Shown here: piece after piece, positions 1-64,000 of the stretch
Numbering within the stretch: position 1 is the first letter of the stretch
Layout: every line of letters starts with the position of its first letter
DNA from: Tubulanus polymorphus
Lineage: Eukaryota > Animalia > Nemertea
Assembly (NCBI RefSeq): GCF_964204645.1
Contig: NC_134036.1
Location: forward strand, 10,333,859 to 10,397,858
DNA: 64,000 nucleotides
Reading direction: 5' to 3'
The notes under the pieces: generated by a model
The model's input: the letters and a program-made list of their open reading frames with translations, nothing else
The model's database searches: none
Told to the model about the DNA's origin: nothing
Translations under genes and position numbers: made by a program

Positions 1-717
1 TATTCTTTTACTCACTTTCAGTTTTGCAACCAGACTGTCACGGTTCCTGAACTTCGCTGAAAAAGCTGAAACACTGAAAAGCTGAAACGCTGAAATAAAA
101 ACGCTGAAATTTCAGGGAATTTCCGAAAAACGCCGAAATTTCAGGGAATTCCCGAAAAACGCTGAAATCGTGCTAGGTACCGACAATACACGTTTTGAAA
201 TTCTTTCCGGGCCGGTGTCCGCTGCCGAGTCCTGAACCGTCTTTTAGACTCTACCTTCGGTTACAGAGACATGCCTTGAGGTCGTCGTCATGTTCGACTT
301 GATCGATTGCGTGGATTGTTAGATGTGTTTTTTGTTTTATGCATATACCGGTACGATCTAACAATGAAATTATCACTTCATTTGAATAAATTCTTAATTA
401 CAGTAATATTAATTCTCAATATTTTTTCTTATATTTGGTGATTTCTTCCAACTTATCATTGCCAAGTCTCATACAAAAGTAGTAGCTGAATGAAAGTACA
501 GCTAGTAAGGCTGAACCTGATAACCCAAATTAAGTGCTATCATGGAACTTATGACTACTTTGATTCTATTTTGGTGTGAATAAAGGTTCAACCGTCATAG
601 TATACTGTACTTAGCATTACTACGATTGGGTTCCATATTTCTACAATCTCTTCAAGGAAGGAGTCTTGGAGTGTCTTTCGTTCCCGGGTAGGCATCCTCG
701 CTTGCCAGGAGACCAGT

Positions 718-968
718 ATCGCTCCCAAACTCGCTTCCACCTGCCCCCTGGCCTCACGACGCGCGATTTCATTACCGGCGTTTTAGCGAATGACGTCATA
801 TATCAACACGCGACAATACTTCCGTTTTCGCTACGTGTTCGCTGATTGGTCCATTTACCGGGAAATTCCATAGATGCCAAATGTCGTTTGTAACAAGCGC
901 TGTGATTGGCCCGACCTGATTCTGGTCGGCTAGTAACGACTCGAGGTCAAGCGGTTCGGAGAACAGCT
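718..968. mobile_element. Dispersed ~250-bp MITE-like repeat, copy 1
   Basis: Colinear with 11680-11948 (CAAACTCGCTTCCACC...GAGGTCAAG); imperfect inverted ends. Confidence 0.6.
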
Positions 969-1319
969 TTAGTGTAGTGGGTTCGAATCCCTTGACAGGT
1001 GAAGATGCCGGGTAGGGTACGGGGTAAAACCTGGTTTACTTTCTCTGTCTACTTGCTGGAGACTACTATCTGCAATGTATTGCAAGTTTTTATTTGTCTG
1101 GCTTATGAGAGTCGAACAACGTTTTCCCATACACAGGCTTGGCTTTAGTACTAGATGAAGGCTAGGCACTGCACATTGTGGATTGACTGGAACTCTAAAC
1201 TCACAAAATTAAACGAGTCAACAAGAAAGATCCAATAATTTGACGTTTGTCTAAATATATTATTTAACAGCTTAAAATAATACTTAACACATTCTACAAG
1301 AATACACAAAAGAAATCAG

Positions 1320-2459
1320 TTCTTACATTATATCAGAATCAATAGTTCGCTTAACTCGGGCTTGAATTCTGGTTCCATTGCTTTATATTCTAATGAAATT
1401 CACTAGCATACCTTAGAATATTGCTTAGCTTAAGATAAAAAATTTGGTACCAGGAAAACGGGGAAGTAAAGTGGGTGTACTGTACATCCCCAATTGACTT
1501 ATTTCTCTCTGGTTGAATCAAGTTATTACTGAAATAGCATTCGAATAGCCATTTTGTTTTTAAAAGTTGTGTCGTTCAGCTATCCTGCTGCAAATTTCGC
1601 AGTTCAAGTTAACTAGTGCCATCTGATTTCTCAGTATCTCAAATTTGCACATTCTTAGCCCGAGTCTAAAAATAGAAAAAATGTGCATTTAAAGTAGGAA
1701 ATAAAAGAATAGTGGCTAACACACTCTGGAGATATAGCCTATGGGGTGGGCCTAGTTTAAAAGCACTGAGGTCCGAGGGAACAGCACTTAGTAAATAAAT
1801 ACTGAAATCAAACTTACAAAACACCCAATACTTGAGATGATGTACTTGACAAGAAGTGTGTCCAGCTGAGCAAATCAACTTTATCTATGACTCCTCCTTT
1901 TACCGTAGTAGTCTAAAAATAAGAATCGGTACATTTTTCTAACAGTTGGTATGTCATTTAAAAAAAAAAAACCTATTATTATCACAACACAGCAAATAAA
2001 TTACAGTTGTTGAATGGTTTGCCCGATTTAGATTAATTGGTTGACGCTAATTAGTATGACCTATAAGTAGGGGCCTACTGCATGTCATTGGCGTCAATCC
2101 ATTCCATTCCACGGTGAATTAAAAAGAAATTTAGTTAGATCCCTTTTGTCCAAAAGCTGCATCATTTATATAACTAGCTGTCAAATTTAATTTACCTCCT
2201 TCAGAGAATACCATAGTCCGTCGCCCATCAACGTGTTGACAAAAGAAAAGTTGCTTATAATCCTGTTTTAAACATGAACGATAGAAGTAAACCATATTCT
2301 TGGAATATTGAGCATAGTGTTTAAGTTGGCTTGCTCGGTTTGTGAATGGGTTTTCCTCATCATGCTGCCTGTATGCATTAAAAATCCGGATTTCAAGCGA
2401 ATTAATTTGTTCAACAAGTGGCCCTCTAGAAGTATACTCCACACATACTGCCCATGCAT
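1320..2459 (-). pseudogene. Spliced cargo-gene remnant inside the long-TIR element, product unknown
   Basis: ORF 2442-2131 with a donor at 2195; exon 1912-1818 bounded by TTTTAG and GTAAGT; acceptor before 1665; exon phases do not join cleanly. Confidence 0.35.
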
Positions 2460-2710
2460 GTCTCTGTAACCGAAGGTGGAGACTAAAAGACGGTTCAGGA
2501 CTCGGCAGCGGATACCGGCCCGGAAATTATTTCAAAACGTGTATTGTCGGTACCTAGCACGATTTCAGCGTTTTTCGGGAATTCCCTGAAATTTCGGCGT
2601 TTTTCGGAAATTCCCTGAAATTTCAGCGTTTTTATTTCAGCGATTCAGCGTTTCAGTGTTTCAGCTTTTTCAGCGAAGTTCAGGAACCGAGACTGTCAGT
2701 GCTTGTTAGA

Positions 2711-4483
2711 ATGGGTAGGCTGTCTTTATACGAGCGACAAAGAGCTAGTACTCTTTGGGAACAACCAAATTCAACACTGTCTACAGTTCATAGTGCCCTA
2801 GCTCAGGAAGAAATAGTGATTAGCAAGAAAGGATTGCGGCAATTGATCCAGAAAATTCAAACTACCAATAGTGTTTTGGATCTACCTAAAACAGGTAGAA
2901 AACCAAAATTAGGATTACATCATTTAAGTTTTATTGACCGGTTTATGAGACAGGATCCTGAGCGTACTGCAAGGGAAGTTCAACGTGCACTTCAACTGAA
3001 TTACGACATTCAATTTTTGATTTCTAGCATCAAACGTGTCAGAAGAAATCTCGGATGGCGCTATACAGGAACGAGATATTGCCAATTGGTCAGGCATGTC
3101 AACACTATTGTGAGATATACTTTTGCTGTACAGTGCTTGGCAGTTAATGAGACTGATGAATGTAGTGTTCCTCTAGGACAGAATGTTGGCCAATGTTTTC
3201 GAAAAGTTGGCGAACCCAGGCAACTAATCCCTCGACCAAAGCATCCGCTTAAAGTAAGTGATTTAAGTGGCAAACACATTATTGTATTCAAATAAATTCT
3301 TAGATTTCATACCGAAGTTCAGAGTGTTCGCTCATCTGATTGCAATATTCACAATCGTTTGATAGAGCCAATCGCTGGCGAGCTTTAAATAATGTTTATT
3401 TGACGATCAATACTTGATTTTCTGGATGTCACGTACAACTTCATTGTCTTTAGTCTGTTAGCGGGTTATTGCGTTCAATTTAGCTGATAGGTGGCAAGTG
3501 TGTGCAGAATTGAGTTAAAATAGCATTTTAATCTTTGATTTTTCAGCTTCATGTTTGGGCTGGTATTTCCATGCGAGGATGTACAAATATCTGCATATTT
3601 GAAGGTATAATGGATTCAGACTTCTACCAAAACATACTCGAAACCCATCTCATACCATTCATTCAGAGGGAGTATCCTGAACACCATAGGTTCCAGCAAG
3701 ACAATGATCCTAAGCACACATCCAGGTACGTACATATTTATTCAGTATCATAGGCCTACAAACAATGGGGTACCTGCAAAACCAGCCCCGCCAGATGGTG
3801 TGATAAGCAGAAGGTCGTCACCAATCTATATATTATCACAGCACCCACCAAATAAACAATACTTTCATTCCTCTACTCGGATATCGGTAGGCTATAGTTT
3901 TCATGAATAATTGATTCAGAGAAAAGATCATTTAAATTCAATTGAAATGTAGAAGAAATCAAACGCGGACGACTAATTATCTACTAGCAAACCTGGCGGA
4001 TCATCGCCTGCCCTACAGTAGCACTGTGGGTCCCCCATTTCACCACGTGCCATTCATCTTGTATCTTGTTCTCATTAATACATTGCCTTCATACCACCTC
4101 CCAATGTAGTGTTTGTATGTCTTTCAATAATTCTATTAATTCAAATGTTGCTAGTCACTTTAATAATTCCAGTATCTCCTTGTGTAATAAACTCATTTTT
4201 CTCTTGATTTTGAGCGACCGCTCAGTGGCTCAGAGACAACGACATCCACCATTGGCCGACCCCACCGGAATCTCCAGACCTTAACCCGATTGAGCTAATG
4301 TGGGCAGCACTAAAACAACACGTGAATCGTCATGTTAAACCCACCACGAAAGAACAATTGGTTGCAGGTATATGTCAGTTTTGGAGAACAGTGACCGCAG
4401 AAACCTGTCAAAAATATATTAGACACTTACACAAAGTACTTCCAGTTGTTGTTGCTAATTACGGCAGAGCATCAGGTTATTAA
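2711..4483 (+). pseudogene. Tc1/mariner DD34E transposase, 3 exons (2711-3253, 3547-3725, 4213-4483)
   Basis: HTH region with DLPKTGRKPKL; TDE, KHPLK|LHVWAGIS, FQQDNDPKH, WPTPPESPDLNPIE; 34 residues between the second D and E after splicing; intron 1 is GT-AG; intron-2 acceptor reads TG; the usual hydrophobic strand before TDE appears deleted. Confidence 0.9.
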
Positions 4484-4748
4484 ACATGATGAAGTACTGG
4501 TAAATGTATTTTGTAGGCAGTCGTCCATGTATGTACATAAAGGAGCATCTCAAAATTTTCAATTGTTTTGTCAATTAGAGTTACTGTCTTATTTTGGTAT
4601 ACCCCCCACCGCACCATACGATTATAAACATGCCAAAGAAAACGTTGGAACAATTGGTTTTCTAATGAGAACAAAGACAAAAGTCTGGCGACGACGGGCG
4701 ATTTTTTCGTGCGATTTTAGTGTGATTCGAGAAATAGGATGTTTAATA

Positions 4749-5075
4749 CATGGTTCCCACAGTTATATGAATTCAAAATTCCCAAGTTTTCCCCAAGTAT
4801 TTCATGGGTGACTTTTCAATTTTCCCAAATGCAAATGAACACATATTGTCATGCTACAGTCAACATTTTAGTAGTGACTGGTTGATAAAGGTGATTTTCA
4901 AGGGAAACTGCTGAAGAAAGTTGCCCTTGGCAAATGCAATACGTGAAATGTAATGAATTTCCCAAATATTTCCCTGATATGAGAATTTTTCAAATTCCCA
5001 AATATTTCCAAACCGGGAATTATTATTTCAAAATTCCCAAGTTTTTCCCAATTTCCCTGTTCTGTGGGAACCATG
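4749..5075. mobile_element. MITE with 14-bp TIR CATGGTTCCCACAG and 6-bp TSD TTAATA (hAT-like)
   Basis: Perfect TIRs; TTAATA at 4743-4748 and 5076-5081; internal TTCCCAA motifs. Confidence 0.8.
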
Positions 5076-5312
5076 TTAATATTGTGCGACGGAAAATCGC
5101 ACGTCGCAGTGAAATCGCTCATCAGTCGTGGGAGCTAGCGACACGATGGAAAAATAATTTTAAGCCAATCAGCGACCACCGATACATCACGTGGTACTTC
5201 CAATAAAGGATACGCTATCTATCTTCCAGGTCATTTATGAGATTGTTATGAAGCTAAGATTCATTGACTTTATTTTCATGGAACATAATTACATGTAATT
5301 GAATATTTTCTC

Positions 5313-5465
5313 TTACAAAAATATGCCACACAGCCCATAAAGCCCACGGCTGTGCCTGCTTGATATCCAACTTCGAACCAAGTATTTAGAGCGTTCGACT
5401 GAACACAACAAAATCAAATAAGCTCCCAACAAAGCATTGAAGGAATCATCCTCGATGTCTGCCAT
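5313..5465 (-). pseudogene. Possible N-terminal fragment of a Harbinger-type transposase
   Basis: SKYLVRSWISSRHSRGLYG resembles the WVRxWIxxR..GxY N-terminal motif; CpG-rich TCGC/GCGA motif clusters flank it. Confidence 0.35.
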
Positions 5466-7184
5466 TTTGTTATCAATCGCTCTCATCGCCGCTCGCAAGT
5501 CGCATGCACGTGCACACAGTCCCTGGTTTTACCCATCATTGGATAATGAATCGCACGCGATTGCTAATCGCTGCGACCGGCGATCGATCGTCACTCATCT
5601 GCGCTCCGCTAAGGATAAGTTCTTATGAATGTATTTTGGTAACAACTTTTTATTGAAAATGGAATAGAAAAATTAATTTGAAAAACCTATCAAACTCTAA
5701 TTGATTTTATTAAAACAATTTGATATGAAGTCGCCCATTATGAGAGCGGGTTCGAATCCTATAGTAGTGATCAATCGATGGGAAACCTTCAACCCTACAC
5801 CCCCTTCTGCGAGTTAGCCTCTAATTGAAGCAACCATCGAAATTTTGAGATGCTCTACCTGCTATGCAAACAAGTCAAAATAAATTAACTACCAACATTG
5901 TCATTTAATCATGTTTAGATTAATTTCTTGCTTTTGACTTTCGATGTACATCAGACTCTTCTCAAACTAGGTCCATTTAAGAATAAGTATTCCTTCACCT
6001 ACATCGGCCATATAGTCCAACTCGGATAAGTCGTATTCTAGTTTAATTTACTCAGTTCTATGTCATTTGGATTACTCGCTAACGTAATGATCGTCCCAGC
6101 TATTGACAACTTAAGCGACTTCGACTTTACAGGACCCTCTTGTTTTGAAAAAAAATATTCAAGTTACTCTTTGGTTCAAAAACTATATATTTCATTACAT
6201 TTGTCCTCTAGTCTCTTCTGCAGTTGGAATTAACCCTTTTGTCATCTCTGGCTGTACATGCACAACAGTAACTATGGATCCCAGCTGTTTCTTAAGACTC
6301 AAAGGACCTGAATAAATATGTTACTGACTTGAAATCCATGTACAGTCGACTCAATCCAATGGAAACTTCCTTCAATGCTTCCGACATTTGTGATACAGTA
6401 TAACTCACTTTTTTCTGATGTCTAGGGACTGTCCAGATTTCTCTGAATAATGAACAATAGTTTACATAGTTTCTGATTGATAGTACCAATAATTTCATCC
6501 CGACTAAGTAAAAATCTGGATTTCAATATCAGAATTAAGTGAGTTCTACCGCATTTCAGAATTAAATTCTACAAATCCTTGATAAGGTTACTGAGGTTAT
6601 ATTAAACCTCATCAAATTTTGACAGCCAATAATCGATCAGGATGCCATCTATTGCACGGAATAGGATCAGAACAAATGGACAAATTCATAGAAATACTAT
6701 GGAAATTGTCAATTTACCTGGAGGTAAACATGGGATGAACCTATTTCAGCTGGATTCAACTACCCGCTTTTTGAACATGGGATGTTAGAAATTTTAAAAT
6801 TTTGAGTGGCATTAGTTATAAGAAAATAAGAGTTTTTGGATCTAGACCAAAACTTCTGGCAGGCAATTTGAGAAACAGCTCCTTTCCACATTTCTATTAC
6901 AAACACGCTTTATCTAGATTTTGACCTGATTTGGATACTGATTGTGGTTCACCTATAAGTAAAATATTCAATTCTAAATTTCTCAAAAGAAGACTGATTC
7001 TATGATCCAAATTAACCTGGCTTTGACTATACAATAGTCCTTAAAGGTTGAATCAGTAACTAATTCAGGCAAATCCACTAGTTTAAGAGACACCAGTATC
7101 AAGATTATATTCAACATCAGAAAACCATGTATTTTCAAAATTATAGATCCGTAAAAACAGAACTTTATTTGGAAAAAACAGTTG

Positions 7185-7458
7185 ATATAATGACAAATAA
7201 AAGTTCATTGTTACTTTTATACTTATCCGCCGGATATCTTTAACCAACTTATGAGCAACTGGCCCCTGGATGTATATAAAAACCTATTCATCTATGTTTA
7301 CCCATTCAGGCACACTATCTGAAAATCTTCGCTTCACATTTAAATGCAAAGTTTAACATTTTACCAAATTTCTCAACGCTGACGATTTGTTCGATCGATA
7401 GCTTTTACACACTCTTTCCACACTATCTCCATAGTAGCTGGTGGACATGGGAAGTAAG
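7185..7458. repeat. Local duplication of a MITE end plus the 3' end of the BEN exon
   Basis: ~7195-7283 matches ~7548-7641; 7284-7458 matches ~7731-7906. Confidence 0.85.
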
Positions 7459-7495
7459 TAGAACGATAATAATTAATTTCATAAGGCAATACCTG

Positions 7496-7622
7496 GGGCC
7501 AGTTGTTCAAAAGTTGGTTAAAGCTACCAAGTGGACTGTTGACATGAAGACAAATAAAAGTTTATTGTTACTGTTTTATTTATCTGCCGGTTATCTTTAA
7601 CCAACTTTTGAGCAACTGGCCC
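7496..7622. mobile_element. Harbinger-type MITE
   Basis: GGGCCAGTTGTTCAAAAGTTGGTTAAAG ... CTTTAACCAACTTTTGAGCAACTGGCCC; flanks CTG and CTA (CTG in the duplicate copy). Confidence 0.75.
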
Positions 7623-7800
7623 CTAGATGTATATAAAAACCTCATATGAAAGAGTACTAAAATATCAAAAAGCTTTTTACTAAAATATCAAAAAGCTTTT
7701 TACTAAAACAAGCAGCCCTTGCCTGATAACTCTATTCATCTATGTTTACCCATTCAGGCACACTATCTGAAAATCTTCGCTTCACATTTAAATGGAAAGT

Positions 7801-8763
7801 TTAACATTCTACCAAATTTCTCAAACGCTGACGATTTCTTCGATCGATAGCTTTTACACACTCTTTCCACACTATCTCCATAGTAGCTGGTGGACATGGG
7901 AAGTAACTAAAACATTTTTCTTTGATGTATGCTATTTTTCTATCATCTAATTTTGCCTTACGCTGTAAGCCATTTACATTTCTATTGACGATATTACTGA
8001 CATCTGGAAATAAAATTGTTTTCAGTTTAGCAACAAATGCCGTTCTAGAATGTTTACTTTTGTCGAACATAATCTTCGAAATTTCAGATGAAATATATTC
8101 ATAATTCGAATCTAAACTTTTGATTATTGACGAATGATTGGGCGTATAAGAGATCATCCCGATATTGAAATGATTTTCTTCATTAGGACCAGACCTATCG
8201 ATTGTTGATGATGACTCACTCAGAGATTCTAAGATAACTTCCGAATTATTGCTATCATTTATGTGTAATGGTGCAAATGGTGTGCTCGCGTGACAATAGT
8301 TTGGGGAAGAAAAATTAATACAACTACCGGGATACTGCGTCGGGATACTACTTGTATGAGTAGTTGAAGTTGATGGCTTTGTGGTTATAGATAGGCAAGG
8401 CGGAATATCTAAGAGGGAGTCACCAAAATCGAAATCTGATCCTAAATCGGACTCTACAGATGGTTCATCTGCTGATTGATTTCTTGGATCTGGCAACGAT
8501 ATATTTTTAGAATTAGACACAATATCAAGACATTTTTGCCCAATTTCCAGTAATAAATCCATTTTTGAGTTGGTGACCTTAAGTTGATTTATTATCTGCA
8601 CGTCATTGCTCTTGTTTTGGAAATCCTCAACTTTAGTTTTTACTTGTTTTAGCTCCGTTTCTGAGAGATTAACTTTAAGGGGGCTATCTTGCAGTATCAT
8701 CTTCTTGATATCTTCTTCTGTAACAGATGAAGTATCAGCACTGCCACTTGCCACAATCGACAC
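7801..8763 (-). CDS. BEN-domain protein, terminal exon (coiled coil, S/T/P-rich linker, C-terminal BEN domain)
   Basis: 320-codon open frame; SRTAFVAKLKTILF...NVNG...KLDDRKIAYIK...WKECVKAIDRRNR fits the BEN pattern; TTTTTAG acceptor immediately precedes 8763, so GTG is not a start. Confidence 0.8.
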   Translation of the reverse strand: MSIVASGSADTSSVTEEDIKKMILQDSPLKVNLSETELKQVKTKVEDFQNKSNDVQIINQLKVTNSKMDLLLEIGQKCLDIVSNSKNISLPDPRNQSADEPSVESDLGSDFDFGDSLLDIPPCLSITTKPSTSTTHTSSIPTQYPGSCINFSSPNYCHASTPFAPLHINDSNNSEVILESLSESSSTIDRSGPNEENHFNIGMISYTPNHSSIIKSLDSNYEYISSEISKIMFDKSKHSRTAFVAKLKTILFPDVSNIVNRNVNGLQRKAKLDDRKIAYIKEKCFSYFPCPPATMEIVWKECVKAIDRRNRQRLRNLVEC

Positions 8764-8803
8764 CTAAAAATAACACGGACGCAATGATATAATATAGGTC
8801 ATT

Positions 8804-10044
8804 AATTACGGGTGCAGGGCCACTGTGTCCACTTGGGAAGTTGATTAAAATGATATGCTAAGAATCCAATGTACATGTATATCCATTGCAAATTTAAATA
8901 ACTATGGTTTCAAGGACGCCGAGTCCATGGAAGTGGTTTGAAATGCTAAACAATCAGAAACTTGGTGAATATTTCAATATTCTACGCCCCCTGGTGATTA
9001 TATTAAGAAAGCAATGACCTTCCAACTCACCACAATCATAGAAAATGTCATGAGCTACAATTTAAAAATTCATTATGGTTACAAAATATGTCTGGGTACA
9101 AATATAATAGGAAGATACTAAGTTATTCGCTATTCAACGCCCCCTGGTTACCATATACAAAAACCATCAACCTTGAAACTCAAACACAATCATACAACAT
9201 GCTATGAGCTACAACTTTGCAATTGATTGTAGTTACAAAATATCCATAGGTAACAATATAAATAGGCAAATTGTATAAAATTCAATATTCAACTCCCCTG
9301 GTGGTGAGAACAACAACCTGGATAACCCCAATTCCACGTGCGGAGATGAATACTACAACAGTGATACTATTCATTCAATATCAAGACTATAAACTTGTCG
9401 ATAATTTCCTCCAAAAACCTTTTCGTGAGGACTGATGACACTAAGATGGCTGTCGATTGCGTCACGCTTGACTGATCAAAGAATCTGTTTGACATGTTGA
9501 CATGTTTAAGAGCCCTTCTCCTTAGGTATAACCATCGCGAATTTCAATGAAAAAATGGCAAATCATTCGGAAGATGCAAATCATTCGGAAGATACAGGTC
9601 TTGGAATTCAGGGCAAAAATGACCTTTTTGGGCACAAAAAAGGTCACAGGACGGTCCTCTTGGGTCTGATCGACCCAATTTTTTCCTATACTGATGCATC
9701 ATAGGGGGAAACAAACATATATGAAAGATCAAGATAAATGCTCAAAGCGTTTTCAATATTTCCCTTGAAAACTTCAAAATGTGTAAAAAGTGCTGATTTT
9801 GGCGAACAACAATGGCTGGCAGTCGGCCATCTTCTGATTGGCCTGATTCTGATCGGGCCAGTTTTCGGGCAGAAGATGTATCTAGGGTAGATACCTGTAT
9901 AAACCAAAGATCAAGAAGATCCATTGAAGGGTCTTCAAAACTTCCCAAAATAACTGGATTCCGTCTACGGACGGACGGACGGACGGACGGACGAAAAGTG
10001 AAAGCAATAGCCCGCTGGGACTAAAGTCCCAAGTGGGCTAAAAA
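8804..10044 (-). mobile_element. Helentron/DINE-1-like non-autonomous element
   Basis: Reverse copy of the family at 22351/24854/29546: terminal hairpin, (GTCC)n, core, ~120-bp internal tandem repeats. Confidence 0.8.
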
Positions 10045-10249
10045 GAGGCTTTGTTAAGCAATTGGTAAAATATCCGAATATTTTTTTTAGCTTAAATTTC
10101 TGAAAAACTATATAAATTATGCTAATTAGGTCACGTGATGCACATAATTAGTATAAAAATTGATTCTTATATCACCAAAATGTTTGCCCACTACATTGCT
10201 CTCTGTGGTATAGTACCCCTTTCATAACACTTCTGTATCTGTATACCAG

Positions 10250-10355
10250 GGCTCGGTTTTATAGTGGTATCAACTTTAACCGGGGGGTTAACTCATTGTA
10301 AATGAATTGAGTAAACCCCCGGGTTATAGTTAATACAAGTCTATAAAACTTGCCC
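10250..10355. mobile_element. Palindromic 106-bp MITE with CAG TSD
   Basis: Near-palindrome over its whole length; CAG at 10247-10249 and 10356-10358. Confidence 0.7.
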
Positions 10356-10525
10356 CAGGGGTTTTAGTAAAATTACAAAAAAATTCTATTTCTGCTAAGT
10401 ATGGTCAGTACTGAAAGGATTAAGATTAAGATTAATAATTGTAAGACCGGTGGTATTATAAAGATTTTATGTCCCACCTGTACAGCGCCCCCTAAAGGTC
10501 AAGTGGGGAAAACGGCTCTATAACT

Positions 10526-11379
10526 CAGAGATGCTAGGGCCAAAGTACCAAAATTCCGGAATTTAGAACGAGGGTCAGAAAAATTCTCCCCCAGGAAAAA
10601 TTTTGCGTTTTTGCATCACCGGAGATGCAGTATCACGATCGGCATCTTTCATCTGAAAATACGACGGCAGGCATTCGTTGTGCTTCACATCCCTCGCTGC
10701 CTTCTTATGCCGCGCGCTATCCGGGTGACGAAGAATATCTTTTTTCTCGCCACTACCGTATTTGACCTGGTCTTTACAAACGACGCAGTACGCCACGCCA
10801 GCTAAGTCTAACTTACGAATGTAGTTCGATAAGTAGTCCCCGTTACTGTCCTTACACTCTAGCCAGTGCCAGTTAAATTTATTTTTTATACCGCTGTCAA
10901 TTGCCTTTATATCGGCCGACTCCCGACTGACAATCTTTCCGTGCGTGCTCATTTTGCAGACCGTCCCGCTTGACAGCTGCAGGCAAAAAGAAAGTTACAA
11001 AGCTGCGTGCCTCAGGAAATAGCACGCGCATTGTTATAATTAAGATGATATTTATTAAATATCATCTTAATTATTACCACGTGCATCTTCACATTGTTGG
11101 CCGTCAGCGGGACGATGTACAACGGCGCGTAAAGATAATTGGAAATGGCGTCACAACAGTGGCGCTCCACCTACGCACGCACAGATACCACAGATTTCCT
11201 CGGAAACGGAGACCAAGATAAAATAACACAGAAGCGACGACGAGTACAAGCAAACGAACGCTTTTACGGTCCGTGCCATTACTGGTCGCCGCGAGGAATT
11301 CTCACCAAATTTCCGGAATTGACATCGGCGATCCTAAATTTCCGGAATTCCGGATATTTCCGGAAAACTAGCATCTCTG
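10526..11379 (-). mobile_element. Internally deleted hAT-like transposon, 12-bp TIR CAGAGATGCTAG, 6-bp TSD ATAACT
   Basis: Perfect TIRs; ATAACT at 10520-10525 and 11380-11385; subterminal TTCCGGAA palindromes; contains a transposase N-terminus. Confidence 0.85.
10575..10952 (-). pseudogene. Truncated hAT-type transposase N-terminus with BED-like zinc finger
   Basis: NKFNWHWL...AYCVVCKDQVKYGSG...LRHPDSARHKK (CxxC...HxxxxxH); no catalytic core. Confidence 0.7.
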
Positions 11380-11385
11380 ATAACT

Positions 11386-11545
11386 ACTTAGTGCTTGGCC
11401 TATTTTAGCTTCATACAGTTTGATCAAGATCAGAAAAGAACTGTAGCACTAGTACCAAATTGAAGCAAAAGTTGACGGACGGACGACAACGGATGATCTA
11501 CCAAACCCATCAGCTCCACTGAACTTCAGTTGCAGCAGCGCTAAA
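11386..11545 (-). mobile_element. End of a second Helentron-like family interrupted by the hAT-like element
   Basis: GACGGACGGACG microsatellite followed by a hairpin ending GCTAAAA, same architecture as the main family. Confidence 0.5.
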
Positions 11546-11679
11546 AGTTTTAAGAATGGACAAATGACCTTGAAACTCACAACAACGAGAGAATATGTCA
11601 TGCGCTACAATTTTGCAACTGATTTTTGTTACATAATTGATACAAATATCAATAAATAAATTCTATATAATGTAATACA

Positions 11680-11948
11680 TTCACTCCACAAACTCGCTTC
11701 CACCAGCCCCCTGGCCTCACGACGAATGATTTCATTACTGCCGCTTTTGCGCATGACGTCATATATCGATTTGCAAAATACTTTGTTGTTTGGTTAAATG
11801 TTCGCTGATTGGTCCATTTAACGGGAATTCCAACAGAAGCTTATGTCGTTTGTAAGGCCTACAAGCACTGTGATTGGCCCGAACTGATTCTGGTCTGCTT
11901 GTAACGACTCCAACGACTCCTGAGGTCAAGGAGTTCGGGGAATGGCTA
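11680..11948. mobile_element. Dispersed ~250-bp MITE-like repeat, copy 2
   Basis: Colinear with 718-968. Confidence 0.6.
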
Positions 11949-12101
11949 AACTAAATCAAGCCAATCCATTGAACAAAACTTCGGAAAATAACTGGAATTC
12001 CGTCTGCACAGATGAACGGACGAAAAGTGAATGCAATGCCCCGCTGCGACTTAGGTGGTCTAATCAGCAATAAATTCATTGAGATGAAAAACACGTGCCT
12101 T

Positions 12102-12472
12102 TTAACTTAAGCAGCATCCTACCTTCTTCTTCTTTTTGGGGGGTTGATTTAGTTTTGCACTGCTAGTGTAAAGTGCATCCTCTTCATCGATGGTGTAGAA
12201 ATCATTATATCTGCTGTTAGTCTTTGTTGTCCCAGACTTTCCGACAATAGTTTTTATTCGTTCGTAAGGGACTGATTCCCTGATTGAAGAAGCAAGAATT
12301 ACTTCACCTTTAAACGGATCGTTTGATATAATTTTGTCGTGCATATCGTGCGAATCATCCTCCCGGCGGTAGGTGATGCCATCATCTTTGAGGAGTCTTG
12401 CCAGGTCTAATCTATTCACTTTGAGTGTATTCCTTGCGATCAATCTTTCTTCTTCTGGCTCTCTAATGTGAT
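12102..12472 (-). CDS. Probable terminal exon of a host gene ending in polybasic + CaaX motif (KKKKKVGCCLS*)
   Basis: TTTTAG acceptor at 12474-12473; open frame to the stop; the start of the exon (LKVNRLDLARLL) resembles the last helices of a death-fold domain. Confidence 0.55.
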
Positions 12473-12660
12473 CTAAAAGTAAATGAGAAATTCCCTAGTT
12501 GTACTTCTGATTGGCTAAGTTTTCATTTCTAACCGCCACAAACACCGATTTATAACACAGGGGCTTGTAAACTGGCTTGGATTTTACTTTGGGGTTGTTG
12601 ATAATCTCGCGAGAATGGCACTAAAATTTAAACAGCAAATAAATTTGAAATAATACAGAA

Positions 12661-12890
12661 ATACCTTGCTGCATGCGCAGCAACTTTCCGAAGTTCATGA
12701 TCAGTTCAAGTTCAATTGATTTTTCATTTTAAAAATTCTGTCACACGAATACAATTAGTAGAATTACATAGATAGATAAGAAAATCAATAATTTTTGTAC
12801 TGACATAAAAAGAAAACTATAATATCTGCTACATACTTTGATTGACAGCTCACGAGAGCTCGGAAAGTTGCTGCGCATGCGCAGTGGTAT
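12661..12890. mobile_element. MITE with ~30-bp imperfect TIRs
   Basis: ATACCTTGCTGCATGCGCAGCAACTTTCCG ... CGGAAAGTTGCTGCGCATGCGCAGTGGTAT. Confidence 0.55.
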
Positions 12891-14445
12891 CCACCGCATC
12901 AATACACTCACAGGCAAATACGTTTCATGCCTTGTTATTTTTATATAGTAAAGCGTCACGCCCGCCAATACTGGTCCTTAATGGCCAATTGTTTATCGGA
13001 ACTTTATAAGTTAAAAAAAGAATACCTCATCCAGTTAAAAAAAGTTCACGCAGGTTCATTTCAGCAGCGTACTAACATGACCCACTTTTGAAAAACTGAC
13101 ATTCAATGACATGTAGTGACGCCTGCGCACTCGACTGCTTTCTGGACTTAGAGAATTTCAGAGAATTTTCCCAACACATACATCATGCGCATGCGTTAAA
13201 AATGGAGACATTGGAAACATTACGGTTTTTGCCCTCAATGCTGCCATGTTTGTCACTTCAACAGTTTTTTGAGGCGACTAGCCAAATGTTTTTAGTTACT
13301 ACTGTCATCAAAACATACTTTGGATTATAAATGTATGCCATAACAACAGTCAACATCCATCGGATTAAAGAACAGTAAGTTTGAGGGAGGTTGATTGTGT
13401 TTTAAGGGCTGAAATAGATGCTCAAAGCTTCGGTCGTCCAAGTAAAAATTCGGGACAAAAATTAACCTCTATATGACACTTTGCCTGGCCCTAGACGTTG
13501 TTTCAAGAACAATGGCTAGATACTAGACTAAGAAATACCTTGTGTTCATATTCTTTAGCCAATTTATCCGCTAAAAGAACTAAAATTACCCGGTAATTGG
13601 TCATTTCCTGAAATTTTCAAAAACAAATCAAATCGTCGGAAGGAAAGCCTCGAGCGAATACCAGTGCCCTCTACAGGGAATTCCCACGAAGTAACAATAA
13701 ACGTACGTAGTACGGTTCGAATCCCAAATACTGTATGTATAATCAGGGAAGTGTGATGAGATGGAATACGGACGCTTTTAATTGCCGGATGTAGGCTATT
13801 CAATTCAGCCCGTACATCAAAGGTTACCGCAACAGCAGTAAGCTACGCTTATCGAGTGTGTGTTACCAGCTGAACACCAGTCAACATCAACTTTGATTTG
13901 GTCGCAGAACAACCCGCAATAGTTTTAGCCCGATAAATGTTCTGCGATCGATACTACGCATGCGCACTGCAGTTCATTGAACAACGTGGAAGTGGCTGTG
14001 TATACACATATTTTTCTTTAGAAAATCGGTTGAAATTCAACAATTTCTCGTAAAATTTGTCCAAAAAGGTATGTATTTTTATTCTTCTATATCTCCGAAA
14101 CCCGGTATCGGAACATTAAGTATTTATATTGTGATTAAAGTCTGTTTTTATGTGTTAAACATATGTTTTTGCCAGTTCGTTCCAATTCCGGGTTTAGCGT
14201 TATTTGGGCCTTGAAGATGTCAAATATTTCGGCCCAGACTCGCGCAGCTTTCGTTTCTGACGTCATGTTGCTATGTTACGACACAAACATATACACGAAG
14301 TGATCTTTAAAATGTGTATTTACTACATAATAATGTTACTTAATAACGCTTACATTAGGCCTACAAGTTATTGTCCCCCATATAAACCAAGTTGCCTAAA
14401 TAGCATCAGCAATCTCATTTAATTAACCTTTTCTTGTTTTTAGTC

Positions 14446-14776
14446 ATGGATCTTTGTCGATTGTGTGGAAAAAATGCGAAACCTCCGGATCGTCGTCCTA
14501 TCGATAAAAATAATTTCAAAAGCCATGTGAAGGAGTTGTTCAACATTGATTTTGATGATGATACTGAACAGTACCCGATATATATCTAATATGTGTCGTG
14601 TCAAATTACAAAAATGGCGTAAGAACAAAAACGTTAAAAAAACTGTCCCTGTGACTATCAAATTAAAACAATGGACATGTAAACCACTGGTTAATTCCAA
14701 GTCTGGACGGCGACGTATTTGTAGTCAAAATTTTATCGATCGATTTTCCATAATGTACTGCTGCCATTCCATTTGA
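14446..14776 (+). pseudogene. RAG1-N-terminal/Chapaev-like C4 zinc-finger protein fragment, frameshifted and truncated
   Basis: MDLCRLCGK...KELFNIDFDDDTEQYPIYI[C]NMCRVKLQKW with a 2-nt deletion at ~14588; TTTTTAG acceptor at 14443, upstream donor AG|GTATGT at ~14069. Confidence 0.6.
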
Positions 14777-15277
14777 ACTGAATTTAAATACTCGATGGTT
14801 AATCACTTCAGTCATAGCCTTTTCCAAATATATAGTGTTCCTGCGAAAATAATAATAATGATTATTATTTTAACATGTACTTATCTGGATTTTTTATATT
14901 ATGTTTATATATTATTTTCTGTATTCGTTTATTATTTTATAACCTAAAAGGATTGTATTGATTATAAAAATAAATGTAAAAAATACCTGTATGTGTGTTT
15001 TCTCGTGTTCAGATCGCAGTCTCTGGTCAGCTGAGCCTGAGAAGTAGCTATATGAAAAAGAAAAGGAAAGAATAAAGTGCCTGCAATTAGGTGGAAACTA
15101 TTCCGATATTTCATTGATTCAAAAGGAATAAAACTCACTAGAATCGGCCGAATTAGTTGATCCTGATCCAGAGGATTCCCTTAATATTTCCGTATCGATC
15201 TGAACCAATTCGTCACAATCAAAGAATAGTTCGTCAAAATCGTCATCATTTATAATTTCGTTGACAACCGTTGCCAT
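14710..15277 (-). pseudogene. Second spliced gene remnant with an acidic N-terminus (exons 15277-15139, 15047-14987, 14840-~14710)
   Basis: AAAATGG start, MATVVNEIINDDDFDELFFDCDEL; GTGAGT and GTATTT donors, canonical acceptors, phases compatible. Confidence 0.55.
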
Positions 15278-16025
15278 TTTAATACAGCGGAAAGAACCGA
15301 TATCACGATTGATAAAACACTATATCCGTTTGAAGCGATGTAGAGATCGCACAATGATAACGAAAAAGTCCAAAAATGTTAGTAGTATATTCAACGTTTC
15401 GTCTATGTCCTAATAGTCATCTTCAGAAATAATGAATACTAAAGAAATTATGAGAGATATATACAGTCCAGAGACAAAGAGACTAATTCAAGTAATCACA
15501 GATGATACAAACTAAAGGAAAATTAACGTAGAAACAGTTACACGCTAAAACAGATTAAAGAGAAGCAGTTAAGAGACAAACTAGGGGGCACTTAAATTTA
15601 AGACAATTGTGAATACAAGTTGATCGACTAAAATTGATGAGGGGAAATCAGGTTTGAGTTTAACCAGTTTACAGAGGAATTTTTATATAAGTTTATTATG
15701 GGATGAAAAACCGATATTCGGAAACAACTGAATTATTACGTAGATTCCCGATCTCGCTGGTTATCGCTTATCGGCGCGTTACGTAACAAAGCGCTCGCCG
15801 ACGAACCGTTATCGGCTTTAGGGCAATTACAACGCACATTCGACAAGAGCTGCACAATAGCGTCCGAATTCCATCTCATCACACTTCCCTGGTATAATGC
15901 AGACCTGGCCAATCAAGTTGCTTGTTGATTAGGCACTACAATCGCCCGCACTCATCGCCCGTCCAACAAAAACCCTACACATGCTATCACATCAAACAAG
16001 CCCACCTGAACCGTGACGAGTAGGT

Positions 16026-16262
16026 CTACGATTGTATCCATGACTTACTTTTTTCGAGAATCGCTTCCCTGTGTTTCCCTTTAAATCCTGAGAATTTAAC
16101 CGCAAACAAACCATCGGAGTCATCTTTGGGGGTGGCGAGTGCCGAATACCATACCCCAGTTACCGGATCCCAGGCCTGTAAAATATTCTCCATTCTTTTT
16201 TTCTGCGTGCGCGTCCTCGCCCTACTGCATAACTCTAACAAGTGTGCGCGGTAAGCGGCCAA
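16026..16262 (-). other. Unidentified coding-like segment
   Basis: 78-codon open frame with protein-like composition; no recognisable domain or clear splice sites. Confidence 0.2.
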
Positions 16263-16715
16263 TGCAACAGGAGCGTTAAGGCAAAAAAATGTTACTAATT
16301 GTTTCTCCTACTCGGCCGGGTACGTGTACATCTATTAAGTATGAACTGTAATCAAATTTGCAGTCAGTTAATTTCTATATTTCAGGTCTGTTTTTGTTGT
16401 TCCGAGGACAGGCCTACGTATAGGGAAGCTACGTAAGGAATGGGGTAGTTCCTACGTGGGCGACCGGAAGCCCGAAATGAGAAACAAGGAATTAATTATC
16501 TTTCGCCTTAACAACGTCGTGTACTCTGATTGGCTCGCCAGAACGAAACGCGCAAAATCGCGAACGCGTCTTTTTGCAGAACGCGTTTAAGTCGCGATTT
16601 TTGCAGCGAGAGACGCGCTTAAGGCGCGTCTCTTTTGTTAGCTTTGTGGACGCACCAAAATACTTAGTCGCGATTTAGTCGCAGCCACAAGGGAGGTTTT
16701 ATCTAGGCTGTACCG

Positions 16716-16769
<54 letters not shown>
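16716..16769. repeat. (TA)n microsatellite
   Basis: Direct reading. Confidence 0.95.
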
Positions 16770-16772
<3 letters not shown>

Positions 16773-17014
16773 TTATAAACGCCAACTTATCGGGACATGC
16801 GTGATTCTGAGACTCGGAGTATTGGGGCCTCTCTGTCGTATTGGGTCATTTTCTATTTATTGGGACTAGGACCCAATAATTTTGGCCCCAATTATTTAGC
16901 TGATGTGGTTAGCACCCATACATTATTATATCGTATGTGGCAGAAACGCATATTGGGTCGTTGAGTAGCGACACAACACCCCTCTGGTGGTGAACTCCGG
17001 AAACGTTATGTATG

Positions 17015-17090
17015 ATTCGACCAATCAGATTTGATATATATCTATCGACCAATCAGATTGATTCGTATGACTCGACCAATCAGATTCAAG
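17015..17090 (+). promoter_or_regulatory. Three tandem CCAAT boxes (CGACCAATCAGAT)
   Basis: Motif repeated three times at ~27-bp spacing; GTAAGT donor at ~17166. Confidence 0.3.
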
Positions 17091-18559
17091 GATCACATCA
17101 ACGTGGCGGCCATTATCGTTGTTTCGATTCGGAATTATGTTTAGCGTTTATGCACGGCTTGTTGGGTAAGTACTATTGATAAATGAAATCTTTTTGCTCG
17201 TATCAACTGAGTTAGTTACCTAATCGTCGGTGGTAAGCTTTTTATAATCGGATGGGCTTATATCAACGTGTGGTTTGTGAAAATATCCGATCGTGAAACT
17301 AAACCACTGACAGGTTAGGCTATCGTTAACTAGCCTAACGTTAACAATAGATTCATTGAATGTTCTTTGAATAATTCAATTCAGCAGGCCAATTCTATGT
17401 CACTGAACAGTTGCCAAACAATACACCCATGGACCGTAGTAGGCCTAAACAAACCGGACATATTTGGGGCGACTTTTACTCTTGATTTCGTTCGTTTGGC
17501 ATGATATTTTAATTCAGGCTTTTAGGCCTACCGCAGGTGTAATCAGGTCGGCACCGGTAGTCCAACACAGTCACAGCCAATTTATCTTGGGGGTGTGATT
17601 GTGAAGAGATAGGCCTAGGTCTATGGTGGAACTTTTAGGCTTATATTGGATGGCATAACTAAGGATTCACATCGGAGTGCTCCGTAGTTAGGAGTGCTCC
17701 CTAAGCCGGCTTTTGGCAGTAGTTAGCACAACTGTGGAGTCGGAGAAACCAATATGGCATCTCATTCAAAGAGCGGCTGTAATTCAAGCCCAAACTATTG
17801 ACATTTTGACCAAAAGAAAGTAAGATTTTTGGCTAAAAGTTACTGATTTTTGTTTCCCAAAAAATTTTTTTTCCATTAGGCCTAGGCCTATTTTCCAACT
17901 TTTTCAGTATGGGCCGTTTTCATCCCTGATCATGTATATATTTTAGCTACTACTCAATTGCTTTAGGCCTATAAAGTAATTCGATAAGCCTACAAGTCGT
18001 GTGGAAGATTCCAATCAATCCGCAGTTGAACCACATGGAGAGTCTTATGACAGATAGGCCTATGAGTCAGCTTGCCGCAACCGATGGTAAATCAGTTTAG
18101 TTATTCCATATCTTTTTAGCCCACTTGGAACTGGTCTAGTACCTAGCCGTTGGTTGTAGGGAACCGGTATTCGGTAACAACGACTGGTATTCAGACTAAC
18201 TTGGAACTTAAGACCTTAAGTTGATTTTATTGGGAAATATAAGACCAAGATCTAGTAACGTGTCGTATAGGCCTACGGCTGAGTGTTTATGTGGTAGGTA
18301 GTTTAACTTGTACAGTCGGGTATTGGATGGTGCTGCCATCTTGGGTCCGGATGGTAGTCCGCAGGCAGAGGGGAGTCGTCTTCCAGAGTTGTTTAGCCAG
18401 TCGAAAACTGGTTGTTCGGGGAGACAGTCGTAATAAAACTACTGGCATATTCTATCAGTCTATGCTTTTTATTTTAATCTCTAGTTCTCAGGAGCAGGAG
18501 TTGGAGTCTTCCAAGGCGGAGTGTGCTGGCGTGTCCACCGTACACGTCCGCTGAAATAG

Positions 18560-20620
18560 TCGCTACTGTTCGTTCCTCAACGAGAGGACCGACATCCCTC
18601 GACATCGATCGTGCGAGAAGCTCGCTAAGGGGGCGCTGCTGTTTGTCCCTCAACGAGAGGATCGACATCGATCGTGCGAGAAGCTCGCTAAGGGGCGCTG
18701 CTGTTCGACCCTCAACGAGAGGATCGACATCGATCGTGCGAGAGGCTCGCTAAGGGGCGCTGCTATTCGACCCTCAACGAGAGGATCGACATCACTCGCA
18801 TCGGTCGTGCGAGAAGCTCGCTAAGGGCGCGCTGCTGTTCGACCCTCAACGAGAGGACCGACATCGGTCGTGCGAGAAGCTCGCTAAGGGCGCGCTACTG
18901 TTCGTTCCTCAACGAGAGGACCGACATCGCTCGACATCAATCGTGCGAGAAGCTCGCTAAGGGGGCGCTGCTGTTCGACCCTCAACGAGAGGATCGACAT
19001 CGATCGTGCGAGAAGCTCGCTAAGGGGCGTTGCTGTTCGACCCTCAACGAGAGGACCGACATCGCTCGACATCGGTCGTGCGCGAAGCTCGCTAAGGGCG
19101 CGCTGCTGTTCGTTCCTCAACGGGAGGATCGACGTTGCTCCAAATTGATCGTGCGAGAAGCTCGCTAAGGAGACGCCGCTGTTCGATCCTCAACGGGAGG
19201 ACCGACATCGATCGTGCGAAAGGCTCGCTAAAGAGACACCGCTGTTCGATTCTCAACGGGAGGACCGACATCGATCGTGCGAGAAGCTCGTTAAGGAGAC
19301 GCAGCTGTTCGATCCTCAACGGGAGGACCGACAGCGATCGTGCGAGATGCTCGCCAATGGCGCGCTGCTGTTCGACCCTCAATGAGAGGACCGATGTTGC
19401 TCCAAATTGATCGTGCGAGAAGCTCGCTAAGGAGTCGCCGCTGTTCGATCCTCAATGAGAGGACTGACTTCGCTCGACTTTGATCGTGCAAAAGGCTTGC
19501 TAGGGAGACGCCGCTGTTCGTTCCTCAACGGGAGGACCGAGATCGATCGTACGAGAAGCTTGTTAAGGAGACGCCGCTGTTCGACCCTCAATGAGAGGAC
19601 CGATGTTGCTCCAAATTGATCGTGCGAGAAGCTCGCTGAGGAGTCGCCGCTGTTCGATCCTCAATGAGAGGACTGACTTCGCTCGACTTTGATCGTGCAA
19701 AAGGCTTGCTAGGGAGACGCCGCTGTTCGTTCCTCAACGGGAGGACCGAGATCGATCGTGCGAGAAGCTTGTTAAGGAGACGCCGCTGTTCGTTCCTCAA
19801 CGGGAGGACCGAGATCGATCGTACGAGAAGCTTGTTAAGGAGACGCCGCTGTTCGTTCCTCAACGAGAGGACCGACATCGCTCGACATCGGTCGTGCGAG
19901 AAGCTCGCTTAGGGCGCGCTGCTGTTCGTTCCTCAACGGGAGGACCGACGTTGCTCCAAATTGATCGTGCGAGAAGCTCGCTAAGGAATCGCCGCTGTTC
20001 GATCCTCAACGGGAGGACCGACATCGATCGTGCGAAAGGCTCGCTAAAGAGACGCCGCTGTTCGATCCTCAACGGGAGGACCGACATCGATCGTGCGAGA
20101 AGCTCGTTAAGGAGACGCCGCCATTCGATCCTCAACGGGAGGACCGACATGGATCGTGCGAGATGCTCGCTAATGGCGCGCTGCTGTTCGACCCTCAACG
20201 AGAGGACCGATGTTGACCGATGTCTCCAAATTGATCGTACGAGAAGCTTGCTAAGGAGTCGCCGCTGTTCGATCCTCTACGAGAGGATCGACTATGATCG
20301 TGCAAAAGGCTTGCTAGGGAGATGCCGCTGTTCGTTCCTCAACGGGAGGACCGAGATCGATCGTGCGAGAAGCTCGCTAAGGAGGCGCCGCTGTTCGATC
20401 CTCAACGAGAGAACCGACATCGCTTGACATCGTTTGTGCGAGAGAGACGTGTCTACCGTTCACGTTCGCTTAAGAGAATGCCGCCGTTCGGTTCTCAACG
20501 CGGGAACCGACGTCTCTCGACATTGTTCGCGTGGGAAAGACGAGTCTAGTGTCCTCAACACGAGGGCCGACAACGACCGATAACGTTTGTGTAGGGAGTT
20601 CACTGAATTAAGCACTGTTG
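18560..20620. repeat. CpG-rich tandem array, ~61-63-bp unit (72-73-bp variants), ~30 copies
   Basis: Unit CGATCGTGCGAGAAGCTCGCTAAGGAGACGCCGCTGTTCGATCCTCAACGGGAGGACCGACAT; period 63 at 19147/19210/19273. Confidence 0.95.
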
Positions 20621-20910
20621 TCCGTTCTCAACGCGAGTACCGACGTCGACCGACATTGACCGTTTTACTGTTACAGAGAGTGGAAGTAGAAGGGGACGTC
20701 TTGGCAACAAGTTCCGGGCAAAAGCAGAACGACCCTGAACAGCAGCCGCCGGTCCCCTAAGAGGGATTGGAGTGTTTCGGCTGCGACATTTAGTTCCGCT
20801 ATTTAACGTACATTGTCGCTGATTGGCTGATTTACGCCGCACATGCGCACGGAGGTGCGCAACTTAGAAAATTCAAGGAAAGTGTAGAGAACAGAGTTAG
20901 AGAAAATAGA

Positions 20911-20983
20911 GCGGCTAGAGCGAGACTCAAACCCGGGCAAGTAAATTACTAGCGCAGCGTCATCCCACTAGATCACCGAGCTC
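20911..20983 (-). other. tRNA-derived (Pol III promoter-like) segment, not a functional tRNA
   Basis: A-box-like TGATCTAGTGG and B-box-like GGTTTGAGTC at tRNA spacing in 73 nt; acceptor stem does not pair. Confidence 0.55.
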
Positions 20984-22350
20984 GTGAAAACCAACCGAAT
21001 GTTTTCAGATGCAAGATGGCCGTTCTGTTTCCTATTTTGTACCAAAAAAATGTCAATTTTGGCCTCAATTTCAACTAGGCCTACTACTCAATTGCTTATG
21101 CATGTTCATATTTTTTATTTTCATAGGAAGATGGACCACCGCGTTCGGTACGAGTCGTGCAGAAGATTCCAATCAATCCACAGGTTAACCACATGGAGAG
21201 ACATGACAGATGAGTCAACATGACAGATTGACATTGACATTTCCACCAAGTACTAACTAATCACCTAAAAGGACCCATTAGGCCCAATGTTTGTTAAAGT
21301 CTATCATACTGAATGTATATAATTCATCACCTAGGAATCCCCGAATTGAGGGAAATCTATGATAGAATGTATTGTTATTACACAGCAAACCCACAGTTAG
21401 ATTGGTCTGGTAAAATCTATCATATGGATTATTATGTACTATAAGACAAAGGACCCAATAGGTCGGTACAATCTATCATGTGGAATGTATTAGTTATTAC
21501 ACAGGAAACCAGCTGTTTGATCGACCCAATAGATAGGTACAATCTATAAAATGTAATAGGCCCTATATCATTTATAAAAATATATTAATGTAATTGATTT
21601 AATGTATTTATATACATGTATCTACCCTAGATACATCTTGTACCCAAAAACTGAGCTTGGTCAGAATCAACATGGTTGACTGGTGGCCATTTGTGTTCGC
21701 TGAAATCAGCACTTTCCTACTCATTTTTGAAGTTTTCAAGGGAATTTTGAAGACACTGATCGAATTACCTTGATCTATCAGATCGTGTACTCGAAGGTTC
21801 CATCAGCATGAGAGAAATTTTGGGTCAATCGGATGCAAGATGGCCATCCTGTGACCTTTTTTCGTACCCAAAAAATATCAATTTTTGTCTCAATTTCAAC
21901 CACTACTCAATTGCTTATGCATGTTCATATTTTTAATTTTCGCAGGAAAATGGACCACCGAGTTCGATACAATTGGTGTGGAAGATTCCAATCAATCCGC
22001 AGTTGAATCACATAGAGAGAGTCTTATGGTAGATACGAGTCAACTTTCCGAGACCGATGGTAAATCAGTTTAGTTATTTCATACCTTTTTAGCCCACTAG
22101 GGACTTTAGACCGAAAGTCGATTATTTGGGATATTTCTCTAAAACTTTTGAACACATACTGTAGGCCTACCTGAATTTGATCATCATACTACCAGTGAAA
22201 CTGGTATATTGTGGGTTGACTGTAAATCAATTTTAACAATATGTTTCCGTGCCTACCATTTGAAATTATAATCAAATCATCAAAAATCAATGGTTCGTAG
22301 GCATGGAAACTCAGGACGCATATTGTTAGAATTTCAAAAATGGCTTATTT

Positions 22351-23789
22351 TTAGCCTACTTGGGAGTCCCAGCGGGCTATTGCGTTCACTTTTTGTCCGT
22401 CCGTCCGTCCGTAGACGGAATCCAGTTATTTTGGGAAGTTTTGAAGACGCTTCAAGGTAACGTCTTGATATTTGGGTTACACGTGTATCTACCCTAGACA
22501 CATCTTCAGCCCAAAAACTGACCCTGTCAGAATCAAGATGGCTGACTGGCAGCCATTGTTGTTCGCCAAAATCAGCACTTTTTACACATTTTTGAACTTT
22601 TTGAGGGAAATTTTGAAGACGCTTCGATCAATTACCTTGATCTTTCGGATATATGTGAATCCCCCCAGGGCCCATCAACGAAACAAAAATTGGGTCGGTC
22701 GGACTCAAGATGGCCGTCCTATGACCTTTTTAGTGCCCAAAAATGTTAATTTTTGCCCGAATTCTGAGTCCTGTAGCTTCCTACTGGTTTACCATTTCTC
22801 AATGCAATTTGTGATGGGTATTCTTTGGAAAGGGATGTTTTATACCTCAGACAGGTATTTTTCATCAGCCAATTATGACACAATTGGCGGCCATCTTGGT
22901 GTCACCAGTACTCATTCGTAAGTGGGAAAAAGTTTTTCCACATTATATTGATACCTAAGCGTATTTTGCTACCACAATCAATTAGAAAGTTGTAGCTCAT
23001 AACGTGTTCTATGATTGTGGTGAGTTTCAAGGTAATTGGATTTCGTATATGGCCACCAGGGGGCGTTGAATAATACAATATCTTAGCATTTCTTTATTAT
23101 ATTCGTACCTATGCATATTTTGTAACCACGATCAATTGGAAAGTTGTAGCTCATGACATCATCTATGATTGTTGTGAGTTTTAAGGACATTAGTTTTTCT
23201 ATATGGTCACCAGGGGGCGTTGAATAGTAGAATAACTTAGTATTTCCTTATTATATTGGTACCAAGGGCGTACTCTTTTATGACCTCCGAAGTCTCCGTC
23301 CGAAATCTCCGGTTGGCTCCACACAAAATCCGAATCACACCACCTCGACAGATAGGAGGTTTCGGAGACTCCAAAAAGTCACGTGACCAATAAAAGAGTA
23401 CGATTGGAGGCAAACGGATTCTTCGATCTGATAAAAGAGTTCGCTCCTAGGCATATTTTGTTACCATGATCAATTGCAAAGTTGTAGTTCATGACATGTT
23501 CTATGATTGTGGTGAGTTTCGAGGTCATTGGGTTTTGAATATGGTCACCAGGGGGCGTTGAATAGTAGAATGACTTAGTATTTCCATACTAAATTGGTAA
23601 CGAGGCATATTTTGTTATCACAATCAATTACAAAATCGTAGCTGCTGACATGTTCTATGATTTTGGTGAGTTTCAAGGTCGTTGGTTTTTGTAAATGGTC
23701 ACCAGGGGGCGTTGAATATTGAAATTGTTAGATTGTTGAGCATTTGAAACCATTTCCCAAGTGGGCATGGTGTCCCTGGACCCCTAGTT
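22351..23789 (+). mobile_element. Helentron/DINE-1-like element, full copy
   Basis: 5' hairpin, (GTCC)n, ~120-bp tandem repeats, 3' GGGCATGGTGTCCCTGGACCCCTAGTT; empty site GGCTTATTTTTTCTC at ~27410 shows insertion into a T-run without TSD. Confidence 0.85.
23266..23446. mobile_element. MITE with 16-bp imperfect TIRs and 3-bp TSD (CAA/CTA)
   Basis: GGGCGTACTCTTTTAT ... ATAAAAGAGTTCGCTC; sister copies have the empty site GGTACCTAGGC. Confidence 0.75.
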
Positions 23790-24853
23790 TCTCATTTCAA
23801 CATGCGAAAATGAAAACTTTTTGGCAATCTTTCAATACAGCGTAAAATGGATATAAAAACAATGGTTTATTAAAACTGCACAGTTTCACTGGTCGTATTA
23901 AAACCAATTAGGCGTATGTGTTCAAAACATTAATGTATAGGCCTATTAATGTATATTATTCATCACATAGGAATCCCCGAATTGAGGGAAATCTATGATA
24001 GAATGTATTGTTATAACACAGGAAACCCAGAGTTAGATTGGTCTGATGGTAAAATCTATCATATGGATTATTATGTACTATAAGACAAATGACCCAATAG
24101 GTCGGTACAATCTATCATGTGGAATGTATTAGTTATTACACAGGAAACCAGCTGTTTCATGGACCCAATAGATAGGTTCAATCTATAAAATGTAATGGGC
24201 CCTATATCATTCATAGAAATATATTAATTTAATTGATTTAATGTATTTATATACATGCATCTACCCTAGATACATCTTCTGCCCAAAAACTGAGCTTGGT
24301 CAGAATCAACATGGTTGACTGGTGGCCTTTTTTGTTCGCTGAAATCAGCACTTTCTTACTCATTTTTGAAGTTTTCAAGGGAATTTTGAAGATTCTGATC
24401 AATTACCTTGATCTATCAGATTGTATACCCGAAGGGTGCATCGGCATGAGAGAAATTTTGGGTCAATCGGATGCAAGATGGCCGTCCTGTGACCTTTTAT
24501 CGTACCCAAAAAATGTCAATTTTGGTCTCAATTTCAACCACTACTCAATTGCTTATGCATGTTCATATTTTTAATTTTTACAGGAAGATGGACCACCGAG
24601 TTCGATACAAATTGGTGCGAAAGATGCCAATCAATCTGCAGTTGAATCACATAGAGAGAGTCTTATGACAGATATGAGTCGACTTTCCACAACCGATGGT
24701 AAATCAGTTTAGTTATTTCATACCTTTTTAGCCACATGAAATGGACTTAAGCGGGTTATCGCATCCGCTTTGTGTCATTGTCCCGAGCTTGACAGAATCC
24801 AGTTATTCTGATACATTTTGAAATCAGCACTTTTAGACATTGTTTGAACCTTT

Positions 24854-26024
24854 TTAGCCCACTTGGGACTTTAGTCCCAGTGGGCTATTGCGTTCACTTT
24901 TCGTCCATTGTCCGTCATAGCGTACGTCCGTCCGTAGACGGAATCCAGTTATTTTGGGAAGTTTTGAAGACGCTTCGATGTAATGTCTTGATATTTGGGT
25001 TACACATGTATCTACCCTAGACACATCTTCAGCCCCAAAACTGGCCCTGTCAGAATCAAGATGGCCGACTGGCAGCCATTGATGTTCGCCAAAATCAACA
25101 CTTTTTACACATTTTTTAACTTTTTGAGGGAACTTTTTGATCTTTCGGATGTATGTGAATCCCCCCAGGGCCCATCAGCATAACAAAAATTGGGTCGATC
25201 GAACTCAAGATGGCCATCCTATGACCTTTTTTAATGCCAAAAAATGTCAATTTTGGCCTGAATTCCGAGTCCTGTAGCTTCCTACTTGTTTGCCATTTCT
25301 CATTGCAATTTGTGATGGGTATTCTTAAGAAAGGGATGTTTTATACCTGAGACAGGTATTTTTGATCAGCCAATTATGACGCAATTGGCGGCCATCTTGG
25401 TGTCATCAGTACTCATTCCTAGGTGGGAAAAAAATTTTCCACATTATATTGATACCTAGGCGTATTTTGTTACCACAATCAATAAGAAAGTTGTAGCTCA
25501 TAACATGATCTATGATTGTGGTGAGTTTCAAGGTCATTGGTTTTGTATATGGCCCAGTGTGCATTGAATAATACAATATCTTTCCATATTATATTCGTAT
25601 CAATGCATATTTTGTAACCACAATCAATTGGAAAGTTGTAGCTCATGAAATCATCTATGATTGTGGCAAGTTTTAAGGACATTAGTTATTCTATATGGTC
25701 ACCAAGAGGCATTGAATAGTAGAATAACTTAGTATTTCCTTATATTGGTACCTAGGCTTATTTTGTTACCATGATCAATTAGAAAGTTTTAGTTCATGAC
25801 ATGTTCTATGATCTAGTATTTCCATATTAAATTGGTAACAAGGCATATTTTGTCATCACAATCCATGAAATCATTCCTCCTGACATGTACCATGATTGTG
25901 GTGAGTTTCAAGGCCATTGGTTTTTGTATATGGTCACCAGGGGGCGTTGAATATTGAAATTGTTAGATTGTTGAGCATACGGAAACATTTCTCAAGTGGG
26001 CATGGTGTCCCTGGACCCCTAGTT
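24854..26024 (+). mobile_element. Helentron/DINE-1-like element, full copy
   Basis: Same termini and internal structure as 22351-23789. Confidence 0.85.
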
Positions 26025-26410
26025 CAAGTTTTCATGGGAAATATTGAAAACGCTTCGATCATTTATCTCAATTTCTCTCATTCGCAGTAAATAACTTGGC
26101 CTCATGACTTGCTCTAACATGAATTGCCCTAAGATTGTGGTGAGTTTCTAGGCATTGTTTATGTTCACCGGTGGCGTAAATTAGCCGAAGAATATGGTAC
26201 TACAGTATATTAGTACCTAGACATATGACGTTGTTACCACAAACAATTGCATGTTGTGCCAGTGCATGAAATGCCCTATGGTAATGGTGATTCTTGACAT
26301 TTCCAGATTGTTCAGTATTTCACCAAGTACTAACTAATCACCTTGAAGGACCCATTATGTTTGTTAAAGTCTATCATGCTGAATATAAAATATTTATCAC
26401 ATAGGAATCC

Positions 26411-29400
26411 CCCAGTTTGAGGGAAATCTATGACAGAATGTATTATTATAACACAGGAAACCCACAGTTAGATTGGTCTGGTAAAATCTATCATATGGAT
26501 TATTATGTACTATAAGACAAAGGACCCAATAGGTCGGTACAATCTATCATGTGGAATGTATTAGTTATTACTCAGGAAACCAGCTGTTTGATGGACCCAA
26601 TAGATAGGTACAATCTATAAAATGTAATAGGCCCATTATCATTTATAGAAATATATTAATGTAATTGATTTAATGTATTTATATACATGTATCTACCCTA
26701 GATACATCTTCTGCCCAAAAACTGAGCTTGGTCAGAATCAACATGGTTGACTAGTGGCCATTTTTGTTCGCTGAAATCAGCACTTTCTTACTCATTTTTG
26801 AAGTTTTCAAGGGAATTTTGAAGATTCTGATTAATTACGTTGATCTATCAGATTCTATACCCGAAGGGTGCATCGGCATGAGAGAAATTTTGGGTCAATC
26901 GGACGCAAGATGGCCGTCCTGTGACCTTTTTTCGTACCCAAAAAATGTCAATTTTTGTCTCAATTTCAACCACTACTCAATTGCTTATGCATGTTCATAT
27001 TTTTAATTTTCACAGGAAGATGGACCACAGAGTTCGATACAATTGGTGTGAAAGATTCCAATCAATCCGCAGTTGAATCATATAGAGAGAGTCTTATGAC
27101 AGATACGAGTCAACTTTCCGCAACTGATGGTAAATCAGTTTAGTTATTTCATACCTTTTTAGCCCACTAGGGACTTTAGACCGAAAGTCGATTATTTGGG
27201 ATATTTCTCTAAAACTTTTGAACACATTGTAAGCCTACCTGAATTTAGCTTCATACTACCAGTGAAACTGTTATATTGGGGGTTGACTGTAAATCAATTT
27301 TGACAATATGTTTCCGTGCTTACCATTTGAAATTATAATCAAATCATCAAAAATCAATGGTTCGTAGGCATGGAAACTCAGGACGCATATTGTTAGAATT
27401 TCAAAAATGGCTTATTTTTTCTCATTTCAACATGCGAAAATGAAAACTTTTTGGCAATCCTTCAATACAGCGTAAAATGGATATAAAAACAATGGTTTAT
27501 TAAAACTGCACGGTTTCACTGGTCGTATTAAAACCAATTAGACGTATGTGTTCAAAACATTAATGTATATTAATGTATATTATTCATCACATAAGAATCC
27601 CCGAATTGAGGGAAATCTATTATAGAATGTATTGTTTTAACACAGAAAACCCACAGTTAGATTGGTCTGGTAAAATCTATCATGTGGATTATTATGTACT
27701 ATAAGACAAAGGACCCAATAGGTCGGTACAATCTATCATGTGGAATGTATTAGTTATTACACAGGCAACCAGCTGTTTGATGGACCCAATAGATAGGTAC
27801 AATCTATAAAATGTAATAGGCCCATTATCATTTATAGAAATATATTAATGTAATTGATTTAATGTATTTATATACATGTATCTACCCTAGATACATCTTC
27901 TGCCCAAAAACTGAGCTTGGTCAGAATCAACATGGTTGACTGGTGGCCATTTTTGTTCGCTGAAATCAGCCCAGTTTGAGGGAAATCTATGACAGAATGT
28001 ATTGTTATAACACAGGAAACCCACAGTTAGATTGGTCTGGTAAAATCTGTCATATGGATTATTATGTACTATAAGACAAAGGGCCCAATAGGTCGGTACA
28101 ATCTATCATGTGGAATGTATTAGTTATTACACAGGAAACCAGCTGTTTGATGGACCCAATAGGTAGGTACAATCTATAAAATGTAATAGGCCCATTATCA
28201 TTTATAGAAATATATTAATGTAATTGATTAAATGTATTATTATACATGTATCTACCCTAGATACATCTTCTGCCCAAAAACTGAGCTTGGTCAGAATCAA
28301 CATGGTTGACTAGTGGCCATTTTTGTTCGCTGAAATCAGCACTTTCTTACTCATTTTTGAAGTTTTCAAGGGAATTTTGAAGATTCTGATTAATTACCTT
28401 GATCTATCAGATTCTATACCCGAAGGGTGCATCGGCATGAGAGAAATTTTGGGTCAATCGGACGCAAGATGGCCGTCCTGTGACCTTTTTTCGTACCCAA
28501 AAAATGTCAATTTTTGTCTCAATTTCAACCACTACTCAATTGCTTATGCATGTTCATATTTTTAATTTTCACAGGAAGATGGACCACAGAGTTCGATACA
28601 ATTGGTGTGAAAGATTCCAATCAATCCGCAGTTGAATCATATAGAGAGAGTCTTATGACAGATACGAGTCAACTTTCCGCAACTGATGGTAAATCAGTTT
28701 AGTTATTTCATACCTTTTTAGCCCACTAGGGACTTTAGACCGAAAGTCGATTATTTGGGATATTTCTCTAAAACTTTTGAACACATTGTAGGCCTACCTG
28801 AATTTAGCTTCATACTACCAGTGAAACTGTTATATTGGGGGTTGACTGTAAATCAATTTTAACAATATGTTTCCGTGCTTACCATTTGAAATTATAATCA
28901 AATCATCAAAAATCAATGGTTCGTAGGCATGGAAACTCAGGACGCATATTGTTAGAATTTCAAAAATGGCTTATTTTTTCTCATTTCAACATGCGAAAAT
29001 GAAAACTTTTTGGCAATCCTTCAATACAGCGTAAAATGGATATAAAAACAATGGTTTATTAAAACTGCACGGTTTCACTGGTCGTATTAAAACCAATTAG
29101 ACGTATGTGTTCAAAACATTAATGTATATTAATGTATATTATTCATCACATAGGAATCCCCGAATTGAGGGAAATCTATTATAGAATGTATTGTTTTAAC
29201 ACAGAAAACCCACAGTTAGATTGGTCTGGTAAAATCTATCATGTGGATTATTATGTACTATAAGACAAAGGACCCAATAGGTCGGTACAATCTATCATGT
29301 GGAATGTATTAGTTATTACACAGGCAACCAGCTGTTTGATGGACCCAATAGATAGGTACAATCTATAAAATGTAATAGGCCCATTATCATTTATAGAAAT

Positions 29401-29528
29401 ATATTAATGTAATTGATTTAATGTATTTATATACATGTATCTACCCTAGATACATCTTCTGCCCAAAAACTGAGCTTGGTCAGAATTAACATGGTTGACT
29501 GGTGGCCATTTCTGTTTGCTGAAATCAG
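26411..29528 (+). repeat. Recent tandem duplication, 2 x 1559 bp
   Basis: Units start at 26411 and 27970; ORF pairs 26764/28323 and 26955/28514 are offset by 1559. Confidence 0.9.
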
Positions 29529-29545
29529 CACTTTCTTACTCATTT

Positions 29546-30812
29546 TTAGCCCACTTGGGACTTTAGTCCCAGCGGGCTATTGCGTTCACTTTTCGTCCGT
29601 CGTCTGTCCGTCCGTCTGTAGACGGAATCCAGTTATTTTGGGAAGTTTTGAAGACGCTTCAAGGTAACGTCTTGATATTTGGGATACACATGTATCTACC
29701 CTAGACACATCTTCAGCCCAAAAACTGGCCCTGTCAGAATCAAGATGGCCGACTGGCAGCCATTGTTGTTCGCCAAAATCAGCACTTTTTACACATTTTT
29801 GATCTTTTTGAGAGAAATTTTGAAGACGCTTCGATCAATTACCTTGATCTTTCGGATATATGTGAATCCCCCCAGGGCCCATCAACATAACAAAAGTTGG
29901 GTCGGTCGGACTCGAGATGGCCGTCCTATGACCTTTTTAGTGCCCAAAAATGTTAATTTTTGCCCGAATTCTGAGTCCTGTAGCTTCCTACTGGTTTGCC
30001 ATTTCTCATTGCAATTTGTGATGGGTATTCTTTGGAAAGGGATGTTTTATACCTGAGACAGGTATTTTTCATCAGCCAATTATGACGCAATTGGCGGCCA
30101 TCTTGGTCTCACCAGTACTCATTCGTAAATGGGAAAAAGTTTTTCCACATTATATTGATACCTAAGCGTATTTTGGTACCACATTCAATTAGAAAGTTGT
30201 AGCTCATAACATGTTCTATGATTATGGTGTGTTGCAAGGTAATTAGATTTTGTATATGGCCACCAGGGGGCGTTGAATAATACAATATCTTAGCATTTCT
30301 TTATTATATTTGTACCTATGTATATTTTGTAACCACAATCAATTGGAAAGTTGTAGCTCATGACATCATCTATGATTGTTGTGAGTTTTAAGGACATTAG
30401 TTTTTCTATATGGTCACCAGGGCGCGTTGAATAGTAGAATAACTAAGTATTTCCTTATTATATTGGTACCTAGGCATATTTTGTTACCATGATCAATTGC
30501 AAAGTTGTAGTTCATGACATGTTCTATGATTGTGGTAAGTTTTGATGTCATTGGGTTTTGAATATGGTCTCCAGGGGGCGTTGAATAGTAGAATAACTTA
30601 GTATTTCCATATCAAATTGGTAACGAGGCATATTTTGTTATCACAATCAATTACAAAATCGTAGCTGCTGACATGTTCTATGATTGTGGTGAGTTTCAAG
30701 GTCATTGGTTTTTGTATATGGTTGCCAGGGGGCGTTGAATATTGAAATTGTTAGATTGTTGAGCATTTGGAACCACTTCCCAAGTGGGCATGGTGTCCCT
30801 GGACCCCTAGTT
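29546..30812 (+). mobile_element. Helentron/DINE-1-like element inserted into the core of a related older copy
   Basis: Flanks rejoin as CTTACTCATTTTT|GAAGTTTTCAAGG, the uninterrupted sequence at ~26790 and ~28350. Confidence 0.85.
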
Positions 30813-31559
30813 GAAGTTTTCAAGGGAATTTTGAAGACTCTGATCAATTACCTTGATCTATCAGATTGTATACCCGAAGGGTGCATCGGCATGAGAGAAA
30901 TTTTTGGTCAATCGGACGCAAGATGGCCGTCCTGTGACCTTTTTTCGTACCCAAAAAATATCAATTTTGGTCTCAATTTCAACCACTACTCAATTGCTTA
31001 TGCATGTTCATATTTTTAATTTTCACAGGAAAATGGACCACCAAGTTCGATACAATTGGTGTGAAAGATTCCAATCAATCCGCAGTTGAATCACATAGAG
31101 AGAGTCTTATGGTAGATATGAGTCAACTTTCCGCAACCGATGGTAAATCAGTTTAGTTATTTCATACCTTTTTAGCCCACTAGGGAACGAAAGTCAATTT
31201 TTTTGGGATATTTCTCTAAAACTTTTGAACACATACCTGAATTTGATCTTCATACTACCAGTGAAACTGTTATATTGGGGGTTGACCGTAAATCAATTTT
31301 AACAATATGTTTCCGCGCCTACCATTTGAAATTATAATCAAATCATCAAAAATCAATGGTTCGTAGGTATGGAAACTCAGGACGCATATTGTTAGAATTT
31401 CAAAAATGGCTTATTTTTTCTCATTTCAACATGCGAAAATGAAAACTTTTTGGCAATCCTTCAATACAGTGTAAAGTGGATATAAAAACGATGGTTTATT
31501 AATACTGCGCAGTTTGACTGGTCGTATTAAGGGTGCTCCTATCCCTTAATTATCAAAAT

Positions 31560-32228
31560 TTTCCATTTTCGACATGATATTGATACCTAAACATATTGTA
31601 TTACCACAATCTATTGAAAGTTGTAGCTCATAAGGTGTTCTATGATTTTGGTTAGCTTCAAGGTCATCGGTTTTTGTATATGGTCACCAGGGGGCGTTAA
31701 ATAATACAATAACTTAGTATTTCTATATTATGTCTGTACCTATGCATATTTTGTTACCACAATTAATTGCAAAGTTATAGCTCATGACATCGTCTATGTA
31801 TGTGGTGAGTTTTAAGGACATGAGTTATTATATATGGTCACCAGGGGCGTTGAATAGTAGAATAACTTAGTATTTCCTTATAGATTGGTATCTAGGCATA
31901 TTTTGTTACCATGATCAATTGCAAAGTTGTAGTTCATGACATGTTCTTTGATTGTGGTGAGTTTCGAGGTCATTGGGTTTTGCATATGGTCACCAGGGGG
32001 CATTGAATAGTAGAATAACTTAGTATTTCCATATTAAATCGGTAACGAGGCATATTTTGTTATCACAATCAATTACAAAATCGTAGCTGTTGACTTATTC
32101 TAATTGATTGTGGTGAGTTTCAGGGTCATTGGTTTTTGTATCTGGTTACCAGGGGCGCTGAATATTGAAATTGTTAGATTGTTGAGCATTTGAAACTACC
32201 TGGCATGGTGTCACTGGACTGTTAGTTT
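31560..32228 (+). mobile_element. 5'-truncated Helentron-like copy (tandem repeats and 3' end)
   Basis: TATGGTCACCAGGGGGCGTTGAAT units and a degenerate 3' hairpin. Confidence 0.7.
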
Positions 32229-33570
32229 ACTTATTTTTGAAGTTTTCATGGGAAATTTTGAGGACACTCTACTTGATCTATCAGATTGTATTCCTGAAGG
32301 GTGCGTCAGCATGAGAGAGATTTTGGGAAAATCGGATACAAGATGGCCGTCCTGTGACCTTTTTGTACCAAAAAATGTGACGTTATTACCACAAGAAATT
32401 GCAAGTTGTGCCAGTGCATGAAATGCTCTATCGTAATGGTAATTCTTGACATTTGCAGATTGTCAGGTATTTCACCAAGTACTTACTAATCACCTTGAGG
32501 GACCCAATATGTTTGTTAAAGTCTATATTCATACTGAATATATATTATTTTTCACATGCCCCGTTTGAGGGAAATCTATGATAGAATGTATTTATAACAC
32601 AGTAAACCCAAAGTTAGATTGGTCTGGTCAAATCTATCATATGGATTATTTTGTATTATTAGGGCCCAACAGGTCGGTACAAACTATCATGTGGAATGTA
32701 TTAGTTATTACAGAGGAAACCATCTGTTTGATTGACCCAATAGATAGGTACAATCTATAATCTATAATCTATAAAATGTAATAGGCCCTATAACATTTAT
32801 AAAAATATATTAATGCAATTGATATAATTTATTTATATACATGTATCTACCCTAGATACACTTTTTTACAAAATACTAGCTTAGTCAGAATCAACATGGT
32901 TGACTGGCGGCCATTTTTTGTTTGCTGAAATCAGCATTTTTTACTTATTTTTGAAGTTTTCAAGGGAAATATTGAGGACACTCTGCTTGATCTATCAGAT
33001 TGCATTCCTGAAGGGTGCGTCAGCATGAGAGAGATTTTGGGTCAATCGGATGCAACATGGCCGTCCTGAGTTTCAAGGTCACATGAGCAATTGTAATTTA
33101 AAACATAACCAATACATATTCTTCAGATTATTCTCGGGTCGAAATTCAATATTATGATGTAGTGCAAAGTTGCAGATTATGTCCCTATGAACATGTACAT
33201 CAAGTTTTACAGGGATGCATTATTCATCATGGCCACCAAGCAGTGCTAAATATCAATGGTTGAAATTAACCGTAATAACATTTGAAAGCAGTTTAGTTTT
33301 ACTAGTATATCATAAAGAATATATAAAGTTTAAAGGTCATACCTTTTTCGATATGCTGCCAGGCTGAGGCGATGTTTAATATACATACAATATAATAGTG
33401 CACTTCCCGAGTTTCAATGTCACAATTTTGATATCCCTACCCAGGTAGCTTACTTTCAAAAAGGTTAATTTAAATAGCTCAAGTACCTGAACAAGTAGTG
33501 CCTCCCACTTTGACTGTGCACGTATGTTTTATATAATTTGACGGGTCATGTATTCAAATTGGTCAATTAA

Positions 33571-33778
33571 GGGAAAAAATGATACCTTGTTTCTCCGCTC
33601 TACCTAGCTTAAAGTTAATTTACCCTGCAGCCTATCTACCCAGTACATTATTTTTCTAATCACTATCAGGCATACAATTATAGACCCTGCAGCTATAGAA
33701 ATGAACTGATTACAAATTTTATAGGAATTTACACTATTTCCCGGCAGCTGCAGAGAAACAAAGTATCATTTTTTAACC
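33571..33778. mobile_element. MITE, possibly Kolobok-like; related copy at ~53318-53515
   Basis: AAAAAATGATACCTTGTTTCTC ... GAGAAACAAAGTATCATTTTTT; TTAA on the left, TAAA on the right. Confidence 0.55.
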
Positions 33779-36700
33779 TAAACCAAATATAGAAATAAAT
33801 GAATTTTCTTTCTTTTAATAGGCAGAATGAAAACACGAAGGCGCTGGTCATCAGATGAAGATAAAATATTTCATACGATCTTGCATTCGTTCCAACAGAA
33901 TGGCTTATTGTGAACTTTTGGACGAAGCCACTAAAATGCTGACAAAGAAAATTATAAAAAAGAGAAAGATTCCAAATAAACTTATAATGATGTATAATCC
34001 AAGTGTTTGTGTTAAATTCACAGGCTTTACCCAAATATCGATTTGATTTTTCTAGGAACCGTATACACATTAGACTGCGCTAAACTTGGATAATTCCTAA
34101 TTATTGATGTATAGACAAACATGAGATCAAAATTGAACTGATCCCGATTAGCCAATGATAACAATTGAAACCTATTCAATTCTCAACCCCTTCTGACAAA
34201 GTTTGATTTAAACTTTGTCAGATGGGGTGGATATAGGTTTCGATAATACAAGACATAGTGGAATTATAGGATTAAGGCCTACGTGTATGCGCAAGCACTC
34301 TTCGATTTTGAAGGATAAACTACATGTATATTGATGACTATGCTGAGTTGATTTAGTAATTTGGTGAATTCAAAGGAAGGAACAGTGCAGGGACATCCTC
34401 ACATTGCCAAACGTTTCCATGTGGATATGCAGCGGCACTTGAATATGCCATATTACATGAATCCATACATCCCTTCCATTCTCTTGGATTTATGCCAATG
34501 CAGTACCGTGAAAACAGAAAATAAAACAATTATTTCACAGGAAACCACTTAGAATGGTCTATTAAAGTCTTCCATATGGGTATCGGAATGTATAAGTTTG
34601 ATATAAGACCATATTTGACCCAATAGATCGGTACAATCATGTATCATGTGATATATATTAGTTACTACAGAAAACCAACTGTTTGATGGACCCAACAGAT
34701 AGGTACAAATATCAAAAGAAATATATTAGTTATTACTGAGGGCCCCAATATGTCTGTTTAATATTATCTCATAAGCTCAACAGTTTGAAACGGGGGAAAT
34801 CGTATGATATGAAATGAGAGACTACGTAGAAAAAACCAGTGCCTGTGGCTACCAGTCGACAATTTCTAAATTAATTTTCCAGTGCGATTTGGTTTCGTAC
34901 AATTGAGAGACTACTTTTTTCAGTAGGGCATTTTTTGGATCACATCACTGGAAATTGGCTTGTGCTTTTGGGCCCCTTCGTTGGTTATCTACAAATGTTT
35001 CATATAAGCTATCGACCACAATGCTGACACCGTGATGGTCAGAAACTGACCAATTGAGATATGATCCCCGAGTCTGAACGATTCAGACTTCGAATACCGG
35101 AAATTTCTCAAGCCATGTTTGTTTACAAACTACCAAGTATTCATCATTGCAAATTCATAAGCTGACCAACACTGACCACTACTGACGAATTACAATTTCA
35201 CGAACATGAGAACGCTATATCGCGTTTGGTGTGAAACTAGAAAAGATTCGCCATTGAAGATTCATAAATTGACCATTGACCACCAATGACCAATTCAAAA
35301 AGAATAAGATCACAATACAATGATTTACCCCAACTTTCATCCAATCAGCACGATACCATTTAATTGAATCATTAAACGCATTGGGCTTCTGATATTTGAA
35401 ATCATTTGTTACAATGAAGTTGATCCTAAGACTTGATCACCTGCGCTACAGAAAACGTACAAGACGAAATTTTAAGATTGTAAAATCCGATTAGGTGATC
35501 GTCATTATGACGACAGCTCCATCACTGTAATTCTTAAGAGATTAGAACCACTTCTGGGTCGTCACTACAATTAAACTTTGACTCGAAATAATGTTTAATT
35601 TACTAATTTGAATAAGCAGTTCAAACTTGGGACTCATAAGGTGATGACCCAATAGACCTGTACATAATGTTTCCGCAGTTTGAGGCACCCAATAAGTCTG
35701 TTAAATCTATGGAATATATAATTTTTAGTATGAAACCATATAGGTCCCAATAGGTAAGTAAAGTCTACCATATGAATATATATAAAATTATGTACCGTAC
35801 AGTAATATCAGGATACACAGCCGACATCGGGGATTCGTGATTAAATATTCACATCTTAGATGAATTCTAGAGGCCATAAGAGCTAATTTTGACCACTTTG
35901 ACCAATTTTCTAGATGCCATAAGAGCTAATTTTTTTAAAAATACATTTTCTTTTCTTCCAAATTTCCTAGATCCGCCTGGTAATGAAAATGTCATCTTAG
36001 GTACCGGGTATACGATTGATACTATTGAGTCAAAACTTCATCAAAATCGAAAACAAATGGTTCAATTGGATCGAAGATTTAGATTTGTTTAAATCCGTTT
36101 ACTGGGCAACTTTCATGAAAAAAACCTGCCTGGTTCAGTGCGGCCGCCTACCGTAAACACTTGTTTTTCTGGTCATTCCACCTGATGATGGCTGTGGTTT
36201 CATAGTAATAAATTTGATCGTATAATTTTAAATTTGAAGTGTAGGATTTCTTCATTTATCTACAGTATACACGGATTATAGTGTTTATTCGACATATATT
36301 AAGCAATCCTTTAATTAGCTAAGACTATCTCAGTGGTTATTATTGTGGCATTTCACTGTCAAAGGGCTATGCTTACAACAACTTAAATTGGACAGCTCAT
36401 ATATGACCAAACTCAAACTTGTTCTTGTTGCATGTGGCCCGTACACAGAAAATCCCAACTGCTTTAAATATCACCGTATTTGTGCCTCAGAACAAAATGC
36501 TGCTGTTTGCAATTCGGACTAATTTGATACTCCCCCCCCCTTAAATGCAGAATAACATTTATTATGGCGTCTTGGGTTATTCAATTATTGGTGCGGCATG
36601 TCGCTTTACGGTCGCAGGTGGCACGTCCCTGATCGAGTAGCTAGGCGTTCGCGTTCGGTATTTTTGAAAAGCGTCGTCTGTTTGCGAGGCCGGTGGTGTA

Positions 36701-39700
36701 TCGGAGGGTGCGAGGCTGGTTGTGTATCGGGGGTGTATGGAGATGACTATTACAAAGGAAACACACCGTTCTGTTGGTCTCGAAATCATATACCGGGTAC
36801 CCGATATACCGGTATGCTATTTAAGTTTTATACAAGACCCAATAAGGACTGTCGTGCCCCGAATTCTCTGCTGGTGCTTGAGTCCCAGGTCTCAAATGGT
36901 CGTTCTATTTATCATGTGGAATGGCATGCAATGGGCTATAACACATTGAAAACCCAATATTCGAGGGACTGTGTGTGTATGTGTGTTTGTAATGGTCCTA
37001 TGGATCAGTTTCGTATAAAAACATGACCGACTAATACTGTATCAGATTATTGTGGAGTATATATTTGTTACGAAAGCGTCGACTTATTTCGCAATATCCG
37101 AGTCTAAATTCATTTATTTGTCTGTCCATTAATAAATCAGCCATACCTTTTTCATCAAAATGAACAATACATGAAACAGCATATTTGTATAACAAAATCG
37201 TCAACCGGTCGCATAACGAAGGCCTGGTAGGATCCCTTATGAAAATGGTACACGTGTATTTAGCTAAATGCACGTGTAATATGAAATTACACGTGTACTT
37301 TTGACGTGTATTTTTAAATACACGTGTAACTTAGGACGTGTATTTTAAAAACACGTGTAAATTCATATGTGGCTTCTGAAATACACGTGCAATCTGGATG
37401 CATGTACTAGGCTTAAAAAATTATACATGTACCTTGTTTCTCATAATTGGTCACTTTTGTAAACTGCAATTAAATTTGTAATTACATCATTTAGCTTCAC
37501 ATGATTTTATTAAAAGTAAGATTGTGCATGTAATGTTCGAGGAATTGAAGGAATCTCCTGTCTTTTTAATTGTTTGATCCTCATTTAGTAGTTTTTTCCA
37601 GGATGCCGTGTCAAAAAAGTCATGTTGTTTGTCCTGTATTGACTAGATTGGATCCTGTATGAATGAAGCACATGTCTTTGTTGCCCCTTGAATAAATCCA
37701 AAAACTGTTTCACAAAAATCATGATCTGAACAAAAAATTTTGGATATTTTTCATTTATTATCAAGATAACTAGAGGCTTAGGGGACTGCCCAAGCCCCGA
37801 ATTACAATGTTATTTATGAAAAATGTTGAATATATTGCTGTCACCAGCTCGAAGTCTTCTGCTTTCCTTGTAGGCCCATTCATTAATTTTGCTAGCTAGC
37901 TCTTCTTAGCCGAGGAGTCTTTTCAGTTGTTCATTAACGGGCATGTACACAAAAAATGTCCTTTTTCCTCTAATGTTGCCTTATCATACTGTATAACACA
38001 TAATGAACATTTGTATCATACCTGCAGTTTTTTGAATAATGTCTTATATACAGGGCAGTAATATTTGTTCACCTCCGGACATAGAGAAAATCTTTTGAAA
38101 ATAGGCTAATTAGAACTGCGTAGAACCGCTTCTCAGTAACAGTAAATTCAACTGATCCAACAATCCAGTCAAAACAGTTGATGTGGATCCAGCTTTGAGG
38201 GAGAACACCATAATAGTAGTAACAGCCCCACGATGGTTCACCTCAGCATTTGTGTGGAGAGGATCATCTATTTCCATCAATGAGCTGTGGCTGCAAAACA
38301 GATTAAACATTTTTGTGATTGGTCAAGTTCATATCGGATGAGTAGATTGGCAATTAAGATTGCATTTTTAGTCATAAGGCACTGTATTACTAACTTACGT
38401 TGTCATAACCATTGTCTGCATTATTGGTGGATTGTGGCCATTTTCAATTCTTAAATCTTCCAGGAATCCAGATTCTCAAAATCCACTTCTTGAAAAATCG
38501 AAATGTCCATCATTTAGCAACATATTACCATCTACAAAACAAAAAGTAATTTGAGATTAAATTATTCCCAAATAGAACCCATATAGAACTTAAGGCTACA
38601 GTAGGCCTATACGACGTAGGTTGATTTCCAGCTAGCGATTTTGTAGCCTATTGTTGCGATGAACAGTAAACCTCATGCATAACATACCAGATCGGACCTG
38701 GATAAAAAGATCAACTAACAACATTAACATTAAACTAAACAATTGACCTATGCAATCGCATAATTCTCCATGTCTCTTGTTTGTCCTGTCAACTTTATTG
38801 AACTGTCAAACCAATAATATACATGTTTATTGATATTGATAAGGACCAATAAAGTCAATTCGATTTGCTTACATTTAAAATGATCTTACCTTCAAATGTT
38901 TAACATGTAGGCCTACTCGCGTATTTTAACTGGCCTTTTTACTTGCAATTTCTTTTTCAAACTCCATGCTTGCAAAAGACGAATTCGGTTGGTGTATATC
39001 GATATTTACGGGTAATTTTCCACTAAAAAGCGCATCTTTGTGTTATTTGTCTTCCATTTTGGAACACTACCAAAATGAAACCCTCACTGACGAACTGACG
39101 AGCTCTAGATAAATGGTTTTCATGAACAGAAAAACAACCTAGACAAAATAATCTCATCTAAATGTTGAATTAAATAGTTAGAGGCCTTATTCATGCACCT
39201 TTTTGTCTATTTTTATAATACAGCGTATATTAAAATGAGCGTCATTTCTTCACTGAATCGTTATTTTCAATTTACTTAATTGATTTTGCCTTAGCTTCAT
39301 AATAACCCTTAGTATAAGTAATTTTTGCTAATTAAATATCACTTAACACGATTATTTTTTAATTCTAATAGAACTAAAATGCAGACATAAAACTTATTAA
39401 TAATTAAATAATTTATTTCAATTAAACTCCCAAGCACCCCTGCGCGGTGGCAGCCATATTGCCATTGTTAAGCAACACGTTTTCTCAGGTTTTCACGATC
39501 TATTCTATTCTCATAATGATTGCAAAACGCAATAATGGATGACAATCAGTCCATAAAAGGGGATCATTGACAACTGGGCCGAAAGTGACACTGCTTCTTT
39601 GTTTGAGGTCAAACACATAGTGGATCATTGAATGGATCATTGAATTAGATTCATTAGAATGGAATGGAAGTGGAAGAACAAAAAAGTCGAAGGCCATTTA

Positions 39701-40985
39701 TTATTATCCCGCGTATAAAGGACGCGTTGTGGATTGTTCAGGTATGATTATTGTTATGTAGTAAAGTAAAGGTTTATAGGTCACTAAAAGAATATGTTTA
39801 TTTGAATGAAAAGCAACATGACCTAGTATTGAATTGAATTTGAATTAGTTAGCATAGTATTAGTAGGCCTTAAATGATTGAATGTCCAGTGAAAAAATTG
39901 TAAATGATCATTCCAATTGTGAGGGATAAAAATGGAGTGTCTTTGGTGTTTATGCATCCAATCTAAAAACTGCAGGGTCATTTAGATTTTGTTGTGCGCC
40001 CATCATCGCCATTAAACTTGTATGCTGGACATGAAATTAGGTCGCTGTCGGAGTTTCGACTGGGGGCAAAAACGACGTTAGTGCAATCAATTCTTGACCA
40101 TTTTTTTTCAAACTTTATAGGGTCTACACCAATAAGAATTGATCCAAGGACAGACACTATAAAATTGGAATTCACGTTTTTTTGGCTTAAAAATGTGTCC
40201 ACTGGGGGATTGTTGGAAAACGATGTTAGCGCGAGAGAGCCTTCAATTCTCCACTGATTTCTCAACAACGACAGCGTGATGAAAATCAGGTATTTACATT
40301 ATATATTATATGAGCGTCGGAATGGTTTTAGTAAAGATTATAGCGTAAGCATTGTAAATTCTTCTCATTTTAGGATGCCTACTCACTATTGGATGATACA
40401 ACAGCTGCTGCCATACGCTGATTAGTCGGAAAACCTAATACTGTTGGGTGCATGCATGCTGTTGTCCACTCATTTAAAAGAAGAACTAATTGTCAAGGCA
40501 TTGGACTGGATGTGACGCAATGAAAGTCTTCCATGAGGAAAAAAGTTGGACCCAAACCGGGTCAGCTAAATAATACGTAAGTACATGAATTCAATATATA
40601 ATGGCTAGCATTCATTTGTTGTTGTTTTACAGGGGCGGATCCAAGCTGGAAGAACGAGGGTTCAGCTCTTATGAAAAGGGCACTAGTCAATACAGGTCTC
40701 CCTGTGTGAAACGGTTGTATGGGGTTTGTGCACTTTGATCATAGGGTGGAATTTTTCACCTGTGATTCAAAAGGGCACTTGGTCAGAAAAGGGGAGGGTT
40801 TAACGTTTAATATGGCGCTCAAGGCGCACAATCACTGTGGCCTGATGCGTTGGGTGATTCAGTCGCAGGATGTGTTGGATTCGGGCGATTCAGTCGGCGC
40901 AGACCCTGACAAACTAGGTGATTTTACCGACGATTTTGTTGCACAACTTAAGTGCTCGACGAAATTGCCTAATGTGTCCCCAGCT

Positions 40986-41790
40986 TTAGCCCATTTGAGA
41001 CGTAAGTCCAAACAAACGGGCTATTGCATTCACCCTTTGTTCGTCTGTAGATGGAATCCAGTATTTTGGGAAGTTTTAATACTCTTGATATTTAAGTTAC
41101 ACACATAGCTATCCTAGACATGTCTTCAGCCCAAAACTGGTCCGAATCAAGATGGCCAACTGCATTGGCCATTTTCGTTCCCCAAAATCATCACTTATGC
41201 AATTTTTTGAAGTTTTCAAAGGAGATTTTGAAGATGAAGATGGCCATCTTGACACAAGATGGCCATCATGTGACCTTTTTTGTACCCAAAAAGGTCATTT
41301 TTGCCTTGTAGCTGCCTAATGGTTTGCAATTTTTCTTTGAAATTTGAGATGGGTATACATTTCTTAACAATCTGAAACATACGAGACAGATTTTTCGATC
41401 AGTCAAGCATGACACATTTGGCAGCCATCTTGGTGTCATCAGTTCTCATTCGTAGATAGAAGAAGGTTTTTGAAGGAAAATATCGACAGGTTTTGACTTA
41501 TAGTCTTGATATTTGATAATTGTTACCACTGTTGTAGTATTCACCTCATGTGGAATTGGGGTTACCCAGGTTTTTGTTCTCACCACCAGGGGGAGTTGAG
41601 TATTGAATTATATTCAATTTGTCTAATTTATTTTTGTACCTATGAATACATTATAACATCGATCAATTGTAAAATTGTAGCTTGTGACATGTTCTATGAT
41701 TGTGGTGAGTTTCAATGTCCTGTTTCTATTTCATTATGTTGATTGTTTAGCATTCGTAACCATACGGGCATGGTGTCCCTAGACCCCTTG
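40986..41790 (+). mobile_element. Degenerate Helentron-like copy nested in the EnSpm-like element
   Basis: GGGCTATTGCATTCAC, core CAAGATGGCC, end GGGCATGGTGTCCCTAGACCCCTTGTT. Confidence 0.7.
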
Positions 41791-42229
41791 TTTTTCATCA
41801 GGTGGCGTTGAACATTGAAATTTCCAGATTGTCAAGCATTTCACCATATGGCTTAAAATCAAGTCATTAAGAGTGAAAAAACTTAGCTGTTATATGCAGA
41901 AGACTGTTAGAAAAAGCTATATAATGTAATCATCATCCCAAGCAGCTGAAGTTGATTTATTTATCCTCGTAAAGAAATCATTGTATACTTTTGCTTAATT
42001 TTTTTCAAATGGTTATCATTTCAGAACAATGTCGAAAGGAGAAGGGTGCAAAAGAGGCCAACATAAGACATGCAATTACTCAAAAATTTATAAAATTTAT
42101 GAAGATGAATAAATCAGTTAGTATGGAAAATGTGAATCTCTTGAGTGTTCATTCTAAACAGCACATAGATTAAGGAGATTTCCTCACATGGTGGTTTGAT
42201 TTGAATTCAACAAAAAATGGCAATCAAAG

Positions 42230-42700
42230 ACACATGTATTTAGCATGAAGTACACGTGTAAGACACGTGTAATATTGGATGAAATACACGTGTAATTAGG
42301 ATAAAGTACACGTGCAACACTGGATGAAATACACGTGTAATTAGGATGAAGTACACGTGTAATTGGGATAAAGTACATGTGTAATACAGGATGAAATACA
42401 CGTGTAATAAGGATGAACTACACGTGTAGTTAGGATGAAGTACACGTTTAATTTGGATGAAGTACACATGTAATACACGTGTAATTAGGATAAAGTACAT
42501 GTGTAATACAGGATGAAATACACGTGTAATAAGGATGAATTACACGTGTAGTTAGGATGAAGTACACGTGTAATTTGGATGAAGTACACGTGTAATACAC
42601 GTGTAATTAGGATGAAGTACACGTGTAATTGGGATAAAGTACACGTGTAAAATTGGGCCAATTTTACACGTGTATTTTCATTTACAATTACACGTGTACC
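42230..42700. repeat. ~22-bp minisatellite (TACACGTGTAATTAGGATGAAG)n
   Basis: About 20 units with a palindromic CACGTG core. Confidence 0.9.
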
Positions 42701-44227
42701 ATTTTCGTAAGATGAATCTGGCTCGATGATATCGATATTATATTGATATTGATGATATTGCACTTATTTTAAGGGATTTCTGCCACTTTCATCTAATTTA
42801 AAGCTATCTACGGATACATGATCCTATCAACAAATCATATTATTAGAGAGCATTACTTCAATATTTGCACTTTTTGCACATATCCAGATGTTAAAATTTA
42901 ACGAAAAATGAAAGGCAATAATGTACTCACAATAATTGTTGCATTTCTCCATTGCACACAGTAAAATTGTGTAAATTTGTTGGAAAAAATAATGTTTAAT
43001 CATTATATGTTAATACACTACCCATGGTTACTGGTTTTAAACTGACAAGTCCCCTTGAATCAGTAAAAAGTATCAACTGTGAGCACTGTTAGTACTGTGA
43101 GCATTTGGCCTCTAGAATTGTTCCAGACTGTATTACAAAATCAGCGATGAATGAATCAAAACTGCAATGGAATCACGTTGCAGCCAATTCGGTACCGTCA
43201 CAAAAATAGAGCGGCTACCCAGATTTCCTGGATCCAGATACCTGCACGTTCGATATAGTCAAATTTTCTTAAAATGGGTGAAAAAACAAATTAATCCGAC
43301 TGATCCAGCATCTATTTTGGCTTCAAGCTGGGATAGACCGATTCGAATTGAGCAAGCTTTGATACGAACGATGACCAATGAAAAACGAAATAGAAGAAAA
43401 AGAAAGCAGAAAAGTTACGATCTAAATAATTATCACTCCATTTAATTGCAAAATAATATTTCCGTATAAAATATGGCCTCAAACAATGAAACAGCATCAG
43501 GATAAAGGGGTAACACTAAAGTATATAGGCTACATATATCTGCATGACACAACTCCAAAATGAGATACAATTGGGATGCAGATTTTCGGATGCAGTTCCG
43601 GCCGCACCTTTAAAGCATTTGCGTGACGGAACGGCCAATCGGCGCGCACCATTGTATGCCAACGTCACGATATGATTTTTCTTACGTGACAAATTTAGCC
43701 TCTACTAACAATTTGTGAATTCTCAGCAATCTTGCATTATGTGTCAGCGGCATTTTATTTAGATTACCCAAGCCCAGAATTAACTAGTTCATCATTAATC
43801 ATTTCGTTGGTCTAAGGATCTCTAAGGCTAAGATAATGATACCATCTTTCCTTTTAAATTGGCCGAGTAATTTTGTAAACTGCAATAGAATATGTATTCT
43901 GTTCATTTCTATAGCTGCCGGGGGTGTTATGGTTAGCTTGATGATGATTTAACGGAAATTTAATATTTTTTTTTAAATAAAAAATTTTAGGTGTGAAAGG
44001 GTTAAAGACCCAAAGGGATTACGGGGACAGGCCCAAAAAATCGGTCTGAAAGGAAAAGTCATTTTCATAAAGGGAAAGCAATACATCGACTAACTGAAGT
44101 GATACATCGTCTCTTCAGGTGGTTTTATACCGATTTGACTTTCATTGGTAGCTCAAAAACATGTCCTTCTACTAGGGCCCGATTTGCAGGTCTCATATGT
44201 AAGTCCCGTTAAGTGGGCGTTTTTAAG

Positions 44228-44233
44228 TATATA

Positions 44234-44325
<92 letters not shown>

Positions 44326-45132
44326 CATACATACATACATACATACATACATACATACATACATACATACATACATACATACATACATACATACATACAT
44401 ACATACATACATACATACATACATACATACATACATACATACATACATACATACATACATACATACATACATACATACATACATACATACATACATACAT
44501 ACATACATACATACATACATACATACATACATACATACATACATACATACATACATACATACATACATACATACATACATACATACATACATACATACAT
44601 ACATACATACATACATACATACATACATACATACATACATACATACATACATACATACATACATACATACATACATACATACATACATACATACATACAT
44701 ACATACATACATACATACATACATACATACATACATACATACATACATACATACATACATACATACATACATACATACATACATACATACATACATACAT
44801 ACATACATACATACATACATACATACATACATACATACATACATACATACATACATACATACATACATACATACATACATACATACATACATACATACAT
44901 ACATACATACATACATACATACATACATACATACATACATACATACATACATACATACATACATACATACATACATACATACATACATACATACATACAT
45001 ACATACATACATACATACATACATACATACATACATACATACATACATACATACATACATACATACATACATACATACATACATACATACATACATACAT
45101 ACATACATACATACATACATACATACATACAT
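44228..45132. repeat. Compound microsatellite (TA)~45(TACA)~200
   Basis: Direct reading; uninterrupted TACA run of ~810 bp. Confidence 0.98.
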
Positions 45133-46475
45133 TTTCACTACATAACTTTTCACTATCTGATTCATAAGTCCCAGGCTTCATTTCAAGATTGAAAGTTGTA
45201 CTGTCACAAACCTGATTCCAGGATCTACTATACCTGTACCCTCTAGTATCCCAATCTCTATATTTCAAGCCCATCAGATTAATCATCTCGTCAATCATCC
45301 CTACTCTGCATACCTTATATTGGTACACCGTAACACTTACACAGTTCTCAAACCCGCAGGTAAACCACCTTCGGCTCCACCTGTTGCGTTCATTGATTAG
45401 TCAAAAAAAACTTCATGTGTACTGCATTTATGATATCACTGGACTCTAGTACCTAATAGGTGTATTGACTAAAAGACTATTAGCTCATATTTTATTTTGG
45501 TGTATATTAGTATAACTGGTCCACACAGTTACTCACTATTCTTATTTCATTGTTTGTATGTTAATCCTAATGTATCTAATCCATTGTATTATCCTTTCGT
45601 CATGACTATTTATATCTCGCCTCATATAATTTTGATATGTATGCCATCTACTCATAACGTTTGTAACATATCTATTTACTTTTTTATTTTCTGGAATACT
45701 TTTTCAAGTATTCGCTAGAATTAACTTTTATAGTATAAAGTAAATTCTAACCGGAGTGTGGGAGAGTATTATCAGAGGAAAGGCCGGTTTCCATTAACCA
45801 TTATATTAGGCCTCAAAATGTGATTTAGTATTTTATTATTTCAAAATTAGTTATATTTTATTCCTCAAATATCAACAATTATCATGTCAGAAGGGCCATT
45901 CATTATTCACACCTTAGACCATCATTTCACGTTTTGTACATTATTCATAATCGTTACCAAGTATAGACAGTGTCAACCTGTTTGAGAATTAAACCTTTGT
46001 TTCTTACTTTTCACACTGGACGCTCTGTCTCCAGTCACCATTAATTAGTAATATCATGTTATTCAACTAATTGTTAGTATCTCACAGGTCTACCAGCTTT
46101 TTTTGCACCTGTTGAGCATGCTCAATCTGTTTCTGCCTAGACGGTTACTATGTACAATTAGCAGATCAATCTATTGTTTTGAGAAGTTGGACTTAGTTTT
46201 GACCAATCAACGAGTGTTGTTTGTTTGTTGACCCGCCCCTTGGTGATGGGCCAGCTGAGTATCTTGAGAAGGAAAATCAAACATTCTGACTCAGGACGTC
46301 AGCAAATAAACAACTCTCTACGTCAAAACTTTATTTGTATTTAACTCATCTTTTTAAGGTTCTACCATCGATAGTTCCCCCACTCCATTAACGGCATAAA
46401 CTTCGTTAATACTTCTATAAGTTCCGGTTTTTCCAGCTTCTATAACTTCCGGTTTTTCCAGCTTTTAACGATTAA

Positions 46476-47135
46476 CCGTTAAGAGACCCATGTTTACTAT
46501 GCGGTTTCGAAACGACCAACGACGCGACGGTTCACCGCCATGTAGCGTCTCCACATTATCGCGACGTCACTTCTAACCGCGATTCGCTATCGGGACTGAT
46601 TAGACGCCGGTCGAGACCAAGTTCATACGTGGTCGGGCCCTCTGCACAAGCGCTGTCGAGCCAGGCTTCAAAACGTTCGCCGGCTACAGAGTCGCCATTG
46701 ACCGAGCCACCCGAGAGAGTCGTCGCCGATATTGCGTCCGCCGTGCCAGCGACACCACCACGGATCGTTATGACAGAGCCGGCCGCGGCTCCGGTGCCTA
46801 CCGACGCGACTGAACCGATACTCGACTACGGAGATGTCCTAAAAATACCCGACATCGACGAGTTACTCCAGCTGTTGTTTCCTGGTCTGCCGTTGACCAA
46901 ATCTGTCTCGGCATCGCAGACTCCGGACTCGATGCCGCTTCGTCCAGAAACGTACAGGTTGATCCCCCTCGAGACATGCGAGTGTCTACCTGACCCGCGT
47001 CGTCGTATCGCAGTACACGAACATACGTTACTCAACAGTACCATCCGTATTGAACATCCGTCAGATGAGCTTCTTCCTTGTACATATTGCGAAATCGTGC
47101 GGGATGTTGTCCGCGCAGGAAAAACGTCTCTTTAA
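46476..47135 (+). other. Open frame with C2H2 zinc finger, Pro/Ala-rich linker and C-terminal Cys/His cluster, probably TE-borne
   Basis: Frame of ORF 46629-47135 is open back to 46476 and reads PCLLCGFETTNDATVHRHVASPH (C-x2-C-x12-H-x4-H); no ATG upstream of the finger. Confidence 0.45.
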
Positions 47136-48735
47136 ATTATTATGTGATACCATCTAGTGCTGATGAATTCTAACCTTTTTGTCGTTCGGGGCTAGAAGGG
47201 GCTTTGTAGCGTAACAGCGGGGGTTCTTTCTGCTACAGAGTCCAACTCCGGTCCCACCCTCTTTTAGAACTTGTTCGACCCTATTACCGGACTTTGAATG
47301 TAAACAATCCTGTCTTTTCCGTATTGTATATTCCGTGTTCCATTGCGTTCGCGGCCAAATGTATTATTTATCGGGCTTCCCCCGCTAGGTTCCGCTCGCG
47401 AGGGGAGTCTCAGGTATCTATTGTTGGAATTTCTTGACTCCGGGCCGGTTGCGGTTAACGTTTTGAATGGTTGGTTTATGGGGGTATTCATTCTGATTCC
47501 GTGAGGGTAAAACGCGTGGAGATTCGATTCTCCCCTTTTACCTTTTTATCGAGACAGGGGAAGGACCGGCGGTGTCGCGGACCTTCTCGTCTTCCCTCTC
47601 AACCTGACCGGAGTAGATTGCATGGGTCGACGAGTTGGAAGGGAAGCCGCCGTGTCCTGAACCGGTCCCGTTTGTTATTTCTATCTACTGTTTTGATGGG
47701 CCTAATTTATTGTTGTATATTATAAGAGCGTCCTATCGCTTTTCACCCTCGGTTCCGTCAGAGGGCGCCGTTATTAACTGTTTGTATTAAACATTGAAGC
47801 CAATCATGTGGTCGAACATCATTAGTTCCCGTATTATCGCGTTTTGCCCTCGGTCCCGTCCGAGGACACTTTGTATAATTGTTTGACGAAATCTTATCCT
47901 ATTGATCGCGTTTCGCACGCTTAAGATATATTGTAGATACTAGTAGAATTAGTCAAACTTTCAAGGAGTCTCCTCAGTTGATGGCTTCCTTTTTCATCAG
48001 ATAACATGACTCGGTGTATAGTATTGAAATAAGATTTATTATCCTTCATTTCCGTGTTTTATTTGAGATCTTGCAAGATCAGTCGTACTTTGAGGCTGTG
48101 GGACTGTGTGTCCTCTCGAGACCGTGTGTCTTTTGACTGTGTGTCACCAGCCCTGTATGTTATTAACACTCTATTTCATTTGATCATTGTTAATCTAATC
48201 ATCATAAAGTTATAATTGCATTATTTACATTAAGATATTAATTAAAGCCACTATCGTGGACATATCGAGATATACGTACATCTCTGAATTTCGTTCTTTG
48301 GGCTTTGGTCCGTTTCTCCGAGGCATTTCCAACCACTTCTGATTTCAACTTTTTCCTAGAATCCGTTCGACATTAGCGAACTTATGAAGCGACGTCCACT
48401 TTCCCCCTAGCCGTTCATGCTACCACGAGGAACTCGAGGGATCACGAGACCGGAAGCGTGCAAACCCGTTTCCCTGAGGACACTTTGTGTCGCGCTACGA
48501 CACAGGAGCGGACGCTGCGTGCCCGCTTATAATTCCCCCATTACGCTACAGTACTACGGTCATGTTAAAATGTTCCTCATTAGTTCCGCTGCATCGCTAA
48601 AACAAAACAAAATTGGATAGTTTCCTGTATTTGTTTTACATATTACATCACTAACAACGATAAACGTCCGTCGCCGACTGAAAAATTGAGTGTATTCAAT
48701 CTTAAGAATCAGCTAAACATGGCGTAACAGGCCCT

Positions 48736-49075
48736 GGGGCTTGTCACGCCATATCTGACAAGGCGTGTTACCCAGTTATTGTATAGTTATTGTATGTATA
48801 GTGTTTATATGGTATACTGACTTCAGTCTGTTCAGTGTGAATCATTCAGTTTTTATACTTGACTTACCCCTATAAACTGTACGTATAAAATATCTGTTTA
48901 CTGACCACAGTCAGTCCCAGCCACATTACTTTAATAAATGTACGTACGTTGTAATATTATACGTCTGGTGTCGTCGTTAGTTTTATGGGTTTAGTTCGAC
49001 CCTGGAGCTTGGATCCGAAAAGGAATTGGGTATTTCGGCCATGGAGTTTCATCCGTAAAGGGCGTAACAAGCCCC
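48736..49075. mobile_element. Short solo-LTR-like or TIR element
   Basis: GGGGCTTGTCACGCC ... GGCGTAACAAGCCCC inverted ends; internal TATAAA and AATAAA; no TSD. Confidence 0.4.
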
Positions 49076-49349
49076 GAGCAGAATGCAGATTATATATAAT
49101 TCACGCGGAACGAAGATATATGTTCGCGTCGAACGGACCACGTTATTTAGTCAGATACGACGTGTAAAACCTGAATGAGATAATTTCAAGTACCGGTATA
49201 TCAATGTGTAATGAATTTCTATTTATTCTAAACTTATTACCAAAGCAATTTTTGTATATTTTTACATATGAACAAAATAGAAACAACGATTTATAAACCT
49301 ATTTCTAAGACATACTGATTATTGTACTACTGATTGAACGAAAAATAAT

Positions 49350-49990
49350 CCAGGTCTTCTCACGCCATGTTTCAATTGAAGCTTGACACGCCATATTGGC
49401 TGCAGAACGTTTGGGGCCTGACACGCCATGTAGACGACAGCGTGGTTTTAAGGAGCTTCTTGAAACAACATTTGCCTTTTTTCTAAGTCTAAATGATTGA
49501 CAAACCTTAATATAGAATGATAAATCTTTGAATATTCATGATAATTAGTGACAATTGTTCATTTGTTTGTACGGAAAACGTTCGGTTCCTCTCACGCCAT
49601 GTCTCAATTGAAGCTATTCTGCAGACCGTTTGGGGCCTGACACGCCATCTAGAAGACAGCGTGATTTTAGGAGCTTTTTGAAACAATATTTGCCTTTTTT
49701 CTAAGTCTAAATGAAAGACAATCCAGGTAGAATGATAGATCTTTGAATATTTACGATAACATGTGACAATTATTCATTTGTTTGTACGGAAAACCGTTCG
49801 GTTCCTCTCACGCCATATTGACTGCAGAACATTTGGGGCCTGTAACGCCATGTAGAAGACAGCGTGGTTTTAGGAGCGATTGCGATTTTTCTAGCAGTAT
49901 TTGTTTTGTTTTCTAAGACTAATGATTATTATATCATGAAAAATACATAATAAATTGAAACTAAAGATATAATCAGTGACAATAAGTTGA
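49350..49990. repeat. Three ~220-bp tandem units with CACGCCAT motifs
   Basis: TCTCACGCCAT...TTTGGGGCCTG(AC/TA)ACGCCAT...GACAGCGTG repeats at ~49358, 49590 and 49806. Confidence 0.8.
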
Positions 49991-50030
49991 ATTCATCTAA
50001 TATTATGAATAATGTAATTCTCGCTGCAGC

Positions 50031-50561
50031 CGGATGCCTCTATCATAAAAGTCTGTTGATACGTATTTGGAGTCGCTACCGAAGCAACCTCTACACAGCT
50101 GCCCAGCGGTCCAACTACCGTCTTTAAGCCAGCAAAAAAGTCGTGATTAAAGAACCATCTACTATGCCATAGAAAATCAGCGTTTTTGTACAGAGGTAAA
50201 CTGAACTATGCATTTCTTGAATATAAGGCTACCAGACAATGAAAGCGATGTATTATTATTGCTTTTTATTTTTTTTCTGTTTTTTTTTTTTTGCTTTTGC
50301 TAGATATACTTATACTCGCATTTTAGTTCTAGCGATGAGGAAGATATCCCCGTCCCAAATATTCTTCCGAAACGATGTCGCCAAAAGCAACGTATGTCAG
50401 AGCGACAGTCTAAATTCCTGAAGGTGTTGGAGGACATGGAAGCATCTCGTCAACAGAGCCAGGAAAAATTTTTTGAGGAGATGAGAAAACAGAGAGAATT
50501 ATTGGAGGCATCAGAGCAGAAAAAACTTGAATTACTTAAGTGTCTAATTGACAAGGTGTAA
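50031..50561 (+). pseudogene. 3' exons of the probable Harbinger partner (Myb/SANT-type) gene
   Basis: Exon 50327-50561: SSDEEDIPVPNILPKRCRQK...EKFFEEMRKQRELLEASEQKKLELLKCLIDKV*, coiled-coil tail convergent with the transposase; the DNA-binding domain itself is not seen. Confidence 0.55.
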
Positions 50562-51091
50562 AACTTTAATATTGTCAGAAAGCTCTCGGAGTATGTTTTT
50601 ATAATTGCATATTCTTGATGCAGCTGTAAAGCTTAATAACATTATGTGCTTATCCAAATGTTGGGACATGTTGGTTCATTTGTTTATATACTGTTTGATA
50701 AAGCTATATCATTAGTGATTTTACTTTTTGTTAATAAATCATTTGTTAAATTTGCATACTTTGATTGTTTTCCTTAACTTCGAGCAGAAAGAATGTCATA
50801 TCACACGGCATTGGTCATCCTGTCATGTGGCATGAAAAACCTTTAACCATTTACTATTGCACCGATGCTATACTGGTACCTCACGTGTTGACTAAAGTGA
50901 ACAAAAGATTTTCTTAAAATGGAAAAAAATGTATTCTTGAAAATCAAAAATGACCTAGAGGATTCTTAGTAATGCAAGTAACATATGTATTTTCGGGTTT
51001 TTAAGATTTGATCAGGACAGACTGTGCTGCATTATAATTAATCTATCTAAACAGTTATGATCGTAAGTGAGCTGTGCGTAACCCAGCAATC

Positions 51092-52453
51092 TCACAAAGT
51101 AGACAAAATAATTGCAATGGCATGCCTTTTGCCATCTGCACTGGGCCTAACTGCCTCATTAATATCGAGCATATCGTGATCCGCAACAAGTCCGCGACCC
51201 TCCCTCAACAGTTCATCGATATTATCTTCAGTTGCAAGACACACATTGTGCAATACAAAACAGCTTATTACAAAGTCAATAAGTCTATCCACATTATGCA
51301 TATCGATGTACTTTAATCTTCGAAATCTCCCTTTAAGGATTCCGAAGGTATTCTCAATTGCAACACGTGAAACGCTATGTTTGTAATTGTAGTCTTTTTG
51401 ATTCCGAGTTAAATGTCCAGTGTCTTTGAATGGTACCATAGTAAAGTCATTCAGTTCATAAGCAGAATCTCCAAGGAGATGTGAGCTCTCAGGGAATAGA
51501 ATTCTCCTTTTAACCATGTCCTCAGCAGCAAGCCAAATTTCAGTATTTTTAAAGACTCTGGAGTCATGGCTAGATCCAGGCCATCCAACATTTACATGAG
51601 TGAACCGATATTCATCATCACACACAGCGCACACATTTAATGAATGGAACTTTTTCCGGTTAATATAGGATTCAGGGCTTTTGACAGGTGCTTTAATTGG
51701 TATGTGCGTTCCATCTACTGCACCCACTACTTTTGGAAATCCTGCTTTCTTTTCAAATCCAGCCATCACCTGAGTCAGACGTTCACCTTGTGGCCACTTG
51801 ATTACTCGATCCATTACGTGCTTCACGATTACCGACGAAATAAACCCTGAAATAACAGTATCATAATTAAAAGCAATACATATTCACAGTCATGAGACCC
51901 CGAGTATTGTATCATTTTAGTGACTGGCATAGTTATAATATTCTTTTATAAATTTAATGCACATTAATTAAAACAACTCACCAATAATATTGAACACTGT
52001 TGCTTCACATACTCCATACAGATCAGCAATTCTGATTAAAGGATCTGATGTGGCTGCATAATGTATGTAAATTAATAACTGCTTTTCCTTCTGTATGGTA
52101 AGTTTATAATCTCGAATCTCATTTTCTGCATCGATATAAGGAATCATGAACTGAAGAAGCACTTTAAAAGTTTGTTTCGACATCCTAAATCTCGCTCGAA
52201 ATTCGTCATCACAATATTTAGCAACAGTGTAGCAACAGTAATTTTCAACTCTCAGCTTGCATTTTAATTTCAAATGTTTTATCGTTTCACTATAAGTAAG
52301 AACGGTATTTGCAGATGCGGTATAGTTCAAAAGTTCCTCCACTTGCTTCTCCAGATAAACCTGCGGTAGCGAAGCCAACTGGCTGTCTTGCATTAATATT
52401 AATGCAATTGTTAATATCCTTTTTCTTCGGTTCGAATTTCGCACCAGCGCCAT
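51092..52453 (-). CDS. PIF/Harbinger (HARBI1-like DDE) transposase, 2 exons (52453-51982, 51846-51092), 408 aa, apparently intact
   Basis: FRMSKQTF, GAVDGTHIPI, YINRKKFHSLN, GWPGSSHDSRVF, LLGDSAY, RVAIENTFGILKGRFRRL, CFVLHN; GTGAGT..TTTCAG intron joins in frame. Confidence 0.93.
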
Positions 52454-54107
52454 ATTGGATAATTTCTATGGCTGGCGTTTTTATCAACCAACATACTCGG
52501 TTATGCTAATTGACACTAATCGGCTATATAATCTAAATAGCTAATCTATTTCGATTTTGCTGGTTCATAAAAAGGCCTCTGGTGTTGCAACTGCCGTGAT
52601 TATCGTATCTGCTGCGTCTATACAGTTCTGCTGCTGTCCTAGAAACAATTAACAAAATAACCAATTTACAAGTGGAAATTCGAAGATAGCCGTTTCCCAT
52701 TTTCCCAAACGACATTACGAAAAACTGTAGCAAATTTAATTTACCGTTTATTCCTGTGCACTGCGTCATTAGCAACAACACCAACATCAAACACTTCTGT
52801 AATGAAGATGAACACTGATTTAGAATATATTGCAGGTACCGCTGTGAGTGGGCAAGAAGTTTTAGATATTCTAGTCCGTTTTGTAACCAGTTAAACCGCG
52901 ATCGAGATTATGAGCATGTAGAATTATATCTGTAGCACGACCCGGCTTCAGGATTATATCAACAAAACGCACGTATCAGTATGGTGGCACTTATCTGCCA
53001 CATTCACTTAAACCAATGAAAACTGAATTCACAGGCTGAATCGACCCACAAAATGTAGGTGCTAATCCTTACCTTCCTATACATACTGTAACCGCACAAA
53101 GCCTATAATAGAAATAGTATACATACAAATATCATGGATGATAACACCGTGATGTCTAGGGGCTACTAGTGGTCAGTTTAGGATCGTTATCGTAATCATT
53201 ATGATAAAATACATGTACCTTAGATTCTATGATAGCTACCAGATAAGCTTTTCAGTAACTTCAACAATTGAAAAAAAGAACTGGGTCAACCGAATAAGCC
53301 TTAATTTACACTGGCTAAAAATTGATACCTTGTTTCTCATTTCTGCAGAGCTTATAAATTGACCGTCCGCCTATCTCTCCTGTACATAACTGTTTTTTTA
53401 TAACGTGATCAATCTAACAATAGCAGACTCGGTAGTTATAGAAATGAACTCATTACAAATTTTATCATATTTTAGGAATGTGACCCTCAGCCGATTAGGA
53501 GAAACAAAGTATTAATATTCTATATTAGCATAACTATAGTGAATTGTATAAACATAATAAAAAAAACGAAAAGAAAGAATAGAATGTGTTTTTCTTACCT
53601 TTAGCGATGGAGATACGTGACCTTCGTTACGCAAATAAAAACAATAGCAGAGCGAAAATAAACCTTAAGAAAGTTGATTTTAACGCCGCAAAACGATGTT
53701 ACAATGTACAAGCAAACTGCTTTCTTATGTATTATACTTGAATGTTCTGTCACATGAGTTAAAAAAACGTGTTTCTATTCAGGATTGTGTTATATAACTG
53801 ACAATATAAAAGGTGCACGGTGTTAAATGAATATATGCGTCGCACCGTGAAATCCACAAAAACGTCGTCTACCGGTCTACCAGGAAGTAAATTGCGATTT
53901 ACGTATTATATGTTTGAAACAGAAAATAAAACCTCGCCGTTCAAAGGAAGAAGTGTCATTGAAAAACTCTGCGACAACTTCCACTTTTCAAAATGATAGA
54001 TATGTTTTATTACGAAGAAAATTTTGGAAAAAAATTAAAATGGGAAAATGAACATTGGACGCGTCAAACGTGTGCGGTTCGTTACTCTTATTACAGTCAA
54101 CAAGATG

Positions 54108-54313
54108 TGTCGGTATTCCGACACGCTTCACGGGTAATCGGTTTTCGCGCCTTTTTCAGTGAGCGTTTACTGTACGTTTTGTGATTATGTGTTACCTCTC
54201 TTGTCAAGCTGCACGCACGCTGTGGCCAGTAAATTATGTTGTACATAGAGTAAATAAAGTTCTGTTATTAAACACCAGCCTAACTCGTCTATATTCTGAT
54301 GACTAAGGAGACA
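54108..54313 (+). repeat. BEL/Pao 5' LTR (206 bp)
   Basis: Matches 59817-60030 with 10 substitutions and one 8-bp indel by my count; contains AATAAA. Confidence 0.92.
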
Positions 54314-54338
54314 TAAATGGTCCCTCGAAACGTTAAAA

Positions 54339-57300
54339 ATGTCATCTTCAGACGAGAAACTCCGTTTGAAGGCAAACAGAACGGGAATCAGACGAGCAGT
54401 AACAAGGTACGTCAACGAACGTGATCGTTTAGTGTCTGCCCATTCCGACGATACCAGTTTGTTGGAAGACATTACAACGAAATTAGAATCGAAATTCCAT
54501 ACGTTGTCTTGTAACCACGAAGAATTTGTAAATGTTGTGGATCCCAGCGAGTTAGAATCGTGCTGGGCGGAACACGAAACCTAAGAAAAATCCGCAGATG
54601 AAGCGTTGTGGAAAGCGCGGGCGTTAATACGTAAAATTAAACAGGGAAATATACCCGACCATTGCGTCCCAACCAGTAGTTTCAGTTCGTCAGTAAAGTT
54701 GCCGAAACTTACGTTACCGAAATTCAATGGCGATCCGTTACAATGGAGAAATTTCTGGGATTCGTTTGAATCGTGCGTTCATAATAATGTCCAATTGCCA
54801 GAACTTAATAAATTTGCGTATCTGAAATCGTGTTTATCAGGAACCGCGTTGTCGTGTGTTTCTGGGTTATCAGGAGATAGTTACAACCACGCCGTAGAAT
54901 TGCTCATCGATCGATTTGGAAAGCCGCAAAAGCTCGTAAAAGTTTACATGAAAGCGCTTCCTAACATCAGAAAACCGTCATCATCCGTATCGGAATTGCG
55001 TTCGTTTTACGATAATATTAACATCTACATTCGTTCGCTCGAAAGCCTAGGAAAACAACCAGATTCGTATGATGATTTGTTAGTGCCGGTTCTTCTCGAA
55101 AAGTTACCGTCATCTACCGTTCAAAATATATCGCGTGGTCGACAATGCGTCGATTGGACATTGGTGGATCTTCTATTATGTCTAAACAATGAAATTGACA
55201 TCTTAGAATTATGTTACTCAGATAGCAGAAATATTTCATTTGAAGAACGAAACGAGGTTAATTCTTTTGTAGCTACTGGCACAATTACTGGTAAATCTAG
55301 GCTTTATCCATTTTCCAATAGGAAATGTGCGTACTGCAAAGGTGATCACTCCTCAAATAATTGTATGAAATGTAGTTCAATTCTGGCTAGAAAACGTATA
55401 ATCAAAGATCGAGTTTGTGTTTTAATTGTTTGCGAAATGATCACGTTATCAAAGATTGCAAATCTGAAACCAGGTGTGAACAAAAAACACCACACTAGTA
55501 TATGTGAAGGGTTTGAAGCAAAAAGATCGAATTTTGAAAATCGGCTAGATTCCGGTATAAACACTTCATTTCAGAATTCTAATAATAGTTCAGTCTCATT
55601 TATCGAGTGCGAACACGACACAAATAGAGTTAAACGAACTGATTCAAAAAGCATTTCTAGTAGGGTAGTAAACACAGTTAATGCTTCGATTCTATTAAAG
55701 ACCGCAATTGTACGCATTTCTGGTTGTATTTACTCACATGATTCAGGTGTCCTTTTTGACGACGGTTCACAGCGTTCGTTCATAAATCGTCACTTAGTAG
55801 ATACGCTTGGGCTGAAGTCCATTCGCACTGAAAATGTTAACGTCAGTGGGTTTGGAGGGAAAGAGTTAGAACCACAATTCCGAGTTTTAGATGTAGTAAG
55901 GGTGAAGGTCGTTTGTTCTGACAATTCAACAATAGAAATAGAAGCTTTAGTCGTACGTCAAGTTGCGAGACCAATATTTCTCGGCGATAGAACTACCTTA
56001 TTACATTATCCTATAATAAAGAAACTCACTCTTGCTCATCCTATCAATGCTGAAAAACTTTTCAATGTTGGAATGTTGATAGGTTCTGATTTCTACTATA
56101 GATTTATAGAAAAGGGTTTTAATTTACCTGTTGTGGTGATGAGGTCCAACCTGTCGTTATTCCTAGTCGGGTTGGACATTTAATATCAGGTCCGATGCCA
56201 TCTACTCCATCTGTATTTCCTTTATCAGCTTCTTTTTTGACAGTTGATGAGTCTACATCCAAGGTCGAAGTGCAGTTAGAAGAATTTCATGATTTCTGGT
56301 CTTTAGAATCTTTAGAATCAAACACTCGCTTCTGACGATGAGGTATTAACAGCTGAACGTTATTGTAAAGATTCATTGACTTACAACCACGAAAATAAAA
56401 AGTACATCGCTAGACTTCCTTGGAATTTGAACCACACAGAATTACCGACAAATTATAGCATTTGTTTACATCGAACTCGTTCTACAATTGATAGATTAGT
56501 TAAATCAGGTCATCTCGCGCAGTATGCATCTATCATCGAAGAACAGTGTCAACGTGCTTTTATCGAGGTAGTCTCCAATGCTCAGGCCGAAGGTGCATGT
56601 CATTATATTCCCCATCATGCAGTCTATCGTAACTCGGCATCTACACCAGTTCGCATAGTTTATGATTGCTCTTGTAGAGGTTCAAAACATTCAGTTTCTC
56701 TAAATGATTGTCTTGAAGCTGGACCAAGGTTACAAAATGACATTTTTGGTATTTTGCTTCGTTTCCGACAACATTCCATCGCAAATGTATCGGACGTTGA
56801 GAAGGCATTTCTCATGGTTGATCTCCATCCAGATGACAGGGATTTTTGCAGGTTTTTATGGTCAGAAGACCCAGCTAATCCAAATAGTAGACTCATTACC
56901 TGGAGATTTCGTGTCGTTCTGTTTGGAGCAATTTGTAGCCCTTTTATCCTCAATGCAACAATATTGAAGCACATCAAATTAAATCCATGTGAAGTTTCAG
57001 ATCAAGCAGAACATCTACGTCGACAATGTCTACTGCAGCTTAGAATCTGAAGCCAAGGCAGTAGATTTCTTTTCTACTTCTAGGAGCTTACTTCAGCTTG
57101 GTGGGTTCAATCTACGAGCATGGTCTTCAAATTCTTCTGAAGTTGTTAAGATCGCTCAAGAAAACGGCATTCATGATCCAGGCAACACATCCGTTGTTGG
57201 TATGATGTGGGACGCCACAACTGATGAGATGTTCTTTCAGAGGAATCATTTTAATACTGATGCATCTGTTGTCACAAAACGTCAGGTTTTAAGTGACACT

Positions 57301-59624
57301 TCGAAGATTTTCGATCCTTTAGGTTTAGTATCACCGGTTTCACTTAGAGGAAAGTTGCTAGTTCAAAAATTGTGGCAGTTACAGTGTGACTGGGACAATC
57401 CGATCGGTGAAGAACTTCAAGCTGAATGGTTCAGCATCATATTTGATTTCAGTAAATTCAGTGAATTGAAGTTCCCGCGTCAGTGTTTCTCTCTCTGGAG
57501 AAGATGAGTATTTTGTCTTTTGTGATGCTCGTAAGGTCGCATACGGGGCTGTTATTTATATACGCTGTGGTCCATCTGTTTCATTGTTAACCGCCAAGAG
57601 CAGAGTAGCACCGATCAAACAATTATCTATCCCTCGACTAGAATTGATGGCTGTTTGCATTGGTATGCGTTTACTTTCAAACGTAGTTTCCAGTCTTAAA
57701 GCTACAAGCAACCATATTTTCAGACAGCGAAATTGTTCTTGCTTGGATCACTGGTGATAAGATTTTGAGACAGTTTAAGACTAATCGTTTGAAGGAGATC
57801 GCTTCTGAGATTGATAAGGGTAACCTCACAATTTCTTGGCAACATTGTTCATCATCAGATAATCCTGCAGATTTAGTAAGTAGAGGTTGTTGCGGTGGCA
57901 GGTGGCAGGGTCCATCCTTCCTGGTTGACTTCAATAGCCAATTGACATCAGTTTCCTTGGTACGGGTGATAGACAGCGATTTATCTTCGTTTGCCACTCT
58001 GATTAATTTTTCACATCGCATTGACGCAATCATGAACGTTGAAGAATTTTCAAGTCTACGGCGTTTACTTGTCACATCCGTTTTTGTGTTCAGATTTCTG
58101 ACCATTTGTAGGGGGCAATCACCTGTGGAAACAGGTCCTCCAACGTTCATTGAACTGACAACAGTTTTCACTTGTTGGGTTAAATGCAGTTAGAGACAAA
58201 CTTATGACTCTGAGATCAGATTGCTTATTACACACAAAACGAACGATCGTATCAAAAAACTCAGCTTATATCTTGATAAAGACTCTGTATTGAGATCGCA
58301 GGGTCGCATTCATAATGCACAATTACAGGATCGCACTAAATTCCCTATTTTACTCTCTCGACATCATCACTTATCAACACTAATCGTTCTGCAGACTCAC
58401 GAAGATATCCTGCACTCATGGATAACAATACTGTCGCTAAAGTAAGGCAATATATCTGGATTCCATGTTTGACTCAACTCACAAAAAAAGGTTCTTAATC
58501 GCTGCATCCCTTGCAAAAAGCTTCCATATGCATATCCAAATCCACCTCCTCTTCCGACAAATAGAGTTCAAAGCGCCGCTCCATTTGCAATTACTGGGGT
58601 AGACTATACCGGCAAAATAACAGGTCGAAGCGGAGAAGATTCTTACATCTGTTTGTTTAACTGTGCTGTAACAAGATGCATCCAATCTAGAACTGACACC
58701 TAACATGACGACTCACTCATTTGTTAGCTTTTCGTCGTTTTTGTAGTCGTCGTAGTGTACCCTCTCTCATGATGTCTGATAATCAATCAATGTTCGAATG
58801 TTCGGCTGAGATAATCAAATCTCTCATCGAAAACCACGCCATCAAAACACATCTTGCTAAAAATAGTTGTTCTTGGTTTTTCATACCGAAAAGAGCACCG
58901 TGGTTTGGTGGATTTTGGGAAAGGGAAATCGGCATGACAAAAACCTTACTTAAGAAAGTCATGCGGAAAAATTAACTGGACCGAGATGAATTACAAACGC
59001 TTTTGTTTGTTTTGTTTGATAGAATCTATGCTAAATGACCGACTCTTGACACACGTTTCGACTGATCTAAGAGATCCAGATGCCATCACGCCATCTCAAT
59101 TGTTTCAAGGTCGAAAAATCGTCACTGTTCCCTATCCTATCGTTGATCTCGATGAATTAGCAGACCCTGATTTCATTGATGCTACTGTCATACGACAAAG
59201 AGCAAAACATCGTGCCTTTTTACTACATCATTTCAATAACCGCTGGCGAAATGAATATTTGACCGCTTTACGAGAGAAACACACTCGCTCTGGTACCACG
59301 GTTAAAAGTATCAAGAAGGGTTATGTTGTAATTGTGCACAACGAAGGTCCTCGGTTAAGTTGGAGACTTGCAGTTGTCACACGCCTTAATACTGGTTGCG
59401 ACGGTCTTATTAGGCATGTTGATATCCGCACGTCAACAGGTGTGACCAATCGGCCAATAACTAAATTATATCCCCTCGAGTTTTCTAGATCTGACTCAGT
59501 TAACGAGATAAATACGGTCGATTCCGATGGAGGCACTTGTGTAGGTGCAATATGCATGCTCGCCCGGGAACGTCTTGCCGCAAAACGGGCAAGAGAATTG
59601 ATTAAAAATTCGTTCGATAATTAG
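54339..59624 (+). pseudogene. BEL/Pao gag-pol polyprotein with stops and frameshifts
   Basis: KLPKLTLPKFNGDPLQWRNFWDSF (gag), LFDDGSQRSF (protease), YIPHHAV / SDVEKAF / YVDN (RT), FCDA and DNPADLVSRG (RNase H), MSDN / APWFGGFWER (integrase), RWRNEYL..RPITKLYPLE (C-terminal domain); in-frame TAA at 54582. Confidence 0.93.
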
Positions 59625-59816
59625 GTTGCCGTCTTGCCGCAAATAATATCGTTTGCAAGCATTTGGGAAATTTGTAAGATTAAGAGTTATTTACATTGTT
59701 GTGTGATGAGATATGTCTTTGTTTATCTGTTTGTATGGTTGTATGTTTGTATGTAATCTATTATTTAAAATTAAGGCCTATTCTTTATTAATATTCAACT
59801 TATTTGGGCCGGAGTG

Positions 59817-60030
59817 TGTCGGTATTCCGACACGCTTCACGGGTAATCGGTTTTCGCGCCTTTTTCAGTGGGCGTTTACTGTACGTTTTGTGATTCAGGG
59901 TTACCTCTCTTGTCAAGCTGCACGCACGCACGCACGCTGTGAGCAGTAGATTATGTTGTACATAGAGTAAATAAAGTTCTGTTATTAAACACAAGCCTAA
60001 CTCGTCTATATTCTGAGGAATAAGGAGACA
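59817..60030 (+). repeat. BEL/Pao 3' LTR (214 bp)
   Basis: Direct repeat of 54108-54313. Confidence 0.92.
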
Positions 60031-60039
60031 CTGATATCC

Positions 60040-61311
<1,272 letters not shown>

Positions 61312-64000
61312 AATTCAGAAATTATATATATTACTATCGTATAAGAAATTCAGAAATGTTTTGTGTTATTTAAATTGGAATTTAAAGTAGCTAATTTATT
61401 ATATATTATTCCGGAGTTCCCGGGTTTCGCGGTCCCTTTCTCTATTGTCTTTTTCCTCTATTACAAACTCCGGTCCCTGGCGAGAAAGTCGACCACGAAC
61501 ACAGAAACCAGAAAACCAAGGAATAAAAGGAACTCCGGATTTAAATATGATAATACTCAAATTTTATTCTACAATTTTAACTGAACTTTAGTATCAACAA
61601 TTTATAAAATTCCCTACCTTTTAATTTAGAATTTTGTTACAAATCCCGCACACAAGAAGATGCAATTCAACCGGATAGCCGAAAGTTATCTGTTCTATAG
61701 TCTTCTAATACTTCCCCTGAAAATGCTTTCTAAAAGAGTCCGCTCTCTCTCGAGGTGCGGCCCCTTTTATACAGCTGCGTCCACACCCAAGAAAAATCCA
61801 GAACCCTGCTTGCGGCCAGCCGTAAAAGGGAACGAGCAACCAACGCAGCACCACCACTGGGGTCCTGATTCCTAGACTTTTCATTCGCTGCTAACTTTAA
61901 CCCGACCCTCGACGTCATGATACCTGCCGGTCTGCTCTCCTTCTCAACCGCACCGAAGAGATTACATATATACTATTTTTCCAACCCTCGAACTCATTTA
62001 TTTTAACTTATCCAATGATTACAATTCCCACAATGAATGGTATTTAATTTTGTCTAAATAGTAATATACAATGTAAGCCGAAATATCATCTTTCTTATTT
62101 ATATTCTTTATCATTATTAGTACATTCAAATTTAAACACACAAACTCTTATTAATCAAAATAATAAAACTCTTTAATATTACTTTTTAATATTACTCTTT
62201 AATATTACTCCTTATTATCGATTTATCAGACTAAGGGTCAGCGAGTGTTTCATAAGTTTATTTCATAATTGCTCATTTCCACGAATTCTTCTCATGACTA
62301 CAGCGCCGTGATTACCTTCAAAGTGATTTAGAATGCTCGTCTGATACAAGTATAAATGTTTCAGACAAACAACCATTAAGGCGGAAAATGTATTATCGTA
62401 CATAAGGAACAATGCGCGTGTTCTCCCAGGACATGCTAAGAAACCTACGTATATAAATCGTTTGATCTTTTGAAAGTACAATTCAGCTGCGGATCATCAC
62501 TCCCCACTCAGCTTAAAATTTCGTCCCGAAATTTTGAATTTAGACAACCTCTGAAACACAAGCCGACACCTCATGAAAAACCCTGAAAAACCCTGAAAAA
62601 GAAAGCAGCAACAAACGCGTCTTTTTCCCCAAAGATATTAACTAGACCATATTCTAAAACTACTCGTTAAAGTTCATAGTAATAACACGCACTAAAAGTT
62701 CAGGATTACAGTTCACCAAAACCACAAATTAAAGTTCAGGATACCCGCTCTGAAAATGAAAGTATCTTGAGACCGCTGCCTCGGCTAATACCGTAAAAAG
62801 TCTAGCACTTAACATCACCGCAATTACGAAGTTTGAAAATATTCTGCATGAAAACGCAACAGCAACCACAACAACACAGTACACCATGGACGGACGAATG
62901 ACGTTATCCAACGCAGTTCCTCGCAGCCTAATAATACACCATCCAGCGCGAAAACACGCAATATCAATGGCTTCAACGTAGAACCAGATTTACGATACAG
63001 GAGTCTATAACTTCTCCACAGTTTATATCGCAACATACGAGTCGAAAATACCACAACGCTTGTAGTACAACGAAGCTGAATACGGCGCGCTGGAACATCG
63101 AGTTCATACATCCGCCATTTAGATCGGTTTAACGCAAATGTCGTCGGCGAATTTCACGATTTCTTGCATGCAGCCAGGTGTTTTGTCCCCAAGGAGTTAT
63201 CACAAGTCCGTGAGTATAACGATTTTCGCAAGAGGGACAACACCATTAACACTGGCTGACTGCATGACTAACAAAACACTGATACATACATCTCCAGGCC
63301 TACGCCTAAACGCAACTGTATAGGCCGGATTTCTTGTCATCGACGGCCTTGCATCTTTAAAAATGGACGTGGCTCCTAGTGTCCTATGTCCCGACCATAC
63401 CAGATGTTGGCCCATGCTGTTCTATGCGTCCAGCAATAGAGTCTCGGGATACCTCCCAACAAGTCCTCATCTCCATATGGTCACTATCAGGGAAGTACCC
63501 CTCAACGTCTATCGCAGCAGACAGGAAAAAAAACGGTCTTGCATCCAAGTGCTGTCATGTTGGTCGGTCTCAAACCACTCGAAACGGGTACCCTACAAGC
63601 AAAAGACAACGACAATATTACATAACAATTAGAGACAACGACAGTCTATTATACAAATTCCATAATCATATTACAAGTCTGGTCTATTATATCGACATTC
63701 TTAACAATGAAAAATAAAAGAAATAGAGCCTTCTGTTTTAACCATCTACTGCTATCAATTTAGTCAACAAAACTTCCTCGCTATGATGACCCTACTCGTT
63801 TCATTGTTCGTTTAATTAATTGTATAACTTAATGCGTAAACGTATATCCAACATAAATATTACCTAAAGTAACCACTTAGATAGGCATAAAATATCATAT
63901 ATGGTTATTATATATCGTATAATTATCCGTAAACGAAAATGACATGATCAGCCTGATCAAATAACAATTGCAAAATAATCTTATCACGACTATACTTACA

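Follow-up and report, generated by a model that had tools for sequence, protein, structure and literature searches.

A probable non-autonomous copy of a two-gene P-superfamily transposon in the ribbon worm Tubulanus polymorphus, from a clade with a RAG1-type zinc finger and a detached tail gene

The P element of Drosophila duplicates 8 bp of its target, and internally deleted P elements such as KP encode N-terminal repressors. RAG-like elements make 5-bp duplications and have CAC ends, and the N-RAG-TP described by Panchin and Moroz in 2008 is said to be Chapaev-related and not P-type. Galileo, another member of the P superfamily (PMC4168063), combines a THAP domain with very long, foldback-like termini (PMC3688188). 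For the evolution of adaptive immunity, where RAG1 obtained its non-core N-terminus has yet to be settled. According to Kapitonov and Koonin, no other known transposable element encodes the Chapa domain (PMC4411706), and a structure paper of 2026 described Chapaev as the only other lineage that keeps the Chapa/NZD domain and postulated a hypothetical one-zinc intermediate, in the ZAD-to-NZD direction (bioRxiv 10.64898/2026.01.24.700457).

In this study, we analysed a window of 64,000 nucleotides from Tubulanus polymorphus (contig NC_134036.1, positions 10,333,859 to 10,397,858). The element found at 13744-15891 is most likely (with a probability of roughly 0.88) a non-autonomous copy, shortened by an internal deletion, of a two-gene P transposon that belongs to a clade with a RAG1-type finger and has its tail domain detached as a second gene. 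The features of this locus are listed in Table 1.

Table 1. Positions of the element and its parts within the 64,000-nucleotide window
Feature	Position	Strand	Remarks
Left 7-bp target site duplication (TSD), GTATAAT	13737..13743		Empty paralogous sites carry a single GTATAAT
Whole non-autonomous element	13744..15891	+	2148 bp; derived by internal deletion from a 5910-bp P-superfamily transposon with two genes
Left terminal inverted repeat (TIR)	13744..13779	+	Starts CAGGGAAG
Transposase exon 1 remnant	14446..14678	+	First 78 codons: CxxC...CxxC finger (ZAD-like first-zinc-site form of the RAG1-type domain) and basic helix; the intact L031 counterpart scores 32.8 bits against zf-AD
2-bp deletion site	14587..14588	+	Within the third zinc-ligand cysteine codon; common to five copies (L001-L004, L007)
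Internal deletion junction	14678..14679		3.67 kb of the parent absent
Gene 2 exon 3	14679..14840	-	First 54 codons left by the deletion; in L031 the exon is intact (331 aa, 3952-4947)
Gene 2 exon 2	14987..15047	-	61 nt; AG acceptor and GT donor, phases fit
Gene 2 exon 1	15139..15277	-	Acidic N-terminus, starts MATVVNEIINDDDFDE
Right TIR	15856..15891	-	Pairs with the left arm, 13744-13779
Right 7-bp TSD, GTATAAT	15892..15898		Empty paralogous sites carry a single GTATAAT

The two arms of the TIR (CAGGG...CCCTG) are 36 nt long and 94% complementary, pairing perfectly over 24 nt and with one mismatch over 33 nt, and the outermost 24 nt of the ends are identical across all copies found in the genome. 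Two paralogs of the host repeat (L053 and L054), the flanks of which are 99% identical, carry one uninterrupted GTATAAT and no inserted element, which fixes the boundaries of the element and shows that the 7-bp duplication was made at insertion. The insertion target is palindromic (TTnnTnnnAnnAA), with the duplication at its centre, and no tRNA was detected in the host repeat by ARAGORN. Assignment to hAT, which would require an 8-bp duplication, was rejected because the additional base in the window does not match (T versus G).

From 119 end matches, approximately 60 copies of the element were identified in the Tubulanus genome. An exact 7-bp TSD was present in 30 of the 32 copies that were checked, and the mean divergence among 27 short copies was 1.3%. 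The element in the window is a young copy of a cut-and-paste transposon of the P superfamily that makes a 7-bp staggered cut in its target. A preliminary description of this DNA, based on the letters alone, had noted 33-bp TIRs and the exact duplication GTATAAT; the former were confirmed over 33 nt with one mismatch and can be extended to 36 nt, and the latter was borne out, including by the two empty sites. It had also proposed searching with the TIR for longer copies and tabulating the TSD lengths. The search recovered full-length copies of 5.9 kb, and the tabulation gave 7 bp at the frequency stated above.

These full-length parents are represented by three loci (L031-L033), two of which (L031 and L032) are each 5910 bp in size and 99.6% alike. 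The window element maps to positions 201-1126 and 4798-6110 of L031, and its internal junction joins 1126 to 4798. The preliminary description had recognized an internal deletion as the point at which the two genes meet, although it placed this point near 14710 instead of at 14678/14679, and its broader proposal of a deletion derivative of a two-gene transposon with P-type ends is supported by the 5.9-kb copies, the P-type transposase that they encode and the 7-bp TSDs. None of the three full-length copies read was intact: in L031, exon 4 contains a stop codon and gene 2 has lost 4 bp; in L032, exon 1 has lost 1 bp; and L033 carries two deletions. Since all three are damaged, a working source copy has not been shown. 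The window copy was probably moved in trans by the transposase of full-length copies.

The parent transposase consists of five exons encoding approximately 855 aa, according to a splice model built from the sequence and from profile continuity, without RNA data. All searches and fold models were run on single exons; those of the transposase and of gene 2 were never joined. An Atlas search with a homologue, P0060, was uninformative. Starting from the N-terminus of the transposase, the zinc finger is followed by a second cysteine-rich region, a coiled coil and a helix-turn-helix, and then by an RNase H domain that is interrupted by a GTP-binding insertion domain. The TNP-like RNase H was detected with 93.1 bits (PF21787) and 22 bits (PF21789), and the family profile matched the Drosophila P transposase (6p5a) at an E-value of 2.6e-17 in an alignment that includes the catalytic motifs FDEMK and SDGA; the QDPLEEHF motif is located in exon 5. 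The GTP-binding insertion domain (PF21788) is divided between exon 2 (positions 23-65, 12.8 bits) and exon 3 (positions 66-113, 22.2 bits), each of which alone falls below the cut-off, and full-length relatives score 49-61 bits on this domain. The P-type assignment made in the preliminary description is thus upheld by the RNase H (93 bits) and 6p5a matches together with the TSDs, the length of which falls within the 7-8 bp of this superfamily, and an origin from a RAG-like, Transib or Chapaev element was rejected on the basis of the P-type core, the 7-bp duplication and the CAGGG ends.

No THAP domain was matched in the parent transposase or in its clade; more distant relatives (P0039-P0043) do contain one. 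The basic finger may take the place of THAP as an N-terminal module that binds DNA or a partner, although this is an inference. A C-terminal domain is also absent: throughout the clade, the protein ends approximately 65 residues past the catalytic glutamate.

Gene 2, modelled from the sequence with GT/AG borders and again without RNA data, corresponds to the minus-strand, three-exon gene with an acidic N-terminus that had been proposed at the outset. Its fold model is all-helical, with a pLDDT of 90.7, and residues 136-305 superimpose on residues 617-734 of 6p5a chain B with a Z-score of 12.3 and an rmsd of 2.3 A, all 118 of 118 residues being aligned (the next Z-score was 5.3). In this model, the C-terminal half of the gene 2 protein thus adopts the same fold as the C-terminal domain of the P transposase. 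At the sequence level, only sub-threshold matches were obtained against the P tail family (13 of 113 members, best E-value 0.0019), two gene 2 profiles (A4 and A5) found no P transposase among PDB sequences, and searches of the genome with PF22824 and PF12596 gave no support for gene 2. The same tail-to-tail arrangement with the transposase was found in Anneissia, Patiria, Holothuria and a second Tubulanus family; echinoderm relatives share the two-gene layout, and one crinoid element also shares the CAGGGA ends and a 7-bp duplication (7 bp in the Anneissia relative).

We infer that the gene 2 protein would join the transposase as a detached tail domain, for which no binding data exist. In the same absence of binding data, gene 2 could instead be passenger cargo or an independent regulator. 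This possibility draws on the N-terminal half (residues 1-132), to which no fold could be assigned, on the large size of the family, the 4338 representatives of which always stand alone, and on the PHD or C2H2 fingers carried by some relatives, which suggest chromatin or DNA reading. However, the C-terminal half fits the whole of the P transposase C-terminal domain, precisely the domain that the clade transposases lack, and the tail-to-tail pair has been kept from ribbon worm to echinoderms. Cargo or independent regulation is therefore unlikely, although of the alternatives considered here it retains the most support.

A second alternative concerns the short copies, which might have been retained as KP-like repressors. 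The product in question would be a 110-aa protein consisting of the finger and 32 residues read antisense to gene 2; its frame is open in 15 of 26 short copies, and deleted P elements of Drosophila offer a precedent. However, this many open frames of 330 nt would be expected by chance because divergence is only 1.3%, the antisense-derived tail of the frame shows no sign of constraint, and the subgroup of five copies to which the window element belongs spread after its frame had been broken. In the window, the plus-strand ORF that starts with MDLCRLCG at 14446 stops after 47 codons, because 2 bp are missing between 14587 and 14588 relative to L031; the preliminary description had correctly reported this gene and its frameshift but attributed the latter to a single missing base. 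With no evidence of constraint, the repressor was rejected as very improbable.

The finger of the window family, taken by itself, resembles ZAD. The zf-AD profile (PF07776) scored 32.8 bits on the isolated 84 residues, above the cut-off of 28, and 26.9 bits within the whole exon. In comparisons of the model of residues 1-80 (pLDDT 85-94) with the PDB, the top six matches were all ZAD structures (Z-scores 4.5-6.9), followed by a match at 3.5. The finger of this element alone gave no significant match to RAG1. The first zinc site (ZFa) consists of C4, C7, C48 and C51, which are invariant in the clade and correspond to mouse C110, C113, C175 and C178. The second site (ZFb) is not present in the Tubulanus family, in which the protein begins directly with MDLCRLCG and no H..CxxC follows the helix. 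Only the four-cysteine first site is left, which accounts for the ZAD-like fold. The second CxxC is followed by a strongly basic helix (+10), and the finger is fused to a transposase without any C2H2 array.

The clade as a whole gives a different ranking: its profile matched the mouse RAG1 NZD (21wb) at an E-value of 2.2e-6 (30.1 bits) versus 1.7e-3 (20.5 bits) for ZAD (7po9). One relative, P0012, by itself reached 5e-4 against 21wb and 39.9 bits against RAG1_imp_bd (PF12560), which some relatives pass at 32-40 bits. ZFb was found in P0009, P0011-P0013, P0015 and P0021; relatives keep a histidine at position -8 and an H-x3/4-C-x2-C motif, equivalent to mouse H102, H206, C210 and C213, and several retain all eight RAG1 zinc ligands. 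Ligand swaps at the second site compensate for each other (HxxC+CxxC versus H+H..CxxC). The finger clade is monophyletic in the tree (support 100/99), within which the state of the second site switched at least five times. These changes may most simply be read as losses, and the tree suggests that the one-site form of the Tubulanus finger is a secondary loss. A word search with the P0012 N-terminus returned only P0012 itself, and a PF12560 search of the Tubulanus genome gave no match but was uninformative, as the controls likewise gave none. On sequence evidence, and without a domain tree that includes RAG1-like or Chapaev sequences, the N-terminus of the finger clade is best read as a homologue of the N-terminal zinc domain of RAG1, which in Chapaev elements is known as Chapa. 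The RAG1-N-like finger of the preliminary description is therefore favoured by the clade profile but not by the window peptide alone, which scores as ZAD (Z-score 6.9) and lacks a RAG1 match.

The least probable of the alternatives, in which an ordinary treble clef of the ZAD type was taken from a host gene and resembles RAG1/Chapa only by CxxC...CxxC convergence, can appeal to the ZAD-only profile and structure matches of the window family and to the resemblance between the first zinc sites of ZAD and RAG1 (bioRxiv 10.64898/2026.01.24.700457), but can be set aside because all 45 zf-AD matches in the genome lie inside these P elements or a sister family, so that no host ZAD gene was seen, the clade profile ranks RAG1 over ZAD, the second zinc site of clade members occupies the same positions as in RAG1 and shows compensating swaps, first-site-only forms nest among two-site forms, and a basic helix has been reported in RAG1 but not in ZAD (bioRxiv 10.64898/2026.01.24.700457).

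Homology of the clade finger to the RAG1 domain invites a wider and much more speculative scheme, which we consider possible but doubtful. The RAG1 NZD may not be confined to RAG1 and Chapaev but may be a module that moved among the unrelated transposase superfamilies Transib/RAG, Chapaev and P; in the P clade, a one-zinc, ZAD-like finger would have arisen from the two-zinc form by decay on at least five occasions, and the insect ZAD could have descended from such a transposase finger, as THAP and BED did, opposite to the direction proposed in 2026. Irrespective of direction, this recently active P-type clade holds both eight-ligand and repeated one-zinc forms and thereby provides real sequences on which the one-zinc trajectory can be tested, as well as a test of whether the finger binds DNA or a partner. 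With the tail of the P transposase split off as a second gene, these elements could also help to establish what the C-terminal domain does.

As in KP and other deleted P elements, both ends and an N-terminal coding part are kept and deleted copies outnumber full-length ones; unlike for KP, there is no evidence that the truncated product functions. The Tubulanus family shares with the Drosophila P transposase and THAP9 the RNase H with its GTP-binding insertion domain, the helix-turn-helix and coiled coil before the core, TIRs of approximately 31-36 bp and the preference for a palindromic target centred on the duplication. It differs from them in having a RAG1/ZAD-type finger and a cysteine-rich region instead of THAP and in carrying the C-terminal domain in a separate convergent gene, and from the P element in its duplication (7 bp versus 8 bp). 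Galileo and 1360 have the 7-bp duplication and a P-type transposase in common with it, whereas Galileo lacks the 36-bp ends, the two genes and the THAP-less architecture of the Tubulanus family. The finger resembles ZAD (zf-AD, PF07776) in its single four-cysteine zinc site and predicted fold (Z-scores of 5.2-6.9 against five ZAD structures); in contrast to insect ZAD-zinc-finger proteins, it lacks C2H2 arrays, resides on a ribbon-worm transposase, contains a strongly basic helix and has sister sequences with two zinc sites. The clade N-terminus aligns over the whole RAG1 NZD/Chapa domain, with the basic helix and, in some members, all eight ligands, but it is attached to a P-type core and not to a Transib/RAG or Chapaev core, and the second zinc site is missing in the family of the window. 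Finally, RAG-like transposons (ProtoRAG) similarly contain two convergent genes flanked by inverted ends, and their catalytic subunit bears an NZD-type finger; however, they belong to another catalytic superfamily, and gene 2 of the Tubulanus family is predicted to be all-helical and P-tail-like, not a kelch propeller.

The element at window 13744-15891 is a P-superfamily transposon, and its longer relatives bore out the preliminary description, which had suggested that it may be a deletion derivative of a two-gene transposon. Pairs of ends spaced 5.5-5.9 kb apart occur three times in the genome (L031, L032 and L033), and L031 and L032 (5910 bp each, 99.6% identity) encode both a transposase and a convergent second gene, gene 2. 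The window copy consists of L031 201-1126 fused to 4798-6110, with a 3.67-kb internal deletion; such a deletion had been placed near 14710, where the two genes meet, but the junction actually lies at 14678/14679. The plus-strand frame starts with MDLCRLCG at 14446 and stops after 47 codons, and the frameshift that had been suspected in this gene is real, two bases of the third cysteine codon being absent compared with the full-length copy. The minus-strand gene likewise has the three spliced exons proposed for it.

Each of the three long copies is disrupted: in L031, exon 4 contains a TGA and exon 1 of gene 2 lacks 4 bp; L032 has lost 1 bp of exon 1; and L033 lacks 5 bp of exon 3 and 395 bp of gene 2. 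Searches and fold models were run on single exons, which were left unjoined. Exons 2 and 3 align to successive positions (23-65 and 66-113) of the GTP-binding insertion domain profile, and these consecutive matches support the five-exon splice model of the transposase. The right subterminal region contains a 143-bp tandem duplication in the full-length copies, which is single in the short copies.

The element is genuine and has exact borders. Inverted ends had been reported as 33 bp long; they are present, but a repeat search of the window measured arms of 36 nt each with 94% complementarity. The exact 7-bp target duplication GTATAAT was read on either side of the element, the left flank of which is part of a different repeat. 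In L054 and L053, two paralogues 99% identical to this host repeat, the left flank runs into the right flank via one GTATAAT; these loci are empty sites, and their uninterrupted single GTATAAT shows that the 7-bp duplication was created when the element inserted. The host repeat, within which the element is nested, has three additional copies (98-99% identity across 370-400 bp), two of which, when extended, are the empty sites. Its initial 187 bp are found again at >35 places with ~82% identity, and ARAGORN detected no tRNA in it.

The 24-nt end has 119 matches in the 268-Mb genome, corresponding to ~60 elements. The 7-bp length also held in other copies, the duplication being exact in 30 of the 32 that have both ends. 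The restored target sites favour a palindrome, TTnnTnnnAnnAA, whose centre is the duplication; of 30 sites, 27 have T at -3 and 26 have A at +9. Among 27 short copies, mean divergence is 1.3%. A miniature form of 181 bp (L035), present in two copies, is made up of 148 bp of the left end and the right inverted repeat, with the 7-bp duplication GTAATTC.

Pfam matches in the transposase are to a TNP-like RNase H N-terminal domain (93 bits), the RNase H C-terminal motif and, weakly, the P-element helix-turn-helix, but not to any THAP domain. A profile built from exon 1 together with 17 relatives matched the Drosophila P element transposase (6p5a) with an E-value of 2.6e-17, the catalytic motifs FDEMK and SDGA being aligned. 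The protein terminates in a basic tail ~65 residues past the QDPLEEHF glutamate, and this early end implies that the usual C-terminal domain is missing. Relatives with 30-38% identity across the full exon were found in crinoids (Anneissia and Antedon), sea stars (Patiria and Acanthaster), a sea cucumber (Holothuria) and metagenomes; the match to a mussel relative was shorter. Residues ~100-260, between the finger and a coiled coil, form a conserved region whose cysteines are invariant (C.GN.DF ... RH..C ... C..C); this region is common to the whole clade of finger-bearing P-type transposases and has no Pfam match, and it may be a second zinc module or a DNA-binding part.

When the first 84 residues were scanned alone, Pfam returned zf-AD (ZAD; 32.8 bits, cut-off 28) and no RAG1 match. 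In the AlphaFold2 model of the finger (pLDDT 85-94 for residues 1-80), the top five re-aligned Foldseek matches were all ZAD structures (Z 5.4-6.9; next, 4.0), the best superposing with an rmsd of 2.3 A over 65 residues. An independent wide structure search with the model retrieved six ZAD structures (Z 4.5-6.7; next, 3.5). The Pfam and model matches together make the finger of the window's family ZAD-like. Across the clade, the 25-residue stretch that follows the second CxxC has a net charge between +3 and +10, the value in the window's family being +10; a basic helix patch has been described for RAG1, not for ZAD (bioRxiv 10.64898/2026.01.24.700457).

The clade is more informative. Two relatives, P0012 (39.9 bits) and P0011 (31.9 bits), passed Pfam RAG1_imp_bd at profile positions ~134-236, and a third, P0013, scored on both RAG1_imp_bd and zf-AD. 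P0012 alone matched the mouse RAG1 N-terminal zinc domain (21wb) with an E-value of 5e-4, and the clade profile did so with 2.2e-6 (30.1 bits, profile positions 3-99), versus only 1.7e-3 (20.5 bits) for ZAD 7po9. The proposal of a RAG1-N-like finger is supported, with the qualification that the window's own finger is a one-zinc, ZAD-like form of the domain.

In mouse RAG1, the first site (ZFa) is formed by C110, C113, C175 and C178, and the second (ZFb) by H102, H206, C210 and C213 (bioRxiv 10.64898/2026.01.24.700457). The four ZFa cysteines are invariant across the clade. At the second site, a histidine placed exactly eight residues ahead of the first cysteine, like H102, occurs in many members together with H-x3/4-C-x2-C after the helix; others have an N-terminal HxxC and a CxxC without the histidine, a compensating ligand swap; and a third set, including both Tubulanus families (A, that of the window, and B), has neither motif. 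In a tree of the transposase alignment from which the finger columns were excluded, the clade is monophyletic (support 100/99), P0013 is the sister of Tubulanus A plus B (90/86), and there are five or more changes of second-site state, with one-zinc forms sister to two-zinc forms or nested within them. The simpler explanation of this tree is loss of the second zinc site, but the clade's base is unresolved.

The 331-aa third exon of gene 2 has no Pfam match. Its family is large (4338 representatives at E up to 1e-3) and made up of stand-alone proteins 170-535 aa in length. The sole recurrent Pfam match in this family is Tnp_P_element_C, sub-threshold in 13 of 113 members. A model built from 113 sequences (pLDDT 90.7) had as its best Foldseek PDB match chain B of the P element transposase complex (probability 0.98, E 0.26; others <=0.12). 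VIA-align placed model residues 136-305 on chain B 617-734 with Z 12.3 and rmsd 2.3 A (118/118 aligned; runner-up, Z 5.3). On this superposition, gene 2 encodes a protein whose C-terminal half is folded like the C-terminal domain of the P transposase. Among the aligned relatives (P0058 and others), 4 of 113 carry an N-terminal PHD finger and 3 of 113 C2H2 fingers.

Gene 2 and the transposase are also arranged tail to tail in Anneissia (L040), Patiria (L041), Holothuria (L042) and the second Tubulanus family (L036, L038 and L039). In Anneissia, the ends of the element are perfect over 35-37 nt and begin with CAGGGAG, and it is flanked by an exact duplication of 7 bp, GTCCAAC. The Holothuria leucospilota transposase has at least eight palindromic 35-bp units starting CAGGGAGTTGC in the 21 kb around it; their terminal CAGGGAG is identical to that of the Tubulanus and Anneissia elements, suggesting that the units are foldback-like miniature derivatives. 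Directly after a truncated family B transposase (L037), 1068-aa and 332-aa open frames of unknown kind probably represent another inserted mobile element.

Elsewhere in the window, the DUF1759 and DUF5641 domains are of kinds typical of BEL/Pao-type LTR retrotransposons, and a strong GC skew with long open frames on both strands is explained by the (ATAC)n microsatellite.

Coordinates of the features of the element, its relatives and the window
Feature	Location	Strand	Basis
Transposase exons	L031 892-2682; 2770-2931; 3018-3206; 3293-3425; 3515-3819		GT/AG borders, phases match
Cysteine-rich region	L031 1180-1680		
143-bp tandem duplication in the right subterminal region	L031 5558-5851		
Minus-strand gene exons	window 15277-15139; 15047-14987; 14840 to deletion junction	-	GT/AG borders
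Inverted arms	window 13744-13779; 15856-15891		repeat search
Host repeat	window 13344-13743; 15892-16200		
181-bp miniature copies	G000 C5:14489728-14489908 (L035); C5:14525260-14525440		
Open frames of unknown kind	L037 5518-9836	-	
Palindromic 35-bp units	L042 6128-19253		
Open frames with DUF1759 (122 bits) and DUF5641 (65 bits)	window 54606-59624		domain matches
PIF/Harbinger-type DDE_Tnp_4 transposase fragment	window 51095-51826	-	126 bits
(ATAC)n microsatellite, ~222 units	window 44243-45132		

Our analysis demonstrates that the element moves by cut and paste, with a 7-bp staggered cut at a symmetric target. It further shows that the catalytic core is P-type, that a RAG1/ZAD-type one-zinc finger stands where THAP would, and that the tail domain is encoded by a second gene. 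The initial observation is confirmed and the inference drawn from it supported, with the qualification already made for the window finger. We infer that the short copies would be mobilised in trans, that the basic finger, possibly together with the cysteine-rich region that follows it, may recognise the ends or recruit a partner, and that the gene 2 protein, for which there are no binding data, may contribute the tail domain to the transposase assembly.

Our literature search found no published link of P transposases to RAG1-type or ZAD fingers. Hong et al. 2026 do not mention P elements or THAP, and describe Chapaev as the only lineage consistently retaining the RAG1-like domain (bioRxiv 10.64898/2026.01.24.700457). 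The element, a P-superfamily transposon, is relevant to how the RAG1 N-terminus originated.
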